The notes under the pieces were generated by a model. That model had not been told where the DNA came from. It worked only from the letters and a program-made list of their open reading frames with translations, and did no database searches. Both the position numbers and the translations under genes were made by a program. Below, piece by piece: positions 1 to 64,000 of a DNA stretch of 64,000 nucleotides (within the stretch, counting starts at the first letter, position 1; every line of letters starts with the position of its first letter). The DNA comes from Paramoeba atlantica (Eukaryota; Protista; Discosea), in the NCBI GenBank assembly GCA_977017575.1, contig CDRNVI010000070.1, positions 62,001-126,000 of the forward strand, written 5' to 3'.

Positions 1-1174
1 TCCCGGGGTCTCCTTCCCGCACGGCCACGTCGGGGGGAACCGGTGGCTGACGGCTGCGGCGTACCGCGTGCTGGAGCGTGCGTGCGGGACGGGGTGGCGC
101 GCGGCCTGGGGGTGCGGGCCGCGGTACTCCCCCGTGGTGGTGCCGGTGCCGTATGCGGTGGGGGAGGGGGAGGGGGAGGGTACGGGGGGAGGGGGAGGAA
201 AAACGGGGCAGGGGGTGGGAAACAAGATCAAGACAGGGGAAGGAGGGGGGTTAGAGGGGAGGGAGGAGAAAAAAGGAAAAAAGGGAAAGGGGAAGGGAAA
301 GAAGGGGAAAGGTGCGGTGGAGGGACGGGAGAGCGATCCCGCGAGTTGTGTGGGGGAGGATGTTTCGAGGTTTGCGCGTGGGGCGTATATGTATGACCCG
401 TGGGCGAATGAGATTGGGTATGTGCCGTGGGTGAATCCGATGACAATGTATCACTACCCTCGACGATATGCGCCCTATCTTGAGGATAGGGAAGACACGC
501 AGGACATTTTGAAATTCGCGTTGAAGTACGACAACGGCCGGTTCTGTTATGCGGATCAAAGGACAAAGAAAAGCAGTACCTCTGTGAAAAAGATAACGAA
601 GGAAACAGCGACACGAATCACAAGGAAAACAGATGAGAAGCAGAAACCCACTCCTCGCTCGCTGAAGAAGAAAGAAAAGACGAATCTGACGCTCCAGCAA
701 AAGAAAGCTCATGCGATGACGCTCAAAGATGAAAGTTTCGCATCAGAAAACACGTCTCCCGACCCTGCTTACACAAAGTCAAAGGATGTCTCAGTCGGAG
801 ACTCGAGTACAGCCATGATGAATTCGAAAGAGGGGTCTTTAAGTGAACAAGACGCATTGGTTTGCTCTCGCAAGAAAGCTCTTACGCCCGTGATGCGTTC
901 AAAAGCTTACGTCGTGTGGTTACATGTCATGAATCATCCTAAGCCTCCTTTTCAGCATTCTTATCTTCGAGATGTCAACGATGAAACGGAAGAGCAAGAA
1001 CTCTTCAAACTCGTTCATGAGATACCACAGAGGCCCGATCCAGAAAATACTTTGGTTGAAAAACCAACCTACAACTTGAATCTTCGACAGTGGAAGAAAT
1101 CATTACGCAAGCTTCAGCCGTTCATTGCCAGTAAGCCGCAAAAGGCTTCTGACGATTTGGAGATTAAAACATAA
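1..1174 (+). CDS. Hypothetical protein, 5'-truncated by the window edge; G/K/E-rich low-complexity segment and basic C-terminal half
   Basis: The frame of ORF 68..1174 is open from position 2 (PGVSFPHGHVGGNRWLTAAAYR...) to TAA at 1172-1174 and lies on the cluster strand; no family recognised. Confidence 0.6.
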   Translation, partial: PGVSFPHGHVGGNRWLTAAAYRVLERACGTGWRAAWGCGPRYSPVVVPVPYAVGEGEGEGTGGGGGKTGQGVGNKIKTGEGGGLEGREEKKGKKGKGKGKKGKGAVEGRESDPASCVGEDVSRFARGAYMYDPWANEIGYVPWVNPMTMYHYPRRYAPYLEDREDTQDILKFALKYDNGRFCYADQRTKKSSTSVKKITKETATRITRKTDEKQKPTPRSLKKKEKTNLTLQQKKAHAMTLKDESFASENTSPDPAYTKSKDVSVGDSSTAMMNSKEGSLSEQDALVCSRKKALTPVMRSKAYVVWLHVMNHPKPPFQHSYLRDVNDETEEQELFKLVHEIPQRPDPENTLVEKPTYNLNLRQWKKSLRKLQPFIASKPQKASDDLEIKT

Positions 1175-1560
1175 AAACTGTGAGTGAGAGGTAAACGTTC
1201 TGTTAGTGCATATTCAATTTTAAGATTGGACTTCTGTGAAGAGAGGAAAAAACAACATTTTTATTCGTGGAAAAATAACTTATTAATGAGAGACTTTCAC
1301 AAAGAGAAACTTATCTGAATGTTGTAAAGTGCTGTGCATTCATTGTTTTAATCGCATAATTTCTGTTCAATATTAGTTAAGTAGGAATCACTACCATCTT
1401 GACAAGCTAAAAACACACCATTGCTGTACATTCTATAGAGTATTACTTTTTCCCTAGTATTAGTGGATTGTTTACTACTCTAATAGATACCGTACATAAG
1501 AATCTTAAAGAGCTATAAATTGCACTTTCTGACACATTGCAGGTTTAAGATTTAAGATCC

Positions 1561-4335
1561 ATGTCCGACTTTTCCAGCAAAAAGCACGTGTACTATTTCG
1601 GTAATGGCAAAGCCGAGGGTGACAAAAGCATGAAACACCTCCTCGGGGGTAAAGGGGCGAACTTACAAGAGATGGTTAACATGGGCATTCCGGTTCCCTC
1701 CGGCTTTACAATCACCACCGAAACTTGCAAAGTTCATGAACAAACTCAAGGAAAACTCACCGATGCTATCCGAAAAGAAATCGTCGATGCGGTACGTCGA
1801 ATGGAGAATGAACTAGGGCGCAAATTTGGAGGAGCAGAACTTCCCCTTCTGGTATCTGTGCGCTCGGGTGCTGCTGCAAGTATGCCCGGCATGATGGATA
1901 CTGTACTCAATCTTGGGCTAAATGACGCGAATGTGATTGGCTTTGCGAAAGCGACAAAAAACGAGCATTTCGTGTATGACAGCTTTCGTCGATTTATCGT
2001 CATGTACGCCGACGTGGTGAAGGGTATTAAACGGGCCGCCTTTGAGGATGCATTGCATAAGGCAAAGGAGAAGCACGGTGCGCGTCAGGACTGTGACTTG
2101 AGTGCGGAGGCACTGAAGTCGCTGGTTCAGACGTTTAAAGGAATTTACGAGCGAGAAGCCGGGGAGAGCTTCCCCCAGGACCCGATGGAACAATTATTCG
2201 CATCGATCGGTGCTGTGTTCCGAAGCTGGAACAACGAGCGAGCTGTTGTCTATCGTCGCATGTTTAACGTCTCCAGTCTCATTGGCACCGGAGTGAACAT
2301 CCAAGCCATGGTGTTTGGTAACATGTCGACAGATTCCGCCACGGGGGTGTGTTTCAGTCGAAACCCCGCGAACGGGGATCCCGGGTTCTATGGGGAATAT
2401 TTAATCAACGCCCAGGGGGAGGATGTTGTCGCTGGGATTCGTACCCCGCAACAGATGCGTCGGGAGGTATCGCAACGTTGGGCAAGTGAGCGCAGTATCC
2501 CGGAGTCACGTCGGGAGCGTGATTTTCCCTCCATGGAAGAGAGTATGCCGGAAAACTACCAGAGATTGGTGGATGTAAAGAATAAGCTAGAGCAACACTT
2601 TCGTGACATGCAGGACATGGAATTCACCATCGAGCGCGGAAAGCTGTACATCTTACAGACCCGCAACGGGAAGCGTACGATGTTGGCAGCGACTCGAATT
2701 GCCGTGCAGATGGTTCGAGAAGGGCTGATATCTGAGAAAGAGGCCCTGATGCGGATAGAACCCGGCCAGGTGGATCATCTCCTACATCCGAATCTCGACA
2801 CTACTGCGAAGCTTCCACCCAAGTTAACAAAAGGTCTTCCTGCGTCACCTGGTGCGCGTGTCGGTCAAATCGTATTTAGTCCGAAGGACGCAGTGCTCTG
2901 GGCTTCCCAAAACAAAAAAGTGATTTTAGTTCGTGAAGAGACCAGTCCGGAAGACCTTGCGGGTATGAGTGCAGCAGAAGGTATTTTAACCTCTCGTGGA
3001 GGAGTCACATCTCACGCCGCCGTCGTAGCCCGAGGAATGGGCAAAACATGCGTAAGTGGATGCGGCGAAATGCACATTGAAGAGGCGAAGCGGCTCATGA
3101 CCATTAAAGGCAAAACTTTGAAGCAAGGAGACTGGATTACAATCGATGGAAACCGTGGAGATGTGTACGAAGGTAAAGCTAAATTAATGAAAGCGGGTGT
3201 TCACGGAGACTTTCAAGTAATCCTAGGGTACGCGAAAAAGTACAAATCATTGGGTGTGCGCGCGAATGCTGATACTCCGACTGACGCAGCCACGAGCTTC
3301 AACTTCGGGGCCGAAGGAGTTGGTCTATGTCGCACGGAGCACATGTTCTTTGAAGCTGACCGAATCGATGCTGTTCGTGAGATGATCTTGGCGAAAAGCA
3401 TTGAACAGCGTCAGGTCGCTTTAGAAAAAATTCTTCCTTTTCAGCAGCGCGATTTCGAAGGTATTTTCAAAGCAATGAAAGGTCAGCCTTGTACTATCCG
3501 TCTTCTCGATCCCCCCTTGCACGAATTTTTACCACATGACCCCCAGGCACAGCAAAAATTAGCTCGCAAGCTAGGAATTTCTGCGTCCGCTATCCAAAAG
3601 CGTGTTCGAGAATTACATGAGTTTAATCCGATGTTGGGACATCGTGGCGTCCGATTAGGCATTACTTTCCCTGAGATTTACAACACACAAGTTCGAGCAA
3701 TTATGCAAGCTGCGGTACAAGTTCGAGAGCAATGCGGCCTGGAAGTACATCCGGAAATTATGATTCCACTGGTTGGTAAAAAGGAAGAACTGACATTTTC
3801 TCGCGAACAGTGCGAGAAGACGTGCCAAGAAGTGCTAAGATCAGTCTCGGAATCCTCTCGCAACGCGATTGGATACACTGTGGGAACTATGATTGAAGTT
3901 CCTCGTGCGGCAATAACAGCAGATGAAATAGCTGCTGAGGCTGATTTTTTTAGCTTTGGTACAAACGATCTGACTCAAATGGGCTGCGGGTTCAGTCGTG
4001 ATGACTCTGGTGCTTTTCTCAAGCGGTATGCACAACTTGGAATATACAAGAGAGATCCGTTCATGAGCATTGACCAGAGTGGCATTGGGTCTCTTCTTCT
4101 ACATGCGGTCAACAAAGGTCGAAGCGTTAAGCCAAAGATGAAAATGGGTGTCTGCGGCGAACATGGCGGTGATCCCGAGAGCATTGACTTTTTCCATCGT
4201 GCTGGCCTTTCGTATGTTTCCTGCTCTCCGTTTCGCGTTCCAGCGGCCATTATCTCTGCTGCTCGGGCCGCAATCGTCCATGGCCCAATCTCGGCGAATA
4301 GCAACGCAGTAGAACGACACGGTTCAAAACTTTAG
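1561..4335 (+). CDS. PPDK: Pyruvate phosphate dikinase, glycosomal (PTS1 SKL)
   Basis: 924 aa with LGGKGANL, LLVSVRSGA..SMPGMMDTVLNLG, phospho-His motif GGVTSHAAVVARG, GLCRTEHMF, FFSFGTNDLTQ and GVCGEHGG; C-terminus is -SKL. Confidence 0.98.
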   Translation: MSDFSSKKHVYYFGNGKAEGDKSMKHLLGGKGANLQEMVNMGIPVPSGFTITTETCKVHEQTQGKLTDAIRKEIVDAVRRMENELGRKFGGAELPLLVSVRSGAAASMPGMMDTVLNLGLNDANVIGFAKATKNEHFVYDSFRRFIVMYADVVKGIKRAAFEDALHKAKEKHGARQDCDLSAEALKSLVQTFKGIYEREAGESFPQDPMEQLFASIGAVFRSWNNERAVVYRRMFNVSSLIGTGVNIQAMVFGNMSTDSATGVCFSRNPANGDPGFYGEYLINAQGEDVVAGIRTPQQMRREVSQRWASERSIPESRRERDFPSMEESMPENYQRLVDVKNKLEQHFRDMQDMEFTIERGKLYILQTRNGKRTMLAATRIAVQMVREGLISEKEALMRIEPGQVDHLLHPNLDTTAKLPPKLTKGLPASPGARVGQIVFSPKDAVLWASQNKKVILVREETSPEDLAGMSAAEGILTSRGGVTSHAAVVARGMGKTCVSGCGEMHIEEAKRLMTIKGKTLKQGDWITIDGNRGDVYEGKAKLMKAGVHGDFQVILGYAKKYKSLGVRANADTPTDAATSFNFGAEGVGLCRTEHMFFEADRIDAVREMILAKSIEQRQVALEKILPFQQRDFEGIFKAMKGQPCTIRLLDPPLHEFLPHDPQAQQKLARKLGISASAIQKRVRELHEFNPMLGHRGVRLGITFPEIYNTQVRAIMQAAVQVREQCGLEVHPEIMIPLVGKKEELTFSREQCEKTCQEVLRSVSESSRNAIGYTVGTMIEVPRAAITADEIAAEADFFSFGTNDLTQMGCGFSRDDSGAFLKRYAQLGIYKRDPFMSIDQSGIGSLLLHAVNKGRSVKPKMKMGVCGEHGGDPESIDFFHRAGLSYVSCSPFRVPAAIISAARAAIVHGPISANSNAVERHGSKL

Positions 4336-5108
4336 ATAGCTCTACTTTATGAGTCTTCGACATTGCCTGGTAAGAAAGGTTTCGTTTGGGCTAATTGCTC
4401 TCTTCATTCTACATATTATTTACTCTAACCTATGATTATAGGCTGCATAGATTTACCGATACACGTGTATTGTTATTAAAATCTACACATTGTCATTACC
4501 TTTACATAACTGTTTACCCTGAGAATATAGTCTATTTTTGTAACCTTTGGGCTGCAGAATTAGTATGCTTGTACATGGAACAATTTTTTAGAGCAATTTA
4601 CTTCAAAAAAATACCTTTTACTATTCAGTTCTCGTAATAGCTGTCAATTTTAAGCTTGGAAAAAACTTTCACGTGAGAACGATTAGGTCGATCGAGAGAT
4701 GTTACTTCGAACATTAAAATACTAAAAATTAGAGCAGATTTTGAGAACTAAAGTAAACAATATACTAAAATAAATTTTGCAACAGCATAACCAGCAAATT
4801 CTAATATCGACGCGACTTTTACTCTACACTATGCAGAAGTTAGGCGGGTTTTTAACCATGTTCTTCGTTAAATGCAACCGAATCACCGATTCAGATTTTT
4901 GGAATTGTATCGGGATTCATAAATACTGAATAAATTACTACTAAGTTCGTAAACCAACTCATACTGATTAGAAATATTTACTTAGAATATGACTGAACAA
5001 ATTAGAATGTGATTGTATGTAGCCGTGACTTACGCAACTATAGTTGAAAAATGTCAAATGTTTAGTGCATTGCGGAACGTCCCTAGTTAGCAGAGCGTCT
5101 GTTTTCAA

Positions 5109-8100
5109 ATGGAATGCGCAGAAGATGCTAAAGCGCGTACGGGGTACGGTACACGAACACTTACTATTTCAAGTGCGAGGGCGATTTCGCATGTTGATAA
5201 TCACATTATTGAATCACTTGAAAACTCCTGTACTACGGTTGGGGATCCTCTTAGAAATGCATTTCAGGCCCACGTTCACAGAGGTGATGGAAACACACCA
5301 ATTACACACGATTCAGAGAACATTGCATCGTGTGATAGTACTTTGACGCTCCTTCCAAGAACCTTAAAAAGTCATAATTCCTGGGATTCTTATAATTCTT
5401 ACGAAGCACAAGACCCGTTTGCCTATCTGCCCGAAAATATAAAACAGAGGATTAGAGATCGTGGTATTGCAAATCTCTATGATTGGCAGAAGGAAGTACT
5501 TACGCTTGAGGCAACAAGGCTAGAGAAAAATCTAGTTTACAGTTTACCTACAAGCGGTGGTAAAACGTTAGTAAGTGAAATACTTATTCTACGTCGCTTA
5601 CTTCGCCCGCGACATTCCGAGATTGCTAAATCACACACCCAAGAACTGTGCTATGAAGGTGCTTCGCAGAAAATGAACACCTCTGTGGCAGAGGTGAATT
5701 CCCTAGCAATGTATGTGCTACCTTATGTATCTCTGGTTGAAGAACGAGTAGAATCTTTCAGAAGCTTAGTGGATAATGAAAAAGGTGTTAATAGTGATCC
5801 GCTACTTACGAAGGAAGCCATAGTAGCGAACGGGACATCAATCTCGGTCGAGGCCTACGCGGGAGCTGCTGGACGCTATCCACCTCCAACCGCTCCTTCA
5901 GTTTTTGTTTGCACCATAGAAAAAGCAAGCGGAATGCTCAATACATTGTATGAGCTTGATCGTATTGATGAGTTGGGCATTGTAGTAATTGATGAGCTTC
6001 ACATGGTAAGTGAATGTAACGGAAGGGGTGCAGTGCTTGAAAGCTTTGTAGCTAGATTATTGGCAGGAGCTCCCCATGTGCAGATTGTTGGAATGTCAGC
6101 GACGGTTCCCAATCTCGAACATTTATCATCATGGATCTCTGCACACAAGTACAAGAATTTGTTTAGACCAGTAAAGTTAATGTCGTACACTGTTTCAGGA
6201 GGAATTGTGAAAAACGCGGGGTATTGTAGGGCTGATATTCAGATGCAGAAGCAGGAGAGCTTGGGCAGTGAAGAAAAAATGTTCGAAGACACCAACGAGA
6301 CAAAATCTTTGGAGGATACAACGTTTCAGAATAACGATGCTTTACCAGTACGAACTCTTACGCTATCAAATGCTTTAACTGAGAGGGAGCAAGTTCTTGC
6401 TTTGGTCGAGGAACTGTTCCTTGAAAGTGCGATCATAGTATTTTGCGCTACAAAGTTATCGTGTGAAAGCATGGCGACGTATTTAGCAAAGAAATTGTGG
6501 AACCGCCGTAAAAAAGAGGCAAGCAACATTTATGAAGAGCTTGACTTATCACTTCCCCAAGAATCCAAAGAAAACTACAGTGCCTTTGCCGACAAACTTG
6601 TTCGCTTACTCCCTTTTAGAGTTGGATACCATCACGGAGGTCTGACGGCGGACGAGCGTACATTTATAGAGAGCGCTTTCCGTTCAAAACGGATCTACGT
6701 ATTGTGTGCAACATCTACACTTGCCGCAGGCGTCAATCTGCCCGTTAGAAGGGTTGTATTCCACAGCCCGTATATCGGAAAGAATTTTTTGCGGAAGTCA
6801 CAATACCTTCAAATGTGTGGGAGAGCAGGCAGAGCAGGTCTGGATCCATACGGTGAGTCTTACCTCGTTCACAGCGCCAAGGACGCTCATCGAGTGCATA
6901 GCCTTGTTGCTGAAATTTCGGAGCCAGTCACCAGTGCTATTAGAAGTTGTCCTGGAATATCATCATGCTCAGATACAGGAAAGTTACAGAATACATTATG
7001 CCAATGGGATGCCGTACATGAGAATTATGATATTCAACTCGAATACGTACTTAGCCGCTATTTGTTAGAAATAGTGGGTTGCGGAATCGCTAAAAGCAGT
7101 CATGGAATGCTTGAATCCGTTAAACAATTATTGTGTTGGAAGGAAGATGAATTACTAATTTCTCGCAAAACGTTAGATGCGCTACGCTTATTAGAAGAAA
7201 ACAAGTTATTTCATAAGGTCGCGATAGGAGGACGAACGACAACAGAATACGCTAGCACACTTTCTCACAAGTATTCTACGGAGCGTGGCGCACCAGGGAC
7301 TCCAGATTACTTCACTAAACGTTCCGAATGTCGGAATTCGATTTATTGCAAATCAGCAGAATTCTACGAACTCTCACCTCTTGGCTTAAGTGTATTTCGA
7401 TCAAATTTGCCAATTCCTGATGCTTTACTCATACACTCGGAGATTGTAGATGTGCAGCGGAAAGGACTTATCATGGAAGATGATCTTCACATTGTGTATA
7501 TGTTAACCCCTATTCGCGATATGCTGGAGCCTCACTGGTCGACGTATCAAAGACGATTAAGCCATTTATCGGCTTTGCAAATGAACATTGCGGAATCTAT
7601 TGGTGTTTCAGAGCATTTCATTCAACTCCGGGCTTCAGGCATATGCTTGAACGTTGTTGAAGATAATTCGCTTCAGAACCCTACAGAAGGAAATAGGAAA
7701 AGTCCACACACATCCCGACGTGCTCATTTCGCAACCAGGCGCTTTTGGAGTGCTCTCATACTTTTCGATTTATTGCGCGAGGTTCCGGTAGATACTGTGG
7801 CGGAACGCTACAATATTCTACCAGGCCAAATACAAAACCTGATGAAGTCAGCATCTTTTTTCAGCACTTGCATGACCGCTTTTGCTCAAGCGATGGGATG
7901 GTATGCCTTGGAGTCTGTTCTGTCCGGATATGTGAAGCGGCTTGGATACGGTGTACGTCCGGATGTTTTACCACTTATGGCTATCAAAGGAGTACAAGCG
8001 ACTCGCGCACGGCTACTTTGGCAGGCAGGATACCGCACCATAAAACAACTTGCACAGTCAGATCCAGAAAAACTTCTTCAACGATTAAAGGAAACAAGCG

Positions 8101-8249
8101 CAAATCTTTTCAAAGGAAAAGATGGCTCAGCAAATGCAGTTAAATATCTTACAAAACGCAGTGCGTTAAAACTCATTCACTCTGCTCATGCATGCCTGAA
8201 AGAAACTACCTCTTCTAAATACGACGAAATTCGTGAGCTGAACTGTTAA
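5109..8249 (+). CDS. HELQ: HELQ/Hel308 (Pol theta helicase-like) SF2 DNA helicase, no polymerase domain
   Basis: LYDWQ, LVYSLPTSGGKTLVSE, DELHMV, GMSATVPN, YHHGGLT, TSTLAAGVNLP, QMCGRAGRAG, and a C-terminal HhH-like LMAIKGVQATRARLLWQAGY. Confidence 0.88.
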   Translation: MECAEDAKARTGYGTRTLTISSARAISHVDNHIIESLENSCTTVGDPLRNAFQAHVHRGDGNTPITHDSENIASCDSTLTLLPRTLKSHNSWDSYNSYEAQDPFAYLPENIKQRIRDRGIANLYDWQKEVLTLEATRLEKNLVYSLPTSGGKTLVSEILILRRLLRPRHSEIAKSHTQELCYEGASQKMNTSVAEVNSLAMYVLPYVSLVEERVESFRSLVDNEKGVNSDPLLTKEAIVANGTSISVEAYAGAAGRYPPPTAPSVFVCTIEKASGMLNTLYELDRIDELGIVVIDELHMVSECNGRGAVLESFVARLLAGAPHVQIVGMSATVPNLEHLSSWISAHKYKNLFRPVKLMSYTVSGGIVKNAGYCRADIQMQKQESLGSEEKMFEDTNETKSLEDTTFQNNDALPVRTLTLSNALTEREQVLALVEELFLESAIIVFCATKLSCESMATYLAKKLWNRRKKEASNIYEELDLSLPQESKENYSAFADKLVRLLPFRVGYHHGGLTADERTFIESAFRSKRIYVLCATSTLAAGVNLPVRRVVFHSPYIGKNFLRKSQYLQMCGRAGRAGLDPYGESYLVHSAKDAHRVHSLVAEISEPVTSAIRSCPGISSCSDTGKLQNTLCQWDAVHENYDIQLEYVLSRYLLEIVGCGIAKSSHGMLESVKQLLCWKEDELLISRKTLDALRLLEENKLFHKVAIGGRTTTEYASTLSHKYSTERGAPGTPDYFTKRSECRNSIYCKSAEFYELSPLGLSVFRSNLPIPDALLIHSEIVDVQRKGLIMEDDLHIVYMLTPIRDMLEPHWSTYQRRLSHLSALQMNIAESIGVSEHFIQLRASGICLNVVEDNSLQNPTEGNRKSPHTSRRAHFATRRFWSALILFDLLREVPVDTVAERYNILPGQIQNLMKSASFFSTCMTAFAQAMGWYALESVLSGYVKRLGYGVRPDVLPLMAIKGVQATRARLLWQAGYRTIKQLAQSDPEKLLQRLKETSANLFKGKDGSANAVKYLTKRSALKLIHSAHACLKETTSSKYDEIRELNC

Positions 8250-8529
8250 AAAATAATACAGATCATATCATTAAGACGTGAAGTGTGAATAGTAGCTCAT
8301 ACTAGAAATATAAGAATAGCCACGTCTGTTTTTCGGAAACACTATTCTTCAGATGAAAAATACTTGCCATTCGTATTAGAAATGCTGTATCGTTTACTTG
8401 AAATGACCCGTAAACAACGTACAATGGCATACTTCAAAGGCCTTTAATATTCAATATTATTGAACAATTTCACACTGTACCAAGGATAACTTGCTTTCTC
8501 AATATCATTTCTTAGCTTGTGAAAAAATA

Positions 8530-9435
8530 ATGAAACGTTTGATCACAAATCAACTTTCCGCCTTTAGAGTTGACAACTTTGGAAGCATTTTGCACCTCAA
8601 AGACGCTGTGATCTTGAGCTCAATTCGACATGGGAACATAAATAGTCGTTTGCGAAATGCAGAACAACAAAATCAAATTTTCCCGACGACCTACGATTTC
8701 GATTCCGAAAAGGCTGCTGCGACTCAATCATACACCTCCCTAGACTGCGTCATGGAGACCTCAATCGCACCACTGGGTTGGGGTTCTTGGCAGAGCTTAA
8801 AAGCCAGGGCTTCTTTGTGGATGTCTTTACGACGTCTTCGTGACCGTCGGCCGGATTTGACCAAAACGGTCATATTAGATCGTTATCTTCAATACAAACG
8901 TCTCAGCCACTCTCGAAACGATGCGGAATTAATGAATTTGGGACAGTTTACCACACCCGGGGAGGCCATGCGTCTGAGAGAGACGCGAAGCGCCGAACTG
9001 CGGAAAGTAAAAATGGGGTCAAAATGGCGTCACATGGCAATGACAGATAAAGTACCTGGAAACTACTTGTCGTCGAAAAGCAAAGATCCGCAAAATGGTG
9101 CCTCAAGCCACATATCCTCTGATGTATACTCACTTGAAGTTATTGAATTCACACCGATTGCTTCGTTTTATGGTTGTTTACCTCAGGAAGATTGGCTACA
9201 AATTACGTACTGCGTAAAGGGGTTGGAATACTTGGACGGAAAGCAGAAGCCAGAAAAAGTGCTGGAGTATTCTGTGATGGAATTTCGTTTGACCGATGGG
9301 ATTGTGCGCGCCAATGCATTTCCTCCCATTGTAGTAGCCGTCATGGATAGCACGGGTTGTCGCCACGGGCGGGATGGTATGGATGCAGTGCAGTTGCGGA
9401 AACAAATGAAACAAAAGCTTTTCTGGTCTGCTTAA
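8530..9435 (+). CDS. Probable mitochondrial Tim44-like / mL45-like domain protein
   Basis: ORF 8491..9435 with first ATG at 8530; C-terminal WLQITY...EKVLEYSVMEFRL resembles the Tim44/mL45 QxTV...VxEYxVfE pattern; basic N-terminus. Confidence 0.45.
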   Translation: MKRLITNQLSAFRVDNFGSILHLKDAVILSSIRHGNINSRLRNAEQQNQIFPTTYDFDSEKAAATQSYTSLDCVMETSIAPLGWGSWQSLKARASLWMSLRRLRDRRPDLTKTVILDRYLQYKRLSHSRNDAELMNLGQFTTPGEAMRLRETRSAELRKVKMGSKWRHMAMTDKVPGNYLSSKSKDPQNGASSHISSDVYSLEVIEFTPIASFYGCLPQEDWLQITYCVKGLEYLDGKQKPEKVLEYSVMEFRLTDGIVRANAFPPIVVAVMDSTGCRHGRDGMDAVQLRKQMKQKLFWSA

Positions 9436-9808
9436 AGTTTTGCAGCGGGCTATAAGGTACAGTAACAGATATTTTGGACAACAACGCGGACTGTATCAAG
9501 CCTTTCTAAGCCGGCCGTTTTCATCCATAAGTCTACTGTTATAGACTATAATAAGCTCGCCTTTTTAAAGTCATGCACTTGCAATATAGGCCAATAGTGT
9601 GCGTGTAATATTGCACAAATTCGGAACCCCATTGAATCGGGGGGATAGTAAATATATTACATGCATACATGTATAACGCGCATTAAATTCATGTTTATGT
9701 ATGCATGTCTAAAATGGATGTACTTTCCACGAACATACAGTTACATGTACATCCGATTTCTACTCATAATCCAACACAACCCTATGCCTTCGTTTTAAGA
9801 TCCGTGCA

Positions 9809-12514
9809 ATGTGGAACAAACTTTTATCCGACCGCCAAACGTTTTTCACCTCATTTCGGGGTGAGGCCTCCGATGAGCTCACGTGCTTTGTTGAAAACTT
9901 TTTGCAGCCCACTGCTCCATCTACAGAAAAGCGAAAGACCGCTCTAAGCTTCATCGAAAATTGTATTGAGCGCTGTGCGGTTCGTCTTGGTATTGAGAAA
10001 TCGAAAGTGAGCGTGCACTTGTTCGGATCATTTTATCATGGTACGTATCTTCCCGACGGCGACGTAGATATTACAGTTCGTTCTCCTTCAAGGAACGTAG
10101 TTGCACTGATGCATAGTTTGTACAGTACACTTGAGGAAGCCCAGATACCCGTAGAATTCGTCCAGGCTGAGGTCAAACTGCTGAAGTGTTACATTAACGA
10201 AATCTGTATTGACGTCACCTTTAATCAAGTTTTCGGCATTGTCACCGCGAGGTTGGTGCATCACGTTACAGAAATTGATCTTTTTCCTTCGAATTTAGTC
10301 AAACACAGCATTCTTTTGATCAAAGCTTGGGCGTATCACGAGACAAGAGTTTTGGGGGCAAATGGCGGATTATTGGGCACGTACGCCATAACAGTTATGC
10401 TTTTTTGCGTTCTGAACTCCTTATCTCAACATGTGCCCTTGCGTACGCTTACACCTCTGGAGTTGCTATCTCATTTTTTTGCCTTCTTCAGGGAGTTTTC
10501 GTTGCTTACGCATATTGTTACAGTGTACGGTAGCATTGCAAAATCAGCAGAATCCTCGGCGGAAAAACAAGAGACCCTAGGAACTGCATTTCAAAAAAAG
10601 ATCATAAGTCGAAACGATGTTCTAAGTTTTATGAGCCATTACGCATCTTTCTTGGACGAAAATATACCGTTGCTGTCGTCTACTCAGCCGGCATCAATAA
10701 ATTCGTCATCACATCAGTGCTCGTTCGAAGCGAATTCTCCATCACGTGAGTTGGACTCGCTGCCAGAGAATTCCAAAGAAGATTCAAGTACCACAGAAAA
10801 ATTACCAAGTATCACGGGAACAGCGCCGCCTCTAGAAGCGTACGTTACCGAAAGAGACGTCGCCCCGGACGGTACGAATCCTGACTATTCCTTCGAAATA
10901 ATTGACTCAAGACCGATAAATATTGCCGATCCTCTACGACCCGAAAGTAATCTCGCAAGAGGCATCCACAAGAGCCACGCACTCCGGATTCAGGAAGCGA
11001 TATCAAGAGCGGCCCATGTATTGGATCTAATTCTTCAGGAATATGTAGTGCATACCGACGAGAAAATATCATTACTTTCAAAAGTTGCTACAGTTCAGCT
11101 TAATCCTGTCGTCCAGCGAGACACTGTATATGAAGAAAGGACCGATATTTATAATAGAAACATTGCACCCTGCGTATCGAACGGCACGCCCCAGAAAATT
11201 TGTTCAAGCCCCATTTTAAAGTTTTTCAAGTGCACAGCTTATGCTTGTATTTTCAGCCAGAAATTGCTGAGTTTACGCGAAGCATCGGTTCATTCCTGTG
11301 ATATTCGAGGAGTGCGAAACAGCCGATCGAAAAGTACAGAAGCAAATGATGATTTAGAGGTGCCCGCATCTATATTATGTCCATCCCCACCGATGATTGG
11401 ACCATCTCCTTTGGACAAAAACTCGATAATTTGTGAGGAGGGTAATAACTATTTCGGAAGTGAAAACTCGCAGAGATATCCGCCCGCACTTGATTCACCT
11501 TCTGACGTGCGCATAGGTTATAGCATTCGAGATCATGATGTATCTAACAGTGAAGCGCCAAGATTGGGAATTGCGGCAAGAACGCCTGTTACACGAACCA
11601 CAAACAAGAATATCAATACAGACAGTAGTCACGCCATGCAGGCTCCTCTGTCGGCACATTCTCATAGTTTTATGCCCAATTTGCGCGACACATCTACCTG
11701 GCTTCATTCCCCTCCACAGCCCATGTTTGAACCTCCTTGGAACATCCAATCAAAGCACCTTCACCCTCCTCGTGCTCTGCCTGTGGAGAATTTTCTTAAT
11801 TCCTATTCGGGGACCATGCCTGCAGTCAATTTGAACAGCTTCGCTTGGACGCCACGGCATCCCGCTGGTGAGTTCAAACCACCCGTGACCCCAGGAGTTC
11901 CCCCATTCATTTATTATGGAACTCAAGATGAAACTTACCCCCATGGACCTGCGTGGGCCACGAACTACCCGCTTCCCCCTGCACATGTCAGAGACCCACA
12001 CAACCCGGTTCTTCACAACATGACCCCAAACCCCGTGTATTATGGAACACCCTTCCCCTACCCCTCGGGACAATCAGTACCATTTCCCCCCTCGGTTCCC
12101 GGCCCCATGTTCGAAAATCAACCCTTTAATGTGTTGGATCACGGATACGCCACCCATCGATACCCGAACTACTCCAGAGGGTACCGGTACAATAGGAACT
12201 CACGTTTTCATCACACCGCACGCCCCGGCGCTGTGAATCTTCCCACTCCCCCCGATAAGCAAGCCGTTGTGCCGGAGAAGGCAAACAGCAATGCAACGCC
12301 GACGAATTCAGAGTTGAATGTACAAAGCAATACACCGATGCAAGAACAAGGTTCTGAAGAAGAGCAAAAAGAAAGTGAATCAAACGAAGAAGAAACGATA
12401 CCGGCATCTTCTCAAAGGGGTACAACTTTGCATCCATTAAATGATCCGTCTAATTTGGAGGAAAAAAATCAGAGTGAAAAGAAATACGTGCCACCGCATC
12501 TCCGAAGGTCATAG
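9809..12514 (+). CDS. Non-canonical poly(A) polymerase-like nucleotidyltransferase (NT plus PAP/OAS1 substrate-binding domain) with long Pro-rich tail
   Basis: FGSFYHGTYLPDGDVDIT catalytic motif, AEVKLLKC..IDVTFNQ, SILLIKAWAYHETRVLGA..GLLGTYAI and NIADPLRPESNL, matching the plant/protist PAP-OAS1-like family. Confidence 0.85.
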   Translation: MWNKLLSDRQTFFTSFRGEASDELTCFVENFLQPTAPSTEKRKTALSFIENCIERCAVRLGIEKSKVSVHLFGSFYHGTYLPDGDVDITVRSPSRNVVALMHSLYSTLEEAQIPVEFVQAEVKLLKCYINEICIDVTFNQVFGIVTARLVHHVTEIDLFPSNLVKHSILLIKAWAYHETRVLGANGGLLGTYAITVMLFCVLNSLSQHVPLRTLTPLELLSHFFAFFREFSLLTHIVTVYGSIAKSAESSAEKQETLGTAFQKKIISRNDVLSFMSHYASFLDENIPLLSSTQPASINSSSHQCSFEANSPSRELDSLPENSKEDSSTTEKLPSITGTAPPLEAYVTERDVAPDGTNPDYSFEIIDSRPINIADPLRPESNLARGIHKSHALRIQEAISRAAHVLDLILQEYVVHTDEKISLLSKVATVQLNPVVQRDTVYEERTDIYNRNIAPCVSNGTPQKICSSPILKFFKCTAYACIFSQKLLSLREASVHSCDIRGVRNSRSKSTEANDDLEVPASILCPSPPMIGPSPLDKNSIICEEGNNYFGSENSQRYPPALDSPSDVRIGYSIRDHDVSNSEAPRLGIAARTPVTRTTNKNINTDSSHAMQAPLSAHSHSFMPNLRDTSTWLHSPPQPMFEPPWNIQSKHLHPPRALPVENFLNSYSGTMPAVNLNSFAWTPRHPAGEFKPPVTPGVPPFIYYGTQDETYPHGPAWATNYPLPPAHVRDPHNPVLHNMTPNPVYYGTPFPYPSGQSVPFPPSVPGPMFENQPFNVLDHGYATHRYPNYSRGYRYNRNSRFHHTARPGAVNLPTPPDKQAVVPEKANSNATPTNSELNVQSNTPMQEQGSEEEQKESESNEEETIPASSQRGTTLHPLNDPSNLEEKNQSEKKYVPPHLRRS

Positions 12515-13193
12515 TAGTGGCCATGGAACATGGTGGCAAGGGGCTCGTCAGTAAGGATGTCTAGTCCTTGTCTAATAAGCAACTAAGGCCTCACTCGTTC
12601 TTGTCTACTGCTTGCCTAGTAAGCACCAGAGAAATACGTACTTGTATTTACATGTACATATACACAAGATTACGTTTCCAACGTGTCGAGGCGCTCTGGC
12701 GCTTGGTGTACCATGTAAAAATCTTTGAAAATACGTGAGGGTGCGACCTTCTTTTATGTGGAAGATCGGAGCAGGTGTGAGTTTCGGCATTTCAATGCAA
12801 CGTTCAATAGGATGAACAAATCAACAGGATGGTCCCCGCATGGCTTTGTACTTCAGCAAGATCGTTTTATGCATGCATGATATTACTATACTCACCTACT
12901 ATACGTTACGGACCCAGTCCACGAAATAAGGATTTGAACGACCTTTACATGAAAATAGGCGAAGTAAAAATGCACTAATGACATTTGTTTTACGAAGATA
13001 CTTGCTTGCAGTACATACTTCATTACTACTTGACTATAAAATGAATTTAATTTAAACATACGGTAGATACATGCCTTATTCCTATAACTATTTGGGAATC
13101 TTAGTAAATAATTACTAAGAGTAATTATTAGGAGAATCTTAGTATAATTAATACTAAGAACTTTATTTCGAGAGAATTTAGACACCCTTACAC

Positions 13194-14279
13194 ATGAACG
13201 TTTATTTAGGTTTTTGCCGACTCCAGCATTTGTATGCGGGGAGGGCGCACCACCGAGGTGTAGTCTTGTTCAAATGCTCTTTTTTGCATCCCATGCGTGA
13301 CCTTGAGACTTTTCATGTCCAGCTGCAATCTCGTGCCACATCACTGACTTCCTACAGGGTCGAACGCGGAGTACTTGGTCATGCTATAATGTATCATGAG
13401 CTGCGAAGACTTTATTCACACACGAACGTGAAGTGCGGACCCGTCTCACGTGAAGAGCTGGAACGGGAAAACAAATTACGTGAACAAGTAGTAACTGCAA
13501 TGGGATGGAATCCCATAACGTCCAGAAAGAGTACAGTTAAAGGAGGAAACTCTATTTCCCATAGGCACGAGACCAAACCCGGTACAGAAAATGGGAGTGA
13601 GACCGCTATAAAAACTACGGACTCTACGCGACCGACTAGAGAATCTACTTCAGATCAAACTGCTCCAAATGACATGCCGCCCAGAGCTCCTTTATCTGCA
13701 TATCTATTTCAGGCATTTTTTTGGGGTATGCTGGTTGTCCTCCTGTACGACATTTTCCAGTCCGCAAAAGATACTCACGCATACAACTTGCCGCTCTGGA
13801 TGGCACCGCCCGATGTATGCGCCCGCTGGCTTCTGCTCTCTTTGTGCCATCCGGCATCAAAGGTGAAACTCGTTAGGGAAGAGTACGAAACAATGCAAAA
13901 AACGAACCCGCTCCTTACGTTCGCGGATTTTCTTGCTTCTCGGTATCCTACTTTACTCCAGGGTCGTGCCGTGTCTCAAGACTACGCTGTATATGTTTTA
14001 TCCCACGCTGTGGCGTCCGAAGACACATTCTTGTTCCGCCGTCTTCTTCTTAGGACCCCACGGGGCAAAGAAAGCATGGACCGCGTGGATGACTTGATCT
14101 CGCGTGTCTCGGCGTCGTTCCCACCCCCACCTCCGAATTTCGGAACGCATCACTTTGCAATGCCACGAAATACAGAGCAATCACAAATTATAAACCCCAC
14201 TGAACACATGCACATAAGAAACACACCCTTGTACGGAATTTCATGTGAAAACGAAAGAAACGATGGCTTTGTTCATTAG
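13194..14279 (+). CDS. Hypothetical protein with one predicted TM helix (AYLFQAFFWGMLVVLLYDIF)
   Basis: 361-aa ORF on the cluster strand, flanked by AT-rich intergenic DNA; no family recognised. Confidence 0.6.
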   Translation: MNVYLGFCRLQHLYAGRAHHRGVVLFKCSFLHPMRDLETFHVQLQSRATSLTSYRVERGVLGHAIMYHELRRLYSHTNVKCGPVSREELERENKLREQVVTAMGWNPITSRKSTVKGGNSISHRHETKPGTENGSETAIKTTDSTRPTRESTSDQTAPNDMPPRAPLSAYLFQAFFWGMLVVLLYDIFQSAKDTHAYNLPLWMAPPDVCARWLLLSLCHPASKVKLVREEYETMQKTNPLLTFADFLASRYPTLLQGRAVSQDYAVYVLSHAVASEDTFLFRRLLLRTPRGKESMDRVDDLISRVSASFPPPPPNFGTHHFAMPRNTEQSQIINPTEHMHIRNTPLYGISCENERNDGFVH

Positions 14280-14633
14280 ATTAGTTTTTCTTTAGGGATT
14301 CCAAAGGAAGACCAATGAATTGAATTAAAATTGTACATAAACCGGTTTGTTTTGACAACGAATAGATTAAAAAATTGAGTAGCTACTGAAGATATCAAAA
14401 AACTGAACCAAATTAAACCACAAATTGAATAGCGATCCCTGCTTTACCTGAATAAGCCTTCGTATGATACGAATTGTATCATATTAAATTTATTTCTGAA
14501 CAATGTCAACATATTAGACATGGACTTTCTTCATATGGCTTAGTTCCATGTACCATAGCTCTGTAGTTTACAAGTACCCTATTCTTATGTGGAACTAGAA
14601 CTCTATTTTAGCCATGAATTTCCGTTACTGAGG

Positions 14634-16562
14634 ATGTCAAAATCGGAAAACACGTCGGAAAGTAAGGAAGATACACAACCCGCACCACATCATCACTTGA
14701 CCCCGTTACAGTACAACAAAGATGCCACGGTGTCACCAACCTACCCGCCCTCCGGGAGTACGGGCTTCGGTCGGGCCAGTGACTATGGCAGTCCGATGGC
14801 TCTTATGCCACGATCCATGGGAAGCAGTGCCGCGCCCGTACCCAGGGAATACGACAGCATGCCCCCGTCTTCTGGCTACGGAAGAGGTCAGAGAGGGAAG
14901 AAGCTTCGATCGTTGTTTCATGGGCTAATGCCTTTCTGGCTCTCTGGGTTGTTTTTATGGGCGCTGACGGTTACCGTGCTGCTAGGGGTGTATCGCAAAA
15001 CAGACCCGAGACAGACCTTGGAGCCCAAGGACCTTAGTCTGCTTCCGCTTCCCACGAAAAGGGCCACAATTCTTCAGTTTAACGATATTTATGAGTTGAT
15101 CCAGTTTAATGACCGGGGAGGGTTGTCTCGTGCCGTGGCACAACGGAAACGCTATGAGAAAGCAAACCCGAACAACACAATTTCAATCTTTTCTGGAGAC
15201 CTGTTTAGTCCATCCGCATTGTCCGCTGCATTCATCGACCCAACAAGTCGGGAACGTTTGAACGGAATTCAAATGGTGAACGTGACCAATTTGCTTTTCG
15301 ACATGGCTGGCTTTGGCAACCACGAGTTTGATCTCAAAGAGAAGGAATTCACTCAGAGACTTCGTGAGTCACGCTATCCCTGGGTGTCCACAAATATCAA
15401 GTCACGGGCTTTTCCGCCAGGAACGGTTCACCGCTATCTGCTCCGCACTGTTGGGGGAATACGAATGGGATTTATCGGCACTTGTGTAGACAGCATCAAT
15501 CCCCACTACGTTGAGATTGAGACCTACACCGGGACCTTAAAAACGGTTCAAAAAACCGCTCGGTATTTGCGCAAACATAAAGATGTGGAATTCGTCGTGC
15601 TGATCTCTCACGATGACATGCCGCGTGATATTCGGATGGTACAGGAGCAGCTCGGGGTAGATCTAGTGCTCGGAGGCCATAACCACGAAAATATGCTGTT
15701 TCGGGTCTCAAACGAGCATGTAACCGTTGCCAAGGCGGATTCCAACATTCGAACATTCTTTGTGCACGAGGTGTTTCGCAACCCGGATCGAGATCATACG
15801 GTTCCTGTCCCAGTTAACCCGTACACGGTGCGTAGTGAGCTGATTTCTGTCACAAAGGATATGCCATGCGACCCGCAGGCCGATCACCTGATTGCGCACT
15901 GGTGGGCGATTGCTTCTCGTTCCTTCGCCTCTGAGAATTTCAATTTGGAAGAGGTGGTCACTGAAATCCCACGTGGGAGTGTCTGGGACGGACGAAATAT
16001 AGTCATGCGGCGCGCGCCAACAGGTTTGTCTGATCTAGTTGCGAAGAGCATTGAGTACTGTGCTCAGGACATGAAGCTATCTAATTTTTCAGGTGCTTTT
16101 TATAATGTGGGCATGATTCGCGTGGATGATATTGTAGGTCCTGGTGAGGTGACGGTGTACGACGTGCTTCGAATTTTGCCGTATTTGAACGTGATGGCTA
16201 TCATTGATATTAGCGGTGAAAGACTGTTGGAAATTTTCAAAGTCTCTTTTACAGAGAATATTCTTCTTGGAGGTTTCATGCAGCTCGGTGAAATGTTTAG
16301 TCGTTCATGCACCAACGTAGATGCTTTGCGAGCGCATCCGAACAACGAGGACCCTGCAATGAATTGTAAACTGAATGGTGAAGATGTAGTCCTTGATAAA
16401 ATGTATGCTTTGGCTACCAACAAATTTCTTCTGACTGGAAAGGAGCGCAACCTCCGTATTATGTCACCTGAACAAAGCTCAGATATCAGGCTGGTGAAAG
16501 ATACTAAGCTTGACTTTCGCCGCTGTTTTATTCGCTACCTGAAGGAAACTCGTTCCACTTAA
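14634..16562 (+). CDS. 5'-nucleotidase/apyrase family metallophosphoesterase, type II membrane anchored
   Basis: ILQFNDIYE, FSGDLFSPS, GNHEFD, LISH and VLGGHNHE metal-binding motifs; C-terminal 5'-NT domain (NVGMIR...YDVLRILPY); TM helix at about 14930-14990; first ATG 14634. Confidence 0.9.
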   Translation: MSKSENTSESKEDTQPAPHHHLTPLQYNKDATVSPTYPPSGSTGFGRASDYGSPMALMPRSMGSSAAPVPREYDSMPPSSGYGRGQRGKKLRSLFHGLMPFWLSGLFLWALTVTVLLGVYRKTDPRQTLEPKDLSLLPLPTKRATILQFNDIYELIQFNDRGGLSRAVAQRKRYEKANPNNTISIFSGDLFSPSALSAAFIDPTSRERLNGIQMVNVTNLLFDMAGFGNHEFDLKEKEFTQRLRESRYPWVSTNIKSRAFPPGTVHRYLLRTVGGIRMGFIGTCVDSINPHYVEIETYTGTLKTVQKTARYLRKHKDVEFVVLISHDDMPRDIRMVQEQLGVDLVLGGHNHENMLFRVSNEHVTVAKADSNIRTFFVHEVFRNPDRDHTVPVPVNPYTVRSELISVTKDMPCDPQADHLIAHWWAIASRSFASENFNLEEVVTEIPRGSVWDGRNIVMRRAPTGLSDLVAKSIEYCAQDMKLSNFSGAFYNVGMIRVDDIVGPGEVTVYDVLRILPYLNVMAIIDISGERLLEIFKVSFTENILLGGFMQLGEMFSRSCTNVDALRAHPNNEDPAMNCKLNGEDVVLDKMYALATNKFLLTGKERNLRIMSPEQSSDIRLVKDTKLDFRRCFIRYLKETRST

Positions 16563-17150
16563 TCGTAAAAAAAATGTTGCGTGTAGGAGGTTTCCAGTTA
16601 TGTGTGAGTGTTATTTATTGTAGTCTAGTTGAGTATAATAATGCAGTCCTCTCGGAGTGGTTGTGCGGGTGGGCTTCAATGTGCTTATCGTATGAAACGA
16701 AGTTGTCTCCCATATACACGGCTTTAACCTATATCGAAATATCTTTAATTTCAGAACTAGGGAAATATTGAGCAGTAATACTATCGTTATAGTGACTCTA
16801 GTTCACTATAACACTATCGTAGTCTTATGTAATAGAAAACACTTCTGTTAGGTCTTAGACGTGGAGTGTCTCCGTTGTGCTTTTGACTTCAGAATTACGT
16901 GAATGGGTCAATGATTTTTTTTCTTCGGTTCGCTTATACCTTCTATAATCACAGACGTTCAAAGATGCCTGTGACAAGAGTTCTGCTCATTCGGTATTGA
17001 TGTCGTGCTAGAACTTGTGTAGCAATTCGTTTCTATTGAAAAAGATATATTTATAGTTCTAGAAGAAGAGCAGCTAATATTGCAATGTTTGGAGCTCTAC
17101 CCTTGTAATCTCTATGCTAAAAAATAAGGCCAGTTGTTACTGCTATTTTC

Positions 17151-20078
17151 ATGTTTAGACTCAGAACATGCTTGCGGAGCTCTTCCGTTGGAAGTTCCAC
17201 AGGACTTATGCAGACTCAGACAATCGCACTCGGGACCCCTTTAAAAGAAATCCTTCCCGATCTGATTTCATACCGTGCTCAGATGATCTCACTTGAAGCT
17301 AAACATCTGCCAACCCGTCCAACATTACAAAAATGTGCAGCAGCGTTTTCCAGCGTATCTATGCCATTCGATATGAACTTGTCCACAGATGAAATTCGGG
17401 AATTGCTTTTGTCATACAACGCATGTAGCTCCACTCTTTTATGCGGGGAATTCGATATCCTTCTTGTTGAATGGCTCTGTGCCCACTTGAAACGCTCGGC
17501 AAAGGCGGACGTTTATCGAATTCTTCAGCATGTTAACGAGACATCTCTTATCGAAGGAGAAGGCTTAAACTCGCAACTTTTTCGTTTCTTGGGAGCGGAT
17601 TGGGTTTTAGAACAGTTAGACAGTTGTGATAACGCATTGGATGGATTCATTCTTGTTGAATTCGTTTCGTGTTCCATGCGATCTCCGGATACAATAGTCA
17701 CTTCAGAGGGACAGAACAATATACGTGTTGCTATAGATAGTCTTCTTCCTCGGGTCTTTGCCTTCCAATGGCAAGATGAACTGAGAGACTTCTGTCTCCG
17801 ATTTAGTGTGCTCTTAAAATGTATTCTAACCCTACGTCGTGTGCATGAGGCTGGAGTTGGTGCAGCTCAGGGAATTGCACGAAGTTACATTGAGCACTCG
17901 AAGTGGCATCACGTGTCGTTCATTGCCCATCTCCTAACGGAATCCAAGGATAGTCCTCAAAGTTTTACTCCGTGTTCGCTTCCCCCATTTTACAACGAAA
18001 GATCACCCCTAATTTGTGCTCACCCTTTTCTACGCGACGAATATTTAGTACCCCACTTGCAGAAGATGATTCAGTCCAATCGGGCTATGCGAATAGAGGA
18101 CGTAATGCACATGCTGAGCGCAGCTACTTTTCTTTGCTACAACGATGATGTATCATTGACAGAGTTAATCGCAACGATGTTAAAGAAAGCGCATCAGGAA
18201 CTGAAAACTGCAAAGCTAAGGAAATCCACATTTTCTGAGCTTTTGAGAGTTTCCTTGCTAACTATTAGAATGACTGTCACATTACCTCCGAATGTATTTA
18301 CTCCCGAAATTAAAGGTGTCGAGCTGCAGAATGAAATAGATCATCGTTTGAGATCCATATCATTGAAGAAAATTACTTGTGAAAATTGGAGTGATATAGT
18401 TGCACTGTATTCCTTATTGTCAGATGGTTTAATACTAGAAGGATGGACGAGCGCCTGTGAAGCCTTGAAAATATTTTGTGTTGAGAATGTTGCCGACATG
18501 CCACCAGAATATAGGGCCTCGGTGCTAGAGGCTCTTGAAAAACATATGACTCATTACGCTCGAAATAGCAAGCTCAATTCTTCTTCACTGGACGAAATAT
18601 TGGAGAAATACATTGCTGCAGTTTTTTCGTATTTGCAGAAACTCTCAGTTGATGATGTTGTAAGATCGCTCGCCTCCGCAATCCGATTGGGTTACGTATT
18701 TCTACCCGAAGATATAGCAAACTACACTAAGAATATAGTAGAAGCGCCTTCAAGTGCAGTCTTTCCTCCTTGTGTGCTTTGTCTGTTTCAGTACTTAACC
18801 AAAAACAGGCCTCGGGTTCACATTGACGCTATCTTGCACCTTGCAAACTATCTTGCACGAGAAGCGTCAAATCTTGACGAAGAACAGCTTATCCAGGTCT
18901 TGCGCAATTTACACGAAAGTCGACTTAAGTACGATGCCTTGCAGACGAAGCTATACCATCGCCTTATGGAATTACCTCTTTCGTCTCAGCATGCAGTAAA
19001 TATCTTGTTCATGCTTGAAGAGTTTGGCAATCGGACGCTAAGTGTTGTGAATCATTTAGCTGGAACTGCTCTCCAAGATTTGAACAACCTTCCATTGGTT
19101 TTAGAGGTTTGCGTACACCAGAATTTGTGTTCTGTTGACGCCCTTGTATCTGTAGCAGATTCTAATGCGAAACTAAAGAACGTGATGAAAGCTTTCTTAG
19201 ACGCCCCAGAAGAGAACTGCAATAAGTGGGTAATAGCTTTCTTTCGCCTATTTCAGAGACTGCCAACTCCCCGCCAAGTGAATATGTTTGAAATTGTTTC
19301 CTCGCGGCTACTATCCGCAACGCTATCCCCTCATGCAGAACTTTGTAAAACCGCGCTTTTGGTATCAAGATGTCGAAGGCACCATGAATTCGCGATAGGG
19401 TCAAGTCTTGTTAATCAAACACGCGATGCACTGAAGTTAGCGACCAAGATGTTCCGTCTTGCCGAGTTAGACATTTCAATAAAGTCAGGTAAGAAAGCAA
19501 TAGGACAGACACCGTCGCAAAGGAAACCGTTAGATATTTCTCGCTTTAATGAAAAAGGAAGTGCCAGGGCATTTTTCTCTGATGTGGTACAATGTATCTA
19601 TATGATAAGTGGGGCGCCCGTTCCATCAGTGATCGCATCCGAGGGCATCACTACAGCGTCGAATTTTCCGGAAGACATTGAATCGACCATTACGGAATGC
19701 TTGACCGCACTGGTTCCTACAGTAACAGAGGCTATGGAAAGCATTTCCATTTCCGAAATATCCACTATCTTGATCTCCTATGTGCGTTACCCTTTGAGCG
19801 CTGTACCGTTATTCGTTTCTAGGCTTTGCCGTGCTGTCCATATTCACAAAAAAGAACTTGATCACGCAACAGCGAGCTTATTTTTATATTGTCTCACTGT
19901 ACTAAAGGTTCGTGACGCGCATACGATGAGTACCTTAATGCGTATTATCGAACGTGGAAACACAAAGGTAAAGGCATTAGGTCACTTGAGTGGTACTAGT
20001 ATGCTCTTGTATAAAAATGCTTTAAATAATTTGCGCCGTTCCGGAGTCGAAGCGCAAACAAAATTCCACGCTGACTAA
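17151..20078 (+). CDS. Hypothetical 975-aa helical-repeat-like protein, possibly mitochondrial
   Basis: Long ORF with a presequence-like N-terminus (MFRLRTCLRSSS) and Leu-rich helical composition; no family assigned. Confidence 0.7.
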   Translation: MFRLRTCLRSSSVGSSTGLMQTQTIALGTPLKEILPDLISYRAQMISLEAKHLPTRPTLQKCAAAFSSVSMPFDMNLSTDEIRELLLSYNACSSTLLCGEFDILLVEWLCAHLKRSAKADVYRILQHVNETSLIEGEGLNSQLFRFLGADWVLEQLDSCDNALDGFILVEFVSCSMRSPDTIVTSEGQNNIRVAIDSLLPRVFAFQWQDELRDFCLRFSVLLKCILTLRRVHEAGVGAAQGIARSYIEHSKWHHVSFIAHLLTESKDSPQSFTPCSLPPFYNERSPLICAHPFLRDEYLVPHLQKMIQSNRAMRIEDVMHMLSAATFLCYNDDVSLTELIATMLKKAHQELKTAKLRKSTFSELLRVSLLTIRMTVTLPPNVFTPEIKGVELQNEIDHRLRSISLKKITCENWSDIVALYSLLSDGLILEGWTSACEALKIFCVENVADMPPEYRASVLEALEKHMTHYARNSKLNSSSLDEILEKYIAAVFSYLQKLSVDDVVRSLASAIRLGYVFLPEDIANYTKNIVEAPSSAVFPPCVLCLFQYLTKNRPRVHIDAILHLANYLAREASNLDEEQLIQVLRNLHESRLKYDALQTKLYHRLMELPLSSQHAVNILFMLEEFGNRTLSVVNHLAGTALQDLNNLPLVLEVCVHQNLCSVDALVSVADSNAKLKNVMKAFLDAPEENCNKWVIAFFRLFQRLPTPRQVNMFEIVSSRLLSATLSPHAELCKTALLVSRCRRHHEFAIGSSLVNQTRDALKLATKMFRLAELDISIKSGKKAIGQTPSQRKPLDISRFNEKGSARAFFSDVVQCIYMISGAPVPSVIASEGITTASNFPEDIESTITECLTALVPTVTEAMESISISEISTILISYVRYPLSAVPLFVSRLCRAVHIHKKELDHATASLFLYCLTVLKVRDAHTMSTLMRIIERGNTKVKALGHLSGTSMLLYKNALNNLRRSGVEAQTKFHAD

Positions 20079-20501
20079 AACAGTCAAGATTCCCCAAGTT
20101 AATTGGAGAAACTCCTGTACATTTATTTGAATACCATGATTATAGCGGTTGTATCAGTGCCCGGAATGAACAGTTGGGCCTAGTCAGCACTAATCCAAGC
20201 ACATTTTGTAGAGCCGATTTGTTTTCACCGTATTTCACACTGCCATATTAAGTGTACATGTATGTACACGTACATGTATGTATTGAAGGTGTGATCTATG
20301 AAACGCGTCATAACATGCTTTGCGGTACAGTGTGTATTCATTATTCTTTTGAGCAGCACAATATTCACTATTTTTGATAAAAAAAAGAGTTGCATTCGAA
20401 ATAAACAACATAACCGGAGTGATGGAAACGATTCTAGACTATCACAATAGTAAAAATAATACCTGTATCTTCTTTTTCTTTCTTCTTGAATCCTTTACCA
20501 C

Positions 20502-21284
20502 ATGGGAGGAAAACGCGCACATCCCATCGCTCGCCCGTGGTACTGGAAAGAGAACGACCCACTAGGGTGGTGGAAAGGCTATGACTGGCCCAGCATTCGC
20601 CGTGGTCGCCAAGTCTACTCCGAGGTCTTCGCTCCTTGTCACCCCATCTTTGACTACACCTTTAACCACTTCCAGGCTTTCATGACGAAAGAGGAGATTA
20701 AAAAACTCGCGAGTCAGTATGATATCGTGGATGAAAACCCGAGCCCGGATGGCAGCGATGATGTGCGTAGTGGTAAGCCCACAGACGACCTCCCCAAGCC
20801 CTATCCGAACTCCCGGGCGGCACAGTTCGCCAACAGCGGCGCCGAGCCCCCGGACCTGCGCTATGCCGCGTTCTGGTGTGAGGACGGGGTGGACTACATT
20901 TTCTCCCTACTCACGGGCTACAGTTGGGGCCAGGGTTTGTTTCCGCTCCCCAGCTTCCTGCCTCCACTCAAACAAGGCCAGTTCTTCAACCCCTACATGA
21001 AAGGGTGCGTAATAGCGATGCCCCCACCGCTGTCGGATGGAATGTTGGAGTACGAGGACGGCACCCCCGCGACGGTGAGTCAAATGGCCAAAGATGTGTG
21101 CAACTTTTTGCGTTGGACCGCAGAGCCGGAGTACGATGAGCGCCGAGTAAGCTTTTGGAGGATTTGCTCCACCGTTTTGCTCACCGCCATGCTACTGATG
21201 CACCAGTCGCAGAAACACACATCCTACCTGATCTATCGACGTGGTCGGTATCGCTACTGGGACAAGGCGGCGTGGGGAAATTGA
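20502..21284 (+). CDS. CYC1: Cytochrome c1 (complex III), euglenozoan type
   Basis: DWPSIRRGRQVYSEVFAPCH (AxxCH single-Cys heme site), AAQFANSGAEPPDL, DYIFSLLTGY, NPY..CVIAMPPPLSDG..EYEDGTPATVSQMAKDV and a C-terminal TM; no cleavable presequence. Confidence 0.97.
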   Translation: MGGKRAHPIARPWYWKENDPLGWWKGYDWPSIRRGRQVYSEVFAPCHPIFDYTFNHFQAFMTKEEIKKLASQYDIVDENPSPDGSDDVRSGKPTDDLPKPYPNSRAAQFANSGAEPPDLRYAAFWCEDGVDYIFSLLTGYSWGQGLFPLPSFLPPLKQGQFFNPYMKGCVIAMPPPLSDGMLEYEDGTPATVSQMAKDVCNFLRWTAEPEYDERRVSFWRICSTVLLTAMLLMHQSQKHTSYLIYRRGRYRYWDKAAWGN

Positions 21285-21805
21285 TGGCCATGTCGTATGG
21301 GGTGGTAAGCTGGGTGAATCGCACTTAAATATATGATAAAATATAGAACTAGTTTTGAACCAAATAAGTGATTTGTTTTGATAATTTTGAACCTTATGAC
21401 CATGTGTGCACTATTGAGGTACCTCCTTATGGATAGAATTCTCTGTTGTAGGATCATTCACATCGGAGCCGTACATTAACAGACTTCAAACAGGATTTTT
21501 CTTTGACAAGTTGATGTGCTATTTATCTTAAGTCTTAAGATAAAGACTCATATTTTGAAATGAAAGTTAACGATATAACGGGAAAGAAGAATTTTTCATG
21601 CATAAAGTGGCACTCAGTCGTGCATGAATGATTAATGTACACCTATTAGTACTATTAATGAGTACATTGATTGCGTATCCCATTGTTCTGTTCTTGTGTA
21701 CGAATCAATAGTTTAATTTTTTGATCTTGGGTTGTCAATGTACTAATGACTTTAGAGTGATGTAGATGAATGTAAGAAGTTTTGATTTTTAACTTTATTG
21801 TTACA

Positions 21806-22834
21806 ATGGAACAAGTCGCAACTGTTGTCTTAGCTCTGAGGAACTCTGGAGAAAGTGATTCGATTAAGTCCACTGAGCTCCCTTGTTTTCAGCCACTCGG
21901 CCAAGAAAGCACGTTGCATCTCCTGTTGCGTGAGATTCATCGTGCGCGTGCCGCAACTCCAATCAATATTGTATGTCATTTTCAAGATAAGGAGAGAATG
22001 GAAGCCCACCTAGAAAATATTGACTTTCTTCATGGTGAAGCTACAAACCGAATTCCGTGTCTTGTACGTGGCGTTGATAACTCGTGTACAAGCTCGACAA
22101 GCGCGCTGGGTAGTATTGTGGATAATCTGAGCCACTACATAATGATTATTGATGCTTGTGCGTGGGTATCTGCCACCGAACTTGGAAAACTTTGTAAATC
22201 TTTTTTCCTGTACGATACTGCCGCTGTGCTCACCTTTTTTCACAAAATATCACCATCGGATGCAGTCCAAAGCTCTTGCTTAGATTCGAAGGGTAGGAAG
22301 GCTCTTTCATTGAAACGGACGACACCTACTGTTTGTTTCGAGCGTGAAATCACTGAGTTTTCGTTTCCACAAACTCAACGAGTTTGTTTTATGTGCCACG
22401 ACGCAATCGATTTTCTAACTTTGCATGAAAATTGTATATCGCAATTACGCAACGCAACATTTACCAATAAATTGCATCATCTCCCATGTGCGGTTATACG
22501 GCGGAACGTTATTATGGACATGCAGAGTACTCTTGCGTCGGAGGAGATTTTTCCTGACTTTTGGACGGACTTTTTACCTTGTTTAATTCAAAAAGAGTGG
22601 CAATCTGACAAGCAATCTTCTCAACGGTTTTCGTGGTATTCCGATAGTGTGAATTCCAAAGATCATAATTACAGTGTCAATCTATTGAATGAAATTCATT
22701 CTTTAGACGAATTGGAAACGTTGAATAAATGTACCAATCTCAATCGAAGTTCAAATGGGATATGCATCGGCTGCATTTTATCGCACGATTCTTGTTCTTT
22801 TAGTGATTCCTTAGCCGCGTGTGAACAGACTTGA
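21806..22834 (+). CDS. Probable translation initiation factor eIF2B gamma subunit-like protein (NTP-transferase-like domain)
   Basis: N-terminal QVATVVLA...LPCFQPLG..LHLLL, STSALGSIV..YIMIIDA and DFWTDFLPCLIQKEW resemble the eIF2B-gamma layout, but it is divergent; first ATG 21806. Confidence 0.5.
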   Translation: MEQVATVVLALRNSGESDSIKSTELPCFQPLGQESTLHLLLREIHRARAATPINIVCHFQDKERMEAHLENIDFLHGEATNRIPCLVRGVDNSCTSSTSALGSIVDNLSHYIMIIDACAWVSATELGKLCKSFFLYDTAAVLTFFHKISPSDAVQSSCLDSKGRKALSLKRTTPTVCFEREITEFSFPQTQRVCFMCHDAIDFLTLHENCISQLRNATFTNKLHHLPCAVIRRNVIMDMQSTLASEEIFPDFWTDFLPCLIQKEWQSDKQSSQRFSWYSDSVNSKDHNYSVNLLNEIHSLDELETLNKCTNLNRSSNGICIGCILSHDSCSFSDSLAACEQT

Positions 22835-23063
22835 GAATAATTGACCGAAGTGCACTGCGATGTAATGATTCTAAAACCATTTTCACATTGGCTTATTGGA
22901 AGATTACGTATCATGAACTTACTATATCAACACGATCTACAAGTGCAAGATATATCATGTGACCACAAGATTCGACGTTTAATTTGTTTAGAACATTTTT
23001 TTGATTTAGTGACAGTCACGATTGTTTATTACTTTTTCTATTCGAATTGCGCTTGATATTTTC

Positions 23064-26000
23064 ATGATGGAAGTCATTCATTCCTTGGATGAGGAGGAAC
23101 GTGTTGGGTGGTTGATAAACATGACAGCAAATACCACCGTGGATAGCGAATCAAAGGTCTCGCTTGCAACCCTTCAATTATTCTTTCTCGATAAGAGCAA
23201 CGGATCAGTGTTTGAAACAAAATTGCCGTACGCACCATATTTTTTTGTGATAACTAAGGATGGATTTGAGAGAGAGGTAGAAGTGGGCTTGAGATCTCAC
23301 TTTTCAGACATGATTGTTAGCATCGAATGGGTAGAAAAGGAAGATTTAGAAATGCCGAACCATCTTAGCGGGAAACAACGCACACTACTTAAGATTTTAT
23401 TCCGGAACGTGAATGATTTGACGACTGTCAAGTCTAGAATAGTGTCTGCAATAAAAGTTAATGCAAGTACAGACAAATTCATAACCGAATTTAGGGATCA
23501 AGAGTTTGACTATTCGGGTAACGGCCGAGGCTATTTCGAGTCTCAGACGAAATCTTCCTACACAGAAAAGATTGTAGAACTCCGTGAATATGATGTGAAG
23601 TACGCCATGCGTTGTTCTATCGATATGGATGTCTTTGTCGGCTCGTGGTATACTGTGAGTGCCTTTCACGGAACCACCACACTGCGTCGAGCTGCAATTG
23701 ACCACGTTTCTCCACCACTTCGCGTTCTAACATTCGACATTGAAACCACGAAAGCCCCTCTCAAGTTTCCCCAACCCTCAAGCGATCAAGTCTTTATGAT
23801 CTCCGTGAGCTTAGATGGAAGGGGAATGCTGCTCGTAAATCGTGATGTTGTTGCGTCCGACATTGCAGATTTTGAATACATACCGAAAATAAGTGATTCG
23901 TCCAGAACTATACCAGTAGCCGTTTCGAACCACAAAGATGAGAAGTCACTGCTCATTTCTTTTTTTGATTTAGTGAAGAATTTTTCACCTCATGTCGTGG
24001 TTACCTACAATGGCGATAATTTTGACTTTCCTTTTCTACAAGCGAGAGCTGAAGCGAATGACCTAGTGCTTCGTGATTCGATTGGGTTTTATCAGAGCAC
24101 TGATGGCGCCTTTCTTCATGAAAACGGCCTGGCAAGTCATCTGGATTGCCTCTATTGGGTCAAACGTGACTCCTATTTACCGCAAGGCAGTCATGGATTA
24201 AAAGCAGTGACGAGGGCCAAGCTGGGCTACAACCCCGTGGAGGTTGATCCTGAAGAAATGGTACCCCTGGCACGTGGGCCTCAATGCCAGCGCATGGCAT
24301 CCTACGCGGTCAGTGATGTGGTGTCCACGTACGATTTATTCGCAAAGTATATTCAACCTTTCGTGTTTTCACTTTGCACCATAATTCCGCTTCGCCCAGA
24401 CGAAGTTCTGAGAAAAGGCAGTGGCACCCTTTGTGAAAGCTTGTTGTGCATTCAGGCATACAGGAAAAATGTAGTGTACCCAAATAAACGCTTGGATGAA
24501 CATGAAAAATTCCACAAGGGTCAGCTGATCGATACAGAAACGTACATTGGTGGACATGTCGAGGCCCTTGAGGCGGGAGTTTACAGGTACGACCTTCCCC
24601 TACGTTTTCGCTGCACCTCGTCTGCTTATCAAGATATTCTTTCTGATTTAGACCAGTGTTTACGATTTGCTTTAGAAACGGAACACGATACGAAAATAGA
24701 TGATGTTATTAATTTTGAAAAAATCAAAGAGGAAGTTTCATTAGCTTTAACGAGTTTAAGAGACAAGCCAGAACGGACGGAGAAACCTTTAATCCTACAT
24801 TTAGATGTGGGTGCTATGTATCCCAATATAATATTGACCAACCGTTTGCAACCTTCAAGCATGGTGAACGATGATATTTGCGCATCGTGCTGTTTTAATC
24901 GCGAAGAAAACCAATGCAAACGCCCCATGGAATGGATATGGAAAGGCGATTTATTTACCGCCTCTCGTGGAGAGTACAACCAAATACGCTCTCAACTGGA
25001 ACGGGAGAGCTTCGAGGTAAGACATGTTGAAAAAGCCATAGAAGACATGGTAGCAAACGCCTCTAAGAAGAAGGCAGCAGCAGCATTTTCAAGAGGTTCA
25101 TCAGGTTCCTCTAGCATGTGGGGGACGAAACCGGCAATATGGGAACGAAACGCATTTAAGACTACATCTCGCTCTTCAAATAATTATAACCGTTTCAATA
25201 GGGGTGGAAGCAGGCCGAATTATGCTCCTGGTCAGAAAGCGGAGAGACCGACTGTCAATGAAGAATTCCGGAGATTGAAATCGCAAGCTCACGCGATCAA
25301 GCGAACGAAGCGTTCCGGGAGAAACTCAGATGATTCCGATGGTTCGGATCTTACAGAAAATGATGGCAACGATTCACAAAATGATGAAGCATTATCGAAG
25401 CCGTTTCACTCCTTATCGGACGCTGTTCAAGTCAGTATGATTAAGAAACGCGTCACAGAGTACTGTAAACGTGCTCATAGAAAATTACATGAATCTAAGG
25501 AGGAACGTAAAAATAGTGTGGTCTGTCAACGTGAAAACTCTTTTTATGTTGACACAGTGCGGCTTTTCAGAGATCGGCGCTACGTTTATAAGGCTGAAAC
25601 AAAGAAATGGAAGTCAAAATTGTCTCAGGCTTTGGAATCTAGTGATTCGACGAATATCAAAGAATGCCAAGGCCGAATAATACAGTTTGAATCCTTGCAA
25701 TTGGCCCACAAGTGTATTTTAAATTCCTTTTATGGCTACGTAATGCGGAAAGGAAGTCGCTGGTATTCCATGGAAATGGCAGGTGTCGTAACGTACTTAG
25801 GAGCCACGCTTATTCAAATGGCACGAGAACTTGTGCAACAGCTCGGGATTCCACTTGAACTTGATACAGACGGGATTTGGTGCTGCTTACCGTCCAGTTT
25901 TCCGGAAAACCTGACTTTCGTCACGAAAACAGGGAAGCAAATAGTTGTCAATTATCCTTGTGTGCTCTTGAATAAGGAAGTCAACGATCGATACACGAAC

Positions 26001-29000
26001 AGTCAATACCAAGACATGGTTTCTCCAGGTGCTTACGCTATTCGTTCCGAGTGCTCAATTTTCTTTGAAGTCGACGGTCCCCATCAAGCAATGATTCTTC
26101 CTGCGAGTCAAGTGGAGGGAGGATGTATCAAGAAAAGATATGCTGTATTTTATCCCGATGGAACCCTTGGTGAACTCAAAGGATTTGAAATTAAGCGACG
26201 CGGTGAACTGAAGATGTTGAAAGATTTTCAAGACAAAGTCTTTTATCAATTTATGCTTGGGAGCACATTAATAGAAAGCTATTCAGCAGCTGCTTCAGTT
26301 GCCAATAAAACTCTTGATGTACTATTTAACAAAGGAGTTGGCGTTGATGATGACGAAATCCTTGATATGCTTGTGGAAAGCCGGAACATGTCTCGTCGGC
26401 TTTGTGATTACCCAGCAGATCAGAAGTCTTTAGCTCTTACCACTGCCCGGAGGATTGCCGATTTTCTTGGTCCCCAAATGGTGCAAGATAAAGGTTTGAC
26501 TTGTTCTTTTGTCATTTCGAGATACCCTGAAGGTAAGCCAGTTACGCAACGTGCCATACCCATTTCGATTTTCAACGCTTCTGATGACGTTCGTGTATTA
26601 TTTCTTTCGAAATGGGTAGGTGGAGACCGGGCAACAGATCTTCGACATTTTTTGGACTGGGAATACTACATTACTCGCTTTAGTTCATGCGTCCAAAAAA
26701 TTATCACAATTCCAGCTGCAATGCAGGGCATTAAGAATCCAGTGCCGAGAGTAAAACATCCCGATTGGCTTGCATCTAAGGTAAGAGAAAAGTATTCCCC
26801 TTTTGTTCAAACAACTCTACTGCAAAATTTTACTAGGGCACAAGTTGGCATACCTAAACAGTGTGCCATTGAAACTGAGATTACAACGAAAGTCAACATG
26901 TTTCTTCCGGAGTCAGAGCACATAATTTTACCGAGGAATGTACAAAGCCGTTACTTGATGGCGAAAACATTAGGCGAAATTCCTTTAGATGATAACTTCT
27001 TTATCGCTCCAAGTTATTTGCAATGGATTCGAGGTGCACAGCGCATTTGGAGAACTCTCATTAGAAACCGATCCGCTTTATCTGCATTGGAGTTTCGTCA
27101 AGTTAGCACAATTACTGCTCCGAGAGAGGGAAAAAATGTTGGAGAAGGAGCTCTACACACTCTAGCAGAACGATCTAAGCGACGCGTTTTGAGCTCATGT
27201 TGGCACGTTCTGCGTGCTTTTAAGAAACCTAATTATCCTTCTTCGGAGGAAGCATATTTAACGTGCCTTGTTGACCAAACGGAGATGTACACGTTTCCTA
27301 TTCGTGTTCCCCGTGTATTTCTTGTAAATAGTAAGACCCCGCTTTCTGACTTGGACAGTAACCTTTGCCGACTTGTTACAGAAAAGAACATTGTCTTGCC
27401 CAGAAATGCTCAACTTCATCACCTCTACGAGCTCACAGTTCCTTCCCACATGGACACAGATGTATTATTGCGTCAACTTTATTGTTGCTCCGACGACGTC
27501 TGTGGTGTTTACGAATCGAATGTCGACATTGTTACCAAAGCACTTCTGAAATTTGGTAACTGTGTGCGTGTTTTGCCGGAAGCCCGGGCTAAAAGAGAAG
27601 ACTTGTCGATAGGAGAAGTTTTGCATCACGGATTCAGTATCACCGAGTTAGAAGGAGTACAGGAAACCAATGCGCGCTCGAACTACGTTCTACGCGAGCT
27701 TACCGAGCCTGACAGAAATCAGAGCGATAATCTTAATAGCAAAAGTTTTGAGCATAAATTCTTGCCGTGGACTCCAGTATTACGCATGGTTCATATGTAT
27801 CATCTACGATTAACGGATTCAACAAATAACATCGAAACCGATATTACTCTTTTGACCCATATTTCCAAACGATCGTCGTATATTTTCGCATGTATTGAGG
27901 GAAAACCGGAACTCAGTAAGCACCATAAAGAAGTTTTGAATTTGCTATACGCAGAATTACGAGATAATACTGCACAATTTCTAAACTCCATTAGAACTGC
28001 ATCAACTGAACGAACGCCGAAAGAAGCATTTGCATCTTGGCTGTCGCCGAATTCACTTCTTTTGGAAGGATTTACTAAGAGAGATTCTTTTTGGAGCTAC
28101 GTGGATGACTTGTGCGCAGATTTTTTCAGTGAAGCTCCGACAATGATGCTCATTCAAAGCAACGTTTCTAAACAACCATGGGACAATGTAACAGAGACAA
28201 TAACAGAGTCGAATCCTCAGTTCAGCTACGGGACTTTGCAGACAAAGCTCCCAGTTTTCCCCATCCCGTATAACAACACAGATGAATGCTTGATATCTTT
28301 AGACTGCCTTGGAGAATTTCTTACAGATGAGCGTTTGAGTACTATGAAACATGCCGATAAAGCTCTTATCCGGGGAGACATTGTCGACAATCTTAAAATA
28401 GCATTTGAACGTATTGTAGCACGGGCAATCGAAAGATTGTTTCTAATTCCTCCATTTTTAATAGATCACGTTCACCAGGCAAGCTACAGCAACCTGCCGA
28501 TCTGCAGCCTGGGAAGTGACAGCGTTTCTGTGATGTGGGATACACTCTACGCCCGCGAGCTGATGCGCAAATCACATGTTTTGTGGCTTTCCAAAACCGG
28601 ATGCCCCGATCTTGGAAAATCTGCAACCGACATTTCTTCGAAACATTCAATGGATGATTGGGAGGGTGCAGGGTCTATGAGAGAAGTAGTTGTACCAGGG
28701 TTTTACTATACCTGGAGTGCGGAACTTCGTATTTTCCATTTCGAAGTGTCCTCTTTATTGTTGTCGCAAGAAGTTTTTGAAGAGCAAGACGCAATGGGTG
28801 AGTGGTTGCAAGATGCCGGTTTGCTGACCCATTTTCATGTATTGCGCGATATAGTTGGCAAAGTTTATGGGCATGCTGTGAAAGGGAATAACCCTGAATC
28901 CATTGAAGCAACCAAATCGTCGCCATATTTTTCAGTGAAAACTGGGAAGCGTGCCCAGGAAGTTAATCTTCAGGGCAAGAAGCATGTAGACGACGTTTTA

Positions 29001-30440
29001 CTTTCAAATGGTGATACACCGGAAGTTCTACTGTTACATTTCAGTCGTTGGCTTAGGAGCAAGTCTTCCACCCTTTTTGATCCTTTGCTCGCACGCTTCA
29101 TTAACAACATTACTAACCGTGCGCTTGCTTCTGTTCTTCTCCGAATGCGTCAGCTCGGCACACGCATCATTCATGGAAAGCGGGACCGAATCATTTTTTG
29201 CACTCCGAAGATGTCTTTTGCAGATGGAGAAAAGTATGTTGATTATGTTGTACGGGCGGTGGGCGAAGTCCCAATTTTTCAGCACGCGCGGATTAGTCTT
29301 GAAGCGATGTGGTCTCCATTTTTTCTTCTGGATCCTTATAACTTTATTGGGAGAAGAGTGCAGTGTACGGAAAATTCATTTGCTATCGCATTCGATGAAC
29401 AAGGTGACCCGAAAACTAATACGATAGAATTTCACTGGGAGATGGCAGATTCCTTATTATCCTTTGATACTCACCAGCATCGCATGTTTGCTACTCACAT
29501 GATGCAATTTGTATTGCACGCTTCAAAGTACAAACATGAAGCTATTGCAGAGCTTCGTGAAGCAGAGAAAGCGTTTTCCGAAGGAGATACTACAAATGCG
29601 ACTGCGGTTACGTTAGACACACGCTACAAGGTAATCGAGAACCAAATGCTATCAAAACTCAGCCAATACATTCACCGTGGTATGGAGCCTCGTTTTCTTA
29701 GGCAATTACATACACTTCGCTATGCTGGAGCTCACGGCGTTGATATATTTTGCCGACTGTTTTGTTACACGCTTGGCTTTGTGGATGGAATCTCCGATTC
29801 GGTGGAAGAAATGCACCAAAATGCATGCAAGCTAGTGGAAATTAGTCCCTTTGAAAGTCCCGAGGTGATTTCAAAACTTCGTAAGCAATATCCAAGGGAA
29901 GCCACAATTTTGAAAGATTACATGTGCCCATACTGTTTTGAAGTCAAAGATTTGAATATTCTTTACCCTGAGAGAAGTTCAGTCGAGAATCACACAAACG
30001 CTTTTCTTACACAGCAAGGAAATTTGACATCCTCTCTGGAAACGTTGACCCCAATGACTCAGGAAATTTCTAATACTTTGACTCAAGAGACCATGATGAA
30101 ATCCCAGTTTGAAAATAGCATCGAAAGTACTATCCGAAAACGACTTTGCTGCACATATTGTGGCAATATTTATGATGAAAAAGCAATTGAAGAATGCCTT
30201 ATATCCTCAATTCTTGATATCGTGAAGCGATACTACTCGCAAGATCTGAAATGTGCCAAATGCAATATGTGTATGGAAACTCTGTTGATACGTCGATGCT
30301 CTTGTGGTGGACATTTTATCAACACCATTTCGAAATCTTCTTTATTAAGCCATATACAAGCATTGGAGATAATCGCGAAACAACGAACCTTGACGCTTCT
30401 TCAAGAATATACTTCAAATGTCCGCAGAATGATTAAATGA
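23064..30440 (+). CDS. POLE: DNA polymerase epsilon catalytic subunit A
   Basis: REYDVKY; exonuclease motifs FDIETTK and TYNGDNFDFPF; polymerase motifs LHLDVGAMYPNIILTN, KCILNSFYGY and ELDTDGIW; ELKGFEIKRRGEL; C-terminal Cys clusters; first ATG 23064. Confidence 0.98.
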   Translation: MMEVIHSLDEEERVGWLINMTANTTVDSESKVSLATLQLFFLDKSNGSVFETKLPYAPYFFVITKDGFEREVEVGLRSHFSDMIVSIEWVEKEDLEMPNHLSGKQRTLLKILFRNVNDLTTVKSRIVSAIKVNASTDKFITEFRDQEFDYSGNGRGYFESQTKSSYTEKIVELREYDVKYAMRCSIDMDVFVGSWYTVSAFHGTTTLRRAAIDHVSPPLRVLTFDIETTKAPLKFPQPSSDQVFMISVSLDGRGMLLVNRDVVASDIADFEYIPKISDSSRTIPVAVSNHKDEKSLLISFFDLVKNFSPHVVVTYNGDNFDFPFLQARAEANDLVLRDSIGFYQSTDGAFLHENGLASHLDCLYWVKRDSYLPQGSHGLKAVTRAKLGYNPVEVDPEEMVPLARGPQCQRMASYAVSDVVSTYDLFAKYIQPFVFSLCTIIPLRPDEVLRKGSGTLCESLLCIQAYRKNVVYPNKRLDEHEKFHKGQLIDTETYIGGHVEALEAGVYRYDLPLRFRCTSSAYQDILSDLDQCLRFALETEHDTKIDDVINFEKIKEEVSLALTSLRDKPERTEKPLILHLDVGAMYPNIILTNRLQPSSMVNDDICASCCFNREENQCKRPMEWIWKGDLFTASRGEYNQIRSQLERESFEVRHVEKAIEDMVANASKKKAAAAFSRGSSGSSSMWGTKPAIWERNAFKTTSRSSNNYNRFNRGGSRPNYAPGQKAERPTVNEEFRRLKSQAHAIKRTKRSGRNSDDSDGSDLTENDGNDSQNDEALSKPFHSLSDAVQVSMIKKRVTEYCKRAHRKLHESKEERKNSVVCQRENSFYVDTVRLFRDRRYVYKAETKKWKSKLSQALESSDSTNIKECQGRIIQFESLQLAHKCILNSFYGYVMRKGSRWYSMEMAGVVTYLGATLIQMARELVQQLGIPLELDTDGIWCCLPSSFPENLTFVTKTGKQIVVNYPCVLLNKEVNDRYTNSQYQDMVSPGAYAIRSECSIFFEVDGPHQAMILPASQVEGGCIKKRYAVFYPDGTLGELKGFEIKRRGELKMLKDFQDKVFYQFMLGSTLIESYSAAASVANKTLDVLFNKGVGVDDDEILDMLVESRNMSRRLCDYPADQKSLALTTARRIADFLGPQMVQDKGLTCSFVISRYPEGKPVTQRAIPISIFNASDDVRVLFLSKWVGGDRATDLRHFLDWEYYITRFSSCVQKIITIPAAMQGIKNPVPRVKHPDWLASKVREKYSPFVQTTLLQNFTRAQVGIPKQCAIETEITTKVNMFLPESEHIILPRNVQSRYLMAKTLGEIPLDDNFFIAPSYLQWIRGAQRIWRTLIRNRSALSALEFRQVSTITAPREGKNVGEGALHTLAERSKRRVLSSCWHVLRAFKKPNYPSSEEAYLTCLVDQTEMYTFPIRVPRVFLVNSKTPLSDLDSNLCRLVTEKNIVLPRNAQLHHLYELTVPSHMDTDVLLRQLYCCSDDVCGVYESNVDIVTKALLKFGNCVRVLPEARAKREDLSIGEVLHHGFSITELEGVQETNARSNYVLRELTEPDRNQSDNLNSKSFEHKFLPWTPVLRMVHMYHLRLTDSTNNIETDITLLTHISKRSSYIFACIEGKPELSKHHKEVLNLLYAELRDNTAQFLNSIRTASTERTPKEAFASWLSPNSLLLEGFTKRDSFWSYVDDLCADFFSEAPTMMLIQSNVSKQPWDNVTETITESNPQFSYGTLQTKLPVFPIPYNNTDECLISLDCLGEFLTDERLSTMKHADKALIRGDIVDNLKIAFERIVARAIERLFLIPPFLIDHVHQASYSNLPICSLGSDSVSVMWDTLYARELMRKSHVLWLSKTGCPDLGKSATDISSKHSMDDWEGAGSMREVVVPGFYYTWSAELRIFHFEVSSLLLSQEVFEEQDAMGEWLQDAGLLTHFHVLRDIVGKVYGHAVKGNNPESIEATKSSPYFSVKTGKRAQEVNLQGKKHVDDVLLSNGDTPEVLLLHFSRWLRSKSSTLFDPLLARFINNITNRALASVLLRMRQLGTRIIHGKRDRIIFCTPKMSFADGEKYVDYVVRAVGEVPIFQHARISLEAMWSPFFLLDPYNFIGRRVQCTENSFAIAFDEQGDPKTNTIEFHWEMADSLLSFDTHQHRMFATHMMQFVLHASKYKHEAIAELREAEKAFSEGDTTNATAVTLDTRYKVIENQMLSKLSQYIHRGMEPRFLRQLHTLRYAGAHGVDIFCRLFCYTLGFVDGISDSVEEMHQNACKLVEISPFESPEVISKLRKQYPREATILKDYMCPYCFEVKDLNILYPERSSVENHTNAFLTQQGNLTSSLETLTPMTQEISNTLTQETMMKSQFENSIESTIRKRLCCTYCGNIYDEKAIEECLISSILDIVKRYYSQDLKCAKCNMCMETLLIRRCSCGGHFINTISKSSLLSHIQALEIIAKQRTLTLLQEYTSNVRRMIK

Positions 30441-30615
30441 TAAAAAATGGACTTGTCAAATTACAAAGAGAAGGCTGTACTCTTCGATCGCTAGCCTGGA
30501 GGATGAACCTAGTACCCCATTGTATAGCATGGGGGATGAGTCTAAATTGTACTTGTACATAGAAAATGAATGTCATTCTTTCTTACCAGACACTGAAAAA
30601 AATAATACTTTAAGG

Positions 30616-30649
30616 TTCTTTTGGTTCGCTTTTCTTTTCTACTTTTCAG
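30616..30649 (+). promoter_or_regulatory. Polypyrimidine tract plus AG, candidate trans-splice acceptor for the LRR gene
   Basis: ttcttttggttcgcttttcttttctacttttcAG ends 3 nt before the ATG at 30653. Confidence 0.6.
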
Positions 30650-30652
30650 TGG

Positions 30653-31510
30653 ATGATATCTCTTTCATCAGTAACCGTATCGCTCAGAGATGAACGTCGC
30701 AGCGGCTCACGCCAGGGAAAAGTACGTGGCGCAGGATTGCCACCCGAACTTGAAATGGTCCGTCTCGTTGAGAATGTACTGAATCCTGATTCTTCGTGGA
30801 AAGCAGAGAAGGCTTTGGTGAAATGGTACGGCGTTGGTTGTGATAAAAATGGACATCCAACTAGTTTGAGTTGGGGAAATATGCTGTTTCGCGGCCAGCT
30901 TTCATGGAAATTTCTTCCCTCCACTCTTAATTCCATAAGCGTCGTAAGCAACGCCTTAGAGGGTGAACTCCCAACTGAGTGCTTTCCGGTATCGCTGCGC
31001 GATTTTTATGTTTATCGTAATCGTCTTGATGGGGAAATAAATTTGAAGAATTTGCCACTGCATTTACAGGATTTATATTTGAATCATAATCAATTTACAG
31101 GGGAACTAAATCTCACTTGCCTTCCTGCTGGACTACATAACCTATATCTCAATCATAATAGATTCAGTGGAGAAGTGTCCCTTCGTTCGCTGCCCCTGTC
31201 GCTGTCAAAACTTGCGTTGCACAACAACCTCCTTTCTGGACAGGTTAGCCTCTTGCAACTTCCTCCCGACCTAGAAGGATTGTTTTTAAACTCAAATCGA
31301 TTCACCGGGACTTTGTCTCTTAGAAATCTTCCTGCACGCCTACGCGATTTGTATCTTCATCAGAACCAGTTTTATGGTAAGGTCGACGTTACCGAACTTC
31401 CGTTAGCTATGGCGCGGTTGGATTTGAGCGAAAATGCCTTGGAAGGCTTGGAACACGTCCAAGGTGCTGTCGTTATCGTAGGTAAGCAGAATAGTCTTTC
31501 GACGGAATGA
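30653..31510 (+). CDS. Leucine-rich repeat protein
   Basis: N-cap W.GV.CD..G and about 6-7 repeats of LPxxLxxLYLNHNxFxGxLxL. Confidence 0.9.
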   Translation: MISLSSVTVSLRDERRSGSRQGKVRGAGLPPELEMVRLVENVLNPDSSWKAEKALVKWYGVGCDKNGHPTSLSWGNMLFRGQLSWKFLPSTLNSISVVSNALEGELPTECFPVSLRDFYVYRNRLDGEINLKNLPLHLQDLYLNHNQFTGELNLTCLPAGLHNLYLNHNRFSGEVSLRSLPLSLSKLALHNNLLSGQVSLLQLPPDLEGLFLNSNRFTGTLSLRNLPARLRDLYLHQNQFYGKVDVTELPLAMARLDLSENALEGLEHVQGAVVIVGKQNSLSTE

Positions 31511-31999
31511 TGCACGCACGTTTTTCTTTTAGAAAACTGAGGTAAAGCACATAAAAATAAGGATTAATTAAACCGGGACGTATAAATATTCTAATTACAG
31601 ACCACAACATTACAATTACAGACCATTAGTAACCTAATTGGACGCTTATCCTAATTTTGTTTATGTATTTTTTTTTTAAATGTCCATTGAAGTGATACAA
31701 TTTTTGGAGCGATGAATTATGGAGGTTTGCAGGAGCCATGTGATCTGATTCTAAACCTGATGATTCTAAACCTAGGAAAAAAATTGGGAATAAGTAGAAA
31801 GAGCAAAACAAGGGCTTCTCTTGGTGCGTATACATCACAAACCTGTCAATATAGGTTTGGGTAAATCCACTGCTTGGAATTTCGGAGCTGTTTTTTATTG
31901 GGCTCGAAAAGGTTCGGATATCGAGATGACTGAGCGGGATGGTCCTTGATCGTTTTTTCAAGTTATTCTTTTTTGTCAGGAGTCATTCAAGGATATTTT

Positions 32000-32417
32000 C
32001 CTTCCTAGCCGTGATGATGAAAAACTTCGAGATTATGAACAGTCAGGGCACAAGAAAAGCTGTACTAGAATAGAGCGTCAGAGAGCTTCGTTCAGTTCTT
32101 AAATGCAAGCCATCGGCCACTGCAAGCACGCCCGAACACATGTTCAATGCGGGATCGAAAGTGTCCCAAAGACTCCTTATACGTCATTTTATGATGTGCA
32201 TTGTCCACATGGTTCCATCTTGCCATTCGGTGACAAAGTTCGGCCATATTTTTGTTTTGTCGAAAGGAATAATGAACTTTTGGGGAAAATCATAGAAATC
32301 CCCATTCGCAAGAGTTTGAATTTGGTAATAATCATGAAGTCTACAATCTTGGATAGCACTATCGGGCGACGCTCTCTGATACAAAGATTCGCCATAGTGG
32401 CACAGATATTTGATCAA
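32000..32417 (-). pseudogene. Heavily decayed Harbinger/IS5-like (DDE_Tnp_4) transposase remnant
   Basis: My translation of the minus strand shows ordered fragments in different frames: RLHD..TLANGDFY..FIIPFDK, then YKESLGHFRSRIEHVFGR (RSRIEHVFGR at 32157-32128), then CALTVHNLE (about 32035). These match the HD / AD.GY / R..IE..FG / LHN motifs of this family. Confidence 0.5.
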
Positions 32418-32465
32418 TGTACACGGGCATCTAGATAATAAAAAAAACTTGCTAGTTTCTTTATA

Positions 32466-33860
32466 TTGAAGGATAAGTTCAGTGATCTGACGCTTTGGGC
32501 TTACCTAGACGACCTTTCAATCATCGGCCCGGCAGAACGTGTCGCACAGGCGTTTGGCGCTCTCTGTGATCACGCTTCGGGAATAGGACTGGAGGTACAT
32601 CCGGCAAAATGTAAGCTTTCGACGCATTTCAATGACCAGTACGCTCCTTTCAGAGGTATGAACATAGAGCATGCGGAGCAAGGACAAAAGCTCCTAGGTG
32701 CATTCGTCTCCAAGGAAGGCGCGGATGAAACCAGATGGGTAGTCAACCAAATGCCTAAATTGCAGACATTCCTGGATCGGCTGCAACATCTCTCGTTACA
32801 AAGTGCTTACATTTTGCTGAAGAGATGTGGAGTCCCCCGGTGGGACTACCTAATGCGGTGTCATGAGCCGGAGGTAACGGCAAAAGCCAACGTGTTAGCG
32901 GACAAGGCCATACAGGAGTGTGCCTCAGAGCTGCTAGGAGGCTTCGAAGACCTGGAAAAGAACCCGTTTCACAGTACTCTCATGACGGGCGACCTTTTGG
33001 GGGCGAAACCTTTTGCGCAGCAAGCGGCAACTCTGTATTCTCGCACAAAAGCTGAGGTATTAGGGTGTATGGAAAGACGACGTTCTGCCTTGACAAGATA
33101 TGAAGAGTCGAAGTCAGCAGTGCGTAAAGAAACCAGCGAACTACATGACGTCCATTCACTTCAGTTGATGGACAAGAGAAAGCGCAATTGGACAGAGGCG
33201 CGTAGGAATCGGGGTGAGTACTTCATGCGCGACGCAGAATGGCAAACAGCCATGCGCATGCGATACTTGATAGCACCTACTTCGGACCCTTTCGCACAAT
33301 GTGAGTGCGGAGACATCCTCTCAAACAAATATTTTGTTGTGCACGCCCTTGACTGCAATAAAGTCAAAGGCGACACTGAGGCCACTCGCCACAAACTTGT
33401 TAAGAATGCCTTCGTGCACTTGCTACGACAGTACGGATTCACTCCTGACAATCATGAACCCCGATTCTCTGCTGGTCAGGGCCCCGACGTCTGCTTTATG
33501 CTGGGAGGGAAGATATGTCTGGTGGACGTGACCGTCGTTAACCCCCTCGCCCCTTCTTATGTTAAGGCCGAATGGGTAGCGCCTGGCAACACTCTAGAAA
33601 GGGTGGAAAGCTTGTAAGTAAAAGCGCACAGTGACATGGCCACGAAAAGGGGTATGCATTTCTACCCCCTTGCATTTACCGTTTTTGGTGTGGCAGGGAA
33701 GCGCACCGTACTCCTCCTAAAGGAGATCGCAAGGTATACGTATGACAGGAAAGGTTTCCTGCGTCATGCACTACAAGCCATTAATGTGGCTGTTCAAAAA
33801 GGCAACGCCGCGATACTATCCTCCGCGGTAAAAGAGTGGAGGAAGGCGGGTGTCCGCTAA
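32466..33860 (+). mobile_element. 5'-truncated CRE/SLACS-like non-LTR retrotransposon (RT C-terminus, CCHC finger, restriction-like endonuclease), with an in-frame stop
   Basis: WAYLDDLSIIG, GLEVHPAKC, KLLGAFV, CECG..HALDC finger, RHKLV, EP, GPDV, VDVTVVNP. ORFs 32466..33617 and 33636..33860 are in the same frame, separated by TAA at 33615 (ESL*VKAH...FYPLAFTVFG). Confidence 0.85.
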
Positions 33861-33890
33861 TTGAAAATTTACTTATTACAATTCATATTA

Positions 33891-34803
33891 AACCACCGTC
33901 CGGGTTATTATACCTAGGAGGTATAATAAGTGTCCCTAGGTATAATAAGTGTCCCTAGGTATAATAACTTTGCTTTGCAAAAAGGATAAAAAAAATTTCG
34001 CGCCGCTTCGCGGCGCGTTCTTCTTCACATTGCCCACAACAAGTTATGATCCATTTGTAAGTTTCCCTCTCGCGCCTGGGGAAACGTGTGCGAGTGGGGG
34101 GTAAGATTGTTTTCTGGGGGGTCAGGGGTAAAAGAATATGAAATGCCACGAATACATGTATTTTCGTGGTTACTATACCCAAACTGATCAAAATTCTTGA
34201 CAAGGGATGTAATGCAAGCAGATAGTGGCAGACGGTGACAGATGGTGGCAGACAAAACCATACACTTCTGCAGTACATCCAATGTCAATCTGATTTCTTG
34301 GTAAGTTTCCCTCATCAAACGCAACATTGAAATTTACGCGCAGTGAGTGGAAAAGATTGCTGCGACAACAAAGAGCATGCACCAGCATGCTTTTACGTGT
34401 CCAGGAGATGAATTAACCCTTTCGGAGTGTTTATGTTTGGGCGATCGTCCGTAATCCCGTCTTTGTGGCATAAATCAGGGGGGGGATCAGAAAAATTGTA
34501 AAAAATGCAAGATTTTGTCTACCAAAAAACAATGTGATCTATGTGCATTCGAAAATCCAAACGCAGATTACGTGCCTGCACGTTCATGAGCCCTGTTCGA
34601 GTGCTCTCGAATGCGCTATAACTTTCCAAAATGGGCCAAGTTTTACAAATTTTAGTCCCCTTTAATCAAAGTTTACTGTCCTGTAAGTTCTGCACCCGCC
34701 TCTGAAGGTAGGGGGGGGGAGGTATAATAAGGACCCTAGGGACACTTATTATACCTAGGAGGTACAATAGGTGTCCCTAGGTATAATAACCCGGACGGTG
34801 GTT
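33891..34803. mobile_element. Non-autonomous TIR element (MITE-like, about 913 bp) with 28-bp perfect TIRs and TA flanks
   Basis: aaccaccgtccgggttattatacctagg (33891-33918) is the exact reverse complement of 34776-34803; TA at 33889-33890 and 34804-34805; subterminal cctaggtataataagtgtc repeats at both ends. Confidence 0.88.
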
Positions 34804-34994
34804 TACATTCTATTTTTTTTTTGGACCTTAAAGATACGTGCGCGCTACGAAAGTCAGATTCTTTATATCAGTTGGAATATAACAACCTCCCCCAATGGAC
34901 CTACGTGGTTCGTGTACTGGGCTTATAGAGGCAAAAAAAGAAGGCAAAATGCCCTTTGCATTCGCAAAACAAATCATGTAACCCCGGGAACGGT

Positions 34995-35365
34995 ATATTA
35001 TTTAAATCGTTATTTAAATAATACAGTGTTATTTAAATAATATAGTGTTAAAGTTTCTAAAATATTTTAAATAATATACAGTAGCGTCAACGCTATAATA
35101 TTTAAATAGGGGAAAAACGCAAGTAAAATTGTGGTCTTTAGAAGTACGCACCGTAGGTTAACGGGCTTTTACGGTGTTATAGAGCACTTAAAATGTTGAA
35201 AAAAAAGGATTTTAGCCTATTGTTCTAGGTATTGCCAAAGAATTCTAGGTATTTCCAAAGAAATGTCTCGACAAGTAGGCCCGCCATAATGGGAAAATTT
35301 CGCCATTTAAATAAATAATATAGTGTCATTTCATAAATAATATAGTGTCATTTAAATAAAAAATA
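34995..35365. repeat. AT-rich dispersed repeat taaataatatagtgt (about 5 copies) plus a 20-bp tandem ttctaggtatt(g/t)ccaaagaa
   Basis: The motif recurs at about 35015-35050, 35070 and 35310-35350; the tandem is at about 35224-35263. Confidence 0.6.
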
Positions 35366-35394
35366 ATATTACCGAAATATAGAATAGTTTTCAG

Positions 35395-35469
35395 CATGAT
35401 GATATCGATGATATTTCCCTGCTTATTTGAAGCAAGCATGATATTCGACGCATACTCATATCTGAGAAT
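35395..35469 (+). repeat. About 75-bp repeat, copy 1 (copy 2 at 39355-39431)
   Basis: The core catgatgata..gatgatatttccctgcttatttga.gcaagcatga and the end tatctgagaat are shared with 39355-39431. Confidence 0.8.
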
Positions 35470-35556
35470 ACAGTCCAGGCCACAGAGTACACCGTGAGAG
35501 CTTTTGACCTAATTCCTTCGGCAATCGACAGATCTTCAGGGGCTGCGGGTGGGGAT

Positions 35557-35622
35557 TCGGTGCGGTCTCGGCGCGGCCTCGGTGCGGTCTCGGCGCGGCC
35601 TCGGTGCGGTCTCGGTGCGGCG
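35557..35622 (+). repeat. 11-bp tandem repeat tcgg(t/c)gcgg(t/c)c x6
   Basis: Six consecutive units counted by eye; the same unit recurs at 38085-38117. Confidence 0.9.
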
Positions 35623-35955
35623 TACGCACTTATCTCAGTGCAAGAACAGAAAGTGTGGAAAAGGTGGGGAGTGGGGGCAGGGGCGTAGAAGGCGAAGGCG
35701 AGGCTACATGAATCCGGACATAGTTGGAGAGGAAATCTCAATGAAATTTACGGTTATTAACAAATCTGTACGGTTAGTAACAAATCTACTAAAAGGAATA
35801 TACGCGTGATTTTACCAAAGAAAGGGGTAACCCTGATACACTCATTTATAACTACAAATTTATCACGAGCCTTGAACGTAAATATTTTTCTTTTTGGTGT
35901 ACACCCCCTAGGCCCACCGGAAGCCTACCCCCCCCCCGCCCATAAGTAAATAAAA

Positions 35956-36941
35956 TTACTTAGCACACTTATTTGATTTTTTAGGCTCATAGGCAACGCC
36001 ATCTATATTTTCCTTAAGCCACTCTCTGCAGCTTTCGATACCATCAACTACACCGCACCCTTTACTACATAAACACTCACCTTCATCACTTGTAGATTTC
36101 AAACTTAAATTTATAATCGAATCGAAAACATACTGCGGCTGAGTAGCCAGCAGTCCATACGTAACTACAGAAACAATTTGAAAAGCGTCTCTGACCCATG
36201 ATGTATCATGATCAGTACCATGAAGAAAACGAAACTTGTCGAAATGTGCAAAACGTCGCTCAATTCGAGAGCGAATCAGTGAAATCCTTTCATTCACACG
36301 TTTTTCATCATCGGTGAGACCACGGCCAGTTTTCTTATAGGGTACAAGGCAGTGCGCACAACCTATGTACCCTAGATCGGCCAAGAACATTTCATCTTCG
36401 TGGTGAGTGAACAGCGGAGTACGATGCACACTAGTACTCATATAAATTTTGGCATCATGCATGCTGCCAACAACTGGTCCGCGAAAGAAGAATGGAACTC
36501 CGGCCAGAGTTAGCCAAACTTCCACCTTGAAGCAGTGCTGCCGGTGCTTTCCCGAATAGGTGCTACCTCGGGTGGTTCCATCAGGTGCTTCTCTCGGTTT
36601 TCTTGCACGACATGGGATCGTCGTGACGTCCAGCATGCAGGTTACGTCAGATAACCATGATACTCCCTGGGTAAACCGTGGCTCGGGGTTCATGAACAGG
36701 GGTGAACGGCACAGCTCACACGAGTAAAATCATCCTGGAGAGTCCGAATTGAAATCAACGGGGCGTCCGGTGAGAGCCACGCCCTTTGGACATCGTACAA
36801 CTGTTCCCATGCGCAATTCAGAGAACAGATGCACAATGATGACTGACCACGACGGTAATCAGTCTCCGTAACATCGGATCCATGCACACGTCGGAGCTCG
36901 TTGTAGAACTCCCGCACCTGTGCTGCCGAGATGCCAAACAT
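35956..36941 (-). pseudogene. DDE_Tnp_4 (Harbinger/ISL2EU/IS5-like) transposase split into ORFs 36690..36941 and 35956..36693
   Basis: LDVTTIP, YSGKHRQHCFKV, GSMHDAKI, LADLGYIG, VPYKK..LTDDEK..N and RSRIERRF give the DDE triad; the upstream 83-aa ORF overlaps by ATGA next to a CCCC run and probably encodes the N-terminal part. Confidence 0.85.
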
Positions 36942-37245
36942 AGAGAGAGAATGAAACGATTGAAGGAAATTTCGATTTAAAAGCAGAATAAGTAGGGTTG
37001 TATTTTATTATTGGGCGGAAATATTTTAGCATGTACTTGTAATTAGTGGAATGAAATAACAATTAGTGGAATGAGCTAGTAATTAGGGAAAATCGAACAG
37101 AACAGTAGTGGGGACGAAATTGCCTTACCTTACCTTGCCTTCTAACTTGCCTTATTACCTTCTTTACCATCTCATTACCGTCTTACCTTCGTAAGACCTT
37201 GTTACCGTCTTACCTTCGTACTTTCTCGTCTCATGTGGAGCACAC

Positions 37246-37890
37246 CTATAAGGCCGGGAAACGAATCGAATGATCCGAAGTAGCGATCGGGCTGGCCACC
37301 GAATACGAGGGAGGATTGTATTCTGGGGGTGGTGGTGAGACTTCAGCCCCGCTGCTTGATTCATTTTGACGAGAAGCGGTCCGCTTGCGCTGACGCCACT
37401 GCTGGCAAACGAGAGACCGCTTCCCGGAAAAAGAGCACCGCACGCTGTCCACAAAGTCGCCCACTTCACCTTGGTGATGGGGGGAAAAGAGAGGGTCTTT
37501 TTGAAGGTACGCTTCAAGGTCGGCGGTTGCCTCTCCAAGGAAGTACGCGCTCCGGGGGCGGACGCTCAGAAGCAGATGGCCCCGGCCGTCAACCAAGTGG
37601 AACAGGACGCGAGTCACGATGCACGAGGTCAAGTTAATGCCACACACAGAGCGTGCAACATGTAGGAAGTTGTCCATCGTGCATGACACGCGCCCTTCGA
37701 GTTCATCCACTTTACTACTGAGCTCTGCATTGCTTATCTCCAAACGTGGCTTGGAGAAAACGTCGGGCCTCTTCGTAAAGACCCGGATCGTCGAAGCCTT
37801 GATGACATCGAAGAGTTTGTCTTCGGCACTTGTCTCAGGCTCAAGAGAAGTCAATCGCTCTTGCAATGCGTCATTGCTCTCGATAGTCAT
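37246..37890 (-). CDS. Second ORF of the 3.4-kb transposon, 214-aa hypothetical protein
   Basis: ATG-initiated, inside the TIRs, same orientation as the transposase, and preceded on the minus strand by a long pyrimidine tract (about 37895-37990). Confidence 0.55.
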   Translation of the reverse strand: MTIESNDALQERLTSLEPETSAEDKLFDVIKASTIRVFTKRPDVFSKPRLEISNAELSSKVDELEGRVSCTMDNFLHVARSVCGINLTSCIVTRVLFHLVDGRGHLLLSVRPRSAYFLGEATADLEAYLQKDPLFSPHHQGEVGDFVDSVRCSFSGKRSLVCQQWRQRKRTASRQNESSSGAEVSPPPPEYNPPSYSVASPIATSDHSIRFPAL

Positions 37891-38084
37891 AAAAATTTAG
37901 GAGCAAAATTTACAGCAAAAGAAAACCGCGCTGTTGTTAGTAAAAAGGATGAAAATGATTCAGAGAAAGAAACAAAGAAAAATATAGCTAGAAGCGTACA
38001 CCGAATTCGAAATTCCACTTAAAAATAAAAACAAATGTAAACTTTTGGCTGTTTTTCTATCTCTCCCCATCGAAAATACGAACC

Positions 38085-38117
38085 GCGGTCTCGGTGCGGT
38101 CTCGGTGCGGTCTCGGT
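38085..38117 (+). repeat. Second array of the 11-bp tcggtgcggtc repeat (about 3 units)
   Basis: gcggtc tcggtgcggtc tcggtgcggtc tcggt, in direct orientation relative to 35557-35622. Confidence 0.85.
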
Positions 38118-39354
38118 CGAAGTACCCGCAGTCCCTCTCTTGAAAAAGTAGAACGTTTTCCGTTTTTTTTTCATCCGAGGAGACCCCTAGACCCCCTGTG
38201 TACACTCCCAAAGTTGGGTTTTTTCCCTTAAAAAATAGTTCTTTTAGACGAAAAAAATGAAAAAAATCATCAGAAAATACTTATTTGAAGGGACAAACCA
38301 GTACCCTGTATGACCCCCCTTTACACGCTGCATAATTTAAATGCGTTTGGTCACTAAATTCATACAATTCAGAACCTGACGCTGATAGGGACTTTGCTTA
38401 ATCACCAAAAAAGCTTTTTTAATGGCCACCCGAAGCTCTTACTCATTTTCAGGCTTTAAAATTTCTTTAACTAAATTTCTTTTTGGACTGACGAGTGATT
38501 TCAAGAGTTCGCATTGAGCTATCTTGTGCGTAATTTGGGGGTTTTCGTTCGGGGGCGTGTTGGAATAAGATTCTCAGTAGATTTAACAGGGGTTTTCCGC
38601 AATAGCATGTTGATGAGATACGGTTTTATAGCAAGAAACACCTAAAAATTGAACTTTTCGCGAAATATTTCAGAATAATTCTCATTTTTCCATGTTTTCT
38701 TTTTACCCGTTACTCATGTGGGGGGCTCCACATGTGAAAAAAATACGGGAAACATTCCACTTTTTTAATATCTGTCGAATGCCAAAGGAATTAGGTCAAA
38801 AGCTCTTACGGTGTACTCTGTGGCCTAGGGGGCTGACAATGTGGCCTGGACTGTATGCTTACTGTGCTCTCGTTTAATAGAGACCCCCTGAGACCCCCCC
38901 TTTAATAGAGAGAGAAAATAAAAGATCATGATAAGTTGAAAAATGACGAAGCATGATAAATAATCCTCCCACTCAACCTTCATCTTTTCCCCTCCTGAAA
39001 ATGGTTATCTTTATCTCTATCTCTGGACACCTATTGCTCCCAAAAATTGACACAGTGACAAGAACGTTATAAAACTAATTTGTATCTTAAATATTATACC
39101 TGTAAAATCTAAAGAGGCGGGTGACAGTAATGCACACATCATATGCGTCAGGGGGAAAGGGAGAAAGCGACTCCCGTCAAACAATAAAGATGCTGCTTCA
39201 CATGCAAGGCTATGGCTTGCATGTTAGCATTTTTTTATTCCAGACCCTTTTCACCCCTCCCATTTTATTATGAACAAAAGCCGAAAAAGTGTCCATAATA
39301 AGGGGCGTCACAGTATTACAACTTTTAGTAAATAACTTTTAAACACCTTCCAAT

Positions 39355-39431
39355 CATGATGATAAAGATGATATTTCCCTGCTTATTTGACGCAAGCATG
39401 ACATTCGCTACATAATAAAATATCTGAGAAT
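39355..39431 (+). repeat. About 75-bp repeat, copy 2
   Basis: Homologous to 35395-35469. Confidence 0.8.
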
Positions 39432-39785
39432 CCCAGAAACTAAACACTAAAAACATCACCTTGAAGGTCACACGACTTGTTCTACACTGTAGTGCGCTAC
39501 TTATCCTAGTACGTTACTTATCTTCAAACTGCCTGTTTTGGAGGCGGAATGCGGGATATCTATTGTACATATCTATTGTACAAACATATATAAACCCCTC
39601 GACACGATAAGGCCCCCCCTCTAAAGTCAGTATGGTAAGTCCGTTTGAGTAAATTCTTGTGGCATTTTGCAGATCTCAGTAAATAGACTTTGTGCACCTC
39701 GTAAACTTATCCCGGGGTGAATAAGGTAGAATATGAATTGGCGATTACCATTTTTTTGCCTTTTTACTTCTATGCTTTACCTGTA

Positions 39786-39866
39786 TAGTCCAGGTCACGA
39801 TAATCTAATCAGGCCACAGAGAGTAGCGTAATAGCTTTTCATCTAATTCCTTCGACATTCGACAGA
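39786..39866 (+). mobile_element. Degenerate solo left end of the 3.4-kb transposon family
   Basis: ta|tagtccaggtcac...caggccacagagagtagcgtaatagcttttcatctaattccttcgacattcgacaga aligns with 35471-35532. Confidence 0.75.
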
Positions 39867-40679
39867 AAGGGAATAAATAAGCCATTTCGCGTATTTGTTT
39901 CATCTGTATAGTCCCCTAGCCCCCCAGTACCTCCTAGATCATGATTTTCCCTTTGAAAAATAGATCCTTTTGGCAGAAAAAAATTAAGAAACTCACCCGT
40001 TGTACTCATTAGAAAAGGTTAACCAGGGGGAAAACCGCCCGATTTTGCTTAATCTTCCTGCAATGTATCTAGCGCTGCAGTCTCCATCAATATCTTTAGT
40101 AGAAATGATTTGTTCACATTTTTTGTTCGGCCTATTTTTTTTTCTGTGCTAATATGTCGATTAGGTGTCTTTTTGCTTTCGGATATCTTTGCATGCATTT
40201 CACAGAAATATTAAGGTTTCGTGCCAGTTACTTCGGGACACTGTCCTCGAAAATTTGGTACAATAGTATTTTCCCTAGGGTGTCAATAAATTTTTGAAAC
40301 TATTTTTTTCAAAGTTTCAAAATAGTCTAAAGACCCCGGGGACGCACAGATCTCAATTCTGAACGAAAAAGTGGTGCTGCAACCCCCATGGGTCCCCGCG
40401 CGCGAAAAACAAGGGGGGGTGCCTTATTCTTGAGTGGTTTAGTTGTATATTTAAATTTAACATAGACATTTAACAATTTAATAAATTGTTAAATGCAGTA
40501 TATAAAATATAAATGTTGTATAATGTACGTATAACATGGGAATGAACCAAATGGGTTTGATTTAACTTCGTGAATACCTGATTGATGCGTGAATGGCCAA
40601 AAGTTCCGCTTCTAACATTACCATTTTTTTGTATATTTTAAAATGCAGGCATTTTCTAAAAATCGTTTTAGTGCTATCT

Positions 40680-41849
40680 ATGATTGTTGACGGTTCGACA
40701 CCGACACCAGACGCAGAGGGAGTTATCCATCAGTTTGAGGATTTTCAACTTCGTAGCGATCTCTTAAAGGGCCTCTTTGCCTACGGATATGCAAAGCCAA
40801 GCCTTATCCAACAGCGTACGCTACTCTCCGTCGCACAAGGCCGCGACGTTCTGGCTCAAGCACAGTCGGGTACGGGCAAGACCTCCATGTTTGTTCTTGG
40901 CATTCTGCAACGTCTCGACACGAATCTTAGGGAAACCCAGGCACTTGTTTTGAATCCAACTCGAGAGCTTGCCCTTCAGACACGTACGCTTTGCCTAGCG
41001 CTGGGAGACTTCATGGCAGTGACGGCCCATGCGGTGATTGGGGGTAAGAGTATGACAGAGGACATGATGCGTCTGGAGAGTGGGGTACAAGTTGTGAGTG
41101 GAACTCCCGGGAGAGTTTTTGACATGCTAAAGAGGAAATGTCTTCGCGTGCGGAATATCAGACTTTTTGTTCTTGATGAGGCAGATGAGATGTTGGATAG
41201 GGGATTTAAGGAACAAGTCTATGCATGTTACTCTTATTTACCACAAATAGTTCAAATTGTGTTTGTTTCGGCTACACTTACGCAAGCCACATTAGAGTTG
41301 GTTGAAAAGGTAATGACTGATCCTGTTAGGGTTCTGGTAAAGCGAGATGAGCTGGCACTTGAGGAGATTAAGCAATATTTTGTTCCGATCGAACGCCAGG
41401 AATGGAAGTACGACACTCTGAAAGATTTGTATGAATCTCTGCACACATCTCACTCCGTAATTTTTCTGAATACTCGAGAACGTGTGACCTGGTTGGGAAT
41501 GAAGCTTCAACGTGACCACTTTAGTGTTTCTATGATTCATGGTGAAATGCCCCAGGCTGAGAGAGATCGTATTATACAAGATTTTCGAAACGGTGTTACT
41601 CGAGTTTTACTTACCACAGATGTCCTTGCCAGAGGTATTGATGTGCAACAGGTTACTCTTGTGGTCAATTTTGACCTACCAAAGAATCGCGAGACATACT
41701 TGCATCGCATTGGTAGGACAGGTCGATTCGCCAGAAAAGGAATAGCAATAAATTTCGTTTGCGGTAACGAAGAATCACAGCTCTTAAGAGATATTGAACA
41801 ATTCTATGGTACGCAGATTGAGGAAATGCCGATGGTCACTGAAGATTGA
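40680..41849 (+). CDS. EIF4A3: DEAD-box helicase eIF4A-III (FAL1/DDX48), exon junction complex
   Basis: [71 protein letters not shown] and [11 protein letters not shown]; the [15 protein letters not shown] and KRDEL motifs favour 4A-III over 4A-I; likely start ATG 40680. Confidence 0.85.
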
Positions 41850-42295
41850 GCAACCACTAGTTTTAGCACTGCGGCACCGAATGCACAAGTAGTGCCTTTG
41901 CTCTTGGATTCTGTGACAATATTGATACATTGGAATATTAGACACATTGTGTCCACGATTTCTAAAGGCAATTCAAGACATATTATTTACGAGTTACATA
42001 TTATTTACGATTCACTAATCTTTTTCTTACTAGCTCAGTTCTCACGTGTCATAAAGAAAACAGATATAATGAGTCCGTCAAAGCTGCTCTCAGAAAGAGG
42101 AATGGATGAGAGAAAGCGGATTCTGACAAACCCATTCAATGAAAGATTCCACAAAGTATAATTTCCCTTTTGAAAGACGTGTGATTTTACACTTCAAAAA
42201 GTTGAGTGAACGAAAAATAATTTCTTTTGTTATTCTTATACCACTACCTGCACGAATGTAGCAATCCTTAGACCTGTGGTGTGACCTGCATTCCG

Positions 42296-42577
42296 ATGGT
42301 TTCAGACGCCGTATTCGGTATTGTCCTTTATTACGGTTCCATCGCGTTCTACGTCTACTATCTGCTGTGGGTCATCATCACACCTTTTATCAATTTGACT
42401 CATCCTTGGATGGATTACTTTCCACCAATGGAATATAGCTACCTCCCTCACGCTTTTTTGGTGTCTTTTTTAGTGTTGTTGACTACAACGGTAGCTGTTC
42501 TTGCGAATATGAGGGAGTGTATTGATATCCATTACGCGGCACGCATACCTACGAGAGTTTCCAAGCTAGCGGTGTAA
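42296..42577 (+). CDS. DPM2: Dolichol-phosphate mannosyltransferase regulatory subunit DPM2
   Basis: D..FG..L...S..FYVYYLLWVIITPF...HP...YFPP.EY, two TM helices; ATG 42296. Confidence 0.8.
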   Translation: MVSDAVFGIVLYYGSIAFYVYYLLWVIITPFINLTHPWMDYFPPMEYSYLPHAFLVSFLVLLTTTVAVLANMRECIDIHYAARIPTRVSKLAV

Positions 42578-43216
42578 GCAATGGGTTCAGCGGAACAAAG
42601 AAGTGCCTTCGAATCTTAGCACGATATTCAAGGACTTATCACAACGATGATCGTTGAAATCTTCTTTGTAAGTGCAGTTATTTGTAGCGAATAGAGAAAA
42701 TCATCAACATGATTATTTCTAGATATTTAAACCAACCATTGACTTTTCGATCATGATAAACATGATATTCGTATGAGTTACTTTCGGTAGTTTAGCATTT
42801 TTCTTTTGGATAAAAACTGTTTAAGTCTCAAAGCTTAAACATTTTCTATGCTGTAGTTGCTTCAAAAAAGTATGCTGCCGTTCTATGATTATGGTAAAGT
42901 AGTCGTTAATTGTTTTTCATCGACCAACGCCTCTACGACACATAAAACATCTAACCACACACCAACGGGTCAGAGGCTCTGTCGATGTGCGATGACTGCC
43001 GGGGCCTAGCACACCCATCTGCCCGAGCTTTCTTTTTATATTATTATTGTTACGATTAAAATAACAATCTTCTTTCAGTGCAAGGTATGCATGCTGTGTC
43101 TAATCGCTACTCTTCGTTGAGTTAGTTTTTGAAGCATTTTGATTTGTACTTGCCCGTGATTTTCAATCTTTATTGCTTTTTAGTCACTTTTTCAACTCGC
43201 ATTTCTTTATTCCTTG

Positions 43217-43570
43217 ATGCCCCTGAATTTGGTTCGATTTCTTATGAAATTGACAAATGAAGTGGTGACGTTACATTTGAAGGATGGCAGCGCAGTGAAC
43301 GGTACAGTGACTGGAGTTGACAATGCGATGAACACTCATCTAAAAAATGTGAAAGTCAGCAGCAAGGAAAAACCCCGCTCGGAGCTTGATTGCCTTACAG
43401 TAAGGGGAAACAACATCAGATTTTATCAATTAAGCGACAGTGTAAACTTGGACGCGTTGCTTGCAGACTTGTCAACACCTCGTGTTGCAAGCAAGATGCC
43501 AGAAAAGGGTAAAAAGAGGCCAGGAGAGAGTACTTCGAGTACTAGAAAAAAGGTGCGCGTGCAGCAATAG
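43217..43570 (+). CDS. SNRPD1: Spliceosomal Sm protein D1
   Basis: LVRFLMKL.NE.VT..LK.G..V.GT..GVD..MNTHLK and LTVRGNNIR...L.D..NLD.LL; there is no RG-repeat tail. Confidence 0.92.
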   Translation: MPLNLVRFLMKLTNEVVTLHLKDGSAVNGTVTGVDNAMNTHLKNVKVSSKEKPRSELDCLTVRGNNIRFYQLSDSVNLDALLADLSTPRVASKMPEKGKKRPGESTSSTRKKVRVQQ

Positions 43571-43941
43571 ACATTTTGAATGAGATGTAACATTTTTATT
43601 GTATGGCTTTCATGAACACGAATACGTACTACGGACACATAGGATATGTTGACGACCTACAATCTGTATGTATCTGTGGGAATGCGTGCTTGAAAATGTG
43701 ATCGTTGTCAATGTATGAGTGCGGAAAAACTGGTTTTTGTGTACGCGTATATTTTTCATGAATACATATTACTTAAGTGTACATTACAAGAAAAAATGTA
43801 GTAGTAGAGGAAACGTGATAAAAGGATACATTCTGTAACATTTTTAGCATGGTAGAACTTTAATTTAGAGTTTAATAATCAACTGATGATCCACTAAATC
43901 GTCTGATAAGGTAAAATGGAGTCTTCAATGGGCAGCGCAGT

Positions 43942-44316
43942 ATGACGGCCTCATACAGTGGAGCAGGACATTGTAAACCCAATGGAAACGTTCCTTCGAA
44001 TCAGTTTTATTCTGTTTCAACCATTGAAAATGAAGTAAAAGTGCTACGAACAGTCCTAAAATCTTACCGGATTGGCATGCGACACTGTATCTGGTATAGT
44101 AAATCTTGCGTGTTGTCACGTAGACTTTGTCAGGAAATCCTTAAAACAGGGAAAGCAAGGGGGAACCATCTTATTTCCTTGCGAAGACATTGTCTTCTAG
44201 TGGTCCGCACACTTTTACGGGAAGCACGATGTGCTACACGCACCATGCCTCTTTGCCTTGTGCTGATGGGACTCTTTTCACAGATTTACACAATGTTAGA
44301 GTCAAGAGCACCCTAG
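43942..44316 (+). CDS. Small protein, possibly RNase MRP subunit Rmp1/NEPRO-like
   Basis: 124-aa ORF on the cluster strand; IENEVKVL...R...WY..RR and LCLVLMGLFSQI follow the spacing I recall for the Rmp1 family. Confidence 0.4.
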   Translation: MTASYSGAGHCKPNGNVPSNQFYSVSTIENEVKVLRTVLKSYRIGMRHCIWYSKSCVLSRRLCQEILKTGKARGNHLISLRRHCLLVVRTLLREARCATRTMPLCLVLMGLFSQIYTMLESRAP

Positions 44317-44709
44317 AAATTGTGAGCTACACGCTCAAGTACTCTCTGATGTACTGAGTACTGCATATAGTAAAGACTATGAATATAGAAACCCGGAAGC
44401 ATCCGAAGAAATATACCTTATTACTGCATATTTCGAAGAGCCTTCCCCGGCAAGCCTGAACACAGAAAATAAGAATAAAAAAAATACCCATGGATGCGTC
44501 TGGCATCTCAGAGCTGTCTAAGAAATTTCTCATCCAGTATTCCAGAGAAGGCCTTTATTGAAACGTTTCGGGGTATTTATGAAACCGTTTCGGAATGTTT
44601 GTATGCAACGATTATAAAGAATGAGTAGTATGTCAGCAAGACATCGATAGCCGTACAACGCACGTCTATTTTTACCCTTATTCTTGATTCTTCTAATCTA
44701 TTTTCTGAT

Positions 44710-46500
44710 ATGTTTAGCAACCTCAACGACCCGAGGCGTTCTACTTGGCGCAACTCGGAGGACCAGCTTCTTACGGCGTTTGTTATGAAGTACGGCACTA
44801 ACGACTGGTCTCGCATCTCCTCCGTGCTGCGCTATAAAACCCCGAAACAGTGTCGGGCTCGGTGGTCAGAATATTTAGATCCACGGCTTAAGAAACACAA
44901 TTGGACTTCCGAGGAGGACATTCAGTTGATTGAAAATATTAGACGGTTTCCACAGCAGTGGAGAACGATTGGCCAGTCCATGGGACGCAGTGCTCAACAG
45001 TGTCTCTCCCGTTATGAAGAATTGCTACAAAACGAGTGGACCTCAGAGAAAGGGGAAAATCCAGATGTGGATTCTCCTTCGCTTTTTCGAGCTGAGGCGT
45101 CATATCCACACACGCAGCGGCCAATACCGGACGCCATAGATTTGGATGCGGACGAAGAAGCGATGCTTGCAGAGGGACGAGCACGACTTGCGAACGTCCA
45201 AAGTCGGAAGGATAAGCGCAAACATAAGGAGTCGATAATCGCGCAAGCCCGGGGTCTTAGCAAACTACAGCGGGAGAGAGAATTACGGCAGGCAGGGTTA
45301 ATTGCGAAGGATGAGACAACAGAGGCGGAGCGCCGTGTGCTACGGAAAAGAATTTTGAATTCAGAAGGTGCCCCCATGTTAGTAGAAGGCGAAACTGCTG
45401 CGACGTATGAAGAACAGGTAGAAAAGCAAATATTGTGCGACTCTGTTTTGTCTCGCGCAGCATTTTCGGATTCTCATGATAGCTTAAATCCAGTGATTGA
45501 CAACACGACGCCTGTGTTAGACATTCGCATTTTAGAAGGTGAAAAGACCAAGTCTCTACGTAAGGACTCGCAACAGCAAGCTACGTCGCATGGTAGCCAT
45601 CGCCCCGAAACCCCCACAGTCTCCTCCGATAGTGAGAAAGTGATAAAAGACGAGAGAAATACGACACATCCATTTCCTGTTGTTCCTCGCTTTGAATTCG
45701 ATGACGCCGAGGAGGAGTCCCTCGATAAAAACCAACAGAAAAATAACTTTATGTCGGAAACATTTTCAAAACGTGTAACTGATAGTGTTGCGCTTCGTAA
45801 TATAGATGGATCGAGCCTTATTCCGACCTTTCTAAAAGATCTAGAGATGGTAATTCCCATAGTGCCAGTCTCTGGTGCTCAGCCATTTCCTGAGAATATG
45901 ACGGATTTAACGAGAGGGCCGTCCCAGCGCCAAGACCAATATGTGGGTGAGGAAGATGTTCGGCAGATTAAAAAAAGTGAGAAATCAGCGGACGATAAAA
46001 CATTTTCTTCACACGAAAACAAGCACACTAAAAACCTTTCTCCTACTGAACTTGTCCACAATGAACTTTTGCAGCCCACATGTATCACCGCTGCACAGCG
46101 TGAAAGAAGTTTCAAGCTAATTGAATACGAAAATATGAAATTTGCTGAGACCAAAAATCGGTTTGAAAACATGGATGAACAAAGAAATTCATTGAGTATT
46201 TCAGATGTTACTACTGCTTTGCAAAGGCATAATAGTAAATTGAGAGCAAACATCTGTACCCCCGATCAACAGTCTTCCGTCCGGGATAAAAATAGTGCAT
46301 TGCAATTTAATTATCTCGAAAAACGTCTTAAGGATACTATTAAAGAGTACAAGGATCTCCGAATGCAAGCGGTCGTTTTTGAGCACATGAGGGAAACAGA
46401 ATCTAATGCGGCAAAGCATCGAATTCAAGTAGCTACAAAAGAGCTTGCTCACGCATCCGACTATGAGAAGAACTTGCGAAACCAATTTGGTAGAGTGTAA
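44710..46500 (+). CDS. CDC5: CDC5L/Cef1 Myb-domain splicing factor (Prp19 complex)
   Basis: WRNSEDQLL.A.VMKYG.N.WSRI...KTPKQC.ARW.EYLDP, second Myb repeat ...QWRTI...GR...QC..RYE, and PDAIDLDADE..ML.E.RARLAN. Confidence 0.93.
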   Translation: MFSNLNDPRRSTWRNSEDQLLTAFVMKYGTNDWSRISSVLRYKTPKQCRARWSEYLDPRLKKHNWTSEEDIQLIENIRRFPQQWRTIGQSMGRSAQQCLSRYEELLQNEWTSEKGENPDVDSPSLFRAEASYPHTQRPIPDAIDLDADEEAMLAEGRARLANVQSRKDKRKHKESIIAQARGLSKLQRERELRQAGLIAKDETTEAERRVLRKRILNSEGAPMLVEGETAATYEEQVEKQILCDSVLSRAAFSDSHDSLNPVIDNTTPVLDIRILEGEKTKSLRKDSQQQATSHGSHRPETPTVSSDSEKVIKDERNTTHPFPVVPRFEFDDAEEESLDKNQQKNNFMSETFSKRVTDSVALRNIDGSSLIPTFLKDLEMVIPIVPVSGAQPFPENMTDLTRGPSQRQDQYVGEEDVRQIKKSEKSADDKTFSSHENKHTKNLSPTELVHNELLQPTCITAAQRERSFKLIEYENMKFAETKNRFENMDEQRNSLSISDVTTALQRHNSKLRANICTPDQQSSVRDKNSALQFNYLEKRLKDTIKEYKDLRMQAVVFEHMRETESNAAKHRIQVATKELAHASDYEKNLRNQFGRV

Positions 46501-46715
46501 TTTAGTCCTGTATATCGAGTGGCATAAATGAATACGTAGCAAAAAATGATGATTCAGACACTAAATTACGTGGCCGCATACCATTTTTAAAGAAAACTGG
46601 AATCGAATTTTAGCTTAAAAAATAGAATAGCACTAGCGGCTTTAGAATAGCATTATTTTACGTACTAACATAAGTATGTTGCATTGCTATTATAGACTGA
46701 TTTTCTGCTACTCAC

Positions 46716-47279
46716 ATGACAGACCTTACAACTGAAAATCAGGGCACTGGGGACTCAGAGAATCCCACTGATACGATGGCATCCGTTGTTCTTTCCGCGC
46801 CATCTCATTTTGTTTTTGATGAAGATGAAGAACCAGTGGATTTATCAAACTTTTTCGTAAAATTTTACGTGGGGCATCGCGGACGATACGGCCATGAGTT
46901 TCTTCAATTCACTGTGGCTAATACGGGATTGTTGCACTATGTGAATCAGAGTGAATATAAGAAAGATGGGTTGATTCAAAAAGATGTTGTATGCGGGGGT
47001 TTGATACTGTACCAGATTCGTAAGATCATATGCGATAGCAAACTTTTAGAGTACAACGACAAGAAGTGGCCGAAGGCTGGCCGTACGGGAAGACAACATT
47101 TGGAAATTCGACTCGGTACGCAAACTGCGTCGTACACCACAGAAAAACTTGGTACTTTGTCTGAGGTAGAATGCTGTACAGACGCGGAAGGCTTGAAAAT
47201 ATTTTATTATTTATCCCAAGACCTCAAGGCGTTAATCTTTGCCTTGATTAGCACACACTTTCGTATCAAACCAATTTAG
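46716..47279 (+). CDS. MAGO: Mago nashi (exon junction complex)
   Basis: FYVGHRGRYGHEFL, Y.N.S.YKKD..I, D..WP...R.GRQ.LEI, K.G.L..V....D.EGL..FYYL.QDLK.L.F.LIS.HFRIKPI. Confidence 0.95.
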   Translation: MTDLTTENQGTGDSENPTDTMASVVLSAPSHFVFDEDEEPVDLSNFFVKFYVGHRGRYGHEFLQFTVANTGLLHYVNQSEYKKDGLIQKDVVCGGLILYQIRKIICDSKLLEYNDKKWPKAGRTGRQHLEIRLGTQTASYTTEKLGTLSEVECCTDAEGLKIFYYLSQDLKALIFALISTHFRIKPI

Positions 47280-47672
47280 AATCTTTGAAGAATTCTATTG
47301 TATTTTATATATTATATTTTAAGTGATACGTACTACGCTGTAGAAATACCGCGCGTCAATAAAGCAAACACTCCGATCATTTTATGCGGACGAAACAATA
47401 TCAGTGATTTCTTTAGATTTATCAATGTACTCGTACGTTGTATGTGGAACTATATGGCTATTTACATTCTACGTTTTACATTCCACCGATGTTCACGCAA
47501 TTAATAATACAAGTGTTTTAATTCATTTTTCTATAAAAAAATTCTCCATTGTTTTTCACAACTATTTTTCTAGTACAGGACAGCAAGGCATAAAAAATGC
47601 GCATGGATCGAGAAACGTACGCCGGAGAAAACTACGTCGTTATAGAATTCATCTGCTGAAAAAGGCAAAACA

Positions 47673-50536
47673 ATGGCACAACATGCGGAGACCCCCCTTG
47701 ACCGCTTATCGGACACCACATGGTACGATCGTGAAGATGACACCGTTCTCGAATCCGTTACCGTCCATGAGACCCACCCCTCCTTAGATCATCACTACAA
47801 AACACGAGAACAGAACGTCCTCCGGTCCCTACGTACCTCACGCGTTCCCCTTCCCCGCGACCCCTTTCCCCGGGTCTCTCTCCCCCATGAGGCATCGACC
47901 CGATTGACCACTCCTTCACAACCTCCAAACCCCTTTCACCCCGTGGTGGAGACCGAGGAGGACACGCCTGTGGTGCTGACCGCGAAACCGGCGGCCTGGT
48001 CCCCCCCGTTTACGAGTCTCCCGCACGCTGGCGCCCCCCAGGACCCGGACACCCCCGAGGCGCCCCAACCCGTGTCTCTGTTTCGAGACCCCCGCAGTGC
48101 GCTCGCGCTCTCCGCGCTGAACGGGTCCGAGAGCTTACGCGGCTACCGGCAGCTCCAGCAGCGGCTGCGGCAAACCCGTGAGTTACGGGAGATGGACCCG
48201 CGAGGGGGCAAAGGGGAGGGGCAAAGGCTGGAGGGAGGGCGTGGGGAAGGAGAAGAAGAAGAAGAAGAAAAAGAAAAAGAAAAAGAAGAGGAAACGACCC
48301 ACGCGCAGCCCTCCTTGGGGAGGGCCATGGAAAAGGTACACAACACAAGGGGAAGGTCAAGAGAGGAGATGGAAAAGGTGCGAAGGGAACTTCCGGTGTA
48401 CGCCCATCGGGGGGCGTTTCTCCAGGCGGTGCGGGAGAATCCGGTGCTGGTGGTGAGTGGGGAGACGGGGTGTGGGAAGACTACGCAGCTGGCGCAGTAC
48501 CTGATGGAGGGGGGTACACGGAAGGGGGGATGGTGGGGTGTACACAGCCTCGTCGAGCGGCGGCGGTTGCGGTGGCGAAACGGGTGGCGGAGGAGGTGGG
48601 AACGGCGCTCGGAGATACGGTCGGGTACGCGATTCGTTTCGAGGATTGCTGTACGCCGGCTACACGGATTCGTTACGTCACGGATGGGGTGTTACTGCGA
48701 GAAGCCGTGCAGGATTTGTACTTGGACCGGTACTCGTGTATGATACTGGATGAGGCCCACGAACGTTCTCTGGATACGGATTTGTTGCTTGGCGTTATGA
48801 AGAGAGTTCTGGGTTATAGGAGGGATTTTCGAGTGATTATTTCTTCAGCAACGTTGAACCCAGAACGTTTTGTTCAGTTTTTCAACGGAGCTCCTCTTTT
48901 TCAGATACCGGGTAGAACTTTTAAGGTTCATGTGAAGCACGCACCATCTCCTGTTTCTGATTACATCGAGCAAGCAGTACTTACAGCAATGGAGATTCAC
49001 GTAAAAAAGGAAATGCCAGGAGACATTCTTGTGTTTATGACCGGACAAGAGGACGTGAATTGTGTCACATATCTTCTCGGAGAACGTCTGCGGAGATATA
49101 GTCCAAAGCATGCGGAGAATATTGTAATTATTCCCGTGTATTCGCTAATGTCAACGACTCACCAAGTGAAAATGTTTCTACCGGCCCCAGAAGGGAAACG
49201 GAAGTGCGTTGTGGCTACAAATATCGCTGAAACCTCATTGACGATTGAGGGCATTCAGTTTGTAGTTGACTGTGGTTTTTGCAAAATAAAGCAGTATGTT
49301 CCTAGTCTTGGGCTGAACACATTAAAGGTGTACCCCATATGCCAAGCACAAGCTGATCAACGTGCAGGTCGGGCAGGGCGTACCAGGGAAGGATGGTGCT
49401 ATAGACTGTACACCGAAAACCAATACGAAAATGACATGTACCAATACACAATACCCGAAATTCAACGCACTGATATGTGTCACGTGCTTCTACTAATCAA
49501 TTCCTTGGAGGTAAATGACATCGGAAGCTTCCCATTAATGGACGCGCCGCCGCCCAAAAGCTTGAATAAATCAATGCTAGAACTTTGGAGGCTCAAGGCT
49601 CTCGATTCTGAGGGAAAACTGACTTCCACAGGGCGTCTGATGGTTGATCTTCCGCTGGATACATTGCTTGCCAAGTTTCTGGAGGCATCTATCAGCTTTG
49701 AGTGTACGGAAGAGGCCATTACCATCAGCGCTGTACTAAGCGTTGATTACCGAAAACTTTTCTTGCCCCCAAGTGGAGATATTGAGAAGGCTATCATGGC
49801 TAGGGAGAAGTTTTTTGTATTCGAAAGTGATCATCTCACTCTCTTGAACATATACGAGAATTATGTAAAGAATCGACATGATGCTTCCTGGATTCACCGT
49901 CATAACCTTAATGAAGGTATCCTAAGACAAATTGAACTCGTTCGAGAGCAACTTAGGGATACACTATTACGACTGAAATATCCTGTGAAATCGTGTGGGA
50001 GACATTTGGATGCGATACGAAAGGCTTTAGCGTTTTCTCACTACATTCATGTCGCTAGACGAAACGCACTTACCCAATACAGTGCTCTTTTGCTAAGGTC
50101 TGTGCCTGCCCATCTCCACCCCTCCAGCGCCCTCATGACCGGTGCTTCCATGCCACCATATGTTATTTACCACGAGATGCATCACACAAGCGGCGACCGG
50201 GAATACATGACAATGGTGTCTGCGGTAGAACCTGAGTGGATAGCAGAAGCAGCCCCCCATTTACTTAATATTCGAAACATGAACGAACAGCGGAGCAGCA
50301 AAACGGAGCAAACTACCGGAAATTCACTCGCCTCAAACCATCGCGATCAGGCTGCAGCTCAAGGGTTAACCGTGTCCAAGGTGACGGTGCATGAACGGCC
50401 TGGATCGGATGACTCGAAGCTAACGTCGGATGAAATACTGTCGACAGTTTCTCGTACAGCAGTCAAGCGCCCGCTGAGGGCAACGGGAGAGGGACCAAAG
50501 AAAACCGGTTTTAAAGGCAGAAGAAACGTTTTTTGA
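47673..50536 (+). CDS. PRP16: DEAH-box splicing helicase PRP16 (DHX38), split by a 1-nt frameshift at about 48509-48514
   Basis: Frame 1 gives LPVY...[19 protein letters not shown]; frame 2 continues [62 protein letters not shown] and HLHPSSAL. One extra G in the G6 run would join them. Confidence 0.88.
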
Positions 50537-50689
50537 CTTTGAGAAGGATATCTTAATGCGTGTTGTGTAATTTTTTTGAACACATCTTTTAACAGTATTC
50601 TGTGTTATTGAGAGTACGATATTGCTTTCACGAGTTCGGCTAAACGATATACCAACGCGATGATTTAAGTATACATAGGTTTATTTTAT

Positions 50690-51658
50690 ATGTTTCGAGT
50701 GTGCTCTAGGCTGCTTCCATGGTGGAACTATTCCACAGAACAAAAAAATATGAAGGTTCTTCAGCGCGGAGGACACGTTCAGCGGCGTGTATGGCCTGCT
50801 ACGCACAAAATATACGTGAAAAAGTACCGAAGAGGACATTTCCCTAATCGGGGACGGACCCATCTTAATGTTGCACAAATCGGGGTCATGAAAACGCGGC
50901 CACATCGTATGGGATGGCCGTATGATGCAACTTCCCTTATTTTCAATAGTGCTCGGGGCGCCGACAAAATAGGCTACGTTGTTTCTACTTCCATGTTAAA
51001 AACAGCTGTAGTGGCCGCAAACTACATGGTTTACTACCCCAAATTTAATCAAAGAGTAGCTAAAACAGGAAGATACTTTGCCCATGATGAAGACATGGCA
51101 TGCGTTGAGGGCGATTTAGTCCACATAAAGAAATGTCGAAAAATGAGTAAATACAAACACTATTACATATTTTCTATTTTGGAACCTAATGTGGAAGGCC
51201 GAGAAAGACTCAAATTGGGACTTCCTGTGCGCCCCCCGGCACTTTTCGGCTACCCTAACACTCGGCGAGTGATGAAAATTAATCTGACCTCTAAATCACA
51301 GTCAAAAGAAATGTTAGCTGCAGCCATGCAGGAACAGGTCTCACAATTTTATAAATACAGCGGATCCGTGACGTCAAGTAAGACTTACCGAGGTACAGCT
51401 GAGGAGTCCAATACCACATTTGAGGAAGCTCACCAAATTGTGGCCCCCAATGCCGGCGAAACGCCCATTGGCGAGCTTGAAGGGGGCGGTGATTCCTCTA
51501 TTGGCACAGAATCTACTGATGTGCATAGCATTCCACCAGACAAACACGAGGATTATACTGAATTGGAGCAGGACATGCGACGCCGCAAGGGGGATATCTA
51601 CTGGAACCGAAATCAACCATTCTCTGGATTAACAAAGGACACGACACGCTCCCCATAA
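50690..51658 (+). CDS. Mitochondrial ribosomal protein uS17m, with kinetoplastid-type extensions
   Basis: GYVVSTSMLKTAVV...YPKF...RYFAHDE...C.EGDLVHI..CRKMSKYKHY is the S17 OB-fold motif. Confidence 0.85.
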   Translation: MFRVCSRLLPWWNYSTEQKNMKVLQRGGHVQRRVWPATHKIYVKKYRRGHFPNRGRTHLNVAQIGVMKTRPHRMGWPYDATSLIFNSARGADKIGYVVSTSMLKTAVVAANYMVYYPKFNQRVAKTGRYFAHDEDMACVEGDLVHIKKCRKMSKYKHYYIFSILEPNVEGRERLKLGLPVRPPALFGYPNTRRVMKINLTSKSQSKEMLAAAMQEQVSQFYKYSGSVTSSKTYRGTAEESNTTFEEAHQIVAPNAGETPIGELEGGGDSSIGTESTDVHSIPPDKHEDYTELEQDMRRRKGDIYWNRNQPFSGLTKDTTRSP

Positions 51659-51870
51659 TGTGGTGAGTATGTAGTATAACTGGGTTTAATATGCCTGTTA
51701 CAATGCATGCTTGTGTGATAAAAATAAGAAGATTGATAAAAATTGTACATTCATACAATTTAGATCACATACCTTTCTTACAGCCCATATATTTTTTGGG
51801 GCTTGGTCCGGTACAATAAGAACTTCCAATTAATCTAGTTACCTATTTCGACTACTCTGCAGTGCAGTAA

Positions 51871-54453
51871 ATGAATTTTTACGGCGAGACAGGAAGAAAT
51901 CAACGTTTGAATAATAGAGACGCCGAAAACGGAGAACGCAAAGTTTGTGTAGTTGCGCGCATACGTCCTTGTCTGCGTCCCAATAATGAAACAGATAACA
52001 ACGTCTGCGTTCGTGGTGTAGATGACACTACCCTATTGTTGACTAAGCGCGATGTCCGGGGGACCGTTTTAGAGGAGCACGATTTTGTTTTTGACAATGT
52101 CTTTGATACGTGTGACACGCAAGAAAATGTTTTTAACGAATGCGTCGAGGATTTGACTGCTGCTGCATTTGCAGGTCAGGATCTAACAATAATGGCATAC
52201 GGACAAACCGGTAGCGGAAAAACTTACACGCTGCTCGGAGGTGGGCGACAACGCGATTCGGAAGAGATGTATCCTCGGCTAACCAGTCAGGGCTTCATAC
52301 ATACGGAACATTCACTGCATGTAGAAACTAACTTGCTGAAGTCCGATTTCGAAAACGGACTCCTTCTTCGAGTTGCTTCGAAGCTTTTAGAACATCGAAG
52401 GCGGCAGCCTAATCTTAGAATAGAGATATACATGAGTGCTGTTGAAGTCTACCAAGATCGATTTCGCGACCTTTTGCAAGACGGATGCATTATTGGATTT
52501 AGAGAATCAGAAGAGGATATCATCTTAATAAATAAAACGTTGATTCGTGTAGCTAGCCTCAGTGACGTAATCAGTTGTCTAAATATTGCAAACAAAGCGA
52601 GGTCAGTGGCACAAACACAAGCCAATCGTGCCTCCAGTCGATCGCATGCGATTTTTTCATTCGAAATTGATGAGTTAGATTCATTTTCACGCTTTACAGA
52701 ATCCGACGTAGGAAGTGGTACCATTGTACTTGATCTGTCTCATCATGATTTGTTGGACGAAGGCATAGATGCAGGAAAAATAAGTTTTTCTACTAGTCAA
52801 ACATTTCGAGACTCGATTAGAAGTCGACACAAAATTACTTTTATTGACCTTGCCGGTAGTGAAAGAATAAAACGATCAGGTGCGGAAGGAAAACAATTAT
52901 CGGAAGCCTTATTCGTAAACAAGTCGCTCAGTGCGCTGGGAAAGGTAGTCCGTGACATATGTTCCAACGCTCGCCACATTCCTTTTCGCGAAAGCAAACT
53001 GACCCGCATCCTGCGACCTTCTCTCATTTCCCCGCGATCTCGAATCCTTTTGATTGCAAATGTATCACCTACTTTAAGAGATTATAGCGAAATCCTAGGA
53101 ACGCTTCGATTTGCAGATCGGATTAAACATCTTCGCCCAGTCCCAACACTCGATCGAAGCTTTTCATTGACCCAGGAACGAGAGTATTTTTCCCTGAAGA
53201 ATACCATGGAGGGCTTGTGCACCGAGGCGAGAGTGGCATTCGCTGGAGCGGGCTACGTTAGACAGCTTTCAAGGTACAGCACAGCAAGCTCTCCTTGCAG
53301 AATACAGCCTTTAGATCAGGTTATTTCCGCGGCGAATTTCTATGAAATGATCGAACGCTACAGGAATGAAGTTGCGAAAGAAAGAATACTTGAGAAGGCT
53401 CGAGCCAATGCGAAAAAAGAACTTTTGTTGCACGAGTGCTTGACATCACTTTCCTCGAAATATAAAGATCTAGAACGGGAAAAAATTCGTGTTAGTGAAC
53501 TTAAAACCATACTAGACGAGGAGGATGAAATAGGACAAGCATTGGAATCGAAAATTAATTCGCTGCGACACAAGAAAAGCGAGACAGGAAAGGATAACCA
53601 GATTCTTCAAAATGAAGCCGAAAAAGCGAAATCTGAGTGCGCTGCAATAGTGAAACATGTTGGAGAAAAAAACTATGAGCACAGGAACTTGAAAATTCAC
53701 CTCAAAGGACTAAACGGTCAAATCTCTGACATGAAATTGAAGTCGAATCGACAGAAGAAAGAAAATCTATCTATCGATTCCACTTTGCGAAATGCTGAGT
53801 TCATAATAAGGGACTGTACGGAGTTGTGCCGTTTGATAGAAGAAAATTACATGAGACTAGAGCAGGAAATCGTATCCAAATTCGACGCGACGGATACAAA
53901 ACTCACCACAAACGTTATTGAGACCTTAACTTCTAACATCCATATACACTGGGTTCGGTTTAGTAGAGCAATTAAAAACAGCACGTACAATTTATTTTCT
54001 GGTAAACCGCGAATTAGAAATCCGCCCGCAGAGATGCGTAGAGAAATAAAAAACATTTTTGACGTAGCCAAACGTACAGGTGTGTTCAGAGCCGATTTGA
54101 TACAAGATTTGCTCGATTTGCTGGACAATGTAAATATCTCAGAACGTGATATAGAAAGTATACTCTCCCCAATTAACGGGATGGAAAATTCCATTGGTCC
54201 ACTCGAATTGTCTTCTGAGCACAAGAGGAATCCGGCGAAAGAGCACGTTCTAAAAGAACTCTTTAAACAAAAGCAGAAATCAAGACCGTGGTATCGAGCC
54301 GCACAAGCCGTATATTTGTATCCTTCAAGTGAATTCTTGCTTCGGTTCATGGTTTATACTTTGAAAGAGTATAACTTAGGAACTGCGTGTGTTACACTTG
54401 CCGATTTTATATGGGTCTTGAATGAGACGGTCAGCAAAACAGCAGAAGGATGA
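51871..54453 (+). CDS. Kinesin with N-terminal motor and coiled-coil tail
   Basis: VVARIRP, AYGQTGSGKTYTL, NRASSRSHAIF, IDLAGSER, NKSLSALGKV, HIPFRESKLTRILR, TLRFA. Confidence 0.95.
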   Translation: MNFYGETGRNQRLNNRDAENGERKVCVVARIRPCLRPNNETDNNVCVRGVDDTTLLLTKRDVRGTVLEEHDFVFDNVFDTCDTQENVFNECVEDLTAAAFAGQDLTIMAYGQTGSGKTYTLLGGGRQRDSEEMYPRLTSQGFIHTEHSLHVETNLLKSDFENGLLLRVASKLLEHRRRQPNLRIEIYMSAVEVYQDRFRDLLQDGCIIGFRESEEDIILINKTLIRVASLSDVISCLNIANKARSVAQTQANRASSRSHAIFSFEIDELDSFSRFTESDVGSGTIVLDLSHHDLLDEGIDAGKISFSTSQTFRDSIRSRHKITFIDLAGSERIKRSGAEGKQLSEALFVNKSLSALGKVVRDICSNARHIPFRESKLTRILRPSLISPRSRILLIANVSPTLRDYSEILGTLRFADRIKHLRPVPTLDRSFSLTQEREYFSLKNTMEGLCTEARVAFAGAGYVRQLSRYSTASSPCRIQPLDQVISAANFYEMIERYRNEVAKERILEKARANAKKELLLHECLTSLSSKYKDLEREKIRVSELKTILDEEDEIGQALESKINSLRHKKSETGKDNQILQNEAEKAKSECAAIVKHVGEKNYEHRNLKIHLKGLNGQISDMKLKSNRQKKENLSIDSTLRNAEFIIRDCTELCRLIEENYMRLEQEIVSKFDATDTKLTTNVIETLTSNIHIHWVRFSRAIKNSTYNLFSGKPRIRNPPAEMRREIKNIFDVAKRTGVFRADLIQDLLDLLDNVNISERDIESILSPINGMENSIGPLELSSEHKRNPAKEHVLKELFKQKQKSRPWYRAAQAVYLYPSSEFLLRFMVYTLKEYNLGTACVTLADFIWVLNETVSKTAEG

Positions 54454-54622
54454 TGACCCCTTAGATCCAAAACCACGGTTTTTTGAGATATTTTTCCAAG
54501 TAAGTTCGAAATTCGAAGTATTTTTCTCTTGTTTCTCTTTCATGGTTGCAATGTCGTATTTGACTTCGGAAAGGCGTGATCGAGTATCGAAAAGAACTAG
54601 AGGTCGAATGCAATACCAAAAG

Positions 54623-54679
54623 ACCTAGGAGGTATAATAGGTGTCCCTAGGTATAATAACCAGGAAGTAGTTTATATTC
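54623..54679 (+). mobile_element. Solo degenerate right end of the 0.9-kb TIR element family
   Basis: acctaggaggtataataggtgtccctaggtataataaccaggaagtagtttatattc aligns with 34753-34810 with few mismatches. Confidence 0.8.
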
Positions 54680-54775
54680 ACGCACTGTAATATTCTTGGC
54701 ATCAACGCGACACTGGGAAAATCCTTTTAGATGAGACTAATTTCCATCAATCTATCTTCCGGTTTATATCTATAA

Positions 54776-55210
54776 ATGGCACATACGCCTACTGCAGCAG
54801 TATACGGCTTTATTGGTTGGGTGCTCAGCATATTCACCTTGCTTTCATTTTTGCTTTGGGCATTTGTTACTGACAGGCAACTTTCCGATACATTGGGAAT
54901 AACCTATTTTCCCGATAAATTGTGGGCACTTCGCTTTTCTTCCTTAATAGCAATGACGTTTGTGATATACGTTGTGATGTACGTAGGCTGTTCAATGTCT
55001 CAATTACCCGCTTTGGATGACCCGGTTAGCCTTGGACCACTACCGTGCAAGAAAGGCCACATGGACGGCTGTATGACATGTGCTTCGTGTCCAAACCATC
55101 GTCTTGAAGCTCCGAATGCAGTACCACCGCTTCTGGAGATTCCTCTCTGTGTCGTGAATAAGGAAATCATTTTCACAAAGAAGTCTGGTTGGGAAAAAGG
55201 GATCAGTTAG
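54776..55210 (+). CDS. PIGP: GPI-GlcNAc transferase subunit PIG-P
   Basis: VYGFIGW......FLLWAFV....LGITYFPDK.WA, two TM segments, and C-terminal VPPL.EIPL..VN. Confidence 0.85.
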   Translation: MAHTPTAAVYGFIGWVLSIFTLLSFLLWAFVTDRQLSDTLGITYFPDKLWALRFSSLIAMTFVIYVVMYVGCSMSQLPALDDPVSLGPLPCKKGHMDGCMTCASCPNHRLEAPNAVPPLLEIPLCVVNKEIIFTKKSGWEKGIS

Positions 55211-55594
55211 GAATATCTGATCGATTAATGTATTCGAGTCGGCTGCATTATGCAATGTTGCAAGCTGCGCGCAACGTTCTTCTCGTTAAGAGCAGAAGTT
55301 GTTTCTCAAAAATTTTGACCAATCGTCCAGAGGGAAGCATTACAGTATCCGCTTTTAGCACGCTCAAGTTATGGGGAATTGTGGCAAAAAAAGTTGACCA
55401 GGAACTGCGCCGTATTTTAAATATTTAATACTGTCCCCCCTCGCCTTATGCGCACCTGGTCAGACCCCCCGTTTAAGCGCACATAGAGTTGGGGTGCGGA
55501 CTCTGGCGCCGCAAAGGGTCGACTAATTTTTTTTATGTACTGATTCAGACCCCCCCGTTTAAGCGCACTTTCCACGGAAAACGAGGTGCCGCCC

Positions 55595-55841
55595 GCACAT
55601 TTATAATGCATACTAAGCGGCGCATTTATAATGCATATAGCACATTCAGATACATATTAGCATATTCACATGCATATAGCACATTCAGATGCATAACAGC
55701 ACATTCACATGCATAACAGCACAATCACATGCATATAGCACATTCAAATGCATATTTACTGCACATTGATAATGCATACTAAGCGGCACATTCACATGCA
55801 TAACAGCACATTCAGATGCATATAGCACATTCACATGCATA
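55595..55841 (+). repeat. Left subterminal array: about 12 copies of GCACATTCACATGCATA with 2-8 nt spacers
   Basis: Units counted by eye. Confidence 0.92.
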
Positions 55842-55842
55842 A

Positions 55843-55861
55843 TTCTACGTTTTTCTCTCAG
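55843..55861 (+). promoter_or_regulatory. Candidate trans-splice acceptor for the IS30 transposase
   Basis: ttctacgtttttctctcAG, followed by ctttctgtttca and ATG at 55874; no Shine-Dalgarno-like sequence before the ATG. Confidence 0.55.
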
Positions 55862-55873
55862 CTTTCTGTTTCA

Positions 55874-56872
55874 ATGGCACAATCAAAAAAGCGTATGGAT
55901 CATGAAGATCGCACTAAAATAGAGGTGCTATACATCCAGCAAGGTTTCTCGCAGGAGGAAATAGCCGCAAAGTTGTCTGTAAATCAGTCAACGCTGAACC
56001 GCGAGCTCACGAGAGGTATGCGTAACGGGGAGTATAATGCGAAGCGCGCGCAACGAGCGGCAAACACATCCATTTCCTCGCGGAAACACAAGCACCAGAA
56101 AATACAACGTGATGTGCAAGAGAAGGTGATTGCTTTGTTGGGGAAGAGATTTAGCCCACAGCAAATCGCTACAACTCTCTTTAAGGAAGATGGGGTAAAG
56201 ATTTCTCGTGTAGCCGTTTATGGATTCATCAAACGGGAAGACAGAGCAGGGAATTTAGTTCAGTTCCTGCGCCGGGGGGGAGGTCGCGGTAGAAGGCGAC
56301 GGGGTACAAATCGCCTGAAAATACCGAATCGAACTGACATAAGCGAGCGCCCAGGTTTCGTCAATACTCCCTCCAGATATGGAGATTGGGAGTGCGACTT
56401 GATTGAAGGCGCGCAACATAGTGGCTATTTTCTCAGTGTAGTCGAGAGAAAAAGCCGCTACGGAGTTCTTCGGAAGTTGGAGAACAAGAAATCAGAAATT
56501 GTGGCCGAGGAGGTCACTCGTGCTCTGCAGGGGTTCCAAGTTTTCACTATCACGTACGACAATGGAACCGAGTTCGCGAAACACGAACTAGTGAACGCTT
56601 CGTTGGGCTGTCAATCATTCTTTTGTCAGCCCTACGCAAGTTGGGAGAAAGGGGGCGTTGAAAATTTCAATGGTCTTGTTCGTGATTTCTACCCTAAGTG
56701 AACATCGTTCACCCACATCACGCTTGATACGACATCTGCAGCCATCAACGAACGACCAAAAGATATCCTGGAGAACAATTCGCCTATTGAATTGATCGAA
56801 AATATCAAGGTTATCGCCCCTCCTATGCTTCGTCCTCGTATTTTGATGGACAGCTCACAGGATTCGCAGTAG
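55874..56872 (+). pseudogene. IS30-family DDE transposase with a premature TGA at 56699-56701
   Basis: N-terminal HTH (SQEEIAAKLSVNQSTLNRELTR), FSPQQIA, GDWECDLIEG, VERKSR, TITYDNGTEFAKH, FCQPYASWEKGGVENFNGLVRDFYPK. After the stop the same frame continues TSFTHI...AINERPKDILE to TAG at 56870-56872, matching the IS30 PKGTDF...LNxRPRK pattern. Confidence 0.93.
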
Positions 56873-56952
56873 TACGCTCGGGTAGAATTCAAAGTGATTT
56901 TTTACTTCATTTATTGTGGGCCCCAAACAAATCTCAAGATACGTATGTACAA

Positions 56953-57170
56953 TTTTTTTTCATTTAGTACAGCACGTCCATAGCTCCGTTTTGCAGTTTT
57001 TCCCTCCTCCTATCTGATATTTCTGTGGTTTCTCTCAGTGACAAGTGTGCGATTTTTTCATCCAGACTATATGTGCGATTTTTTTCATTTACTACAGCAC
57101 GTCCACAGCTCCGTTTTGCAGTTTTTCCCTCCTCGTATCTGAGATTTCTGTGGTTTCTCTCAGTGACAAG
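56953..57170 (+). repeat. Two ~93-bp pyrimidine-rich direct repeats, period 125
   Basis: 56953-57045 and 57078-57170 (...tacagcacgtcc...ctccgttttgcagtttttccctcctc...gtttctctcagtgacaag). Confidence 0.9.
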
Positions 57171-57271
57171 CATATTTAATTATACTTCTTCATTAGAGGC
57201 TTCGCAAATTGCTTCCCACTAACGTCACACTCAGTGTCCCGGCCGGCCCCTCCGTGCGTTCGGCCTCTCAT

Positions 57272-57367
57272 ATTCCCCAAAACAACTATCACCTTCCCCC
57301 CATTTATCAGGGGTCGCTCGCGCGACCCCCGCTAAATAGGGGGGGAAGGTGGTAGTTGTGGGGTATG
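57272..57367. other. Long GC-rich imperfect hairpin inside the IS30 element
   Basis: acaactatcaccttcccccc..attta pairs with taaat..gggggaaggtggtagttgt; inner stem ggggtcgc/gcgacccc. Confidence 0.75.
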
Positions 57368-57459
57368 GAGGCCTCTCGCAACTCCGGGGCCTCACCGGGA
57401 GCAAAGGTGAGCACCCCGCACCAACTTTTCGAAAAAGTTGAAATCCGTGCCTAAAATTT

Positions 57460-57670
57460 TATGCATGTGAATGTGCTGTTATGCATGTGAATGTGCTATA
57501 TGCATGTGAATGTGCCGGATTTATGCATGTGAATGTGCCGATTAAATATGCATGTGAATGTGCATTATGCATGTGAATGTGCTGTTATGCATGTGAGTGT
57601 GCTATATGCATTTGAATGTGCCGCTTAGTATGCATTATAAACGTGCAGTTAATATGCATTATAAATGTGC
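57460..57670 (-). repeat. Right subterminal array: 10 copies of TATGCATGTGAATGTGC (reverse complement of the left unit)
   Basis: Units start at 57460, 57480, 57499, 57522, 57547, 57566, 57586, 57605, 57629 and 57653. Confidence 0.92.
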
Positions 57671-57975
57671 TAACGCCGGTGCGCTTAAACGAGGGGGCAT
57701 ATTTAATTTCAGTGCTTTTAGCTGACCATAAATGAAGGGTTCCTTCACTGACTTTCCGCAAATCATGTACTCTGAGATCGGCCCTAGTTTAAAGTGTTTT
57801 TCATTTATTTAAAGTGTATTTTTAAGAGTGCGTATGTATGGCGCACTAACGGTTAAAATGTCCGTGAACTTCCGTTCACTCGAATAAAGCTTTTGAGAAT
57901 CAAATAATTTCTATTGCTTGTTCGCAATACCCTCACTCTAAAAACAACCTTTTTTGTATAGTTTTTTTTTCTCGT

Positions 57976-59190
57976 ATGCAGTTCAGTGGATACAGAGTAT
58001 TTCCGGGTTTCTTGGGACATTCTGTCAGGAGTATTACTTCTCAGATCTCTGGGTGTCACACATGTAGCATAATTAAGAAATGGAATGAAGTCTTCCAACC
58101 TTTAATCCGGAATCGGAGTTCAGAATTCAACCGATTTCCTACTAAGCAGCACTATCTTTTGTTTCGCGATGTTGAAGACGAAATGATGCGTGGATGGGGA
58201 CCAGTGCGCGTCACTCGTTCGAGGCGTAGATTTCAACGCCTTTCACGAAGCAGACAACAGGAAGAGTCGAAGCAGGCTGCACAATCATTATTTGAAATGG
58301 CGCAGCAAATTACAAAAAATTTGCGCGAACAAACGGACCCGATGGAGGCCACGAAGCGAGTTTACCATGATGCCTGTCTTCGGCAGGTGCTTGCGGAAAA
58401 AACGGCAAATTTTTGGATGGCGAATCCACACGAAGTTCTTCCTCTTTATCGAGGCCTATGTGCAGGACTGGTAGAGGCTTTAGATGACCGTTCCGCCATA
58501 GAGCGACCCGAAGCGCGCTTTACTTCATCTCGATTTAATCTTAAGAAGCACTGGAGACTTGCCGCGGACCAAGTACTACTAAGAGGGCCTTTGTGTCAGG
58601 CGAAGCGATTTGGTTGCATGCTTCCGGATTTCCCCGCTTTTGTTCCTTGGCAAAAGCTTTTAACAACTAGTAGTGGTGATGTAGAAAATTCACAACTTTT
58701 AATGACGGAGTCGTCACCTTTTCTTGTGGTCACCGTATTTCTTAGCGAATTGAAGGCCTTGCAAGGAGGAATTCATATTGTTCCTGCATCTCATATAAAA
58801 TTAATCAGTTTAGGCAAAGAAGGAGATATTGGTAGCGTTGATGAACTTGGCCCTCATCCTTTTGTGCCAATGGGAAGTCATTTTAGGCGTCCGTATGAGG
58901 ATTGGTCACCGACAACGGACAGTGTAGAAACAATTTCGAGTCTTCCCGAAGGCAGTATTATTGTGACGCATCCTGCTACCCTATTTTCCCACGGCGTAAA
59001 TATGAGCAGTGACGACGTCAAGATGGTTCAGCTTCTGCTGATGGAAGATGGTCTCGCTGGCCCAGAATATCCGCACACTCAGCACAGTTGGTATAGTAAA
59101 TGGAAGGGACGTCATGTAGAACGTATAACACTAAACGCAGAGCACTTATTTCCTACTATTAACTTTTTGAAAAAAAACACTGAACTGTGA
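57976..59190 (+). CDS. PhyH-like (phytanoyl-CoA dioxygenase fold) protein, metal ligands apparently degenerate
   Basis: VTVFLSEL..LQGGIHIVPASH and EGSIIVTHPATLFSHGVNMS follow the PhyH pattern; the expected HxD position reads MLPDF. Confidence 0.55.
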   Translation: MQFSGYRVFPGFLGHSVRSITSQISGCHTCSIIKKWNEVFQPLIRNRSSEFNRFPTKQHYLLFRDVEDEMMRGWGPVRVTRSRRRFQRLSRSRQQEESKQAAQSLFEMAQQITKNLREQTDPMEATKRVYHDACLRQVLAEKTANFWMANPHEVLPLYRGLCAGLVEALDDRSAIERPEARFTSSRFNLKKHWRLAADQVLLRGPLCQAKRFGCMLPDFPAFVPWQKLLTTSSGDVENSQLLMTESSPFLVVTVFLSELKALQGGIHIVPASHIKLISLGKEGDIGSVDELGPHPFVPMGSHFRRPYEDWSPTTDSVETISSLPEGSIIVTHPATLFSHGVNMSSDDVKMVQLLLMEDGLAGPEYPHTQHSWYSKWKGRHVERITLNAEHLFPTINFLKKNTEL

Positions 59191-59382
59191 GACACTGAAC
59201 TGTAAGAAATACTCTGCATAAATAAATCCTTTCGGGATTGAGTGGTAAAGTTCGAAATATTGTTCCACATTAAACAATTTTAGCGTTGATAGGGGAAAAA
59301 AGGAAAGGCAGAGTTTCTTACTTATCTACAAACGTACTCTTGTTTGTTAGGAATTTTTTTTGGTATATTCTCCGTTGAAAGT

Positions 59383-62016
59383 ATGATTCCGCGCGTCAAG
59401 CTCAGCAGTGTAGCTCTTGTGCTCCTCTTCCTTTCGATAGGCGTGCACACTAATGTGGTAAAAGAGAGAATATTTGCTCCCGGTGTCCACGGAGATGATG
59501 CGCCGAGTGCCGACAAAGGTGGTGCTTATGCGTTTCAAACAGAGGTCGGAAAGATGCTGGATATCTTGATTAACTCTTTGTACACGAATCGATCAATTTT
59601 TTTGCGTGAAATCATTTCTAATGCATCCGACGCCTTGGATAAAATTCACTTTTTATATCTGACGGCTACCCAGACCCCGAAAAATGATCAAGGGAGGGAA
59701 CCAAAGATGGATATTCGCATCATTCCAAACAAGACCACAGGCATCCTAACTGTTCGAGATGGTGGAGTCGGCATGACGAAGGATGATCTTGCGAATAATT
59801 TGGGAACACTTGGCGCCTCTGGAACTAAGAATTTTCTTGAGAAATTGACTGACGGATCAACCACGGACGCGAACTTAATTGGCCAGTTTGGTGTTGGTTT
59901 TTATTCAGTCTTTCTCGTCTCTGAACGAGTTCGCGTTGCATCGAAGCACGACAACAGTGACACCCAGTGGGTATGGGAGAGCACTGGTGGAGCTTCAGGG
60001 AATCAGCAGTTTTTTATTTATCCAGATCCCCGCGGGAACACTTTGGGCCGAGGTACAGAGCTCACACTTGAGATTAAGAAGGATGCCCAGGAAGAATTCC
60101 TGGACGAAGATAATATTCGGGATATGATTCATCGATACAGTGAATTTATTCATTTCCCAATCTATCTTCGCAGCAACAGTACCGATCAAGGCATTGTACG
60201 AAAACGGAAGAAGGAGTTGGAAAAACGTCGAAAGAAGCAACAAAAGGGTTTAAAGATCAATATAGATGATGACGATGAAGAGGACGAAGATGAAGAGGAC
60301 GAAGATGAAGCGGTTAACGCAACAGGTGCCGAAGCGACTGATGCAGCTGCAGGAAACATCACTAAGACCAAGAAAAAGAAGAAGCACGTGGTAAGCGAGC
60401 TCGCCGACGAAGAAGGTGACGAGAATCCTACCGGAGAACTTGCATGGCAGCGTATTAATCAGCATGATCCGTTGTGGACGCGTAAACCAAGTACAATTTC
60501 TCTGAAGGATTATGCTAAATTTTACAAGTCGATTGCTCGTGATTTCGAGGATCCTATGTATCACACTCATTTTCAAGTAGAGGGAGAAGTAGACTTCAAG
60601 TCCGTACTTTACGTGCCGGAGAAAGCACCGAACTTGCAAATGGACAACCAAACCGCCACGAATATTCGCCTCTACGTGCGTCGAGTTTTTATCACAGATG
60701 AATTCAAGGATCTTTTGCCCCGCTATTTGAGTTTTGTTCGCGGCGTTGTGGACAGTGATGACTTACCACTGAATGTTTCCCGTGAACAACTCCAGGAGAA
60801 CCGTATTTTAAAAGTTATAAAAAAGAAACTAATGCGAAAAACGCTGAATATGTTCAACGAGATTGCTCAACGAGACAAGGAGCGACTCGAAGAGCAAGAA
60901 GAAAAAGATGCAGAAGAGGAAACACGGCGCGCAGCTCTAATTGAAGAGCACGGAGAAGAAGGGGCTGCGGAATTTCTTGGGAACACAACCAACGCGACTA
61001 AAAAGTTCAAGCCTCTCTATCCCAAATTTTGGGAAAACTTCGGACGAAATATTCGCCTAGGAATTATCGACGATAGCGCACATCGCACTCGCCTTGGGAA
61101 ATTACTACGCTACAAAACGAGCAAGTCGAACGGAACTATGATTCCTCTTGAAGACTATTTGGGGAGAATGCAAAAAGATCAACGATTCATTTTTTGCGCT
61201 TTGGGAGAGAGTGAAAAGAAGTTGATGCAGCTTCCAGTCGTACGTGACGCCCTCAGTCGAGATCTTGAAATTGTGTATATGACGGATGCTATCGATGAAT
61301 ACGTCGTTCAGAACCTCCATGATTACGATGACAAGAAGCTGGTGGATCTTACAAAAGAAGGCATTCGGTTCGAGGATCTCTCTCGCGAAGAAAAGAAAAT
61401 TGAAAAAAAGCGTAAGGAATATTTTGAACCTTTTACCAAGTGGTACAAAGACCTACTGGGCGATCGAGTTCTAAAAGTAATGCTATCGACCCGCAGCAAC
61501 GTTCGTGAACCGGTCCTTGTAACTTCGCCTTCCCATGGTATTTCGGCTAATATGGCCCGGATTATGAAGAACCAGCCTCTTAGTGACAAGGGTAACAACG
61601 CAACTGACGCAAAGCAACTTGTGGGTTTGAACATCTTTCATCCACTGATGGAAAAAATCCGACACATGGTGAACGCAACTGAGGAAAGCGAACGCGAGCT
61701 CGCCGCTGATGCCGCCATAGCGTTGTATGAAACCGCAGCGTTGCAGAGTGGTTTTGAAATCGACGACACCGATGGTTACGCGAGACGCGTCTTGCACATG
61801 ATCACAGAAGGCATGTCTGTGAGGGTCGACGCCCCGTTGCTAAAAGAAGATATTTCGAAATATTCTTGGGACGACGAGGAGGACAAGAAAGATGATGATT
61901 ATGTTTGGCGCGATTCTGAAGGCCGTCGACCTCGCCGACGTAAATTCGGAAAGAACAAGAAGGGCGAAAGCGCAGAAGAGAAGGAGGAGACAAAACCAAC
62001 GGATGAAGAACTCTAG
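59383..62016 (+). CDS. HSP90B1: ER Hsp90 / endoplasmin (GRP94, LPG3-like)
   Basis: Signal peptide from ATG 59383, FLREIISNASDALDK, D.GVGMTK.DL.NNLGT...SGT, IGQFGVGFYS, GVVDSDDLPLNVSRE, and a C-terminal DEEL retention-like signal. Confidence 0.96.
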   Translation: MIPRVKLSSVALVLLFLSIGVHTNVVKERIFAPGVHGDDAPSADKGGAYAFQTEVGKMLDILINSLYTNRSIFLREIISNASDALDKIHFLYLTATQTPKNDQGREPKMDIRIIPNKTTGILTVRDGGVGMTKDDLANNLGTLGASGTKNFLEKLTDGSTTDANLIGQFGVGFYSVFLVSERVRVASKHDNSDTQWVWESTGGASGNQQFFIYPDPRGNTLGRGTELTLEIKKDAQEEFLDEDNIRDMIHRYSEFIHFPIYLRSNSTDQGIVRKRKKELEKRRKKQQKGLKINIDDDDEEDEDEEDEDEAVNATGAEATDAAAGNITKTKKKKKHVVSELADEEGDENPTGELAWQRINQHDPLWTRKPSTISLKDYAKFYKSIARDFEDPMYHTHFQVEGEVDFKSVLYVPEKAPNLQMDNQTATNIRLYVRRVFITDEFKDLLPRYLSFVRGVVDSDDLPLNVSREQLQENRILKVIKKKLMRKTLNMFNEIAQRDKERLEEQEEKDAEEETRRAALIEEHGEEGAAEFLGNTTNATKKFKPLYPKFWENFGRNIRLGIIDDSAHRTRLGKLLRYKTSKSNGTMIPLEDYLGRMQKDQRFIFCALGESEKKLMQLPVVRDALSRDLEIVYMTDAIDEYVVQNLHDYDDKKLVDLTKEGIRFEDLSREEKKIEKKRKEYFEPFTKWYKDLLGDRVLKVMLSTRSNVREPVLVTSPSHGISANMARIMKNQPLSDKGNNATDAKQLVGLNIFHPLMEKIRHMVNATEESERELAADAAIALYETAALQSGFEIDDTDGYARRVLHMITEGMSVRVDAPLLKEDISKYSWDDEEDKKDDDYVWRDSEGRRPRRRKFGKNKKGESAEEKEETKPTDEEL

Positions 62017-62502
62017 GTATCACGGAACAACTTCCCAGTATTGTGGGTAGACGCTTATTTTCCGCAGGAATAAAACATCAGTTTGATTAAGTGATCAGAT
62101 AATATTTTTTGATGCATTATTTGTAATTTTGGGTAAAACTAATTTATTTGTGATCAAAATATTACATTCCTCAGAAGCTTTGAGATACAGGATTGAAGTT
62201 TTTATAGTTTGCACGCAAACCAATTTGCTTTCTTCTGACTATGAGCTTTTATTATTGCAAGACAATCATTTTTTTTGAATTGCGTAGACTACTACGATAA
62301 AAACGAAATATGCAATTTTTTATTTGCTGTTTGTGGAGGGTAAGATACCATACAACGATACGTTGCGCCTAAAGTTTTAAACTCTATGATGAGCTTATTG
62401 GGCCACAATCTTTGGTTGCGTACATTGTTTTCTTAACTTTTGTTAGATTTCATTTGTTACATAGGAGTTTTAAGAGAAAGTCACTAGAACAACAATGCGC
62501 CA

Positions 62503-63786
62503 ATGACCGATACTTTGAATGTGTCCCTGTACCGATCTTTGCTTAAGCTGGCTAGATGGTTTGATCGCTACCCACTAGCGAAGGCCTTCTTAACTCCACC
62601 ACCACGAAAATACTATGATTGTCATAGCGGATCGTGGATATCATATAAGACTCCGGACGCGAGAAGTTTTCTCGGTGCTGCGGGAACTCTTTGGAAGGGA
62701 GATGGTTCTTACTATCTTCCTGCTAGTGATTCGTCTTCAAAGGTATCTGATGCAGCAACTCGATTTTGTAGCCTACAGTGTATGATACGACAAGGCTACA
62801 GAGTTGCGAGACGTACAAAAGAAGTTCAGGATAATCATCCCCTTCTATTTGAATTGCTTAAACGTTTGGCGAAAGTAAAGGTATTTCATGATAAGTACAG
62901 TGCAAAAACCACAACTCTGCAGGAATCGAAGAGTACAGTGCAACCTAGAAGATTGACTCTATCAAAATTGGAGAAGAATATAAATGTTTATCACGGCGCG
63001 TTGCTTGTAGGTCACCCAGCCAACTTAGACTGGACATCTCAAAGCATTATTTTGCTTTACGTCTCGGAGGCATCGAGAAGCGGGGGGGTTGACAACAACA
63101 ATGAAATTTGTGGCCTGTTATTAAGCTGTCCGGTAGAAAAGGAAAGCGCTCGAAAATGGTTGTGGCAGAAGCATTATAAATTGAGACGCTTATCAAGTTT
63201 AAAGAATCTTGGTGACATTCCATTATACGACGGAGGACCTATACAGAAAGATCCAGTTCTGTTACAACGTAGTACAACAAAAAGAAAATTACTGCTTAAT
63301 GCCGGAAGGTTACCTTCCGACAGTTATCAAAAGCTACTCCACACGAAAGCACAACGTCCGACGCCTACGATTTTGTTACCAGGAAACATATCTTTCACCG
63401 ATATCAGGCATGTGCAAGGTGCTACGTCCCAATCGCATAATGTTGTCTCAAGTGGAAGTCGAATAATAATGAATCAGTGTTCTTGGACAGCGTCGCAGTT
63501 GATAGAAGAGATTAAGAACAACTGGTGGATACCTCTGCACAGTGGGTCGTACGTCGAAGATCTTTTGTTTCGGGATAAAACGTTACTCTCCACGCCTAAT
63601 TGCACTTGGCACAAAGTAATGCGAGACCTAGGTGGTGATTTTGCCGATTTTTCAAGAATGAACGTATTGGATGCTCATAAAGTTACGTCTGTGGCGAATG
63701 ATCACCAGTCTTCCTGGGTTGATCTGTCTCGCATGGAATGTATGACAGATGATGCATGGTTCGTATTCGAGAATGACTGCCCATAA
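62503..63786 (+). CDS. DUF179 (YqgE/AlgH)-like domain protein
   Basis: GALLVGHP, SQSIILL, GLLL, YDGGPI, CSW...QL.EEI..NWW and W..VMRDLGG.FA..SR match the DUF179 pattern. Confidence 0.7.
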   Translation: MTDTLNVSLYRSLLKLARWFDRYPLAKAFLTPPPRKYYDCHSGSWISYKTPDARSFLGAAGTLWKGDGSYYLPASDSSSKVSDAATRFCSLQCMIRQGYRVARRTKEVQDNHPLLFELLKRLAKVKVFHDKYSAKTTTLQESKSTVQPRRLTLSKLEKNINVYHGALLVGHPANLDWTSQSIILLYVSEASRSGGVDNNNEICGLLLSCPVEKESARKWLWQKHYKLRRLSSLKNLGDIPLYDGGPIQKDPVLLQRSTTKRKLLLNAGRLPSDSYQKLLHTKAQRPTPTILLPGNISFTDIRHVQGATSQSHNVVSSGSRIIMNQCSWTASQLIEEIKNNWWIPLHSGSYVEDLLFRDKTLLSTPNCTWHKVMRDLGGDFADFSRMNVLDAHKVTSVANDHQSSWVDLSRMECMTDDAWFVFENDCP

Positions 63787-63814
63787 ACGTTTATCCTGGA
63801 TCACGAGCCGTAGT

Positions 63815-64000
63815 GGTGAGGGGGGTTAGGTGTTACTGACAATGGTCAGTAACTACAACGGTGTTACTGACAAATAGTCATCGTTTAGCTGGGGTAGGGG
63901 TTAGGGGATGACATCGGTTTACTCTCCCCCAGGTGGGGGGGTGGAAAATCATCGCCGCGGCATACTCTAACACTTTCCTGCGCTCGATTTTGAAAAGTAA
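63815..64000. repeat. G-rich repeat region at the window edge, possibly the start of another element
   Basis: ggtgttactgacaa twice (63829, 63860), hairpin gttactgac-aatg-gtcagtaac, and GGGTTAGG-like units at about 63823 and 63899. Confidence 0.4.

Follow-up and report, generated by a model that had tools for sequence, protein, structure and literature searches.

A probable DNA transposon family with an IS30-type transposase in a kinetoplastid-like genome

Closest described systems and the present locus

To our knowledge, no eukaryotic branch has been reported for IS30, a well-studied family of insertion sequences (ISs) that transpose by copy-out-paste-in. The family norms used here are a compact IS of ~1.0–1.25 kb nearly filled by its ORF, an imperfect inverted repeat (IR) of ~20–30 bp at each end and a target site duplication (TSD) of 2–3 bp. 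Transposition proceeds via an IR–IR junction or minicircle, with a preference for palindromic hot spots or the element's own IRs (PMC9333248). The prokaryote-to-eukaryote IS transfers reported so far mostly concern IS fragments, and of all the IS families used to screen 431 eukaryote genomes in 2013, IS607 alone was recovered (PMC3673617). In kinetoplastids, DNA transposons were first reported in 2021, as end-less relics only; Merlin relics, whose transposase is akin to a bacterial IS family (IS1595), occur in the early-branching Bodo saltans and Perkinsela and are absent from trypanosomatids (PMC8101967).

The window, i.e. the whole 64,000-nt stretch analysed here, carries what is very probably an inactivated member of a family of DNA transposons. 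By the same reading, the transposase of this family came from a bacterial IS30 element, most similar to those of Verrucomicrobiota, that reached the nucleus of a deep-branching kinetoplastid-like euglenozoan, multiplied in its genome and diverged there into subfamilies. The family appears to be a new lineage of eukaryotic transposons of the "ISxEU" type. With bacterial IS30 elements (E. coli IS30 and the Verrucomicrobiota loci L008–L031, e.g. L020–L022) the window copy shares a single ORF, the order HTH_38, second HTH, DDE, the motifs GDWE.DL, TYDNG.EF and WEKG.VEN.NG, and, less clearly, short inverted terminal motifs. It differs from them in its length (2.27 kb against 1.21 kb), in having 12 + 10 binding-site-like subterminal units instead of one ~25-bp IR, in showing no 2–3-bp TSD at the ends of this single insertion whereas bacterial copies have 3 bp, and in its clade-specific C-terminal tail, pyrimidine-AG tracts and eukaryotic chromosomal setting.

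Two of the features that define the IS-derived ISxEU/MILET groups of eukaryotes, residence in eukaryotic chromosomal DNA and monophyly within or beside a single prokaryotic sublineage, were found for the window family. As far as the accessible part of the 2023 account goes, these groups likewise arose from a prokaryotic IS as lineage-restricted, monophyletic groups near one bacterial sublineage, with non-autonomous derivatives and a TSD length departing from the bacterial norm (the window TSD being tentative), but they occur in parabasalids, animals and plants rather than Euglenozoa, and that part describes no long subterminal arrays for them (PMC10045372). The parent family is also another one, here IS30, the IS481 model scoring only 61 bits. 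The Merlin relics, which lack TIRs and TSDs and are regarded as old and no longer mobile (PMC8101967), differ from the window family in that the latter keeps ends, arrays and multiple subfamilies.

Structure of the window element

Positions 55430–57698 form a single element of 2,269 bp, 44% of which is filled by the 996-bp ORF (Table 1). The 18-bp terminal motif is inverted between the ends, with three copies on the left and one on the right, and the subterminal arrays lie internal to these copies. The original prediction had described an element of about 2.3 kb with a repeated terminal motif and 12 + 10 inverted subterminal repeats of 17 bp; motif and both counts were reproduced and the extent agreed to within a base, while the array units proved to be of two variants, 16 and 17 bp in length. 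The units are absent elsewhere in the 64 kb (chance expectation 0.07), and no other part of the element recurs there either. Many short repeats of the transposase-binding type, stacked inverted inside both ends, are also known from CACTA/En-Spm, Ac/Ds and foldback elements; their transposases are unrelated, and the likeness, by description, would be architectural only.

Table 1. Features of the element and its immediate flanks (window coordinates)
Feature	Position	Strand	Remarks
Candidate TSD, left copy	55421..55429		ATATTTAAT; 9-bp direct repeat abutting the element end
Left terminal region	55430..55594	+	18-bp terminal motif CCCCCCGTTTAAGCGCAC three times: 55438 (degenerate), 55465, 55551
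Left subterminal array	55595..55840	-	12 units of ATGCATGTGAATGTGC and ATGCATTATAAATGTGC type, ~20-bp period
Short pyrimidine-AG tract	55846..55861	+	Candidate trans-splice acceptor, 12 nt before ATG; predicted from sequence
Transposase before stop	55874..56698	+	275 aa; HTH_38, second HTH, D-D-E; IS30 family
In-frame TGA	56699..56701	+	CGA in the closest paralog (L004)
Rest of transposase frame	56702..56872	+	56 codons + TAG (56870–56872); clade-specific tail ...LMDSSQDSQ
Two direct copies	56954..57170	+	92 nt, 96% identical, 125-bp period; each a pyrimidine tract, then AG
33-nt block	57198..57230	+	Recurs in other loci at 94–100% identity, there often within 101-bp tandem repeats
Imperfect palindrome	57237..57400		~165 nt; high-copy in the genome
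Right subterminal array	57461..57670	+	10 units, in opposite orientation to the left array
Right terminal motif and element end	57679..57698	-	1 mismatch to the left copies; unitigs run into host flank
Candidate TSD, right copy	57699..57707		ATATTTAAT; partner of the left 9-bp repeat

The transposase frame comprises 332 codons from its ATG to the TAG, the TGA codon counted in, and the pieces before and after the TGA were searched separately, never reading through the stop. The pre-stop piece matched the NCBIfam model NF033563 "IS30 family transposase" with 209.6 bits (cutoff 80), compared to 61 bits for IS481 (cutoff 224) and 36 bits for IS21 as sister families. In Pfam, HTH_38 was above and rve just under the cutoff, and the domains follow in the order HTH_38 (residues 19–61), HTH_32 (82–129) and rve (184–268). 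The catalytic D-D-E columns (GDWECDL, TYDNG and VENFNG), with 33 residues between the D of TYDNG and the E of VENFNG, all lie before the TGA and are conserved with bacterial members, in agreement with the predicted HTH domain, full D-D-E triad and 332 codons across one TGA. The post-stop piece aligned with the C-terminus of an intact paralog (E 1e-10). Unitigs covering 56699 came from a paralog alone, with C at that position, and none from the window copy. Because the TGA is placed 13 codons past the catalytic E, the window copy cannot make a full-length transposase and, judged from its reading frame, is an inactivated pseudogene.

Downstream of the gene, the direct copies are in part conserved in L001, L003 and L005. 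The palindrome has a predicted DNA fold of −61.6 kcal/mol (z −9.45), reaches a depth of ~100x flank in run X1 and far more in X3, and is 97–98% identical among loci with transposases only 57–64% identical. Rfam gave no match in the whole window at the gathering threshold, and a permissive search of 56880–57460 returned only sub-threshold matches of the palindrome to generic hairpins (miRNA precursors). A tRNA scan found no genes, and none of the sampled words was present in the only RNA-labelled run.

The 9-bp direct repeat is tentatively taken as the TSD of the window element, a repeat as good having been obtained in 15 of 2000 shuffles of the 56-nt flanks for this single insertion of the window subfamily. 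No matching 2–3-bp duplication was found at the G/C-run ends of the window element. Searches of L005 and L006 yielded no TSD above chance, and an 8-bp candidate in L003 was not significant. The host flank TTAAATATTTAA is palindromic, and loose ends elsewhere in the genome include a mini-element in which two termini are joined ~20 nt apart; by analogy with IS30, these two observations may hint at an IS30-like mechanism, the former only at a preference for palindromic hot spots. The left terminal region had a unitig depth of 12–20x flank in X1 and is therefore multi-copy in the genome. A joint skipping 55430–57698, as expected of an empty allele, was found in none of the runs, nor was any insertion polymorphism or excision footprint. 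L007 was considered as an empty-site comparison and rejected, the apparent insertion splitting the palindrome being a complex nested arrangement with no clean empty/filled pair.

Origin, paralogs and chromosomal integration

The claim that IS30 has no established eukaryotic superfamily held up within the sources covered. The full-text literature searched contained no eukaryotic IS30 lineage, no match to "IS30EU" and no paper joining IS30 with a eukaryotic transposon; the 431-genome screen recovered none, and IS30 is missing from the 2023 list of IS-to-eukaryote connections (PMC10045372). It is unlikely that the element, though real, belongs to a eukaryotic superfamily already catalogued in Repbase, Dfam or an unsearched paper. 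Related integrase-like ISxEU groups are indeed known (IS3EU, IS481EU and Ginger; PMC10045372), but the preference for the IS30 over the IS481 model, together with this silence of the literature, argues against it.

The same assembly holds at least ten diverged paralogs on other contigs, with 39–89% amino acid identity. In quick maximum-likelihood trees (SH-aLRT 82–100; ISfinder IS30 references left out), the paralogs and the window copy formed one clade, with a support of 99 for the core and 82 including the most divergent copy. This clade was sister to a Verrucomicrobiota-dominated group (SH-aLRT 99) and nested within bacterial IS30 diversity, as expected if, in line with the original prediction, a bacterial IS was acquired horizontally. 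Among 1.84 billion representative proteins, no clade member was found from any source besides this assembly, and among 185,579 bacterial and archaeal species (one genome each) nothing was closer than 42–51% identity. The same element was thus not encountered in bacteria, where the closest multi-copy relative is an ordinary IS of 1,214 bp with ~25-bp IRs, a 3-bp TSD and no arrays. Viral contigs gave only distant IS30 matches (27–40%), in contigs resembling prokaryote viruses, and therefore no sign of a viral vector.

The ORF is surrounded by inverted arrays in the window copy and in L003, L005 and L006, the last being the most divergent paralog and compact (~1.4 kb); in L002 an array is present on the left, and the contig stops before the right end. 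Across the family the units are ~20 bp long, with a core GCAC...ATGCAT, and number 2 to 24 per end, again inverted. The window clade has units of the types GCACATTCACATGCAT, GCACATTGATAATGCAT and GCACACTGATAATGCAT, as against GCACCCTTATCTGTCAT in L003 and TGCACCTTTATATTGCATA in L007, and among the loci compared the unit sequence co-varies with the transposase subfamily. A C-terminal tail (L/F)(L/V)(V/M)DSSQ(E/D) is common to the eukaryotic copies and absent from the bacterial ones. For pairs of intact copies, pS was 0.82–0.88 (saturated) and pN 0.27–0.45, values that show purifying selection between the transposase subfamilies.

These data bear on the quite improbable alternative of a single horizontal transfer without any later transposition in the eukaryote, comparable to IS607 or IS5 relics, with the repeats being unrelated satellite DNA. 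The pseudogene state of the window copy, the lack of an empty site and the mostly fragmentary nature of known transfers (PMC3673617) would be in keeping with it; set against this are the many diverged copies in one clade, among which dS is saturated and pN clearly lower than pS, the inverted arrays on either side of the ORF at four loci, with units following the transposase subfamily, and termini that, by unitig depth, are ~12–20x commoner than the ORF. The original prediction had considered mobilisation inside a eukaryotic nucleus probable. Copy number and diversification, with several subfamilies each having its own arrays and an excess of termini over ORFs, speak for this part, which stays an inference from these data since no empty site was found.

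A third possibility, that the host has domesticated the IS30-derived genes and they are not transposons, appears very improbable. It could account for the purifying selection between copies and for P0002, which has an open frame with K replacing the catalytic E and is without arrays, but most copies carry stops or frameshifts, copies are flanked by inverted arrays and terminal motifs, and the copy number is high and variable.

Upstream of the element lies a PIG-P gene (Pfam, 68.7 bits), and downstream a 404-aa ORF without a Pfam match, the language-model neighbours of which are PhyH proteins; kinesin and HSP90/GRP94 genes are on the element's strand, so that the predicted position between PIG-P and a PhyH-like gene, on the strand of the host genes, was recovered. 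The proposed check of junctions and coverage also came out in favour of integration: the left junction is crossed by unitigs of X1, X2 and X4, which are other sequencing runs, and the right one by X1 and X2 unitigs that run from 57648/57650 into host flank, with a transposase ORF depth close to that of the flank. The element is integrated in eukaryotic chromosomal DNA and is not a contaminant. The contig names are of hifiasm-meta style, so the assembly may hold more than one organism. That the IS30 gene of a co-cultured bacterium was joined to protist DNA by contamination or chimeric assembly is scarcely credible, since, for all that the contig names are metagenome-style and the IS30 family is bacterial, unitigs derived independently from four other runs span the two junctions at a depth like that of the flanks, the paralogs adjoin eukaryotic TE genes (RT, Harbinger-type and hAT-type), full-length identity to any prokaryote among the species genomes does not exceed ~45%, and no sigma-70-like promoter was found upstream on the + strand. 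The host, predicted to be a kinetoplastid, was placed near Perkinsela (SH-aLRT 90) in a single-gene tree with one protein and a long branch, for which reason only the wording "kinetoplastid-like" is retained.

Proposed mechanism and implications

Beyond the IS30 origin of the family, a more specific reading is favoured by a narrow margin. According to this reading, the family would be an uncatalogued superfamily of eukaryotic DNA transposons ("IS30EU"), derived from a Verrucomicrobiota-type IS30 in a bacterivorous or parasitic deep-branching kinetoplastid, and re-engineered for the nucleus by stacking binding sites inside both ends, lengthening the TSD, acquiring a C-terminal tail peculiar to the eukaryotic copies and relying on polycistronic transcription with trans-splicing; it is possibly still active via the intact copies P0003 and P0004. 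In the mechanism proposed for the family in general, the N-terminal HTH domains would bind the ~20-bp array units stacked inverted at both ends, and the DDE domain would cut where the G/C runs mark the termini. Transposition, if it follows the IS30 pattern, may pass through a joined-ends or circular intermediate in a copy-out-paste-in manner. Presumably having no promoter of its own, the element is probably expressed by read-through polycistronic transcription, for which the pyrimidine-AG signals ahead of the ATG and those within the 3' repeats would be used. The window copy could at best be moved in trans.

Eukaryotic descendants are known for only a few bacterial IS families, and every such case shows how a prokaryotic element crosses the barrier of transcription and compartment. 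As the bacterial sister group, the compact, intermediate-looking L006 and the fully "eukaryotised" copies can all be compared here, the course of adaptation can be read off directly, namely the gain of (putative) binding-site arrays, a (putatively) changed TSD, a new C-terminal tail and putative splice signals. An active member, if any, would be a candidate genetic tool for kinetoplastids.

The transposase gene and ends of the element

The transposase frame of the window copy spans 332 codons with one interruption, an in-frame TGA, and the pieces before and after it were searched separately. The 275/288-aa piece matched the NCBIfam model NF033563 ('IS30 family transposase') at 209.6 bits against a cutoff of 80, compared with 61 bits for the IS481 and 36 bits for the IS21 model. 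Pfam HTH_38 exceeded its cutoff (32.4 vs 27), a second homeodomain-like HTH was found, and rve fell slightly under cutoff. Alignment with paralogs and bacterial IS30s revealed a complete D-D-E triad (D of GDWECDL, D of TYDNG, E of VENFNG); 33 residues separate the second D from the E, and all three columns lie upstream of the TGA. Profile and alignment thus bear out the original prediction of an IS30-type enzyme with HTH, full triad and a single TGA.

An intact paralog's C-terminus still aligns with the 56 codons following the TGA (E 1e-10), so a frameshift is absent. In the nearest paralog, at locus L004 (96-98% nucleotide identity), the codon at this position is CGA, and the TGA is therefore a single nonsense change in the window copy; L004 also has three extra codons 20 nt downstream. 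Unitigs of two other sequencing runs (X2 and X3) with C at 56699 bear L004-type differences elsewhere and are therefore paralog-derived, and among the Logan unitigs of four runs none spans this codon in the form that the window has. The transposase has a GC3 of 0.51, against 0.39-0.46 in host genes and 0.41-0.71 in three bacterial relatives, a base composition that fits long residence. The window copy is a dead member of a genome-wide family.

A fuzzy scan returned exactly the 12 and 10 inverted subterminal units first counted, in two variants (ATGCATGTGAATGTGC and ATGCATTATAAATGTGC), and none outside the two arrays in the 64-kb window (chance expectation 0.07). The 9-bp direct repeat, equalled in 15 of 2000 flank shuffles, bounds an element of 2,269 bp (55430-57698), within one base of the ~2.3-kb extent proposed earlier (55429-57698). 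The 12-mer GCATATTTAATT occurs both internally (57170) and at the right end (57697). The flanks form an AT-rich palindromic site, TTAAATATTTAA, a single case that recalls the near-palindromic hot spots targeted by IS30 (PMC9333248).

Positions of the element's parts, neighbouring genes and related repeats (window coordinates unless a locus is named)
Feature	Position	Strand	Details
Kinesin	window	element's strand	Pfam, 259 bits
PIG-P	window	element's strand	68.7 bits
9-bp direct repeat ATATTTAAT	55421-29 and 57699-707		abuts both element ends
18-bp motif, degenerate copy	55438		left end
18-bp motif CCCCCCGTTTAAGCGCAC	55465 and 55551	+	outside arrays
Left subterminal array	55595-55840	-	12 units
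Transposase frame	ATG 55874 to TAG 56870-72	+	332 codons
In-frame TGA	56699-56701	+	sole interruption
Two 92-nt direct repeats	56954-57170		pyrimidine tracts; between ORF and right array
33-nt block	57198-57230		between ORF and right array
~165-nt palindrome	57237-57400		DNA fold -61.6 kcal/mol, z -9.45
Right subterminal array	57461-57670	+	10 units
18-bp motif, inverted copy	57679-57696	-	one mismatch; right end
404-aa ORF	window	element's strand	language-model neighbours are PhyH dioxygenases
ER-type HSP90 (GRP94/LPG3 homologue)	59344-62016	element's strand	533 bits; ends ...DEEL
Palindrome, other copies	L003 7963-8127; L002 7392-7542; L099 9480-10327
L003 arrays (P0004, 57% to window copy)	L003		8 left + 2 right inverted units of GCACCCTTATCTGTCATAA
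L005 arrays (P0005/P0007, about 70%)	L005		GCACATTGATAATGCATA at both sides
L002 array (P0003, 64%)	L002		24 left units of GCACACTGATAATGCATAAT; right end beyond contig
L007 array (P0012)	L007		right array of TATGCAATATAAAGGTGCA units
L006 element (P0063, 44%)	L006 7843-9257		compact, ~1.4 kb; 3 left + 2 right ~26-bp units

Chromosomal setting and host

This IS30-type HTH-DDE enzyme with inverted multi-unit ends is located in a same-strand chromosomal gene cluster, between PIG-P and the PhyH-like gene as originally described. Logan unitigs of four other runs with the same organism label (X1-X4) were placed on window 54700-58300; junction-spanning reads and coverage had been proposed as the check on the insertion. 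The left junction is crossed by contigs of 6.7, 9.5 and 3.6 kb (X1, X2 and X4; host flank to 55487/55491) and the right one by contigs of 5.9 and 6.3 kb (X1 and X2; 57648/57650 into the right flank), and X1 depth is equal over ORF (94-134) and flank (93-103). No empty allele, which would show as a joint skipping the element, was seen among these unitigs.

The named relatives of the HSP90 are from Bodo saltans (48%), Trypanoplasma, trypanosomatids, Perkinsela, diplonemids and Euglena. On a long branch of a quick ML tree, the protein joined Perkinsela (Prokinetoplastina; SH-aLRT 90), which suggests a host near Prokinetoplastina, neither trypanosomatid nor Bodo. On this single-gene tree, 'kinetoplastid-like euglenozoan' is a fair label for the host originally called kinetoplastid, and 'trypanosomatid' is not.

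Resident paralogs and bacterial relatives

A homology search found copies beyond the window: identities ran from 57 to 89% and then fell to <=47%, with every match above the drop on other contigs of a single ENA assembly, ERZ24900291. Matches at <=47% are bacterial or metagenomic, the named ones being Verrucomicrobia MAGs; a 44% outlier (P0063) and two profile-search fragments likewise lie in ERZ24900291. A profile of the eukaryotic copies found no clade member outside this assembly among 1.84 billion representative proteins; the matches ranked next come from short metagenome contigs or have dense surroundings of bacterial type. In a tree with the 110 nearest matches the eight copies formed one clade (SH-aLRT 99), joined at 97 by P0063, a join flagged as long-branch. 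A second tree, which included 30 prokaryotic and viral-contig loci in translation, gave the eukaryotic clade a support of 82 (core 100). Its sister was a group dominated by Verrucomicrobiota (joint support 99), and the two stood apart from Neisseria-, Bacteroidota- and archaeal-type IS30s, in support of the proposed bacterial IS origin. Intact copies show saturated pS (0.82-0.88) with lower pN (0.27-0.45), indicating long divergence under protein-level constraint. In the alignment, a C-terminal tail of hydrophobics followed by DSSQ(E/D) is common to the eukaryotic copies and occurs in no bacterial member; the tail may resemble a SUMO-interaction-type motif.

The closest multi-copy bacterial relative, from a Verrucomicrobiae MAG (42% identity, three identical copies), is an ordinary IS of 1,214 bp per copy with imperfect IRs of ~25 bp and clean 3-bp TSDs (CTG, ATA, GTT); unlike the window copy, all three lack subterminal arrays. 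No left array was identified at L007. The unit sequences cluster like the proteins (window, L005 and L002 vs L003 and L007), behaviour that would be expected of cognate binding sites. L006, the most divergent paralog, has an architecture between bacterial IS30s and the array-rich copies.

The palindrome and 33-nt block are 97-100% identical (the palindrome 97-98%) across loci whose transposases share 57-64%, and the palindrome, at about 100x flank depth, also occurs in clusters of three away from IS30 ORFs (L099/L100 9480-10327). It has therefore not co-diverged with the elements: it could be a separate MITE-like repeat that prefers a site within them, or a module that conversion keeps homogeneous. 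The 33-nt block also lies inside 101-bp tandem repeats at L002 (7555-7881) and L098 (7230-7461 and 8611-8800), in L098 as inverted copies ~1.2 kb apart; these repeats resemble the termini of a further element of foldback type.

Neighbours of the paralogs include reverse-transcriptase, DDE_Tnp_4 (Harbinger), hAT-dimerisation and DDE_3 genes, which shows a genome unusually transposon-rich for its lineage. At L001, P0002 (3102-4124) is a 340-aa open frame in which K replaces the catalytic E (VKRFNG) and which has no arrays beside it; this copy is an old relic or has possibly been co-opted. A 1,528-aa RVT_1 ORF (8841-10124) adjoins the IS30 copy. DDE_Tnp_4 (Harbinger/PIF-type) genes at L002 (3832-4902) and L098 (3621-4793) both lie ~200-1100 bp upstream of a same-subfamily IS30 copy, on two contigs, a pattern that reflects either duplication of the segment or a recurring association. 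The L004 transposase is split at window-equivalent 56391-56398 by a ~4-kb insertion (L004 1226-5296; L099/L100 ~880-4950) that encodes a 660/997-aa DUF6729 protein, with about 8 bp duplicated either side; the insertion is probably a further transposon whose TSD is 8 bp. One ~12-kb unit, made up of an IS30 fragment, the DUF6729 gene, a DDE_3 gene and palindromes, occurs twice in the 28.9-kb contig carrying L004, L099 and L100 (ctg3742c), which is named circular; the assembler may have collapsed a tandem repeat to produce this circle.

Mobility, proposed working and novelty

The signs of mobility are indirect. X1 depth of the left terminal region is 12-20x flank, with the ORF at 1-2x, and loose ends run through the terminal motif, ~20 nt and its inverse into unrelated AT-rich DNA; these two-motif loci are a mini-element built from two ends. 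In the proposed mechanism the arrays would be recognised by the HTH domains, the DDE domain would cut at the G/C-run ends, and a joined-ends intermediate would form, by likeness to IS30. The transposase may be expressed from read-through transcription: no sigma-70-like site was found upstream of its ORF on the + strand, a pyrimidine-AG lies 12 nt upstream of the ATG, and the pyrimidine tracts of the 3' repeats are comparable to that in the kinesin/PIG-P spacer.

In full-text searches of the literature, no IS30 lineage of eukaryotes turned up. Of all the IS families with which Gilbert and Cordaux screened 431 eukaryote genomes, they retained IS607 alone (PMC3673617), and Kojima and Bao (2023) list IS-to-eukaryote cases without IS30 and predict more 'ISxEU' groups (PMC10045372). 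Lopes et al. (2021) reported the first kinetoplastid DNA transposons, which are Merlin relics without ends (PMC8101967). The original observation is confirmed and its interpretation, a candidate eukaryotic IS30 lineage ('IS30EU'), is supported: the element belongs to an IS-derived eukaryotic transposon group, of a kind already known, and is of solid interest for transposon and kinetoplastid specialists.
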